64,000 nt of DNA, from assembly GCF_009834535.1 (NCBI RefSeq), contig NC_045713.1, positions 17,980,001 to 18,044,000 of the forward strand. Reading direction: 5' to 3'. Of this stretch, positions 1-64,000 are shown in pieces. This DNA is from Camelus ferus. Its lineage: Eukaryota. How positions within the stretch are numbered: the first letter of the stretch is position 1; the number at the start of each line of letters is the position of its first letter. Made by a program: the position numbers and the translations under genes. The notes below the pieces were generated by a model. It ran no database searches, had not been told where the DNA came from, and worked only from the letters and a program-made list of their open reading frames with translations.

Positions 1-1
1 G

Positions 2-3000
2 CGCTGGTGGGGGTTCTCCGGGGCCTTCACAGGGAAACCCGGAGGACGAGATGGGGGCGGAGGGGTGGCTCCCGGGACGGCCTCCCCACCTCTGTCCCCG
101 CTCCTGGCCGTGTTTCTGCCGCAGGGCTTCCCCGATAGCGTCAGCCCGGACTATCTGCCCTACCAGCTGTGGGATTCCGTGCAGGTCAGCCCGGCCGACG
201 GGGAAAGGGGGCGACATGAAGCCGGGGGCCGGGGAGATAGTGTGCGCCGCCTCTCCCTCCCCACATACAGACTGGGGATCCAGTGCCGAGCTGTGACACG
301 TCCCAGGCCACACACCAAGGAGAGCTGATAATAGATCTCCATACTCCTGTGCCCACGCCTGATCCCACTTCTTTTCTTCTCCAGGCCTTTGCTTCCAGCC
401 TCTCGGGCTCCCTGGCCACCCACGCCGTCTTGCTGGGCATAGGGGTAGGCAACGCAAAAGCCTCAGTTTCAGCTGCCACGGCCACCTGGCTTGTGAAAGG
501 TGAGCTGGTTTCCTGGAGTCTCACCTGTCGCTCCTCTCAGCCCTACTATCTCTCTGGCTTCCTCTTTTTTTACTCCGACTGAGAAGCCCGGCTCCTTTCC
601 GCCTCTATCAGTCTTTTGGCATCTAGCTCTGGGCTGTGATGAGTATATTTATGCATTCCACTAGATCCAGGAGCCAAGTTTCCCCAGGTCCTAGAATAGT
701 GTGCCTTGTACCTTGTTAAACAAAATTCAACTGAGTAATTTTAAAGATTTCTATTGGCTTTACTCAGCGATTGATTAGTCACCCCCGGCTGGAATGACCT
801 CACCCCCCTCCCACCCCCTGCCCCGCAGTTGCACTCTGTTCCCTGTACTTACTGTTCAGTGTCTCTTAATCATCTGAAGCCCTGATCTGTAAGTTAACCG
901 TCCCCTCCCCTTTACTCCTAATCTATGGAGGACTGCCCAAGAGTTCCGTTATTGAATAAAACTGCCAGCTGCCTGGGGTGTAGGAAATCAGTTAATTCCA
1001 GACAAAAACAATTTTGTAATAGGTCGTGAGTGGCAGAGAGGAGGTTCTGGGAAGGGTGAAAGGCATTTTTAGATCCTCTGGGATACTGGATGATGTTATA
1101 AATAATAACTATAGTAACTACCTGTTGAATGTGTACAACTTTTTGAAAACTCACTAATGGGAAAAAAAGATAGTTTTGTACCATGCCACCTAGAGAGTGA
1201 AGTAGAGAAGAAAAGGGCAACTGTTCCACATCAGGAGGGCCCATGGCGCTCTCTGCTGTCTTTCACTACTGTTCCCATTGGGGATTTAAATCAGACCCAG
1301 GCTAAGGCTCATACTGCTCCTAGCATCAGCCTGGCCACATCTCTAGTGAGTCTCCCTGGATCTTTTGGAGACTCTGGAGGCTCCTGCTTATACCCTCCCC
1401 ATTAAGACAAGCAAACTGTGTAAATGTGAGTCACCTCTGGATTCTGAGAGTGCAGATCAGTGGAGAAGTGGTGGTGATCTGTGACTCTTGTCCTGGTTGT
1501 CTCTTCTTTTAATAATAATAGTTCACTAGACAGTACTTCTTATGTGCTGGTCTTTAAATGTATTGACCCAGTCTTCACAGTAGCTGTGAGATAGGTATTG
1601 TCATTATCTTCATTTTATAGATGGGGAAACTGAAGCACAGAAAAGTCACTTGCCCAGAGTCACAGCCAGCAAGTGGTAAGGCATGGATTTGAACTCAAGA
1701 CGTTTAGTTCTAGAGTTCATTTTCATGGCCCACATTGGGCTCAATTTGGAATTTTTCCCTTGCTCTCCTGTTGGCTGTTTGGAATGAGGTAGGAGCTTGG
1801 GTCAGTAGTTTCACATCATTCCTAGCACTTTAATCTTATCACCAACACATTGCCTATATATGGCTTCAGCTCAGGCAAGTTATTAAGGAAAAAACAAGAC
1901 CATTTTAAGAAGTGAAAAAATATCCACTTCCTTTAGAGCCTGTTGTTGATATTAAAAGAAGCCCCCTTAGTTAGAAAGGATATTACAAACTTATTTCCAC
2001 CAAACATGGGAAATCTATGCAAAGCTTTATATAAGAAACTCCCTTGGTTTCAGATATACAAATGTTAGCCACTATATATAAAAATTGATTTTAAAAAAGT
2101 TTTTGCTGTGTAGCACAGGAAACTATATTCAGTATCTTGTAATAACCTTTAATGAAAAAGAATATGAAAACAAATATATGAATGTATATGCATGACTGAG
2201 ACATTGTGCTGTACACCAGAAATTGACATGTTGTAACTGACAGTACTTTACACACACAAAATAAAAACTCCCTTGGAGTTTTTTGATGTGGTTACTTTTA
2301 GTTATAGATCTCTTAATGGAACATGCTGTTAACTGTTATAACTAGCAATAGTAATACTACTAGCAGCCAGTATTTTGGCAGCATACTAATCTGTGCAGCA
2401 GCCATAGTAGGTAGATGCCATTATGAATACCTTTTTCAGAGGGGGAGGCTGAGGCACAGAGAAGTTTAGTAATTTACCTAAGGTCACATAAGGCCAGGAT
2501 TTGGACCCAGATGGACTGACTCCTGTGTCCTACTCTTAACCACCACACTCTTTTGCCAGTTAGCATTTTAGAGTGGAGCCAGGTACAATTTGTGGACAAC
2601 TGATCCCTTACTAGGACTCAAAGAGTTTTTAGGTCTTACAGCTCAGCTAATTGTAAGTGAGGCAAAAAGGAGCAGGTGGAAATGAAGTTTCCTAGTCGAC
2701 TGGACAATGTTGACTTTCAGATGATAGGGAGGCTGTGTGTCCTGACTGCATCCTAGTGCCAACTTCCAGGTTCTGACAAAAGCCCTGAAGACTGCCTCCA
2801 ATGAAAAACAAAGCAGTCACCCTTTCTGCCAAGTGGTCCCTGTATGGAGGACATACACACTGATTGGGGAAGAGTGTGCAGTCAGAGGGAAGAAAATAGA
2901 GTCTGGCTCTGTCAACCAATAAAAGTAATCTGAGCCACGTTCAGAGTCACCAAGATGATCCAGTACAAGAATCTTGAACAATAAAATTTTTGTGTCAAAT

Positions 3001-6000
3001 AAGAACTACTTAAAAGGAAAAGGGTAGGTGAGTAAGAGAGGGAGGAGGCTTCTGGAGCCACGCTGGGAAGTGTTGCATCAGGGACAGATGGGACAAAAGT
3101 ACAGAAGCAGAGCAGGCCAGAGGGGGACTGTGTTGTCTACATGCCTCCGAATGAGGAAGCCGCTGCTCAGCCCCAGCCGATTGTAGCGGTGAGAGGAGGC
3201 AGGCCCCGTGTTACCATGTCTTCAGGTTCTTCTAGGAAAGCTATAAATCCAGATTTTCTGGTAAAATGTCCCATTTTTGTACACCTGTCTTCTCTGAGCT
3301 TTAGTTGCTTCATCTGTGAAAGGGAATGATCCCTCTCAAGCTCATAGGGTCATTGGGAAGATTGAAAGGCGGGGGCATTTCAGGTGTCCACTGGAGTGCT
3401 TAGCGGTCTCCTTCAAATCCGAGGTTGGGTAAAGATGTCTAGATAGAAGGCATCGAGGCCGAAGGATGGCGGTTGTGGCAAGGGAGGATGAGAAGAACGT
3501 TTCCAATGAATGGGGAAGGTTTGCCTGTGTCACCACCTTTGTATATTGTGGGAAGTTCCGATCCCTCTTGCCCACAACCTTGTTCTCCTTGCCTCCCATA
3601 CTTAAGGGTCCCTGCCCTCAAGCTCAAACAGGTTAGGGGTCCTCTGCCCACTGTATCTGTCCTTTCCAGTGCCCAGTGTATGAAGCCTTCCCAGTTTGAG
3701 TCTATAACAGTCCTTTGGGATCCCCCTGCTGGGCTTAACAAGTACTACTCTCAGCATAAGGTATGGTCTGAATCGGGAGTTGGCAAACTTTCTGTAAGGG
3801 ACCAGATGGCTTTGCAGGCTATGCAGTTTCAGTTGTGGCAACTTGGTTTTGCCACTGTGTTATGAAAAAAGCCATAGACATCTAAACGAAGGGGCACAGC
3901 TGTCTTCCAATAAAACTGTTTACAAAAGGGCATGGAAGCCCACAGATCACAGCTGACTGATCCTTGGTTGAAGTCAGTGTTTTTCATAGTGCTTGCTCTC
4001 TGCTTTTACACTGGCCTTTGAGCCTGGAACCGTGACTCTCTGGGTCTCTGTAGTGTCCCCCATACCTCATATAGTGCCTGGCACAGTAGGTAGCCGGTAA
4101 GCACTTGTTATGCAAATAAAGATCTAGTGGATTCCAGAGATTACTCTGAGTCTCCCCAGCCTGAGGAGGCCTCTCCCTCTGCCCCACACCCCCAGCTCTC
4201 TGTCACCAACCTGCAGTTCAAATCCTTTTTATTTGTTTGTGCTCTAATGACCACCTGGAAACCACTGCCCAACTTAAGAGCTAGACTATCAATGGTAACC
4301 TCTGAACTTTTCACACGGAATTTTCTGCTTTTTAAAAAAATACTTTTACTGTGTATGTGTATGTATATATATGTATGTGTGTGTGTGTATCCAAACACTA
4401 TATTGTTTGTCTAAATACTATATTGTTTAGTTTTAGTTGTTTTTAGGGTTGTATGAAGAGTATGTTGTGCTGTATGTAGTCTTTATGACTTACTTTTTTA
4501 TGCAAGATTGTAATACTAGGATTCATCCATGCTGATGTGAGCAGTTGTAGTCCCTTGGATTTCCACTGCTGTCTAATATGCCCCTGAGTAAAGGTACCAG
4601 AATTGATTTATGCACTTTCCTGTTGATGAGCATTTGCATTATTCCCAGTTTCTTACTGTTATTAACAATGCTGCAAACAACATTTCTGGCCCCTGTCTCT
4701 TGGTGTGCTTGGATACGTAGTTCTCTTGGGTACGTAGTGGGAAGCTGCTATGTCTGGGCACTTCTGATCCCATCACACAACTGCGTCTGTCTAGAACTTA
4801 TGGGACCAGACTGAGCGCCCAAGATAAAAAAGCCATCTCAGGAGGTAGGATATAGCTCAGTGGTAGAGCATGTGCTTATCATGCACGAGGTCCTGGGTTC
4901 AATCCCCAGGACCTGCATCAAAATAAATAAACCTAATTACCTCTCCCTCCAAAAAAAAAAATAATTAAAATAAATGTTAAAAAAAAAAAAAAGTAAAAGC
5001 CATCTTGGTTCCAGGCTCTGCCAGGCCCCACAGCCCTCAAGGGTCTTGCTTGTTTCTTACTGATTCCTTGTCTCTCTTTCTCCCAGATTCAACTGGCATG
5101 CTGGGTCGCATCGTCTTTGCCTGGTGGATGGGGTGAGTTTGTCTTCCTGGTCAGGAGACTTCTGGCCATTGTCTCCAGACAGGAGTTATGTCTCTCTCAG
5201 CCCTGGCTGTATTGTCAGCTCCCTCAGCTCTCCCTCTTTCTTATCAGTATCTAGGGGAGGGGAGATTTAGCAGTTAACATCATCAGAGCTAAGGAGTCTT
5301 TAATGAGTAGTGTAGGTGGCCGGCCTAGGGTCACAGAGCAGGGAAGCCACAGAGACGTTACTGTGATGAGATCTGCCTTCAGGAGCGCTGATGTGCCCCT
5401 ATGCTGCCCATGATGGAAAAACACAGACAGCCACAAGGCTCTGAGTGTCCTCTGCTGGCTTGTTAGAAACTTGAATGTGACAGTATTTAGCCCAAAAAGA
5501 ATGACTTTATTCTAGAGGCTACTGTGGTGGCTTAGATACTTGGTTGGACTTTGCTAAGTTGAGTGGGGAGTGGCCTTGGGCAGGTCTTGGGGATCCCTGT
5601 CCCATGTGGGGCCCACGTCACCATTTGTCTCAAAGGGATGGAGAGTCTTGTGTTGCCTGCTTCCTCCTGGAGTCAGTGCTGGGCAACCTCAGGGGTGATT
5701 TAGCATCTGCCATCAATTGCAGTTGTGAGGGTCACTGAGATAGTTTTTGCAAAGTGCTTAGCACATAATAAGTGCTCAGTAAACACTAGCTGCAATTACC
5801 AGCTCTAACCGTGCCTCACAGGCTCTCCGTGTGTCGTCTCTAATCCTTATAACAACCTTGCAGAGTAGGAGTGAATGTGTACATTTTCCAGATGTGAAGC
5901 AGACAAAGTCCCACAGCTTGTAACTGGTGAGATGGGATTTGAACCTAAAGCCTGTACTCTTTCGTGGCATCAGGCAGAGCCCTAGACCAGGCCCATGTGT

Positions 6001-9000
6001 CCTAGTCCTGCCTGCGCCATATACTCGTTCCCTCGGGAGCTCCCCACGTACGTCCCGTGCCTCACCCAGGAAGGCTCCCTTTCCCTCTAGGACATTTCAA
6101 ATCAAGGGTTAAGGCTAGTGCTGCAAATTCTGAGTTGGGTGGTGGGCTGCAGCATCTCCTGCCACTGGGATCTTGGAGAAGTGGTCTCCAGGGTTTGTGC
6201 TCAGGCTGGAGAGTCACTCAGCCTGGCACAGGAGGGGACATCCATGGTGTCGTGTAATAGAGATATCCTAGACCTGGATGTCAGAGCCTGGTTCTTTCTC
6301 TTGGCCTTCCCCGCCGGCCCTGACTCTCTGTGTTATCCAAGGGAGGTCATATCCCCTCTCTGGGCTGGTTATCTGTAATATGCAGGGTGTTTACATGTAG
6401 TGTTTACAAAATATTTGAATTTCTTGCTGGGTACCCTCTGTAAAGCAGGAGGAAGAAGAGGGGGGATGGCAGAGGAACCAAGGATGGCCTCTCTGCAGGG
6501 AGGGCCAGAGGGTGGGGAGCAGCCACAGACAGTTTTTCCTTTGGTACCTCATGGGTTAGTAAGGGGGAAATACTGAGTGGCCACTGAAGGGCCTCCAAGC
6601 TAACGGGGGCATTTCAGTCAGCATTGACAGGGTGTCGGGACAGATGTCTGGCTGGGGTGTGGGTTTTCCCGAGCCCTCCTAACCAAGGCCTTAGGATGGC
6701 CTGCAGTGCCCACAGGATATGCTTCCTGCTTAAATCCAAATTGCAAACCAACCTCTCCTCCCCAACAGGAGCAAAATGGACTGTAATGCCAAGCAGTGGA
6801 GGTGAGGAGGAGGGGCTGGAACCGAGGGGAGGGGAGACTTCAGTGATGAAGGTCTCTGACCTCTGACCTCTGATCCCTTCCCCCAGGCTTTTTGCTGACA
6901 TCCTCAATGATGTAGCCATGTTCCTCGAGATTATGGCTCCCATATTCCCCATCTGTTTCACCATGACCATCTGCATCAGCAACCTGGCCAAGGTACTCAC
7001 TACACCCAAGATACCTGCCTTGGTGGTGCTGGGTCTGGGCTCACTGGGGGCCCGCAGGTGAGCCCAGCCTGGGCCCTGTGTTCATTTCTAGAAGTGAAAA
7101 AGTTCAGCTCTTTCTTCTTGGACCCAACCATATTTTCTGATCCTCCTCTAGCCAGACAGCCTCCAGAGCCTGAGATGGTCAGTCTAAGGTGGTGTTTGGA
7201 GCCACGGGATTGGTGATGGAGCTGAGAGATAGAGGAGGTGGTCCGGTGTCAGCATCTTGGGACTGGCTACCTTTCATTCCTGCAGTGAAATATTTGTTGA
7301 GTGCCTCCTGTATGTTTGGCTCGGAATATGGACCACACATAATTAAGCAAATATTTATTGAATCATAGCTAGAGGTATTCCAGATGAGAAGTGTAGGAGG
7401 CTGTAGGAGGATTCAGCAGGGAATCTGGCCTGATCAGGGGATGCAGGAAGGTCTCCCCTGGGGCTGGGTCCTGAGGAATAAGTTGCAGGTGCAGGCTGGG
7501 CGTTCTGAGCAGAAAGAACAGTGTGGCTCAAGGTCCACTGGCAAGACAGACACAGACCGAAAAGCAAGGTTGGAGGGGAGCGGAGTGAACCCGAGCTCTT
7601 CTTCTCTGCCAGGCTGCTCACCCTCATGATTCCTTCAGGTCATCCTCATACAGATGAGGAAACAGAGTCTAGCAAGGTTCAGTAAAGAGGCGAGCCTGTC
7701 TTCACCACAGGGTCCAGTACCTAGCAGAGTGAAGACTCTTAAGAAGACCTGTCAGATCCATCTCAGAGGCCCATCCATCTGTTCAGAATCACTCCATGTT
7801 TCTCCTCAGGGCAGCAGTGACATTTGGGATACAGCAGATCTTTGTGGTGGAGGACACTGAGATTCCCTGGCCCAGGCACTAAATGCCCTGCACCCCTTCC
7901 CCTCCAGGGCAGGTAACCCCAGGGAAAATCACTGCTGTCGTTGTATACCCAGAATTGTGACCTCTGCCTGAATTTTGCACTAAATGCCACATCTGGGGCC
8001 TTAGTCTCTTTATCTGTCAAATAAGGGACTAGAACAGGGCCCTGAACTTCCCCCTCCCCACCCCCACCCCTCTCTAGAGTTCTAGTCTCAGTGACCAGCA
8101 CCTCCATCCCCCAGGGACACTGGCCGGAAGCCTGGCTGTCATCCATGCCGTCACCTCCTCCCCACTCACCTGCCACCCTCAGCTAAACCTCCATTCAATT
8201 CTGTTATTTTCCCTCTTAAGTCTCTCCAGGCCTTTCATTCCTCCGTCCCTGTATCACCTGCTGGTTCCTTGTTGCTGAAAAAGCACATTTATTTGCAGAA
8301 AAGTCACATTTATTTCCTAGATCATCTCCCTGCATCTGTTCTTAGCCTCTTCAGTCCTCATAATACTTTTAAGAGTGGAAATCAAATCAGGTCACTTCCC
8401 TGCTCTTGGTGTAAAGACCTTAACAAGACTTCCAAGGTTCTATGTGATCAGGTCCCCACCCATCACTCCAGCCTCATTTTGTACCACAGTTCTCTTACCT
8501 TCAAACAAATTCTGCCTATGTAATAACTAGTTTATTTATCATCTAGTGATTTATGAGCTTTGTGAGGGCAGGTTGTATCTGAATTCTACCACACAGCACC
8601 TAAGTCTGTATCTGACATCTAAAAGAGATTTGCTAAATATGAATGAAGGTGACAGTGGCCCTTCAATGAACTTTCAATCTCTGAGGGAGAGATCCAGGTG
8701 CCCTGGGAGGTCAGGGCCACTGGTGTGGGTTTTGAACTGGCCTGGAAGTCTCGGCTAAGCCTTGACTAGGGCAGGAAGAGTGGAGTTAGTTCCAGACATG
8801 CAGAATGTAAGCATGAAGTTGGAAACCAGAGTGGGCCTGGGAGCTCAGCAAGGGGAAGGTTGCAGCCAAAGCAGAAGTTGGAGGCTGGGGAAGTTCTGGG
8901 CTGAGAATTGTCTTTGGGCCTTCACCTTGGGGAAGGAAATTGACTTTCCTTGGGGCTGGGCCCACGGGGTGGTGTGGCAAGCAGACCTTTAGTTCTCTCC

Positions 9001-12000
9001 TGGGAATAGACAGAGGAGGAAGGCCTAGTGGAAGTGCGGGGTGAGAGCAACGCACCGAGGATAGCATTCAGAGTTTCGCTGTGGGGTGGCCTGAGGCCTG
9101 GTTTTTCTCCAGCTGGTTCGAGCCATTTATTTGGCTCACCCACAGAAACACCTGTGTTGCCACCCAGTGCACTGAGGCTTTCCCGCTCCCCTTTCCCCAC
9201 CCAGTGCATTGTGAGTGTGGCTGGCGGGGCCACTCGGGCCGCGCTGACCATGCATCAGGCCCAGAGAAACAACATGGCCGACGTGTCAGCCAAGGATGGC
9301 AGCCAGGTGAGCAGCCGGAAGTGGAGGGACGGTGTGGGGAGCATGGGGTGGGGAGGGATATCAGGCCAGGTCATGATTTGGGAGTGAAGAGAAGCACCTG
9401 AGTGCTCCTGGGGGTAGGGGTGGGAGACACGCAGGAGAACTGTGGGTGCTCCTTGCTCTGCCTCTTAGGATGGGTAGTCAGGTGTAAGGGCATGGACTCT
9501 GGTGGCAATAAGTCCAAATTGATTATCTCAGCACTTGCCCACTGCCCATGTGGCCAAGAGCGAGCCCTTGCCCTGGACCTCACCCTCTCTAGGCCAGAGC
9601 CCCACCCTGGGAGGTGGATGTTCTGATCACCTGAGGCCCCATGTGTCATAGCACTTGGCAAGTCAAAGAGTGCTCAGCGTGTGAGGTGGCTGGGGTCACT
9701 GGCCAGAGGCCTCCACTTGGCAGTTCAGCAAGCCCCTCCAGCCCAGCCCCTCACCTGATCAAAGGAGCCTGGACTGGGGATGGGGACACCCCTGAGGCCG
9801 AACCCTACAGGTATTAGATCCCCCCATACCCCTGTGCTAAGTGCTTGTGGGAACCATTTAATTCTTAAACCAAGCCTATGAGGTAGATATTGTTATCACC
9901 TCCATTTTATAGATGGGGAAAGTGAGACCCAGGGAGGTCAGAAATGTGACATGGTTTTCTTTGACACTGAAGCAATTCAGCCACCTCTGTTCCATCCAGT
10001 CCTGCTTTCTGGCCTTCTCTTATATTGTTTTGTTAAATAGAACTTCATTGAAAAAAAGTTAAGACTAACTCCTTTCAATAATAACACAAGTGAATATTTA
10101 TCAAGCATTAACTATGTGCCAAGTATCTCATTTGTATGAACTCACTAAATCCTTGCAGTGGTACTGTACGGGAAGCGTTCATCATGGCCACTACAGATGA
10201 GGGAAGAAGGCAGAGTGGTTCAGTCCTTGGGTACTCTTGGGCACGTCCCTGCTCTCAGGAGGTGGTCGGACAAGTTCTTCCCCATCATCCCTTCCACAGG
10301 TTGTTAGGGAAGAGAAATAAGTAACACCCAGGCCCTGCTTTTAGGATCTCCCAGCTCCAGGCCTGCTGTCTCTCACCTGCTCACTTTCTAACCTGCAGCC
10401 CCCACCCCACCCCCAGGCTGTATTGTCCAAGGCGTCAGGGCTTCCTCAGCTCCCGGAGGCAGTAACATCACTGGGACAACCCCGGACGTGTGCTCAGGCC
10501 CCTGCTTTCTGCTGATGTGGCTGCTGGGAATGACTGTTCACACCCAGGGGAGAGGAGGTCCCTCTGCTCCTGAGCTCCCACGGCCCTTGATCCCCAGTTT
10601 ACTGTCACACCCACAGCCTTTATTTCCAGCTGTCCCCACCTCCCGTTGCCAGGGCAGCTGGGTAAGAAGAGCTCTTGAGTCTTAGGCCCCACTCTGTGCC
10701 AGGACTGATTCTCCCGGGACCCCCATAGTCAGGGACACCAGTCTAGATGCCTCTGTCATGATGAGTTGGGGGTGGTGGCCAGGGGTCTTTCCCCTAGGGT
10801 AAGCTCAGTCAGGCCATCTCGGGCCACCAGAGGGGTCATCACATTGATTCCCAAGGGAAGTTTGGATCTTGTGCTTTTCTTCCTGGGTGGTTCCTTGACC
10901 CGTTTGAGACCAAGGGGCTGAGGGGATTGGCCATTTTAAAGACCAAATAAAGTAGTTCTACTCTGTGGAAATTTACTTGCCTGAGTGTAGAGCTACTCAA
11001 GCAACTCTTGCAAAACAAAGAAGATATGTTCCAAGGGCATTCCAAGGTCATTGCACTCTGGGAGAGAAGCAGCTGGTATCTTAAATGACACCAAAAACAT
11101 TAAAAATTTACTCGGCACCCTTATCAATGTATGGAGCCCTCTGGGGCGGGGAGAAATTTGGAGAAAGGCACTCAAGGACATTCAGTCTGGCCTGGAGGGA
11201 AGCCCTCCAGCTCCCAACCCCTCTGCCATTTTTTAGGAGACGCTGGTAAGCCTGGCAGGGCTCCTGGTCAGCCTCTTGATGCTTCCCCTGGTGTCTGATT
11301 GCCCCTGGTAAGCCGCGGTCTGGGGCAGGGAGGAGGTGCCCCCTGGGCCTCTGCTCCTGTTGAGCATCTCACTCTCTTTTCCCAGCTTAAGCCTCGGTTG
11401 TTTCTTCTTCCTCACTGCCCTCCACATCTATGCCAACTACCGGGCCGTCCGTGCCCTTGTCATAGAGACCCTGAATGAGGGCCGGCTCTGGCTGGTCCTG
11501 AAGCACTTCCTTCAGAGGGGAGAGGTACTTGGCCCCACAACAGCCAATCAGATGGAGCCGCTGTGGACAGGTGACCCAACCCCTTGGTCTCAAGCTTCCT
11601 GTGGCTCCTAGTCTCTCCCCTGCCTGGGCATCCTGACTCCAGCTTCCCACAGGTTTCTGGCCGTCTCTGTCTCTGTCCCTGGGGGTCCCCCTACACCGCT
11701 TGACCTCCAGGTGAGTGGCCCAGTGTCTCCTACCCATCACTACTGCCACCCCTACTCCCCACACATGCTCCCGATTCTGATCATACACTAGCCTCCCCTG
11801 GCCAAGCCCTAGCATTCTGGTTCTTTATTTCCACTGAACAGACTTCGGGGTCAGTGTGGGTGCCTGACGGCCGCAGGGTGTATAACATAGACTAGATACA
11901 AGGGATATATTTGTTGGATGCAGGAAAAAAGGAGGGATTGATGGTGGGGCTGGGTCACAGCTGAGGGATGGTCAGAAGGAGGTGCAGGACAGATGAAGTG

Positions 12001-13818
12001 TGGACAGTTAGGGTTAACAGGTGGCTGTGCAGTTGACTGGATGTTCACGCCTGCCTTCATTTTCTCCTCCTCCACTGCACACTCTTCTTCCCTTCAGTGT
12101 CTTTGAGCTGCAGCAGCTGGTTGAGGGGCACCGAGAACCTTACCTGCTTCGCTGGGACCAGTCACGAAGTGAGTTCATTGTGTTCTCCCAGCTTTAGACT
12201 CACCTTCCTGGGGTCAGCCTCTCATCCCTCCAACTCCAGGGCCCCTACCTGCTGTCCTGAAGGGGGCTCTAGACTAAGATCAGATGCATTCAAATTATAG
12301 CTGCATGCCCCAGTGAGATTCACTTTACCACTCTGTAAAATGGAGCTAACAATACCTGCCTTATCTGCCGTGTTTTTATGAGGATCCAATAAGGTGATTG
12401 TGTAAAAGCACTTTTTACATTGCAGCACACACAAATCAGGTTATGACCTTTGGTTATCCCTGAAGAACCACTTTCCTCTCCCATCTGGGGTCACCTCTCA
12501 AGGAAGCAAGTACTGAAGTTTACTAGTCTGCTGGTTGTGTGTTAAAAGGTTAAAGCCATTAATGACATGCAAGGGGGGAGGGTGTAGCTCAAGTGGTAGA
12601 GTGCATGCTTAGCATACACAAGGTCCTGGGTTCAATCCCCAGTAACCCCCTCCAAAACTAAATATGCAAACTTAATTACCTCCCCCCCAAAAAATAAAAA
12701 ATTAAAGGCATGCAAAATAAACCCACCTCAGGGAGCTGCTCTGAAGCTGTATTTGGGAATTGGGTATTTCAGCTTGGCAAGAGCACTGGAAGCAACAGGA
12801 GATGAAGTTGGAAAGAAAAAAGACGAAAGATGGCCTTCTGTGCCAGGCCAGGGCCTTTGGGGCAGACAGAGGTGAAGCAAGCTCGTAGGGTTAGGGTTAG
12901 GATTACAGAGTATTTGGGGAGGTGGGCCTTCCCTGGTACCAGTCTGTCCCTGGGTCTCTCCAGACCAGGTACAGGTTGTCCTGAGCCAGATGGCAGGCCC
13001 TGAGACTGTTCTAAGGGCTGCCACTCACGGGCTGGTGCTTGGAGCCCTGCGGGAAGATGGACCCCTCCCATGGGAGCTGGAGGAACTGAGGAACCGAGCA
13101 CGGGCAGGTAGGTGACCATCTCACAATCTAGGCTGCTTCTGACTCAAAGAGGAAGCACTCTGTTCAACTTGGAGAACCTGAGTGTCTGGTTCTGCACCCA
13201 CTCCAGGTCCTGAGAAAGAGAGCTGGGTCATTGTCAAGGAGACGCACCAAGTGTTAGACAAGCTATTCCCAAAGTTCTTGAAAGGTAACATCCTTCTGCT
13301 TCATGGCTCCTTGGCCTCTGAGGCCTTCTCCCCTCGCCTGTTCCCCTCCCCACCCCTCTACCTGGCTTTCCCTGTCTGCAGGATGGGGAGCTTAGGATGG
13401 TGTCTGAGGCACCGTCAGTGCCGACAGTCTGTGTGATCCCAGTTGGCACTGGAGAACGGGGCGGAGCGAGGCTCACAAATCACTGAAGGTGCTTTCATCT
13501 AGCACCTACTTCATTCCAGCCCTTTTCCATGTGCTGCTCGGTGAGTTCTGGCTGCAACCAGGTGAGGTTTTAGCCTCATTTTGTGCCAGAGATCACCCAG
13601 CAGAGGCAAGGGGAGCCCAAGCAGCGCACAGAGTGTGCACCCAGCCTGTGCTGCTCCCTGTCCCGCCCCCAGGGTCAGCCAGGGTCTCCTCCCCAGCAGC
13701 ACCGTGTGACCTCTCCCCAGGACTGCAGGATGCGGGCTGGAAGACTGAGAAACACCAGCTAGAGGTGGATGAGTGGAGGGCCACATGGCTCCCGTGCCCA
13801 GAAAAGAAGGTCTTGTGA
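2..13818 (+). CDS. RUSF1: RUS1 family protein C16orf58 (5' end lies before the window)
   Basis: Exons <1-184, 385-499, 5087-5132, 6769-6801, 6887-6992, 9205-9306, 11237-11307, 11386-11570, 11653-11710, 12098-12168, 12964-13107, 13207-13284, 13721-13818. All junctions are GT-AG with consistent phase. Motifs: FLPQGFPDSVSPDYLPYQLWDSVQ, AKQWRLFADILND, NNMADVSAKD. Confidence 0.96.
710..960. mobile_element. Probable ERV1-class LTR fragment
   Basis: TGTTAAACAAAATTCAACTGAGTAATTTTAAAGAT start resembles ERV1 LTRs; recognised by eye only. Confidence 0.35.
1545..1725 (+). mobile_element. MIR SINE
   Basis: Core CATTTTATAGATGGGGAAACTGAAGCACAGA...CACTTGCCCAGAGTCACA...GGATTTGAACTC. Confidence 0.75.
2048..2264 (+). 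mobile_element. 5'-truncated L1 3' end with target-site duplication
   Basis: TAGCACAGGAAACTATATTCAGTATCTTGTAATAACC...GCTGTACACCAGAAATTGAC, A-rich tail; flanking direct repeat AAACTCCCTTGG at 2036-2047 and 2265-2276. Confidence 0.8.
2400..2540 (+). mobile_element. MIR SINE
   Basis: GAGGCTGAGGCACAGAGAAGTTTAGTAATTTACCTAAGGTCACA...GGATTTGGACCCAG. Confidence 0.65.
3774..3966. mobile_element. MER58-like hAT DNA transposon fossil
   Basis: GAGTTGGCAAACTTTCTGTAAGGGACCAGAT...AAAGCCATAGACA...CCAATAAAACTGTTTACAAAA. Confidence 0.6.
4290..4790 (-). mobile_element. Old L1 3'-region fragment
   Basis: GATTCATCCATGCTGATG...TTGATGAGCATTTG...AACAATGCTGCAAACAACATT, typical of antisense L1M. Confidence 0.55.
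4839..4994 (+). mobile_element. tRNA-derived SINE (camelid-type)
   Basis: A box TAGCTCAGTGG, B box GGTTCAATCCC, A-rich tail; TSD AAAAGCCATCT at 4828-4838 and 4995-5005. Confidence 0.85.
5700..5960. mobile_element. MIR SINE fragments
   Basis: AAAGTGCTTAGCACATAATAAGTGCTCAGTAAA and GATGGGATTTGAACCTAAAG. Confidence 0.55.
9820..9945 (+). mobile_element. MIR SINE
   Basis: CTCCATTTTATAGATGGGGAAAGTGAGACCCAGGGAGGT. Confidence 0.65.
12290..12425 (-). mobile_element. MIR SINE
   Basis: CTCTGTAAAATGGAGCTAACAATACCTGCC...GTGTAAAAGCACTTT. Confidence 0.6.
12573..12703 (+). mobile_element. tRNA-derived SINE (camelid-type)
   Basis: GGGGGGAGGGTGTAGCTCAAGTGGTAGAGTGCATGCTTAGCATACACAAGGTCCTGGGTTCAATCCCCAGTA plus A-rich tail. 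Confidence 0.85.
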
Positions 13819-13901
13819 GCAGCCCCAGCCTGAGGCCCAGTCTCAGGACAGGAGCCTGGAGCAAGGACACTTGGGCCACAGCAGGACATGGAAAAGATGG
13901 T

Positions 13902-13907
13902 TTTATT
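13902..13907 (-). terminator. SLC5A2: SLC5A2 polyadenylation signal AATAAA
   Basis: TTTATT on +, about 230 nt after the SLC5A2 stop. Confidence 0.75.
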
Positions 13908-14138
13908 TTTACTTATGGGAAGTGCTGTGACCGGTCAGCCAGGACCTCACAGGAAGTGACTGCCTGTCAGATGGACTGGGCCCTAGGCAGAGACAAGGCA
14001 GAGAGAAGGGGTACCGGGGCCTTCCCCCACCGCTCTCCTGCCCCAGGCCCTTCTCACCACTGCATGCTCCCCACCCCTACTCATTGTGAGGCTGAGCACT
14101 GCCCTGGCTGTGGCTCGCGGTGTCCAGCACGGTTGGCC

Positions 14139-20574
<6,436 letters not shown>

Positions 20575-20629
20575 TCTGCCCAGGATCTGCCCCTCAAGGC
20601 GCCAGCCCCTGGATTCCCCCCGGGGAGGG

Positions 20630-20642
20630 ATTAATGGTTACC
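20630..20642 (-). promoter_or_regulatory. HNF1 site in the SLC5A2 proximal promoter
   Basis: GGTAACCATTAAT is close to the HNF1 palindrome GTTAATNATTAAC, about 56 nt upstream of the ATG. HNF1A control of SGLT2 is established. Confidence 0.75.
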
Positions 20643-20889
20643 TCAGGGGCAGTGAGCCGACAAGTCCCCCTGGCCTTATCCCCCCTTCCCGGCTTTGTTT
20701 AGCTGAATCAGGCCACATCGAGGCCGAAGGCTGGTCCTGGGGAGCTGGACACTTTCAAGTTCAAGAACACTCCCCTTCCTGGGCCTTAGGCTCCACCCCT
20801 CCCCCAATGTCCCGGGATCAAAATCACTTCTTTCACCCACTAAAAATGCCTACCTTTCATCTTCCACCTAGGGAAACTGGCTGAGCCAA

Positions 20890-21270
20890 CCCCCTGCTTC
20901 TGACTAATCCAGAGGGATCATTTTCAAACCCAAATCAGACACTGTCACTCCCCTGCTCAGAAACCCTCCATAGCTCCCCATCACACTCAGGAGGAAGCAG
21001 AAGTTCCTCAGCCTGATGTTTAAGGCCTTCCATGCCCTGACCCCTGCCCACCATTCCCCTCACTCATCCATACCAAACTTAGACTGGAATCACCTTTCCT
21101 CCCTGCTCCCTGGCCCTACGCAGCCCCTGAATTCTCATAGCCCCAAACTTTTATATAAGCTGCGCTGTCTGCTTAGAATGCCTCTCTGCCTCCCAAATGG
21201 CCAACTCCTACTCAGACTTTATTGCCCAGCCTCTTTAGGGAAGATAGCATCTCTTCATGAAAGACTTCTC
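20890..21270 (+). mobile_element. L2 LINE fragment
   Basis: GTCACTCCCCTGCTCAGAAACCCTCCATAGCTCCCC...AAGGCCTTCCATGCCCTGACCCC. Confidence 0.65.
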
Positions 21271-22079
21271 TGACTTTTCTGATACAGTCTGAGCACATTT
21301 TGTGGTCCTTGTCTGGGTCCAGGTCAGTCTCCCCAATAGACCAGAGAATCCCCCAAAGCAGAAAACGATCTGATTCATCCCTGGAGTCCCATTGCTCAGC
21401 ACAGGCTTGGATACAAGAAGGGGGGTGGTTTAAATATCTGTACCTTTGCCTTTCTAGAATTGACCAGACTTGGGTGTCTGATTGTAGTAATTGGGTTCTT
21501 GCCAGAGATGGGGGAACAGAAAACAATATTTTAGGGGACTATGATGAGTTAAGTTTAGGGAATGCTTTCATTTTGGTCCCTTCAAAAGCAGGCTCTAAGA
21601 TGAGAATTGGGGTGTGAGGACTTTACTGGGGAGCTGATCCCAGTAAGGACTGTGTAGGGGTGGGGAAGAGACTAGGAATGGCAAAAAGCCTGTAAAGGGT
21701 GTGTTGATTAAAAGGTGACCACTGTGACAATCCCAGTGGGGAGCCTCTGAGACACTGAGGGGAACTCACCTCAGAATTGACCCCCAAGGGTCCAGAAAGC
21801 TAGCATATTCAGCAATCCCTGTCTCTAACTGGCTGGAGATTACAGAACCTCCCTCCACCCACTCCAGGCCTGCTGGGCATAGGAGCACTCGCCTTCCTCT
21901 GGAGAGTACCCTCAGGGAGCAGCTGGGGAGACTGAGGGTCTGGGAACTCTCTTCCCAGGTGGGCCAAGTGGATGCGGGCAGGACACCCACGGCATCTGCT
22001 TCAGAGGGTGATGAATTTGAAGTGCCTGAGAGAAATCCAGGGGCAAGTATCAGAGGACACATTGGGGTTATAGGTGATT

Positions 22080-22860
22080 AAAATCTATATGCCCTCACTG
22101 TGGCCTGCAAAGCCCTTCGTAAGGTGGCCACTATTTCCTCTTTGGCCTCCTCTCCTACTACTCTGTCCCTTGCTGGCTCTAATCAACCACACTAGCTTTC
22201 TTTCCTTCCTTCCAGTAGTCCAAGCTCTTCACAACCTCTTGGCCTTTGCACTTGCTGTTTCTGCTGCCCAGGATACTCTCCTCAGGCTCTTTGCCTGGCT
22301 GGTTCTTTCCTCAACCTTCAAAGTCTCAACTTAGACATTAATATTCACAGAGGCCTTCTCTAACTGTCTGGTTCAAGTAACCCCTTGCCCACCTTCTCTC
22401 ATTTAGTTCTCTGTGTTTTGCCCCCTCACCCTCCCTCCTTCCCTTCTTCCTCATTCCTTCCTTCATTAACATTTATTGAGCCCTGACCACATGCTAGACA
22501 GTATTCTAGACACTGGACAGACAACCGTCAGCAAAACAAACATACCCTTTGACAATAAGCTCCCAGGAGTTTGCATTTGTTTGAGAAATAAACAAGCAAC
22601 AAACACCTATTTGCAATAGTTCCAAGTGAGGGGACAGGGAGGTGCTGTGGGGGAAGACTTACCCAGGCCATCAGGGAAATTCCCCCTTACTCCATCACAC
22701 TTGTCCCTGTGTATTTGTTTTTCATCTGTCTCCCCTACTAGATCATAAGGCCAAGGAAGATGTCCCCTATGGCCTCCCCAGCACCTGGCCTGGAGCCTGG
22801 CACAGTACACACTCAATAAAAACTTGGTAAATGAATGACTTGAGACTGGGAGGTGGTTAC
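22080..22860. mobile_element. L2 LINE fragments
   Basis: GCCTTTGCACTTGCTGTTTCTGCTGCC; CATTCATTAACATTTATTGAGC; GCCTGGCACAGTACACACTCAATAAA...TAAATGAATGA. Confidence 0.6.
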
Positions 22861-24283
22861 AAGTCAAAGAATGGACAGCATTCACCAGGGAGAATGTGTG
22901 GACAGGAAAGAGCAGGAGACTTAGGAAGACCCAAGGAGAGGAGCCTCAGGGAGGAGAGGATTTGGGGGTCTGCCTGAGGCCAGGGAAGAGAACCTCACTT
23001 TTGTCACTTGCCCACACATGTTCTCTTTGGCTGTTAGCTCCTCCTTGAGCTGGAAGGGCATCTGAGGATCCATGTTTCCAGCCTCAAAGGTCCCTGTAGT
23101 TATGACCCAGGAATCCAGGCCCCCTCCCTAGGGACTTACAGGGTCCAAGGTACTGGTTCTGGGATTTAGAAAGGCCCCTGGGGCTTGGGGATTCAGATGG
23201 AGCCTGAACTTCTCCACACCTAAAAACTTGGCCCAACCTTCTCTGCTGGGGCTTGGCTCAGGTGCCACCTCCTCCAGGAAGCCTTCCTTGACTTCCGGTC
23301 TGAGTTAGAAGTCTCCCTCTAGCTCGTACAGCCCCCAGTGCTTCCCTCAGTCACTGTCCTGACCACTCCAAGTGTCATCCTCTGCCTAGAGGGAGATGTT
23401 ACGAGTCAAAATTAGTATGAGGGAAGCTGTAGTTTAATGCCCAGATCTAAAAGGTCGGCATAAATGGACACTTTTTAATGGAGCTCCATCTCTGAAGGTC
23501 TTTGAAGGAGGGGAAAAAATATGAAAACCGGACAAGGTGGCAAGAGTGGGAGAGAGTTGGGGGACTACAGACTAAGTGCTTATTTCAAGGTAATAGGGAG
23601 CTGAAAAAGCCGGACGACGGGGCCTAGAAGGTTCGATGGCGCGCAGCTTGAGCTTCTGTCCTGGCTGGCCACCATCTGCATAATCCTGCTTAGGTGGCCG
23701 GCCTTTCCAGCCTCAGGCTCATCTGATAGGTGGACAGCCTGCAAGAGCTGAGGCTGAGTCTCCAGGCACTGGGCGGTGGCCTAGAACCTTTCGCGGCCAG
23801 AGCAAGTAAAAGGGGCGGGGCTTCGCGACGCAAGGCCCTCCCGCGCAGAGACACAGAACCGGTGTGAAGTAGAATGTGTGTTTATGTGGGTAGAAAAAAG
23901 TGCACAAAACAGTGAGGGGTGGGGAGAGGGACGTCCGGGCCTGGTCTCGGATTCGTGGGAATTGCATGGGCCTTCCTCCAGTCGGGGAGATCCCTTAAGG
24001 CTGGGAATAAAGTGAAGGGCTCAAGCGGGGTCGCTTTTCAGAGTACCACCCACTTTAGGGGGCGTGTGGCTTTAGGATCTGCTGGGCCTTTTCTGAACTC
24101 GCCCATCGGGAGTGTACAGTACCTTCAGGGCGGGTCTCTCCAAGGGGTGGGGCCTCATGGAGTGGGGCTTGGGGAGTCCCAAGCTCCAAGAGCAAGGCCT
24201 TGGGGTCTGGAGAGCCCGATCTTTTCGGGAAGGGCGAGGTCTTTGAGACTGCGTTCTCCCGGAGTGGCAAGCCGGCCAGGCGG

Positions 24284-27200
24284 TCAGCCGAAGAGCTTGA
24301 GGAAGCAGGGCTGGCAATAGGGTTTGCTGGCGCGCTCCTGGAAGGAGCCCTTGGTGAGCGGGCGCAGGCAGAAGGTGCAAGTGAAGTGGTCCGGGTGGAA
24401 ACGGCGGCCTAGGGCCGACACGCATCGTCCTGTCACCGGGAGGCCACACGTGGCGCACAGCGACCCGCGCCGCGCGTGGAAATGGTTCTCGCACAGCGGG
24501 CGGCCCTCATGCTCGAAAAAGCTGCCTCCCGAGAAGGGCGCGAAGCATTCCTGGGGAAGGGCAGCCGCGAAAGGAAGGGGTCAGCGTCAACCCCGAGACC
24601 AGATAACTCGTTTCATGACCTGAATAACCCGGGAGACCCCCGCAGCACCCTCACCCCGCCCACAAACGCGAAGCCCCGTCCCCCGAGAACGCTGTTCTGG
24701 TTAATTGCCCCGCCCCAGGCTTTTAGTCCCGCTCGCCATTGACCCATCCCTCCCAGGCCCCGCCCCCAAAGCCGCGCACCCTACAGACGAAGCAGTCTGG
24801 GTGCCAGAGCGCGCTGAGCGCCGAGATGTAGTTATCCAGAATGGGGCCTTGGCAGCCCTGGCAGCGCGGGGCAAACAGCTGCAGGAAGTCCCGGCGGCAG
24901 TAGGGGCGGCCCTCTCGCTCGTGGAAACCTAGGAGCGGGAACCGAGTGGGCGGAAGGAAAAGGGTGCGAGGTGGCCCTGGGGGCCTAGAAGATCTGAGGC
25001 TGTGGGTCCAGAGGAGGGACAGTCCGAGTGAGTAGTAGGAAAAGAGGGACGGGGTCTGTGGCGGGGGCAGAGCGGGAAGGGATGGAACCAACAGGTGAGA
25101 CAGATTGGGGCCGGGAGAGAGCAGGGGGAAAATTCACCGCCCCGGGACTTCGGAGGTCGTAGTCGGCTGGGGACAAAGGGAATGAGCGGGATGTCGAGTG
25201 GACCCGCGGCTTTCAAGGTGGGAGTTAAGCTCTCACCCTCATCTCCGAAGGGCTCCCCGCAACTGACGCAACAGAAATGCTCCGGGTGCCAGTGGGTGCC
25301 CAAGGCAGTAACCATCTTCTGCGGGAAATGAAAGGGAACACTCAGTGTGGCCCTCTATTCCTTCTTCCCTCCCTCTTCCGCCCTGAACCTAAGTGAGTGG
25401 GTTAGAGTAAGATTTTAAGGTGTGGGAGACCTAAAAGGGAGTCAAAGAGAGAGGGCAGAGTCCAAAGGGCCTCGGGACTAGGCCACGGGAAGGGGCTGGA
25501 GATGGGGTGGGGGACCTGTGAGTGGATGAGGCCCATTCCACCCGCTCCTTGCGTGAGACAGAGGCGGGGCTTGTGGGCCAGGCAGGGCTCACATGTCTGA
25601 TGGGTTGGTTGCAGAGGCCACACCGTGGGGAGAAGCGCTCGAAGTAGCACTCGGGACAGAAGGGGGCTCCATCCTTCTCGAAGAAGCTGCTGCCTCCCAG
25701 GGCCGTGGAACAGCCACCGCAAACAAAGTGCTCAGGGTGCCAAGCACGGCCAAGCGCAGTCACCACCTGCGAGTTGGGGGCAAGGCCTGGGTCAGAGTGG
25801 CCCTCGGGCTGCCAAGGGCCCAGTGAGCTAAGGTTTACATGGCACTTTTGGGATATTATCTCTGAGAGATCAGGATGAAGAATCTAACAATCATGTCACT
25901 CAGTCAATAAGTGATGGAGATTCAACCTGTCTTCTCTTACAGTGCCTAGGGCCCATGGTACTTTTAGGAGCCCACAAAAATGTTGTAATTTCTTTTAAAA
26001 TTAAGAGAAGAAACGAGCTAGAAAAAATTACTTAATATAAAACATTAATATTCATCTTTACACCAACACAGTCATAAAATGCAATTAAAATTTTTTTTAA
26101 TGGAGGAAGGAACCCATGAAGATGAAAGTGCTCAGGGCCCACGAAAGTCATAATGCCACCCTGCTCTGCTGAGACTGGAATTCTAGGATGACAGTAGGGT
26201 GCTTTATCTAGCAGTAGGATCTAGGTCAACCATTGGGCACAGTCACCAATAACATCTTTTCAGTCAATAAGCCAAGAACCAGAGCCCCTGAACCAGACTC
26301 TGACAGAGGAGAAACAGTCTTTGTGGGTGCCTGAGAGATGGTAAGTGGTGCCAACAAGGCTTTTGTGAAGACTAAATGAGATGGGGGTTTGTAAAGGAGC
26401 TAGCATAGTGCCTGGCACAGAGTAGGACCAGAATAAATGGTAAGCGGGTTGGAATTCTCCCCCTGCCACTTACTTGCTGTGTGACTCAGAGCTTCAGTTT
26501 CCTCATCTGTAGAATAAGAGTAATACCCACTTCCCAGAGTTATTTATTAAAAGGGAGCAGCACAAAGGCTGGCTCTCAGTAAAGATGGGTCTGTGGGTCT
26601 CTACCCACCTCCTCACAGGGCTCCACTTACTTGCCCAGCAATGGGTTTATTGCAGGAGCCACAGAGGCCCTTGGCCTGGGTGGGAACACCACGGCGGCTG
26701 AGGTCGGACTGAAGCAGCCCCAGCATGGTGTCCAGGCTGCCCTTGTTAGTTGGCCCTGGTGGGGTGGGAGAGTCCTCATTCACAGAGCTTAGCACTGGTG
26801 GCTGGTTTGGGCCAGAGGCTGGAAGCTGTAGCAGGGAGGACAGGACAGTTGAGTCAGCAAGGCAGCAGAAGTGGGAGGGTCTAAAATGTGTTGGGAGCCA
26901 CAAACCCACACTGGCCCACCCCCTCCCCCTGCCTGACTCACATGGTTCTGGACACGGAAATCAGAGAGTGAAGCCATCAGTCTGTCTAGCTCCAGGGTGG
27001 CCGAGGTGGCTGAAGGCTTTGGAAGAACAGGAGATGGGCTGGGAGGCCTGTGAAGGACATAATTCATGTCAGTCAGAGCCTCAGAGTAACCCTTCCTCCA
27101 GTAACTCAGGTATCCAGGACTGAATACCTCTCTCCCCGCCCTGCCAACTATGCCACACTCACGGGCTGGGCCTTTTCTTGTCCTCAGATTTGTCCTCCTT

Positions 27201-29386
27201 CTGCTCCCCTGCAGTGTCCTTGCTAGATGGGAACTGAGACATTATTTCATCTGCAGAGAGGAGAGAAGTGCACTGGACATGGGGCCACACTCTAGCCTCC
27301 CTCCCAGTTAAGGCTTGTGTCCCTTTAGCTGCTACTCTGGGAAATCAATCTATACCTTTAGTCTCCACCCTGCTCTGCCCCCATCCTGTCAAGGCCTTTC
27401 CCAGTAACCCTGGTACCTGTGATGTTGAACTGAGTAGCATTAAGTTCCTGAAGTAACCGGTCTAGCTCACAGAGCCCCGTGCCCAAGACACCACAGGAAG
27501 AGGAGAATGGAGGGGCCGCAGGGGCTGCAGGCTTCGGGGACCGAGGCTTGCATACCGTGCTGGGAAACAAGGTAGGAACCTGGGTTCAGGGTGGGGAATT
27601 CAAGCCTCCTCATGTGAGTCTCAGATGGCTCCCCCACCCCCCAGTCCCCAGCACCCTCACCTGTATAGATGGTCCTTGTCCCCAGAGGCTCCTGAAGACT
27701 CCCCAGACCCCATCTATAGAGAAGGACACATGTATGGGATGATAGGCCTATACTTTGCCCCACTCAGGCCCAGATTCTCCTCCCCGGGGCAAACCTGGCC
27801 CTAGTAGTTGCCCCAGTCCCCGGCATCTGATCTCACCTGTGGCAGAGGAGACGTCAGGGGTTCTGGGGGCCGCTCTTTTAGAGCCCCTGACCTTGGCATG
27901 TGTGAGGTGGTTGTCTCCAGGTCAGAGAGTAGGGCATCTGCAGGAAGAGGCCATCAGGGTGAGAGGTTGAGAGGTGAAGGTTAGGCCAGAGACGGGGCCT
28001 TAAGAGATCAGAGAATAAGTGTTCTAAGTGGGCAGTATTTCAGGAGGACAGAAGCCAGCATTAAGAGCAGAGGTCAAGAATCAGAAGGAAACACAATGCC
28101 AGAGATGTGGAAGAGCAGCAAGTAATATGTATGATCACAATATCCCACATGGCTCATCCTGGGAGTCACTTATAGACTTAGCTACCTGATTCTTTTATTC
28201 TCTCAATCTTTTCTAATGCAATCCAAATTGGCTCTTTGCTGGAGCCAAATTTGGCTTCATCCCAAATTGCTCAATTGGCTGCATGCCAGGCACCAGCTTT
28301 CTGATTGGATGTTCTTTCTGCCACACCCCCTACACCTAAACAGGCCCCTCCCTCCAGGCGCCACTGGGCTCCACTCTATGCACCTCATTGGTGAGTCGGC
28401 TGGGACCTGCTTTCTGATTGGCTAATTCTTCACAGTACTAGTGCCCGTTACCCCTGCTGAGCAGCACCCCCTACTGCAGGGTGCTGGAACCCCTTCTCTC
28501 CCACGGAGGGTACAGCCTTCCAGCCTCAGTTCCAACAGACAGGGAGGATGAGATGCCTGGACCCTCNNNNNNNNNNNNNNNNNNNNNNNNNNNNNNNNNN
28601 NNNNNNNNNNNNNNNNNNNNNNNNNNNNNNNNNNNNNNNNNNNNNNNNNNNNNNNNNNNNNNNNNNNNNNNNNNNNNNNNNNNNNNNNNNNNNNNNNNNN
28701 NNNNNNNNNNNNNNNNNNNNNNNNNNNNNNNNNNNNNNNNNNNNNNNNNNNNNNNNNNNNNNNNNATGCCCTCAGATCTGGATCCTTTGAACTCTTTACC
28801 TTTCAGAACCTAGAAGTCTTTGCCCCTTTACTCTTCATTTCTGAGCACCTTAGTGGAACCCTTAGCCACCTTTTGGCTTCTTGGCACTCATCTATTATAC
28901 TTTCTGCCCCAAGGAACTGACCTCTACCATACTTAAGGGCCCTTAACTCTTTCCTTCCCAAAGCCCTAGGGAAAGCCCATTTTCTTCTCCAGAACTTGAT
29001 GTCATATTCTCCCTTCCCGTCTACTTTCCCAGTCCCCGGACTCAAGGTCCCGTTAACCCCTCCCTTCCCCGAGCTCCTGAGCCCAGGTGCCCACAGGCGC
29101 TGCACCTCCCTGCCCATCCGTCAGTCCTCAGCCAGTGATGGAGGAGCGGCGCGAGAGAAGGAGGGAGCGGCCAGTCTGGGAAAGGCAGGAAGGGAGAGGC
29201 AGGAAGGGGGACGTGGAGTCGGAAAGGAGGCGCCGGCAGAGACCAGAAGCCAGAAGCCAGAAGACAGGAGGCAGGGATGGAGAGATGCCGGGAGTGCGAG
29301 GGGGTGCAGGATGGGGAAGTGGGTCCAGGTGGTGGTGAAGGACTAGGGACAAGGGGACCAGGGCCCCACTCACCCAGGTCCTCCAT
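24284..29386 (-). CDS. TGFB1I1: TGF-beta-1-induced transcript 1 (Hic-5), paxillin-family LD/LIM protein, 456 aa
   Basis: 11 exons: 29374-29386, 27837-27937, 27661-27713, 27417-27559, 27163-27250, 26942-27047, 26631-26825, 25593-25766, 25237-25318, 24780-24928, 24284-24550. Total 1371 nt, open. LD motifs ([21 protein letters not shown]) and four LIM domains ending PCFLKLFG. Confidence 0.97.
25935..26165. mobile_element. hAT DNA transposon fossil (MER96-like)
   Basis: CAGTGCCTAGGGCCCATGG...TCAGGGCCCACGAAAGTCATAATGCCACCCTG. Confidence 0.45.
26330..26545. mobile_element. MIR SINE fragments
   Basis: GCTTCAGTTTCCTCATCTGTAGAATAAGAGTAATACCCAC. Confidence 0.55.
28227..28421 (-). promoter_or_regulatory. 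Cluster of five CCAAT boxes in TGFB1I1 intron 1
   Basis: ATTGG on + at 28227, 28274, 28304, 28387 and 28417; two read CCAATCAG on the - strand. Confidence 0.45.
28567..28765. other. Assembly gap (199 N) in TGFB1I1 intron 1
   Basis: Run of N. Confidence 1.
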
Positions 29387-29486
29387 GACGGGGCGCGGGC
29401 AGACCGCGCGGGGCGAGCAGGGCGGGGGCCGTGTCCGGTGGGGGCGGGGGGAGGGGGAAGTCCAGGATCTGGAGGCCCGGTCCTGA

Positions 29487-29496
29487 CCATGTAAGG
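29487..29496. promoter_or_regulatory. CArG-like box in the TGFB1I1 promoter
   Basis: CCATGTAAGG, one mismatch to CC(A/T)6GG, about 100 nt upstream of the ATG in a CpG-rich region. TGFB1I1 is a known SRF/myocardin target. Confidence 0.55.
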
Positions 29497-30414
29497 AAGC
29501 CGGGACCCGCTGGGTTAGGGCTGGGGCGAGGGGGGGGGGTGCACAATGAACGGGAGAACCCGGCGTGGGGGCCTGTAAGGGAGGGAGGGCCCCGGCCCAC
29601 CCAGGCCCAGCCCGCCGGCCTGCCGCGGAGGCAGCCACACCCCAGCCTTGGCCTCAGCTGCAGGGAGTCCCAGGCAGCCAGAGCCTGGTAAGAAAAGTGG
29701 CTCTTCCAGACCAAGCCCGGGATCCTCTGCCCACTGAGACTCGTAGACACAGACTGAGGCCCCCAAGCCAACACCCCACCTCCCAAAGCTAGCACCCTGA
29801 GTCCTAGACAGACCTTTCCCATCCAGGCTGTTCCTGGGAGACTGCTCCAGACAAAATTTTTGCATTGGAGGCAGGAGTGATGTTCTAAGGATCAGTCAGA
29901 TCCCAGGTTCAGAGACCTTCCCTCAGACACTCTGACTGACAGTGACATAAACAGATCCCAAAAGGCATACATACTGGACACAAAGAACTCTCTCAGAGAC
30001 AGACAGACCCCATGAGCCCTCCCACAGACTATAAACTATAGAGCTGGAAACAGACATACAGACACAGATAAACAGAAACCAGGCCCAAGCCCCATGAAGA
30101 CTCAGGGAGAACTCCCAGGCAGCCAGACCCAGCCAGCCTTTTCCAACACTGAGGTGACCCAGACCGGTCCCCAAAGAGCCTTTTCCCAATATACTGATGA
30201 ACAGAGAAGAAAGCAAGACAAAGACCCCAGCCACAAAAGAACAAGAGGCCTTCCCTGGACAGAGACCCTGAGAAATCAAGGTGGAAACGAGACACTCTGG
30301 AGCTGGGTATGGACAGACACAACAGTGCTGCAGCCACTGGACTGTGGGTTTCAACCCAGACCTGAGCCCAGGTATGAACCCTGGAATTGGCAGGGAGGTG
30401 AGGATCTCAACCCA

Positions 30415-30555
30415 GCAGCAAATCAGAACAGCCTAGGAGATTTTTAAAGAGTGATACCCAAGGTATCCTCCCCTCAGTCCAGTTCAGTCAGAAAGGGCCC
30501 AGTCATCAGTATTTTTAAAAAGCTTTCTGGGTGGTTCTAAAGCACAGCCTGAGAA
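30415..30555. mobile_element. MER5A-like DNA transposon fossil
   Basis: AATCAGAACAGCCTAGGAGATTTTTAAAG...ATTTTTAAAAAGCTTTCTGGGTGGTTCTAAAGCACAGCC. Confidence 0.5.
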
Positions 30556-31264
30556 CAGAGGCCTGGACACTACCAGAGGCACAGAGGTGGCAAGTGGCAA
30601 CCTTGGCTCCACAGGAGCTAACAGGCAGGCCCCGTCCAGGCACTCTCCTCAAAGTCAGGCTGCCACCTATGGTCAGTGATCTGGGAGCCAGGTCATGGAG
30701 ACCCTGCCTGGGTGACAAAAACCATGAGCCCTTCCCTCACCTGAATGTCAGCCTAGGGCTCAGGCTGTCTGGGCATGAGTAAGGGCCTCACGGACTTGAA
30801 CACAGGTCTTCCGTTAGAAAAACAGCAGGAGGACACTTGACCCAAAACATGAAAACAGATCCAGAGACTAAAGGCCAAAGACAAGAGGAAGAGCACTGAG
30901 GAAATAGTAATGTCAAGGCCTCGGATGTATATCCCCACACTTACATTCCCTCAGCACAACCCTCTTAGCCCTGACCAAGGTCTGCATCCAGCTGGGTGGC
31001 TGCTTGAGCAATGAAGTAGCATGAGCAGGAAGCAGGCCTCCCCCAGGGCCCAAAACCACATCCTTGGGAGAAGCCTGGGAACTCCCCCATATTCCAGGGC
31101 TCCAGGAATCAGCCCATACTCACTTATTAAACTTCTAAACCAAGGGTGTACTCTACTGAGACAGACCTGGACTAGACCCTACTTGATGGGTGAGGGGGTA
31201 GAGGGACTTCCACAGGAAAGTAAGCAGAGACACCACACAACAGGGGCAGCCCATCTCCAAAGTT

Positions 31265-31270
31265 TTTAAT
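31265..31270 (-). terminator. ARMC5: Probable ARMC5 polyadenylation signal ATTAAA
   Basis: TTTAAT on +, about 250 nt after the stop. Confidence 0.5.
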
Positions 31271-31517
31271 TCCAACTCCAGAAAGCCGGGCCAGGCCAGG
31301 TGTCTGGGGCTCTGGGCTGTTCTTCATCTTGTGGGCCCCATGCCCAGCCCCTGGCCTTAGCTTCTCACTCCTGAGTCTTCAGACCATCAGCCAGGTTTGA
31401 GGTCCATCCTCTCACAGGTCCTTGCCGGTGACTCCTTCTGCTCATCCTCCTCCTGTGCCACTCTGAGGGGGATCTCCTTCATAGCCAACTCATCCTCGGG
31501 TCTCCTCCCAGGGGACA

Positions 31518-38298
<6,781 letters not shown>

Positions 38299-39038
38299 CT
38301 TGGCTCAGGCCTAAGGCTCCGCCCCCCTCCTCGCAGCTTATCCAAGGGAGCGGAACTGGAAGAGAGGGGCGTGGCCAGGCACCTCCTCTCTGACGCTTTT
38401 TAAATAGCGCCGCCGCAGTTATTATGCAAGTCGGAAGTTGTAGTTCGCGATCCCAGTTCTCTGACTTGCACAGTCGCAGAAGACACGTAGAGAGTAGTGG
38501 TTAATCGTTGTACGAGACAAAGAGGCGCGTGCGGTGCACGCTGGGCTGTGTAGTCCGCGCCAAGCTTAACACACCTAACTTAGGATGGATGGGAAACTCT
38601 CCCAGGGTATTCGGATGGGTCAGTGCCTCGGGGGAACCCAGACATCTGACCAGAGTCTCAGTACCGTCCCGTTCCAGGTGACTTGGCTAGTCCGCCCCCA
38701 GCGTGTCCTCGGCAGCGATAACCTTTTCCTGCAGGCTCTCTCTGACGCCTCCCAGCGGTGGCCGGGGCACCGAAGTCTGCGCTGACCAACTGAGAACCCC
38801 GAGCCAAGCGGAAAAAATCAAGTTCCTAACAGCGGCTGCAAGTGGGAGCACTTGTTCCGCCAGGTGAATGAGAGGGTTAAACCTACCGAGACCGTTCGCT
38901 GCTATTTCCTAGAATGGCACGGGCTAGTGGACATTTCCGTTTCCGTTGCTGGATCCCTGGGTCCCAAGTGTCTCCAGCTCTGGTTGTGCTTATGAGCTAA
39001 GTAGCTGGTATCTAGAAAACGGGACTCTCTTCACCGCA
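38299..39038. promoter_or_regulatory. CpG-island bidirectional promoter shared by ARMC5 and the zinc-finger locus
   Basis: Divergent ATGs about 740 nt apart. GGAAGTTGTAGT at 38433-38444 (ETS plus ACTACA/ZNF143-type motif); YY1-type CGCCATCTT over the ARMC5 ATG; GC boxes. Confidence 0.7.
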
Positions 39039-40425
39039 ATGGAGTCAGCGGCGCCAGAAGCTGCAAGGGAGAAGTTGGACGGGGCAGAGCAGGGGGAGAA
39101 CCGGACGTCAGGATCCCAGGGAGTCCCGGGGTCCCCCTTCAGTTGCGGAGTTGTTACACCCAATCGGCCCTTCTTGATATGGCCCGGGCAGCCGGCCGCT
39201 CGGGAAATGATGCTGGGCCTGCAGTACCTACGTAGGTCAGTCTCTGGCCCTAGGGAGGAAGAAGATCCTGCCAGGACCAACTATCCTGCTGTCCCCAAAG
39301 CCTTCGAGTGCCGGGAATGTGGACTGACTGCAGCCTATCTCCCTGACGTCGTTCACCACCAAAGCAGCCACGGAGGTGACAAGCCCTACTGCTGTCCAGA
39401 GTGTGGCAAAAGCTTCCGACGTGGCTCAGATCTGGTTAAGCACCACCGGGTACATACTGGCGAGAAACCGTACCCCTGTCCCGAGTGTGGCCGTTGCTTC
39501 AGCCTGAACTCCAACCTCATCCAGCACCGTCGCTCCCACTCAGGCCTCCGGCCCCACAAGTGTCTAGAGTGCGGGGAGGCATTTGGCCGCAGCTCGGACC
39601 TGGTTAAACACCAACGGGTGCACACGGGTGAGAAACCTTATGCCTGTGCGGAGTGTGGTAAGACTTTCAGCGTTAGCTCCAACCTGATCCAGCACCAGCG
39701 GACGCACATAGGCGAGAAGCCCTACCGCTGCGGAGAATGCGGCAAGAGCTTCTGCCTCAGCTCTAACCTGGCGCAGCACCAGCGCTCACACACGGGTGAG
39801 AAGCCCTATCGCTGTGTCTGGTGTGGTGACAGCTTAGCTCTTACCTGCTCAAGCACCAGCGTTCGCACACAGGGGAGAAGCCCTACAGTTGCTGTGAGTG
39901 CGGCAAGAACTTCACCAACAGCTCGGACTGCCTACGGCACCAGCGCACCCACAATGGCGAGCGCCCATTCAGGTGTCCTGAGTGTGACCGTGGCTTTAGT
40001 GAGCGCACCCAGTTCGCTGAGCACCAGCGTATCCACTTGGGTGAACGGCCCTATGCCTGCCCAGAATGTGGCAAAACCTTCAACCACAGCTCCAAGCTCC
40101 TGAAACCCCACGAGCGCACACTGGCGAGAAGCCCTATCAGTGTCCCAACTGCAGCAAGAGTTTTGTACACAGTTCAAATCTGCTGCGGCACCAGCACACT
40201 CACGCTGGCCAGAAGCCTTATGCTTGTAGCGAGTGTGGCAGGAGCTTCCGCCAGAGCTCCCACCTGCTCATCCACCAGGTGGCGCACAGCGGTGAGAAGC
40301 CCTATGTCGGCCTGCTGTGTGGCAAGGCCTTTGCCCGCAGCTCCAACCTGGGCCAGCACCAGCGGACACACCAGGGTGGCAGCCCATATCCCTGGCTTAA
40401 GTTTCAGCCCCAACTTCAGCCCTGA
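39039..40425 (+). pseudogene. Single-exon C2H2 zinc-finger gene, 13 tandem fingers, two frameshifts (in the ARMC5-COX6A2 interval that holds ZNF843 in human; orthology not established)
   Basis: Kozak GCAATGG at 39039. Six fingers with TGEKP linkers in frame, then a shift at about 39835/39836 in finger 7 and a second at about 40106-40110 in finger 10. Finger 13 has Cys>Gly (40309-40311); stop at 40423-40425. Confidence 0.85.
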
Positions 40426-41539
40426 CTTGGGTCCAGACCTCAAGAGGCCTGAGCAGACTAGCACTTCTCAGCAAACCTTGTTTCTGCTCCTCTAGGGTTG
40501 CTGGTTTGTGGGCTGAATCAGGGAACCCCAGGCTGGAGGAATCAGAACAGAAAAGTGGACTTAGGCCTGGCCTGTGAGGCCCTGGAGACAGAAGGCCAGC
40601 TGGAGGGAGATTTTTTGGTTGGCAAGTGCTATCCATCACTGGCGCAGCTGCTTCAAGATGCAGATACACCTTTGGCAGCTGCTGGCCAGATCCCTTCAAA
40701 GGCCTAGGGAGGGATGATGCTAATCACACCCAGAGCAACAACTACCTTGTCCCAGAGGAACAGGGCTGGACACCAGGCAAGCCCCCATGAAGAACGCAGT
40801 GGAGAAGGGAGCGGGGTCAGGGGGCCCTAACCTCCAGAGCAGACCCTAAGGAAGGCTGTGTTGTGGCAGAAGGACCAGGCAATTTGAATTTGGGACTATT
40901 ATGTGAGCTCTGGGGTGTATGACCCCTTTGAGAGAACTCTTGTAAAGAACAGGGTGAAACTGGTGGGGCCCTGGGCCAAAGCAAAGGACGAGGAGACCTG
41001 TCTGTTGATTTCAGGGGATGCTTTGTGCCATTTCTAGGCAGGGGCAAAAGGCCCGAGGTTGGTCATCTACCCCTTCCTCTTCTTTAGCCTATTACCTCGC
41101 AGGTTCCCCGGGCTCTATCTCTGATCCCTCAACAGGAAAAATGGTGAAGATTCACTTGTGCCCAGACACTGGGGATTGGACATGGCCCTTTTGCCTGGGC
41201 CCTGCAGAGGGCTGTCTAAGTAAACAAATGTGTTTCTGTTGGTAAAACTTAAGCGTATATGGAAGCCAGAGGGAGGCTTCCTTAAGCAATGCACAGTGTG
41301 TGCCCGGAGCCGAGTCTAAGCTGTGAGGCCCTTCTCTTTCCTCCTGGTAGCTTGCTTTGTTCCTGGGAGGGGCACAGACTGTAGCCTTTTTGAGGTTGGG
41401 GGAGGCCTACTGCCCACCCAGTGGAACCATAAGCCCCATGCATCTGGTGCCCTGTCCCACAGTCTTGCCTTTTATCAGGCTTGGTGCATCTAGAACTGTA
41501 CCCACATAGAATAGGGGCTGAAGGGAAGTAACCCCTCTC

Positions 41540-41725
41540 TCAGCTTCTAACAGTGTCCAGGCTTCTCTCTTCCTATCTGTGTGACCTCGGACAGGTCTAC
41601 CTCTTCTGAGCTTCAGTTTCTTCATCTGTAAAACAGGGATGATAATAGTTACCTCTCAGGATTGTGGCAAGGGATTCATGGGACTACCTACCTGAAACAC
41701 TCGGGTCAAGGAAGTGATTTGGTAA
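41540..41725 (-). mobile_element. MIR SINE
   Basis: CTGAGCTTCAGTTTCTTCATCTGTAAAACAGGGATGATAATAGTTACC. Confidence 0.7.
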
Positions 41726-42799
41726 ATGTCAGTTCCCCGCTCTTCCTCAAGGCTCGAGCCCTTTCACTGGTGGCATCGGTCCGCAGGCACCACATGCTAG
41801 CACTTGCTAGCTTCTCCCAAAGGTTATAAAAATGAGCAAGACAGCCCCAGTCCCAGGGTAGCTTTGTGTCGCGAAGGAGAAGGACTCAGGACCGATGCTG
41901 GCAGTGGAGAAAGGGCACTTTCACCTGGAGCAAATATAAGAGGCTTCCTCAAGGTGACAGGTAATGAATGCCACTTGTCTCCTGAAGCTGGGAGCAACAT
42001 ATGCCCCAGGGCACGGGGTCCCTGATGAAGGGAAAGTTTCTTGCATGTTCCCCATCAACGGCACTTCGTAGAGCACAAGCCAGGGCCAGAGTTGGAAGCC
42101 TGAGCCAGGCACATCCACAGTAGGCGCTCAATAAATAGTTGTTAAGATCAGGTCCTGTTTATACTCTTCCGAGTGGCCTTTGGGCTCAGCTTCCTCAGGG
42201 GTGGATTGTATTCTCTGCAAAATCTCTACCTGCAGATGGATGTTAGGTACGTGGCAGAGGTGGGCGTGGGAGGAGGATTTGTTTGCACAATCCCTTTTAG
42301 TTACCTGGAAGCTAGTTTCTCACATTAAGAGGCGCTCTGAAAATACTAAGGCCTGGGACGGTTGAGAGGGAGGGGAACTCAGTAATACTGCCTCCCCTGG
42401 GCTGGCCCTTCTTCTGCTTAGGTCAGGACATGAGCTTGGATTCCGTCCAGATCTGTCTCTGATCTCACCCAGTCTTGGGACTCAGGTTCCTCCTCTGAGC
42501 CTGGTGGGCGGTGTAGAGGCAGGTGTCGCGGAGTGGGTGTGGCCACGGTCTGGCAGCTGGCAGTCCCGCCCACCCGGAAGCTCAACTGTGACGACTTCGG
42601 TGCTTTTTGGGGAAGGGTGCCGGGGATGCTGGAGCAGCACCTCCCGGTCCAAGTAAGATTCCCTCCCTCCTCCCGTCCCTCGACATTCACCAGGAGGACA
42701 GGGATTCTGCATTGTCTTTATTTAAATGGTCGATATTTTGTTCACTACGCATTTTTTTGCATTCATTTTGATTTTTTGAAATACCGCATTACAATGTCG

Positions 42800-43560
42800 T
42801 TTATCTTGATTACTGAGTTTGGAGGCGCCCCGTGAAATTCTGTACCACAATTCAGCGCCTCACTCGCCTTCGCCTCACCCTAATCCCGCCTGGGCTTGCG
42901 ACCCAGCCAGCCTCTTGAACCTTGCCACCCAGCGCCATCCAGCCCCGGCCGCTCGCCACTTCCCTCTACCCCTAGGGGGCGCGAAGTTCCGGCCTCCAGC
43001 GCGTCCTATGCACCCTCTGCGCACAGGGAGGAGAGAGCGGCTCGGGGGCGGGGTCGACGCGTCTGCGTGCGCGCGGCTCAAAAATCGCTGGGCGGGGGCA
43101 ACTGGGTGATCCCTGGCGTGGTACCGAAAACCTCATGCTTGAGGAGAGACCGCCTCTAGCCATTCCTCTCATGTTCTAGTTAGGGACTGGGATGGGGTTC
43201 CTATGCAGCGCTTTGTCATGTGCTCACTGCTCTTACCGTTTCGGCCCTTCTTGGGAAGGCAAGGGGACGGGGGCGCGTTTTCTGAGGAAGTGAGAAGCTA
43301 GCTGGGCGGCCGGGGCTGGAGCGCCCCCTGCCAGAGGCTGGGTAAGGATGCCCGAGACCCTCCACATCCGGGTCTCCGGGTCTTCGGGGGCAGGGGTCAA
43401 CGCACTTCCCGCTCCCAGGACCCCCTGCGGGAGACTACATTTCCCAACAGGCCCCTCGGAGGCTGCCGGCCGCGATCTGGCAGTGGCGCCCCTCTCGGAG
43501 CAGGACGTGGAGCGGAGAAAAAGTGGGGAAAAAATGTTACTCTATGAGAATTTCAGACGG
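42800..43560. promoter_or_regulatory. Orphan CpG island with promoter motifs
   Basis: Dense CpG; GC box at about 43045; GACTACATTTCCCAACAGGCC at about 43433-43453 (ZNF143/THAP11 type); CTCF-like GCGCCCCCTGCCAG at 43321-43334. Confidence 0.65.
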
Positions 43561-43599
43561 CAGAGAAGTGCTTCATAGCATCATCCATGGAGTTTCCAG

Positions 43600-44315
43600 A
43601 CTTGCTACCCCAGTCCTTGATTCCTTGTTCTCCCCTAGCACAGCACCTCCAACTCAAGTCCCGCCAGGTACCACATCCTATTCGCCTACTTTAGAAAGTT
43701 TTCTCAACTCTGTCTTCCCTCTGTTGCCAGTTCTACTGCCTTAAGTGCAAGTCCTTGCCATCATTTGCCTAGATTATTGCAGTAGACTCCTTTTCAGTCT
43801 TCTCTGCTTCCAGCCTCTGCATTCTGGTTCATCATACGTATAATCCATCAGTGATAGTACTAGCTTAAACCCCAGACTCCAACATTGAGTCTGATGTCAC
43901 TCCCCTGCTTAAAAGCATCTGTGCCCACCCTCACCCCCCCAACATGGCCTACAGAAGAGAGTTCAAATGCTTCAACATGACCTACATGTCTTCTCAGTCT
44001 GGCTCTGCCCTACCTCTGCAGCTTTACTGGCCACGGCCTTTCAGACCTCTGTGTTTTTGTACTTAACTTTATTTCCAACTTCCCAGAATGACCTTCCCCC
44101 TTTTCTGTTACCTAAACTTGTCCTACTTATTATGTGAGCCCCCAAAGCCTTCCCACAGTCCCCTGTCACACCTGAGGTGGTAACTGCTACAGCGTCATTG
44201 AGAACCGTCGCGAATGCCAGGTCACATGTCTGACTTCCCCGTAGACGGAGCTCCATAAGGGCAGAGACCCTGGCCTAGTGCCTGACTCACCGTAGGCGCT
44301 CAGTAAATATTAATT
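43600..44315 (+). mobile_element. L2 LINE fragment
   Basis: GATGTCACTCCCCTGCTTAAAAGC...GTAGGCGCTCAGTAAATATTAATTGAAT (L2 3' end). Confidence 0.7.
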
Positions 44316-44346
44316 GAATCAAGGAACCACTTCTGGTTTTTCAGAG

Positions 44347-46250
44347 TTTTTTTTTTTTAATGCTAAGACTCAGGTTTCTTTCATCCTCATCCTCCCAAGA
44401 TACAACGTGGACACACTTGGGAAGTTAACCAAAGTGACCACGAAGCTGACCACACCCAATCGGAAGTCTTCCTGGTCATTTTACTTGCCAGTCAATGAGA
44501 TCATGGTTATGTCTATAGTGGTAACAGAGAAAAGCAACTAAAGACTATGCTGTTTACTTGGATCCAGTGCACTTCACCGGAAGTGGTTCCTTGCATCTGT
44601 AAGGATGAGATTATCACAAATTGCAAGGATGGTCTCATCAAATTTTCAGCATCATCAGTGATAGTACAGAAGGGCCTTCAAGTGTATTGTCAATAATCAG
44701 CATTTGCAGTGGCAAAATAGTGGTTTAGAAAATATCTGAGATTAATAAGTAATCATTTTAAGGCCTCTTTACATACTAGTTGGTCTAGTGAACACAGCAC
44801 TTGGATGTGAGATGTAGGGCCCATATGGGAGCAGCAATTTCAAACTGTGGCAGGTGGTCTAGCCGCAGTCTGGCCTTGAGTTACACGAGCCACGAAGCCA
44901 ACTAAGCACAAGTGTGCCTGGCTCAGCTAAAGTCTTCTGTGTCCCCAGCATTAGATACGTATTTCAGATAAATCAGGTAACAGCATATAGATTTATTTTG
45001 ATGAATAACACTGTACTATTATGAAATGGAAGAAGAAAATAAAAATACAAAGACTCAACCTATTAAATCCTTAGCAAGTTGGACTATATCTCAATGTATG
45101 ATTTATTTGACTTAATTCCATTTTAACAAATATCAGAGCCCTTCACTTCAAGTGCCCATTAAGTTTAATTCATTGAAGTCATACATCCTCCAGAATGTTT
45201 ATTAAAGACATTTATAATGTATCTACGAAAGAAGGCAAAAAAGTTTCAATAAAATGTGGATCACAGTACAGGGGAACAGAAGTAGGAAATGTGTTGGTAA
45301 AAGTTTAGAGATATGCTGTCTTTTCACTAGAAACATTTAGCACACAATGAAGACTCAAAACCCCCTCTCATACTGGCTTTTTGTTATTTCATGGAACTGA
45401 AAAGCCTAAGAGTACAAATCTTTCTCAATTCTGGTACATCTTGATCGGGGTGGGGGGGGGGTTCAAATAATATTAACAAGGCAAGATTTCTCCCAATCTT
45501 TCAAGTCTGCTCTAAAAATGGCTTCAATATTGGCTTTCATCTAAGGCTCCAGTTGAACTCTTAAGTCCAGTTGAAGTACTACTGTGTCTCAACAGCTCCA
45601 GAAAGAAGTCCCCAAATTGAGACTCATGGACCTGTGCCCCTCCCAAACCAATCACTATGGCCAGGAGAACGGAGTGCTCTGATTGGCTAGGCCAGGGTCA
45701 GGTGGCCCCTCTTAGAGCTGGAGGAGGGAGTCAACCCCACCTGAACTGTGAACAGAAAATGGTGGTGGTAGGGCTGGTGGTGGTGATTTCACAAAGAAAA
45801 CCCAGGGAGTTATTACCAGAAGAAGACATAGGTATGATGAGCAGATGACACAGAACGACAGATGTCTGTTACAATAAACTTCTAGTCCCTTCCAGTGTCA
45901 GAGGAAGCTAACAGCCCCTCTTTAGACCCTATTATCCCATAGAATGAGCTACTGGTGGGCTCTACCCTGATTCTGTCTTACCTCAAACTCCCCTTACTGT
46001 TCATTGTAACTAACCCATGTCTTGTATCATCACTAAATTGTCTTTTGGGACAATTCCATTTCAAATATTTGGTCTTAGGGCCTCCACAAACAAAGTTTAT
46101 ATTTAGTAAATCACATATTGGATTGATCGTTGCTTTGGAAAATATGATCATGGTCGTGGTCATGGCGTCCCAGGAAACAGGCACGAGAGAGACCTCCATG
46201 CAGTCGTCCCTCCACACCCTTCACCACCAACAGCTGAGGAATGTCTGAAG
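44347..46250 (-). pseudogene. Unidentified decayed coding relic with 3'UTR-like tail and poly(A)
   Basis: T12 at 44347-44358 on +; about 1 kb AT-rich UTR-like segment; stop-interrupted protein-like frame at about 45384-45631. Parent gene not recognised. Confidence 0.35.
45632..45830. mobile_element. MLT1-type (ERVL-MaLR) LTR fragment
   Basis: CCAATCACTATGGCCAGG...CTGATTGGCTAGGCCAGGGTCAGGTGGCCCCTC...GAGTCAACCCCACC. Confidence 0.55.
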
Positions 46251-46530
46251 GGGGGCTGGGATGCTGCCCACTGGGGTTTATTTAACAGCTAGTGAACTTG
46301 TTCTTCCCTCTGCCTGCAGCAAAGAAAAACCTAAACTTCTAGAAACTGGAAGCTTTGGCAGCAGCTCAATTAATTATGTGAGAGAGAACTTATGAAACAG
46401 TAGTGGGTATAAAGACAGCAGGAGCTGGCTCTGCACTGCCTCTTACACAGAGGCAGTTAAGACAAAAACCACCATCAGCCTAGAAAAGCACAGACTCCCT
46501 GTATAGAAGTCTCTGGGTACTTGGGCAGGT

Positions 46531-46549
46531 GCGCCACAAGGGGGCGACA
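46531..46549 (+). promoter_or_regulatory. Candidate CTCF site
   Basis: GCGCCACAAGGGGGCGACA closely matches CCASYAGRKGGCRS. Confidence 0.55.
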
Positions 46550-47599
46550 GCAGCAGAGGATGCTAGCAGCCCTCAGGCCACTGACCAAGTACCAGCCAGA
46601 AAAACTCTTAGTGGGAACTTCCAAGCTGAGACCTGGGGAAGAGAGTTCTCAGGGAATTGTTTGGCAATGACCGTCAAAGCTCTGAGCGGAGAGAGGGGCG
46701 CTTAGAACCTTTTCATGTAAAAATACCCTTCTTCATTTCTGTTTTCTCCAAGAGTCATATCGTAAGTTGGGAGGGAGCTGGAGGGGGCTGTGTGTGGACA
46801 GAGAAGGTCAAGTAACTTTAACTGGAATAAGGCCCCATCTTCTCAGCAGCAGTTCCAAAGTCCAGCTAGGAAAAAGCAACTATAGGAGAAATTCCATCAT
46901 AGATCAGTGAGGGTGCAGGAATAATTTAGCAGCACTACATAACATTTGATTGTTCAACAAGTTTCCTAAAAAAAAATGACCCCAAAAAGGTTAAAAAAAA
47001 AAAAAAAAAGCCCTCCCCCACAAAAGAACCAGTTTAGAATTACCAGGAAGAACAGGTCTGGAGTCCCTTCTTGAAAATATACCTTCCTCATTTTTCTTTC
47101 ATATATTTAGATTAGATACATAAAACTTATTTTTCTTTTATATATTTAATTCAGATTAGGTGTATCAGCTCTTGATCAAAACTGGAGGCATCCTGTTGGA
47201 CAGTAGTTCTGAAAAGGCATTTCCATAGAGTTATCCAAAGTAACATGGTTCAAACATTCATTAAATACATATTTTTAGAGCACCCACTTCATGCCAAGTT
47301 CAGTGCCGGTGCTGAGGAAAGAACCACGAACACCGCAGATGTCAGCCCTGCCCTGTCTTGCAGATTTCTAAAACCCTGATTTCTAGAGCCTCTAAGGTTC
47401 ATACGGGCCTGCCTGTGTGTTCTTCCTCTTCCTCCAAGTAGTCAGGTTTTTTCCAGACTGAAAAAACATACTTAGCAGTAGACACCTGTCAAATTTGTGG
47501 CTGTCCAGCACCTTGGAAATACTCATCCTATACTGGGGGATTTTCTCCAAGATACAATTCCCACCTCCTGAAGGCAGAACTCAATTTCTCAATCTTTAA

Positions 47600-47690
47600 A
47601 ATAATTTTTTTTAAGTTGGGGTGCTGGGGATTGAACCCAGGACCTCGTGCATGCTAAGCATGCGCTCCACCACTGAGCTGTACCCAGCCC
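47600..47690 (-). mobile_element. tRNA-derived SINE (camelid-type)
   Basis: GGGGATTGAACCCAGGACCTCGTGCATGCTAAGCATGCGCTCCACCACTGAGCTGTAC on +. Confidence 0.8.
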
Positions 47691-48243
47691 ATTCCAACCT
47701 TTCTTGAAGCCAGGGCACAGGCAATGATGTCAGTGTTGCTGATTGGTGCCCTCTTAATTCTTTGATTCATAAGAGAACAACTCAAAGATGCAAGTTTCAT
47801 GAAGAATCCATTTTCAAGAGGGGGTGAGGGTGGAAGAATCTGGCTTTTGATGCAATAAAATTATTTTAAGGCAGGACAAGAAAAATTTTAAGCAGAAAAT
47901 TCTCTGCCCATTTGAGGCACCACCCCTTCCCTTTAGTGTGCATTGTGAATCTGCATTATCCATTAACTTTAGATCCCCTTAGAAGAACAGGAATGCCTGC
48001 TTGCCAAAAAACCAAAACAGAACAAAAAGGCAATTTCCTCCTAGCACCAGCAAAGTAATTCCTTGGGAGATAACACTCCTTTCCCAATACTGTAACAGGT
48101 CACAATAACTCACTGTATGCATTGTTGGACTATGTAAATTGTCAATATGTTATTCTGATGTATAACCCTTTGTCTCAAACACTTATAATAACTGCCTTGA
48201 CCTTTAGAAACGTCCTCAGAGCTTTCTGTAAGACTGTCTCCCC

Positions 48244-48682
48244 AGTTATTTTTTTTATTTTTATTTTTAAATTGACTTATAGTCGATTTACAATGTTGTG
48301 CTAGTTTCCAGTGTACAGCATAGTGACACAACTTTATACATATATTCCTTTTCATATTCTTTTTCATTATAGGGTATTACAAGATATTGAATACAGTTCC
48401 CTGTGCTATACAGCCAGACCCCACTGTTTATCTATCTTATGCACAGCAGCTAGGATCTGCAAATCCCAAACTTCCAATTTACCCCTCCTCTCTTCCCACC
48501 CCCTCCCCCGGCAACCATAAGTTTATATTCTATGCGAGGCCATTTCTGCTTTTTAAACAAGTTCATTGGTGTCATCTTTTAAGATTTCACATATAAGTGA
48601 TATCATATGGTATTTGTCTTTCTCTTTCTGGCTTACTTTGCTTAGTATGAGCATCTCTAGGTCCATCCATGCTGCTGCAAAT
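48244..48682 (-). mobile_element. 5'-truncated artiodactyl-type L1 3' end with TSD
   Basis: TTTACAATGTTGTGCTAGTTTCCAGTGTACAGCATAGTG...GTCCATCCATGCTGCTGCAAAT; TSD ACTGTCTCCCC at 48233-48243 and 48683-48693. Confidence 0.85.
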
Positions 48683-49284
48683 ACTGTCTCCCCGGTTACA
48701 ATCCTCAGGTTGGCTCGAATCAAGTTTTCCTCTTCTTTCTTAGACTGACTGTTAATTAAATTTTTGATGACACTTTCCAGGGCAGCACTGATGAAGTTTT
48801 TGGCATCCAGTGTCCAGCACTGTGAACTGTGGTGGTGTCTCCCTGCAGCTGGCCCACAGAACGGTTTGTTTCTGGCGGTGCGGACGGTAGTCCTCTCAGG
48901 CTGGACCAGAGATACTGCTACCTCAGATTCCCAACTGCTTATCTTCTAAAAACTAGTCAAAGCAAGTTCTGCTCTTTGCAAAGAATTGTTACTAATACAT
49001 ATACTGAGCTCCAGTTATGTGCCAGACTCTAAGCTGGCACATTCCTATATTACTTCACTTAAACTTCATAAAGATCATTTAAGGTACAATTTATTATATA
49101 TTTTACACATTAAAAAAAAACCCTTAAGTTCAAAAGGACACAATTCATTCTGCAAATATTTAGTAAAGACCTAGCCACTGGGAATAGAGTATTGAACAAA
49201 ATAGTTCTCTGAAACTATATATATATATATAAAACAATATTGTATTTTAAATGTCCTTTTACTTTGGTAAGAGGCACAGTACAG

Positions 49285-49386
49285 CAGCTGTCTGGAGAGA
49301 AGGATCTCCTGCCAGTCAGGCCTCATTTTAAATATAGAAACCCCCTAAAAATAGCCACTCATGTTACAGACTCAACAGGTGATTGG
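49285..49386 (+). promoter_or_regulatory. Muscle-specific COX6A2 promoter: E-boxes and two MEF2 sites
   Basis: CAGCTG 49285-49290, TTAAATATAG 49328-49337, CTAAAAATAG 49345-49354, CAGGTG 49376-49381. MEF2/E-box control of COX6A2 is established. Confidence 0.75.
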
Positions 49387-49469
49387 CCCAAAGAGAGGAG
49401 AGGGGAGCCTAGGCCTCACTGAAGGAGACTGAAAGGACAGTGCTGTTGTCCCCAGCTTCTCCCACCGAA

Positions 49470-50023
49470 ATGTCTTTGCCTCTGGGGTCCTTGAGTCGGG
49501 GCTTGGCCAGTGCGGCCAAGGGAGACCACGGAGGGGCCGGAGGTGAGTGCAGCCGGAGCCTGACCCCTTGGGTTCCTGACCTTGTCCATCTGTCCCCCAA
49601 CTCCCACCTCTGGGCCCTTTCAGGGCCCTGGCAACACCCCCACCGGTGATCCTCCCCCGCGCCCCAGTCCACCTCTCTCTCTCACCCGGGCCTGTCCCCT
49701 GCTGCAGCCCGCACCTGGCGCCTCCTGACCTTCATGCTGGCGCTCCCGAGCGTGGCCCTCTGCACACTCAACTCCTGGCTCCACTCGGGCCACCACAAGC
49801 GCCCCGAGTTCATCCCCTACCACCATCTCCGGATCCGCACCAAGGTACACTGGCCCCCGAGGGCGCGAGCGGGCAGAGGGGTGAGGGGATGCGGGGGCCC
49901 CCCAGGCTGACTCCTTGCTCTCCCTCCCTCTCTCCACAGCCCTACTCCTGGGGAGACGGCAACCACACTCTTTTCCACAATCCCCGGGTCAACCCTCTGC
50001 CCACGGGCTATGAACAGCCCTGA
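49470..50023 (+). CDS. COX6A2: Cytochrome c oxidase subunit 6A2 (heart/muscle), 97 aa precursor
   Basis: Exons 49470-49542, 49708-49844, 49940-50023; [22 protein letters not shown]...[42 protein letters not shown]. Confidence 0.98.
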
Positions 50024-50046
50024 GACCTTGACTGATGCCCTCAGAC

Positions 50047-50052
50047 AATAAA
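50047..50052 (+). terminator. COX6A2: COX6A2 polyadenylation signal AATAAA
   Basis: 24 nt after the stop codon. Confidence 0.85.
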
Positions 50053-53000
50053 AGTGTGGAAGCTGTGTGTCCGCAGGCTCCGTGGGGCTCGCGCCGGGAG
50101 ACCGCGGGGCGGGGCGGGGCGTCGATGGCTCTCTCCGGGCGCATGCGCACGGCGCAGTGGGCGCTCCACCTGCTCTTCCTGAGACCCTGACTTGCGAGGG
50201 ACTTGAGGGAACATTCTTGATGAACAGGTATGAGATGGTCGCTCCTCTCTCACCTATTAATAATTAGGGCTCTCGGCTGTAAAGAGCTTTCAGATACACA
50301 GCATTCTCACAGTAACTGTGGGAGCAAAATGTAATTGTGGTTGCCCCTTCTCCAGGGGAGGAATTTGAGATTCTCAGAGATTAAATGACTTAAGCTCAGG
50401 CAGCTCATCAGAGGCCCCGTGGGGACTCAGGGCTGCAGACCCTGAAGTACCACTTTTCGCCTGACACACATAGAGGGCATCTGTGAATTCCAGCTATCTG
50501 GAAACAACCCTGATTTCAAACATAGATTCTACAGCCAGCCCTATATGTGAGGCTTCGTGACCCAATTCTGGATGTGGAATATTTCGATCATTCTCTGTGA
50601 CCACCTTTAATGGGTCTTCTGTATTAGTTGGGGGAACAGATGCTTCCTTTCTGGAAGTCTGGTTCTCCTAGTTTCTGGGGACACCATTCAAGGGGGATGT
50701 TGGTTCAAGCAAACTCTGGACATTTCATTCACCTTCTAGGACAGTCAGCTCACTTGCCATTACCCAGGAGCCTGAAGCCTGAGCTGAAACCCATGACCAA
50801 CACAGACAGAGAGAGCTTCTTTTGGCCTCCTCTCCTGACATTACTCACAGCACCATTAGGAAAAAATACTCACACTCCCCAGTCACGTGAGAAAGAAAGA
50901 GAACATTTTCTTTACCCACGAGCAGGTCCACCTGCCCCTAACTCTTACTAGACCAGCATTCAGGTCTCTGGATTAGAGCTCTTTCATACAAGGAACCTGT
51001 TACAAACATCCTCATTTAATGCCACAATTCTTACACAAATGAGAATTCATGCTGACATCATGCCTGCTTCTATAATGTGGGTCATCCTTGAAGAACTCTG
51101 GCAGGTATATAAAAATATGAAAATCTTTCAACACCTTGGGAAGATGACTTAGTACCTGGTAAGTTGTTCAGGCCAGTCCAGATCTGTGCAGAAATTATTG
51201 CCATGGAAATAGATTTGTAGGTTAAGACAAGATCAACCAATAGGGGTAGAGATAAATGGGAAAAGTAGATTATTAGGACAAAGGCTAATTGGGAGCCTCA
51301 CAGGTGAAATCCTCCCCACTCAATGTGGCAGTGTCTTCAGACTTGTCACCCATCATTTCTTTGTACTCACGTATGAAGAAGCCACACTATTAGGAGAAAT
51401 AAATCAGAAAATCTGGATAGGCGGGCAGGGCAGGAAGTTGAGAGTAGGGAAAAGCTGAGACAGAAGAAAGGAACTAAGCTGACTTGTATTTGTGGGCCAG
51501 AACGCGTATGTGAACAACAGCTCTCGTGTGCTGAGCACCTACTGTGTGCCAAGTTCAGTAGTTATACACATAATCCAAAGCAGAAAAGCGCAGATTCTGC
51601 ATCCTTTGGCCTCTTTCTGTCTCATTCCAGCCACTCTGTGATGTAGGCATTATTAGCATTTCAAAAATGAGGAAACAGGCTCAGAGAAGTAGAGCAAGCT
51701 GCCTGACATTAAACAGTGAGTAGGAGTCAAAATGTGTACCCAGACCTGCCTGACTTCGTTGTCTGAGTTCTTCCTGCTGTACCATCCTGTCTGTGGGACG
51801 GCTGGGGTCGGATGCTGTTGGTGTCAAGGGGGCGATGAAAACACTCACCCTGTACAGGACGGCTGTGATGAGAGCCAGCAGCAGCAGTCCCCCCATAGAG
51901 CTGCTCACAATGAGGGGGACAGGATCATAGAGCTCATACTCTTCTAGCACTGTCACCATCTGATCGGGGGATCAGAAAGTATCAGGCTTCTTGCCGTTCC
52001 AGGCTCTTCCCAGGTCCCCAACCTTTACCTCCCTCCCCTCCTTCACCAGGCTCAGCTCCAACGGATGAGATACAGAAGCACTCATAGGCTTAGGGACAAC
52101 TGTCCTACCCAGGGACCTCCATCCTTCCTCCCTCCAGGCTTGCAGGCCCCCCACCCAGCACCACAGATTTAGCATCAGAAGCCCTCTTGCCAGCCTGGCC
52201 ACTGCCCACCATACAGTCACTACCTGGGATCTCAAAAAGGCCTCCTGTCCTGAAATCTGGGAATACGTGGATCTGTTGAATGTGATTTCAGCCACACTCA
52301 CGACCAGTATTTCCTTCTGCAACATCTGTTAAAAAGGAGAGAGCTGGGAACTAGCTCTGGGGAAGGCTCAGGGTTAGAAAATGCCCTGCCTTCGGGTGGG
52401 CACAGACATATTAGCCCCCACTGGAGTCGGGGAAGGGACTGAACTGTTGGGCCTCCACACCTGGCTGACCCAGCCAAAGCTGAGTTTGCCCTTCAGGATG
52501 AAGTCAAGTTCCTCCTGGACTCCGAAGGAGGGGATGTCACAGTGGAACCTCAGGCAGTCGGCAATGGAGCAGTCCTAGGGTCAGGAGAGGAATGAAGCTG
52601 AGCAGGGTCTTCACTTAAGGAGAGACCACGGGAGAAAATAAAGTGGGTCAGATATGGGGTGGGGAACAGATGAACAATTACAGGTTGTAAACATAGTGCT
52701 GCAACCTAGCAGTACATTCCCCTGTGTCTCCCAATGTATAGCTGGTCCTGCAGTGGGAGTCCATGGCCTTGCTCACCAGCATGAGGCTCCCTGGAGTCTG
52801 GAAGTCAGGATGCTGGGGAGGTTCCCTCTCTGACACACAGGGGAGACTCTAGGGAGGGAGAGCAATAGCCACAGAATGATCAACAGTTCACTGGCAAGAG
52901 GGTACGAGGCACTGTGAGATCAGACCCTGGAGAGTGAGGAAAGACAGACGGGCACCTGCAAAGGGGCCACCACAGCCATGTCCCACACAGCCACACTGTT

Positions 53001-53911
53001 CAGCAGGACAGGGACCCAGAAATGAATGCTGAGGGCGAGATCTGGCTGACCCAGGTTATTCACCTGCAGAAAATGGAGACAACATTACTGTTGTCCTTGA
53101 AGCATCCCAAATCCCACCCCTTTTCCGGCTCTCGCCCTCCGCTCCTCTCCATCTTCCCCCACTGGCTTCCTCCATTAGCAGTCCCTTGGGAGGGACAGAC
53201 GTGAGTATTCTCTGGCCTCTCACACGATATTGATGCTCAGCTTCTTTTCTGCTCTTCTCATCAGAAGCTGAAAAATTGAAGTATTTGGTGGAGTCTTCCT
53301 GGCTGTAGAGACAGGGAGGGCTTGTTGGTGAAAAACAGCCCTGGGACCATCCTCAGTTGCACCCCAGCCTCCTGCTAGCTCTGCTGGGCCCAGCAGATGA
53401 CCGGGGGGAACGATGACTGTCCCCACATACCTGTACAGCCTCCCCTCCATGGCCTTTGCCCTGGTCACCCAGAACTGCTAGCTTGTCCTTTGATACCCCT
53501 GCTCTTTCCTATCCCCATGACTTTGCTCAAGCTTTTTTTTTTTTTTTCCTGCTTAGAATGTCCTTGTCTGCTCCTCCCTCTAGAAAGTTTCACTTAAAGG
53601 CCCAACTTGAACATCACCTCTCATAATATCAAAACATTTCCCAATGGATAAAGGTGTTCCCATTGCTTTCTCTAGTAGGTACAATGTTGGTTTCCTGTAA
53701 TGCTTGCAGAGGCAGCTGCCAGAACAAATTAGCCTGAGGGGACCTCAGGGAACCATGGCCTGGATCACTTGGTAAAAGATGGGGTGCTAGTCCTTCCATG
53801 ATGGGGAGAAACTGATGTGGCTATCCTGGGGCAGTTAAGTAAATGTAAAAGAGGAAAGATGGTGCATGGAGTCCATGGGTGAGCATAAAATCTCCAGACT
53901 GCTGGTGGCTT

Positions 53912-53936
53912 TCCATCCATCCATCCATCCATCCAT
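53912..53936. repeat. (TCCA)n microsatellite, about 6 units
   Basis: Direct reading. Confidence 0.8.
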
Positions 53937-56079
53937 GGATTCCTTCAGTAAACATTTACCATGTGCCAGGCTGTGTGCTTGTTTCTGGAGAGTCAACAGT
54001 TAACAAGCCATGATCCCTGCCATCCCAGAGCTTAACATCTAAGAGCTCAGTGGAATCAGGCAAACAAGGAGAGTGACTAGCAAGCAGAAGCCAGGCCAGC
54101 CCTAAAGGAACTCCATGGGCCCCCTTGGTTTTCCCACAGATGTGACTGTCAGCTTGATGATTAAGAACATAGACCCTGGAGCCAGACCACCTGGGTTCAC
54201 ATCTCAGGTCCACCACTTCCTACCCAAGTAACCTAAGGCAAATTCCTTAACCTTTCTGGACCCCTGTAGTTTTTTCCTCTTTAAAAGGGGGATGCTAATA
54301 ATAGTGCCTGTAACAGACTGGTGATGAGGCTTGTAGTGGTGCCATAAATATTAAAATCTACTTTTTCCCCCTTAGGATGTTAGCCTTCCTTTCTGCTTCC
54401 CATCCCGCCCCCTTCTCTCTCTCTGCTTCAGTTTTCTCACCTAAAACTCTTCTAGTTCTAAACCTCTTTTCAAATTTGAGTAGACCACTCAGCTTCTCCA
54501 GTCCTTGGAGAGGCATGTACAATATGGCCCTTGGGCACAGCTCTGGACCCAGACCATCTGGGTTTGATTCCTGGTTCTGCTGCTTACCAGCTGAATGACA
54601 GGGCTAAGTTATTTAACCTGTGGATTTCTTTGCTGGCAAAAAGGGGTGTAATAATAACTATATCACAGAGTTAACAGAAGGGTTAAATGAATGTAAATGC
54701 ATATAAAGTACTTAAAACAATGCCTGGCATATCGTTAAGTATATGTAACTGTGAGCTCTTATGATAAGTTTCAGCGTTTCCCATGGATAGAAGGGGAAAT
54801 TCACACACACAGTTTGGAAGGGCAATGACACCACTTGACCCCCCACGTAGTTCCCCTAAAAATTGGCACATCAGCGGCAACAGCAGCAAACTCCGTCCCA
54901 CAACTATATGAGAAGCTTCTGACCAATTCTAAAAGCTCTGGACTTTAGCCAGGTATGTGGGGCCCCTTGTCCTGCTCCCAGCCTGGCCCGCCCCCACTCC
55001 CTCACCCACCTTCAGAACCCAGAGCAGCAGCCCTACACTTGCCTTTCCTGCCTTGACCTTGGTTTCTTAAAGGCCCTCCCAACAATTTCTCACATCTCTG
55101 CTCTCCTCTGAGTTTTATGAAAACCTGATCTTTTCTTTGCTCTGTGTGGTGACAGACCATATCCTGTTGGGCACAGACTCCCCACCTCTGAGTACTCAGA
55201 AAATCTTCAGTCTTCATTGAGTAGCTTCGATTCAGCACATCTGTGTTTAGCCCAAAGGATAGAATTGGCTTCATGCTAAAGGAAGCCTGCATCTTGGAGA
55301 GAGAGGAGGGAATGTGCATGGTGGCAAGGCGTATGTGTCCCATCACCAGGCCAGTTCATTAGAGAAGAAGCAAGAATGATGGAATATGCTATTATGGTAT
55401 AAATATATGGCTGTCACAAGAAGTCCCATGTGAGGAGTCAGGGCAGCTAGCTTAGATACCCATCTTCAAAAGAGCAGGCTGGCCTGCAAGGGGAGGTACT
55501 AGGATTGGAGGAAGGTCCGGGGGAGGGCCAGGGATTAAGTACCTGCTGATCACCGTGTAGACAGCGTATTTCACTGGGAGCTCCAGCTGGAAGTTAGACT
55601 TGCTGGATGCAGGCTTATTATTTTCACTTGGGGGGGGGGGTTCCTGGTTGGGAAGGAATCCAGGAGAGGAGTCTCCAGCTAGGGCATGAGATGGGAGGGT
55701 GGGGGATGCACCATACCTGGCCTGGGTTCACCTGCTTGCATTGGCTGTCAAAAGCAACTTGTCTCCCAGGGTGGCCTTGTAGGAGACATCAAATGTGACC
55801 ATGAAGGTGCCCTGAGGGAAGAAGAAAGGGTTGGGGATAGGGAAGGCCATGGGGGAGTGAGGGAAGGAAATGGGTCACGACATGGGAGAAGAGTCATGAG
55901 AAGTTGGGGGGAAGCTCTGACTTTAGTGCCCTCTTGGAAGATGGGATGGTTAATGCTACAGCCGCTGCTACTCAAGCCCTCGTCCCCAGTGGGCACTGCC
56001 TCACATGCCAGGTGCAGGGGCCGCTGATGGGGTTGCTTCCAGAGGAGGAGGATTTAAAAAAACTTACCCACATGCATAT

Positions 56080-57380
56080 ATGGGTTTGATATATAAAAGT
56101 GGTGGCATTGCAGAGCAGTGAGTGAAATGACAGATTTTTCAGTAAATAGTCCTGGGAAAATTGGCCCATACAAAACAAACAAACAAACAAACAAACAAAC
56201 AAACAAACAAACAAACAAACAAACATTGGATCCTCACCTCACTCCATACATTAGAATAAATCTCCACTGGATTAAAGACTTAAATGTGAAGAGGCAAAAC
56301 TATCAATCTTTTAGAAGAGATAATATAGCAGAATATCTTTATAACCTTGGACTAGAGAAGTATTTCTTAAACAAGATAAACACACAAAACACTAAATACA
56401 AAGGGAAAGTTAGATAAAAAGCAACCACAATCAAATTAAGACAGTCTGTTTATTAAAAGACACTACAAAGAGACTAAAAAGACAAGCGACCAAGCAGCAG
56501 GATTGGAAAAGATATTGGAACATATATAATTGGAAAAGAACTAGTAACCAGAATATGTAAAGAGCTCTTACAACTGAATAAGAAAAAGATGGACAACTCA
56601 ATAGAAAAAGAAGAAAAAGACTTGGTGCTCAAGAATGGTCATGGCCAAAATCAGAAACAACTCAAATGACCACTGATTGTCAAATGAGTAAATAAATTGT
56701 GGTATCATCATACAAAGGGATTCTATATAGCAGTGAAATATTCCATAGCTATAGACCACAACATTGATGGATTTCACTAGCATAATATTGAAGAAAAGAA
56801 GAAAGACACAAAATAACATATAACATTGTTATCACTTATATTTGGAATCTAAAAAATAAACAAATGAGTTTTACAAAATAGAAGCAAACTCACAGATGTA
56901 GAGAACAGGCTGGTGGTCACTACTGAGGAGAGGAATGGGAAGGGCAAGATGGGGGTAAGGGGTTAAGAGGTACAAACTACTATGTATAAAATAAGTAAGA
57001 TATAAGGATATATTGTCCAGCACAGGAAATATAGCCAGTATTTTATAATAATTTTAAATGGAGTATAATTTATAAAAATATTGAATCATTAATGTTGTAC
57101 ATCTGATATACTTTAATTTTTTAATTTCAGGGAAAAAAGGAACTTACAACATGTTTCCATTCATATAAAGTTCAAATAGTGGCAAAACCCAACAGTATTG
57201 TCTAGGAAAGTATTTATGGGTGGTAAAATTATAAAGAAATACAAAGATTTGATTATCACAAAGTTAGAATAGTGATGAAATTTGGGGAGAGTGTGAGGTT
57301 ATGATGAGGAAGGCACATAGTGAAAGGGCTTCTGGAGGTGTTAGCAGTGCTTTAGTTTTTAAAATGTTTTGTGAGGGAGG
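56080..57380 (+). mobile_element. Old L1 (ORF2 end/3'UTR) with a younger L1 3' end nested at about 56810-57125
   Basis: GGATCCTCACCTCACTCCATACA...ATTAAAGACTTAAATGT; nested CACTTATATTTGGAATCTAAAAAA...AGCACAGGAAATATAGCCAGTATTTTATAATAA. Confidence 0.75.
56173..56224 (+). repeat. (AAAC)13 perfect microsatellite
   Basis: Direct reading, 52 nt. Confidence 0.95.
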
Positions 57381-57388
57381 TATTTATC

Positions 57389-57494
57389 TTTATTTATTTT
57401 TACTTATTTATTTTTTTAATGGAGGTACTGGGGATTGAACCCAGGGCCTCATGCATGCTGAGCACACACTCTATCGCTGAGCTATACCCTCTGC
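57389..57494 (-). mobile_element. tRNA-derived SINE (camelid-type)
   Basis: AATGGAGGTACTGGGGATTGAACCCAGGGCCTCATGCATGCTGAGCACACACTCTATCGCTGAGCTATACCC. Confidence 0.8.
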
Positions 57495-59559
57495 CCAGTG
57501 CTTTATTTCTTGACCTGGATGTTAATTGCATAGACTTTGCTTAATATTATTCGTAAAGCTATACACATGCCTTATGCACTTCTGTGCATGTGTTTATATT
57601 TCATCATAGAAGAATTAAAAGGAATCTACTATAACCCAGGACAGGGGAGAGGTCCCAGCCACTAGAGCCCAAGGGAGCTGTTTACCTGGATTCCTAACAC
57701 TTGTCGGTAGGACAGCCCTGCTGGATAGTGGAAGCTGATCACAGTTCCGTAGGAATCCTTGCCCTCATTCCACACGTTCACTGTCACATTGAGGTCCAGG
57801 GAGCTCCCCACCACCAGGGTCTGCAGGCTGAAGGAGGAAGGACAAGGCCAGGAGAGAGACTCCATTGGAAGTAGGTTGGAACTGAGTCACGGGCAGGGGC
57901 AGGGCTGTGGGAACTCATGAGCTATGGGCTGATAACCTTCCAATCAAAAACATTTCTTTGTTGGAAGGTGAGCCAAAGGGAAACATAAGGACTTCTCATC
58001 CTAGGAGGATGGGAGACCCAAATGCTTGGCTGTCTGGCTATGAAAGGAGATAGAGCTCACCCTGAGAAGCTGAGGCTGATGCAAGGGCCCCTTCACAGAG
58101 GTAATCTTGCCCACAGTTCTCCCCAAAGGGGAGCTGCAGCAAAACAGTATATTCTCATCCCATCCGTCTTAATCCATCTCCATCCCCTCACTGTGGGCAC
58201 TCATCCCATTGAGTATTACTGAGCACCACCTGCACCCAGCACCAGGCTAGATACTGGCGAGGAGTGGGGCAATGGGAGAGGGGCAGCTAGACTATGAAAA
58301 AGAGATAGGACAAGATCCTTGGTTTCAAGGAACATAAAGTTTAGTTGAGGAGTCAAATCCAACTCACATTGAACCAACTAGTCAACAAACATTATGAAGT
58401 ATCAGTAACGAAACAGGTTCTGGGTTGGGTGGAGGGTGAGGAAAGGTGGGAACCAAAGGTGAATTAGACACAGTTCTTGAACTCAAGGAACCTGCAGTTT
58501 CAAGAGAGCCACAGGAGTAGAAGTAGAGTGCCACGGTCCAGTCATGTGATATTTGGCATGAAATCACCATGACGCAGTAAGAAGCCAGGGAAGAAGTGAC
58601 AGTTGCTGAGTGTGGTCTTCAAAAGAGAGGGAGGTAAAGACTGGGGCTCCTGGGGATGGGAGGAGATCTTTGAAGTGGAGAGAAGAAAATGTTTTCCAAG
58701 TAAGAGGTATGACATGGACAAAGGCAGAGGTAGAAATGAGAAAAGTTGGGAAGAATCTGCAGAATGAGATCCAGAGAGTTTATGCTGGAGTAAAGTGGAT
58801 ACTCAGCTGGGATGTGTGAAGGGGTCCAAGCTAAGCAGGACTGTGGTAACTGGGGGGACGTATTTTAGATTTGATGTGGTTGTTGGGCCACTGGGAGCCA
58901 CTGTAGGTTCTTAAGCACAGGGAGCCACTGTGAAAGTCAACACATCCCTGGGACTTCACTGGAAGACTTACAGAAGCAGTGAAGAGGTCCTGTGAGCCCA
59001 TGGCCAGTACAGGGCGAAGGTTCTGAGATGAGGGGATGGGCTCCCCAACCAGGGAGAAGTTGAGCCACAGGATGATGGGGTTCACCACGTCCTCCACACA
59101 GCCCTGGGGGAGAAAGGGCTTTCAAGACCCACAATCTTCCTCCTTACTTGCTACCACTATGGCTTCTTTTCCACTGCATCCACTCCCCACTGTCCAGTGC
59201 CCCATTCAAGCTGTGGAGCCAGGTTCCCTGGTCCCAAGTTTCCCCTCCAGCCTGAGCCTCTCCACCATTCCCACTTCACTCAGCAGGGAGGCTAGCCTTG
59301 GGCTCCTTCCCCTCGTCTCCCTTTCCAGGAACCCAAAGTCCTCACTGGTAAAAACAGCTTCAGGGTTTCACAGTGATCCCCCAGCCCCAGGATTTTTCTT
59401 CGAGTCAAAGTCCAGTTCTTGGTCTCATCAAAAATGGCACGAGGAATCAGACGGCCTGGATCCAATGCCAGATCGTACTTGACAGAGCTTTGGACGTCAC
59501 CTGAAGCACAAGGGGGAATGGAAGCCGGAAAGTTAATAAGAGAAACTCGGACTTCTGTT

Positions 59560-60220
59560 TCCATTTATTCATGCAATGAAGATTTGTTGAGTGCTCTCTT
59601 TGGGCCGGGAACTGGACCAGTTGCCAGGGATGCATGTGGAAAAGACAGAGAAACATGGTCCCTGCCCCGGTGAAGCTCACGGTCTAGAAACGGAGAGGGA
59701 CATGTGGGACATAACATCCCAGTGTGATCCGTGCCAGGGCGGGATTCTCTGTGGTACTGGGGGGCCTTGCTAACTCAGACTGCGGGTCAGAGACGCCTTC
59801 CTGGAAGGGCCTGTCTCAGCTCTGACCTGGAGGATGAGCAGGAGTCGGGTGAAGAGTGGGGAGGAGAGAATTCCAGACTGTGGGAACAGCAGCTAAGACC
59901 AGAAGGGAGAGAGAGGCTGGCACATGAATTCAAAAGTGTCTGGAGTAAGGAGGAGTGGGATGAGGTGAGGCTGGAGGGGCAGAGAGGGGCTAAATCAGCA
60001 GGGGCACTGCAGGGGAGAACTGTGGTCTTTATCAATGCAAGAGGGGGCACGTGAGGGATGTTTAGGACCAGTCTGTGGGGGGTTGGGGGGTGGAGGCTAC
60101 GTGGACACAGCTTCAAGTGTAGGTAGGAAGGAGAAGGCATCCTCAAGGAAGGCAATAGCTGGGGCTGGTGGAGAAAAGTGGGCAGACTTCACTTGTATCC
60201 TGGAGACAGAACCTGGAGGC
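59560..60220 (-). mobile_element. L2 LINE fragment in an ITGAD intron
   Basis: CATTTATTCATGCAATGAAGATTTGTTGAGTGCTCTC...CATGGTCCCTGCCCC. Confidence 0.55.
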
Positions 60221-62820
60221 TGAGGTGTGGGCAGAGGCAGAGAGAAGGGCAGCTGGTTGGATGGGAGGTCAGATTTGGATCTCTGGGCCCATTCTGTCCT
60301 GACCTCTAGCGGGCGGGGGTGGGGGCGGTGTCTGGGTCTACTGGGAGGAAACTCACCGAGCTGATCCTGTGAGCTTTCGTGGATAGTGAGACAGACTCTG
60401 GTGTCCCCAATTTCCAGGGTGGCGGGCACATCTTCCCAGCACCAGTACACAGCTTTTGCCACTTCCGGGGGTGTGAATATCATAGCTACCTCCACATTCA
60501 GCACCGGCAGGCTCCTGAGGGTACACACAGGGGCTGAGGACAGGCCTCTGGCCTCTGGGAGGAGAATGGGGGAGGGGACAGCTTGGTGAATTAGACACAG
60601 GTAGACAAGGGAGAAGTTGTCACCTGAACAGCAGCACGTGTCCCCGGGCCCCCACGGCCAGGTCCACCAGTCCATCCTGAGTGATGTCCTGACACCCACT
60701 CAGTGACTGCCAGAAATACTGAAGCCTGGGGGAGAGCTGGGAGCCTGCGATCCACCTGCCAGAGAGAAAGGAGGAGGGGAAGTCAAAGAAAGGGGATTGG
60801 AGGTTTGAGAAGACCTTAGTTGGGAAGGACACTGAATAGAGAAGTTGAAAAGGAGAGAGAAGTGGAGAGCAGGGTCCCAAGACAGAGAGAGGAGCACTTG
60901 TGGTCCAACAAGGACCATGAGGGTGCAGGCTAATGACAACATCAGTGCACAACAATAGGCTCATCACAGATTCATTTACTCCTCCTTTGTTCCTTCATAA
61001 CTATGTGAGGAATGCAGTGCTTAGCGCTCTCACTGAGTTATCTTTACAAGAAGCCAGTGGAATTCGTTCATCCTTTAATGTTTCATAGAAGGAAACTAAG
61101 GCTCACAGAGGCTAAATCAGTCACTTGCCTAAGCCCACGCAGCTAACAGGGCTGGCTAGGCATTTGACTTGGGGCCCTGATCTCTTGACTGCTAAGCTGC
61201 TCAAAGGGGAAGGTCACCAATGAAGCCGGTGACTGGAGGCAGCATCAGGCGAATCTAAGACGTGGGAAAGAAGGTGGAACAGAAGAAAGAGGTAGAAGAC
61301 GGGGGGCCTCACCTGGCTGTGCGGAGGGGCTGATGCTCAGTCCTGAGGTTCCATGAAACAGGTAGATGGCACCCCGGTTCTCCTGCTCTCCTGGGGCCCC
61401 GATGGCCACGTCCATCAGCTTGCCCCCATTCACATCCCCCATCACTGTCAGGGCTGCCCCAAAGTGGCTCCAGGGGTGGCCTTGCTCCCCATGGAGAATG
61501 ACCCCACACTGCCACTTAGCCCACTGCAGAAGAAAACCAGTGTCAGGTACCAACCCGGGCAAGCCCTCCACCCACACCCTGACTCCGCCCAACCCAGGTC
61601 CCGTCAGCCACTCACCCCCTTGGGCAAGGGGCACACGGACACCCGGCCCCCCCGGGTCTGCTCATAGTAATGCGGGGCCCCGATGAGGACCAGGTCGGAG
61701 CTGCCATCTCTGTCCACGTCCACGGAGCAGAGGGAGGCCCCGAAGTAGGAGCCGATCTGCAGGGCAGAGCCCGGAGTCATCCTGCCTGCCCTTGCCAGAG
61801 GACCCCTTCTGGGCCAGGTCCCGCTCTCCCCAGCCACCAGCACCTCCCTCCCCGCCCCACACCCACTTCATCTCCCTCCTCTCTGCCCCTGGAGACCCTC
61901 CTCCACGCCCAACCTGGGTCCCTGTGACTTCAGCCTTCGGCCTCCACTGCCTGGACACCTGGGTGAAGAGGACAACCTTCCCGGTGTGCTGATGGCGGGG
62001 GGCCCCCAGGACCAGGTTCTGTACCCCCTTCCAAAGGGCCAGCTCAGTGGAGTAACCTGAGGGGGCCAGGCCTCAGCACAAAGGCTTCCCCTCCCGCCCC
62101 CAGGGCCCGCCCTCCCCGGCAGCCCTGCCTGACCCTCCAGCCGCAGCCCTGTCTCACCCAGGTAAGAGTCCCTCATGTCCCCGTTCTCCTGGGACATGTT
62201 GATGAAGGTGGGGCTCATTTTGGGGGGGTACAGGAAGGCCCCTCCAGACCAGCTGAAGCTCCCCACAGCCCCCAGAACTGGTCCATCCTGGGAGGAGAGA
62301 TTCCAGGGCTGAGCAGGTGGGAAGGAGAAGCATTGCCTGCCGCTGGCTCCACTCGCCATTTGGAGTTCCTCTTCCCAGACTCTCACCGCAGCTTCCGTGT
62401 CCCTGACTCCCGTATCTCTCAGTCCCTCCCCACTGCCACTGTCACAGTCAGCCCCAGCCCTCACCCGCTGCCCTTCTGCCTCCTCACTTGCTCTCCTCTG
62501 CTTCATCTACTGCCCCAGAGCTAGATTTCTTCAAACCCAAATGTGCAGCCACCACCCTGCTAGCAAACCAAGATGGCTCCCTGTCACCAAGCCCCTGAAG
62601 GTGGCATCTAGGATCCTTCCCAATCAAACCAAATCCTCTGCTCCAAAACACACCAAGCCTCTGGCCTGGACACTTCTCTCTCCTCTCTTTCTGGGACTCA
62701 ACTCCTCCTTCTGGAAGAGTTAACCTCAAAGTCACCTCTGTGAGGTCTTCCTGGGCTCCCTCCAGAAGCGACAAGTGTTTCCCCTTCTGAATACTTTGTT
62801 TATTGCCTTTTCAAACTTTT

Positions 62821-62961
62821 AGGATATGTTTTTTTTAATTTGCATTTGTTTTGGGGGGTAATTATGTTTATTTATTTATTCTTAATGGAGGTACTGGGGA
62901 TTGAACCCAGGATATTGTACATGCTAGGCAGGCACTCTACCACTGCACTATACTCTTCCCC
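62821..62961 (-). mobile_element. tRNA-derived SINE (camelid-type) inserted in an L2
   Basis: GGAGGTACTGGGGATTGAACCCAGG...; TSD TCAAACTTTT at 62811-62820 and 62962-62971. Confidence 0.85.
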
Positions 62962-63169
62962 TCAAACTTTTGATTATGGATAATTTAGAACATATACAAA
63001 AGTGGAAAGAAATGTATACTGAATCCAAAAGTATCGGCGACCTAGCGTCAGGGATTAATTCATGAATAAGCTTGTTCTGTTTCTGCATGCCCCTCAATCA
63101 CCCTCAAAATTATTTGGAAGCAAATCCTTCTGGATATTTTGAACACACATGTCCTTTCTGGCAAGTCAG

Positions 63170-63700
63170 GCCGTGTTGTGGTTTCCTTGGTCTGCATGGT
63201 CAGGTCTTTCCCATCTCTCTGGCTCTCTTTCCATGCTGCCCCTAGCCCACTCTGCTCCAGCTGTGCTGGCCCTTCTGTCTCTCTAGTGCAGTAACCTTAT
63301 TCCTGCCTCAGGACCTTTGCACTTGCTTTTTCCTCAGCCTGGAGCAATCTCTCCCCAGATTTTCCCAGGCCTAGCCCTTTCTCATCATTCAGCCTCAGCT
63401 GTCACTCCTTAGGCTTCCTCTGATCACCTCTCTTTCTCTACCCCAATGCTTAGCACAATCTGAGAGTCTTTGTTTGTTGTTTGCTATCTCTTCCCACCAG
63501 TAATGCATTCCAGGAGAGCAGGAACCTTGGCCATCCTGTTCTTGGCTGTGCTTCCAGCACCTGCATACACTGCCCGTGTGTCTCTCCTGGACTAGATGGT
63601 GAGCTTGAGGACAGGGTCTGCTTTCTTATTTATTCTCGGTCCCAGGTCCCAGCCCAGGGTTGGCACAGCGTTGGTGCCTGAGACTCGTTTATCAAGCATA
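63170..63700 (+). mobile_element. L2 LINE fragment
   Basis: GGACCTTTGCACTTGCTTTTTCCTCAGCCTGGA...CCCAGGGTTGGCACAG. Confidence 0.6.
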
Positions 63701-64000
63701 TTATGGCTCCACCCACCGTGGTGAGGACTGAACTGAAGCCTTCTTGTGACATCTCATGCTGGAAGGAGCTACTTGTCCTCGACTGGGTTCCAGCAGGGAA
63801 ACAGGTCACTCAGGCTCCTGGAGATCTTGAGACCATGAGGACTCAGAGCAAAGAGAGGAGAGGTGGTCTGGAGCTTAGGTTCTGGGGAACAGTGTTGGAT
63901 GAGCTCTGAGTAGGGATGGATCCTCAGGCCTATGGGGGACAACCAAGTCAGGACCCTTTCTATTCCAAGACCTAACCTCACTGCCCACTTACCCTCAACT

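What the first reader, a model, noticed from the sequence alone, without database searches (positions are those of the whole stretch)
51285..62287. ITGAD (CD11d) appears to be a lineage-specific pseudogene
At least three frame-breaking lesions in different exons (net +1, never restored), a mutated acceptor, substitutions in conserved FG-GAP positions (YFGQ>YFWQ, SGGQ>SGCQ) and an altered GFFKR. The neighbouring genes are clean, which argues against general assembly noise. Loss of one of the four beta-2 integrin alpha chains would matter for macrophage biology in this, probably camelid, lineage. I cannot exclude an intact duplicate outside the window.
Basis: partly seen in the sequence, partly recalled or inferred. 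Interest (0 to 1): 0.75.

Follow-up and report, generated by a model that had tools for sequence, protein, structure and literature searches.

The report
Dead CD11d integrin gene in camels
Camels carry only a broken, still-transcribed remnant of ITGAD (CD11d), one of the four leukocyte beta-2 integrin alpha chains, so they are natural knock-outs for this macrophage and T-cell adhesion receptor.

Summary
The window is from a Camelus genome: 99.94% identical to C. ferus and 99.19% to dromedary. It holds exons 10-30 of ITGAD on the minus strand, at the ancestral position beside COX6A2, a C2H2 zinc-finger gene and ARMC5.

Compared with the exactly resolved 30-exon ITGAD genes of hippo and goat, the window shows:
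- a lost acceptor at exon 10 (AG to TG);
- a +1 insertion in exon 14;
- the exon 15 acceptor moved 1 nt upstream (+1);
- a -1 deletion in exon 19;
- a TAG four codons before the normal stop.

Residues invariant in 32 mammals are replaced: FG-GAP Gly to Trp, Gly to Cys, and a Ca-loop Asp to Gly. GFFKR reads GFFIR.

All lesions are identical in three independent assemblies. A spliced contig from a public sequencing run, 100% identical to the window, carries both +1 lesions and stops in exon 15. The dromedary also lacks exon 2 and has -1 frameshifts in exons 5 and 9.

Since the two camel lineages split, the exons have evolved neutrally (13 nonsynonymous to 3 synonymous changes; exon divergence about equal to intron divergence).

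This is a unitary pseudogene, inactivated roughly 10-20 Myr ago. Whether llamas and alpacas share it is untested. I found no published report. It is a solid but ordinary kind of finding.

The parts
63717..63790 (-). ITGAD exon 10 (..[24 protein letters not shown]). Its acceptor dinucleotide at 63792-63791 is TG instead of AG.
   Evidence: Hippo and goat have cacag|GAAC; both camels have gctg|GAAC. The next AG, 8 nt downstream, would shift the frame into a stop.
62158..62287 (-). Exon 11, intact, 130 nt as in hippo and goat
61914..62056 (-). Exon 12, intact, 143 nt
61616..61756 (-). Exon 13, intact, 141 nt (FG-GAP repeat 5)
61313..61523 (-). Exon 14 (FG-GAP repeat 6), 211 nt instead of 210: +1 insertion (G at about 61322). 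The Ca-loop Asp is replaced by Gly (DVNGGKL, codon 61424-61422). GRFG/SRFG reads SHFG (codon 61466-61464).
   Evidence: The insertion is present in spliced contig L008.
60624..60755 (-). Exon 15 (FG-GAP repeat 7), 132 nt instead of 131: the acceptor AG is displaced 1 nt upstream (60757-60756), leaving an extra nt at 60755. Gly to Trp (60712-60710) and Gly to Cys (60694-60692) at positions invariant in 32 mammals. The premature stop of the real mRNA falls in this exon.
60357..60514 (-). Exon 16, length as in goat (158 nt)
59346..59500 (-). Exon 17, 155 nt, intact
58972..59103 (-). Exon 18, 132 nt, intact
58061..58133 (-). Exon 19, 73 nt instead of 74: 1-nt deletion between 58084 and 58083 (..CEGDLS.. 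region). The exon is skipped in contig L008.
57686..57827 (-). Exon 20, 142 nt, intact
55922..56035 (-). Exon 21, 114 nt, intact. The acceptor ggaag|CAA is the same as in hippo. The exon is skipped in L008, as in an annotated right-whale isoform.
55732..55811 (-). Exon 22, 80 nt, intact. L008 runs on into the following intron (to 55635).
55543..55626 (-). Exon 23, 84 nt, intact
53224..53302 (-). Exon 24, 79 nt, intact
52956..53063 (-). Exon 25, 108 nt, intact
52777..52848 (-). Exon 26, 72 nt instead of 78 (in-frame loss of 2 codons)
52461..52574 (-). Exon 27, 114 nt, intact
52224..52325 (-). Exon 28, 102 nt, intact
51849..51959 (-). Exon 29 (transmembrane helix), 111 nt, intact
51273..51386 (-). 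Exon 30 (cytoplasmic tail). GFFKR reads GFFIR (Ile codon 51374-51372). TAG at 51287-51285 replaces the CAG four codons before the ancestral stop (51275-51273).

Best explanation
The region is the 3' two-thirds (exons 10-30) of ITGAD, the gene for integrin alpha-D (CD11d), in a camel of the genus Camelus. The gene is a unitary pseudogene. It sits at its ancestral locus with all its introns, but it can no longer encode an alpha chain.

Shown:
- Five disabling changes lie in the window: loss of the exon 10 acceptor, +1 in exon 14, a 1-nt acceptor shift at exon 15, -1 in exon 19, and an early TAG in exon 30.
- Residues that are invariant in other mammals are replaced.
- All of these are shared by Bactrian-type camels and the dromedary.
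- The locus still yields spliced RNA. That RNA keeps both +1 changes and reaches a stop codon inside exon 15. Any product would therefore end within the beta-propeller and lack the thigh and calf domains, the membrane anchor and the tail.
- In the dromedary, the 5' part outside the window has lost exon 2 and carries -1 frameshifts in exons 5 and 9.

Inferred:
- The transcript is probably degraded by nonsense-mediated decay.
- No CD11d/CD18 heterodimer reaches the cell surface in camels.
- The other beta-2 alpha chains (CD11a, b, c) cover its roles.
- Inactivation happened roughly 10-20 Myr ago.
For: Identity and orthology:
- The top protein matches are integrin alpha-D of whales, hippo and ruminants at 71-77% identity.
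- 12.9 of 13.0 kb aligns collinearly with hippo ITGAD at 81%.
- The neighbours are COX6A, C2H2-ZNF, ARMC5 and SSF (SLC5A2-like).

Lesions:
- Exon lengths and splice sites were compared with exactly resolved hippo and goat genes and with further orthologous contigs.

Not an assembly artefact:
- The C. ferus draft differs from the window at 4 bases and one 4-nt repeat over 14.2 kb, none of them at a lesion.
- The dromedary has 16 exon substitutions and no exon indel relative to the window.

RNA:
- Logan contig L008 is 936 nt and 100% identical to the window.
- It joins exons 14-15-16-17-18-20-22, using the donor CCAG|gt and the displaced acceptor.
- Its exon-14 frame stops in exon 15.

Relaxed constraint:
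- Bactrian versus dromedary shows 13 nonsynonymous to 3 synonymous changes, omega 1.3.
- This fits omega = 1 (p 0.47) and rejects omega = 0.31 (p 0.012).
- Exon divergence is 0.65% against 0.49% for introns (Fisher p 0.35).
- Omega on the camel branch is 0.49-0.51, against 0.39 for hippo and 0.28 for goat.
- There are 12 camel-only changes at 234 sites invariant in 32 mammals; other species show 0-10.

5' half:
- Exon 2 lies in a roughly 300-bp deletion. Exon 5 has -1 and exon 9 has -1 in the dromedary. The exon 9 lesion is also in C. ferus.

Annotation:
- The only camelid proteins found are a chimeric C. ferus ITGAD-ARMC5 model and a 974-aa dromedary model. Both skip or pad the damaged exons.
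Against: - ITGAD evolves fast even where it is intact (omega 0.28-0.39). The rise on the whole camel branch is therefore modest.
- The count of camel-only changes (12) is only a little above hare (10) and tarsier (9).
- GFFKR to GFFIR is weak evidence by itself: seal has GFFQR and pangolin GFFKH.
- Exon 21 skipping in the RNA contig is a normal isoform elsewhere.
- The RNA evidence is one contig from one run. I infer its nature (RNA-seq, same species) from its spliced structure and its 100% identity, not from metadata.
- The exon 2 and exon 5 lesions rest on the dromedary assembly alone.
- I could not search a whole camel genome for a second, intact copy.
Confidence: 0.93

Rival explanations
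1. The frameshifts are sequencing or assembly errors in this assembly, and the gene is intact in the animal.
For: Each indel is a single base, and two lie next to short runs of the same base. A second gene in the window, the C2H2 ZNF, also looks disrupted.
Against: The same bases are found in three assemblies made from different animals and with different methods. Two of the lesions are also in a spliced contig from another run. The window and C. ferus differ by only two indels in about 35 kb, neither in an ITGAD exon. Indel errors cannot explain the Gly to Trp, Gly to Cys and Asp to Gly changes, the lost AG, or the neutral N:S ratio.
Confidence: 0.01
2. A working alpha-D chain is still made, either through cryptic splice sites that restore the frame or from an intact duplicate outside the window.
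For: A second AG 10 nt into exon 15 (..gtggatcgcag|GC) would join exon 14 to exon 15 in frame at the cost of three residues (my reading). ITGAD-like duplicates exist in cats and lemurs. I could not search whole camel genomes.
Against: The one transcript seen uses the first AG and is out of frame. I found no splice choice that repairs the -1 in exon 19, and skipping that exon (73 nt) also shifts the frame. The exon 10 acceptor is gone. Upstream, exons 2, 5 and 9 are damaged in the dromedary. No camelid ITGAD-like protein other than the two lesion-dodging models appears among the top 120 of 756 homologues; a near-identical copy would rank there.
Confidence: 0.03
3. The remnant has been kept as a transcribed non-coding RNA with some regulatory role, rather than being mere debris.
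For: Spliced RNA is still produced long after inactivation. Exon 1, with its ATG, and most splice sites are preserved.
Against: Exons diverge at least as fast as introns between the two camel lineages, so nothing indicates constraint on the sequence. Residual transcription is common for unitary pseudogenes (general knowledge). One contig says nothing about abundance.
Confidence: 0.04

Closest known systems
ITGAD (integrin alpha-D, CD11d) of other mammals, e.g. hippo P0210 and goat P0222
   Same: Same locus, the same exon plan for exons 10-30 (exon lengths identical or differing by whole codons apart from the lesions), and the same domain order: FG-GAP propeller, thigh and calf Ig-like domains, transmembrane helix, GFFKR tail.
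   Different: The camel copy has lost its reading frame and a splice acceptor, carries replacements at invariant residues, and evolves neutrally.
Lineage-specific unitary pseudogenes of immune genes
   Same: Ancestral position, introns retained, several independent disabling mutations, intact orthologues in sister lineages, residual transcription.
   Different: This particular gene and lineage were not found in the literature library I could search.
Itgad knock-out mouse (from my own knowledge, not checked here: viable, with mild T-cell, macrophage and infection phenotypes)
   Same: Absence of CD11d/CD18 with the other three beta-2 integrins present.
   Different: The camel loss is natural, fixed in at least three camel genomes, and millions of years old, so compensation may have evolved.

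Membership tests
ITGAD orthologue (rather than ITGAX, ITGAM or ITGAL) | Best sequence matches are integrin alpha-D | tested here: met
   nearly all the top hits are named integrin alpha-D (whales, hippo, ruminants, horse, carnivores) at 64-77% identity; the exon 14 ORF matches solved human alpha-M and alpha-X chains at E about 1e-31, which places it in the CD11 family.
ITGAD orthologue (rather than ITGAX, ITGAM or ITGAL) | Collinear with ITGAD of other species through introns, at the conserved chromosomal position | tested here: met
   12.9 of 13.0 kb aligns in order with hippo ITGAD at 81%; the paralogue-like contig L005 aligns in exons only. COX6A, ZNF, ARMC5 and SSF domains lie downstream in the order expected for human 16p11.2 (the order is from my own knowledge).
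Unitary pseudogene | Mutations that destroy the reading frame or splicing | tested here: met
   exon 10 acceptor lost; exon 14 +1; exon 15 +1; exon 19 -1; early TAG; exon 2 deleted and exons 5 and 9 each -1 in the dromedary.
Unitary pseudogene | Ancestral locus with introns retained (not a processed or duplicated copy) | tested here: met
Unitary pseudogene | No functional copy elsewhere in the genome | tested here: inconclusive
   One search shows no other camelid ITGAD-like protein among the top 120 of 756 homologues. I could not confirm that the camel RefSeq protein sets are in that collection, and I could not search a whole assembly.
Unitary pseudogene | Orthologue intact in related lineages | tested here: met
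   the hippo and goat genes give 30 exons with GT/GC-AG borders that translate exactly to 1162 and 1166 aa.
Unitary pseudogene | Neutral evolution after inactivation | tested here: met
   13 N to 3 S between the camel lineages (omega 1.3; omega 0.31 rejected at p 0.012); exon divergence about equal to intron divergence.
Processed (retrotransposed) pseudogene | Lacks introns and lies away from the parent locus | tested here: not met
   Twenty introns are present in the window, with positions matching hippo and goat.
Functional beta-2 integrin alpha chain | Open reading frame through the propeller, thigh, calf, transmembrane helix and GFFKR tail | tested here: not met
   the spliced sequence stops in exon 15; the RNA contig does the same.

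The most novel reading that the evidence does not exclude
CD11d was lost near the base of the camel lineage, possibly before the split from llamas and alpacas. The loss may be linked to camelid-specific biology of the cells where CD11d is normally prominent: splenic red-pulp macrophages, which clear red cells, and subsets of cytotoxic and gamma-delta T cells. On this reading camelids would be a natural, long-compensated knock-out that shows what alpha-D/beta-2 is really needed for.
Probability: 0.1. Interest if true: 0.6.

Novelty: new member of a known kind. Interest (0 to 1): 0.4.

Why it matters
CD11d/CD18 is the least understood of the four leukocyte beta-2 integrins. From my own knowledge, it is studied as a target in spinal-cord injury, atherosclerosis and sepsis models.

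A large mammal that has lived without it for millions of years shows that it is dispensable in at least one immune system. It also offers a natural comparison for the roles of red-pulp macrophages and T cells.

There are practical consequences:
- Anti-CD11d reagents should not be expected to stain camel cells.
- The public camel 'integrin alpha-D' protein entries (EQB77936.1 and the 974-aa dromedary model) are annotation artefacts and should not be used as orthologues.

Tried and rejected
1. My single search of protein representatives used the FG-GAP exon 14 ORF. It was swamped by bacterial multi-repeat proteins and gave only one useful hit, P0063.

2. I first took the exon 21 acceptor (ctctgg|AAG) for a mutated site, and exon 21 skipping in the RNA for its consequence. 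I rejected both: hippo has the same ggaag|CAA acceptor and a 114-nt exon, and a right-whale isoform skips the same exon.

3. I considered a cryptic acceptor 10 nt into exon 15 that would restore the frame after exon 14. The RNA contig uses the first AG instead.

4. I weighed GFFKR to GFFIR as a disabling change and downgraded it, because seal and pangolin also vary in this motif.

5. I searched for New World camelid sequence. No hit above 81% identity turned up in either ORF search, apart from the camel RNA contig itself. The one metagenome scan found only distant FG-GAP proteins.

6. The donkey ITGAD locus was wanted as an outgroup but is not on record. Branch rates therefore rest on a three-taxon comparison.

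7. My first exon coordinates were off by 1-3 nt at four borders and were corrected.

8. I did not read the stretch of the C. ferus locus that corresponds to the window's N run (28567-28765).
Full report
WHAT IS THERE

The minus strand of 51273-63790 carries a run of short open stretches whose translations are those of a CD11-type integrin alpha chain. The exon 14 ORF matches solved human alpha-M and alpha-X chains at E about 1e-31.

I placed 21 exons by locating each peptide and reading its borders. I then checked the plan against two intact genes. For hippo (P0210, locus L016) and goat (P0222, locus L017) I resolved all 30 coding exons with GT/GC-AG borders, so that the spliced CDS translates exactly to the annotated 1162- and 1166-aa proteins. 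The window holds exons 10-30. Exons 1-9 lie beyond position 64000.

WHICH GENE AND WHICH ANIMAL

A 70-aa ORF hit (P0199) shares its 90% cluster with EQB77936.1, 'integrin, alpha D precursor-like protein [Camelus ferus]'. The evidence for the animal:
- The C. ferus locus (L014, GCA_000311805.2) is 99.94% identical to window 64000-49802. The differences are four substitutions and one 4-nt repeat-length change.
- The dromedary locus (L015, GCA_000803125.3) is 99.19% identical over 17.7 kb.

The window is therefore from a Bactrian-type camel, in an assembly other than that C. ferus draft.

The evidence for the gene:
- A search with the ITGAD part of the C. ferus model returned integrin alpha-D of whales, hippo, ruminants, horse, carnivores, bats and primates at 64-77% identity.
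- The locus aligns in order with hippo ITGAD over 12.9 of 13.0 kb at 81%, introns included.
- Pfam hits on downstream ORFs give COX6A (49.6-50.0 kb, + strand), a C2H2 zinc-finger gene (38.9-40.5 kb), ARMC5 (31.5-36.2 kb, - strand) and a sodium:solute symporter (about 15 kb).

This is ITGAD at its ancestral place.

THE LESIONS INSIDE THE WINDOW (unless stated)

1. Exon 10 acceptor. Hippo and goat have cacag|GAAC. Both camels have gctg|GAAC, so the AG is lost at 63792-63791. The next AG, 8 nt downstream, would shift the frame into a stop.
2. Exon 14 is 211 nt instead of 210. An extra G at about 61322 turns ..ISPSHSQ into ..ISPSAQP. About 45 mammalian ORFs covering this exon all read ..SHSQ (or ..SPSQ) followed by the donor.
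3. Exon 15 is 132 nt instead of 131. Orthologues read ggccag|CGGATC and camels read ggcag|GTGGATC. The stretch has the same length, but the AG lies one base upstream, which adds one base to the exon.
4. Exon 19 is 73 nt instead of 74. One base is missing between 58084 and 58083, compared with three orthologous contigs, one paralogue, hippo and goat.
5. TAG replaces CAG four codons before the ancestral stop (51287-51285).

All other exons have the length seen in hippo or goat, or differ by whole codons (exon 26 lacks two codons), and all keep GT-AG borders. Read in the ancestral frames the 822 codons have no other stop. Read as it stands, the spliced sequence stops inside exon 15 after ..[25 protein letters not shown].

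MISSENSE DAMAGE

I aligned the camel sequence with 32 other mammals. Camels show 12 unique changes at the 234 positions where all the others agree. These include:
- the FG-GAP repeat 7 glycine (YFGQ to YFWQ);
- the glycine of SGGQD (to Cys);
- the fifth residue of the DVNGDxLxD calcium loop (Asp to Gly).

The alignments at these sites are and the codon coordinates. Other species score 0-10, so this count alone is only a mild excess. GFFKR reads GFFIR, but seal (GFFQR) and pangolin (GFFKH) also vary there, so I give that little weight.

After the two camel lineages split, each took further hits at conserved sites: Arg to His (SHFG) in the Bactrian type, and Gly to Arg in AIGAPG in the dromedary.

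NOT AN ASSEMBLY ARTEFACT

- None of the window-versus-C. ferus differences touches a lesion.
- The dromedary differs from the window at 16 exon bases and by no exon indel, so every lesion is shared.
- A Logan contig from run SRR33129661 (L008, 936 nt) gives independent support. It is 100% identical to the window but spliced. It joins exon 14 to exon 15 through the donor CCAG|gt and the displaced acceptor. It continues through exons 16, 17 and 18, skips exon 19, includes exon 20, skips exon 21, includes exon 22 and runs into the next intron.
- L008 therefore carries both +1 lesions and has no long open frame.
- I infer that L008 is RNA from the same species. The basis is its structure and identity, because I had no run metadata.
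- Exon 21 skipping is also an annotated right-whale isoform, so it is not evidence of damage.

OUTSIDE THE WINDOW

In the dromedary:
- exon 1 with its ATG is present;
- exon 2 lies in a roughly 300-bp deletion (the flanking hippo blocks abut within 5 nt);
- exon 5 has a 1-nt deletion;
- exon 9 has a 1-nt deletion.

The exon 9 deletion is also in C. ferus. The exon 2 and exon 5 lesions rest on one assembly.

SELECTION AND TIMING

- Nei-Gojobori counts on exons 10-30 give 13 nonsynonymous and 3 synonymous differences between Bactrian type and dromedary (omega 1.3).
- This fits omega = 1 (p 0.47) and rejects the hippo-goat value of 0.31 (p 0.012).
- Exon divergence (0.65%) is not below intron divergence (0.49%; Fisher p 0.35).
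- A three-taxon decomposition gives omega 0.49-0.51 for the camel branch, against 0.39 for hippo and 0.28 for goat.

If the background omega is 0.28-0.39, about 16-29% of that branch was neutral. I took about 65-70 Myr for the branch and about 4.4 Myr for the Camelus split. Both dates are from my own knowledge and were not checked here. On those dates, the omega estimate and a rough indel-clock estimate (9 intron indels per 49 substitutions; four small frameshifting indels in 3.5 kb) both point to roughly 10-20 Myr. That range brackets the split from llamas and alpacas, so I cannot say whether they share the loss.

HOW IT WORKS

- Shown: the locus is transcribed and spliced, but the message cannot encode more than a fragment of the beta-propeller.
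- Inferred: the transcripts are substrates for nonsense-mediated decay. No alpha-D/beta-2 heterodimer is made. Its adhesion functions are absent or taken over by the other three beta-2 integrins.

COMPARISON WITH WHAT IS KNOWN

This is a textbook unitary pseudogene. Searches of the paper library for ITGAD or CD11d together with pseudogene, gene loss, camel, dromedary, alpaca or llama found nothing relevant.

The only camelid 'proteins' in the collection are two gene models that avoid the lesions by padding with intron text or by skipping exons. One of them is fused to ARMC5. Among the top 120 homologues I saw no other camelid entry, which would fit annotation as a pseudogene, but I could not confirm that camel RefSeq protein sets are in the collection.

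VERDICT

This is a new member of a well-known kind and of moderate interest.

Noticed in passing
window 38946-40495 (+): A C2H2 zinc-finger gene is split over two overlapping ORFs in different frames (385 aa and 152 aa, both with zf-C2H2 hits).
   Followed up: partly
P0203 (EQB77936.1, C. ferus) and P0206 (dromedary, 974 aa): The public camel 'integrin alpha-D' protein entries are annotation artefacts. The C. ferus model fuses the 3' half of ITGAD to ARMC5 and inserts intron-derived residues. The dromedary model drops the damaged exons.
   Followed up: yes
window 56173-56176: A 4-nt (GTTT) repeat-length difference from C. ferus inside an intronic microsatellite. It is one of only two indel differences between the two assemblies over about 35 kb (the other is 1 nt at 46993).
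   Followed up: no
window 57371-57544 and 62840-62983 (+): Two intronic copies of what looks like the same tRNA-derived SINE; both translate to MEVLGIEPR... in the ORF list.
   Followed up: no
window 55627-55641: The exon 23 acceptor differs between the camel lineages: ...cccaag| in the window and ...acccag| in the dromedary, after a poly-C tract. The RNA contig L008 ends in this tract without splicing intron 22.
   Followed up: partly
window 28567-28765: A run of 199 N between TGFB1I1-like and ARMC5 sequence.
   Followed up: no
L005/L006 (ENA metagenome contigs): Ruminant-like host contigs that align to the camel gene in exons only. They are probably the neighbouring paralogue (ITGAX-like). 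This shows that host DNA in gut metagenomes can serve as a comparator.
   Followed up: partly
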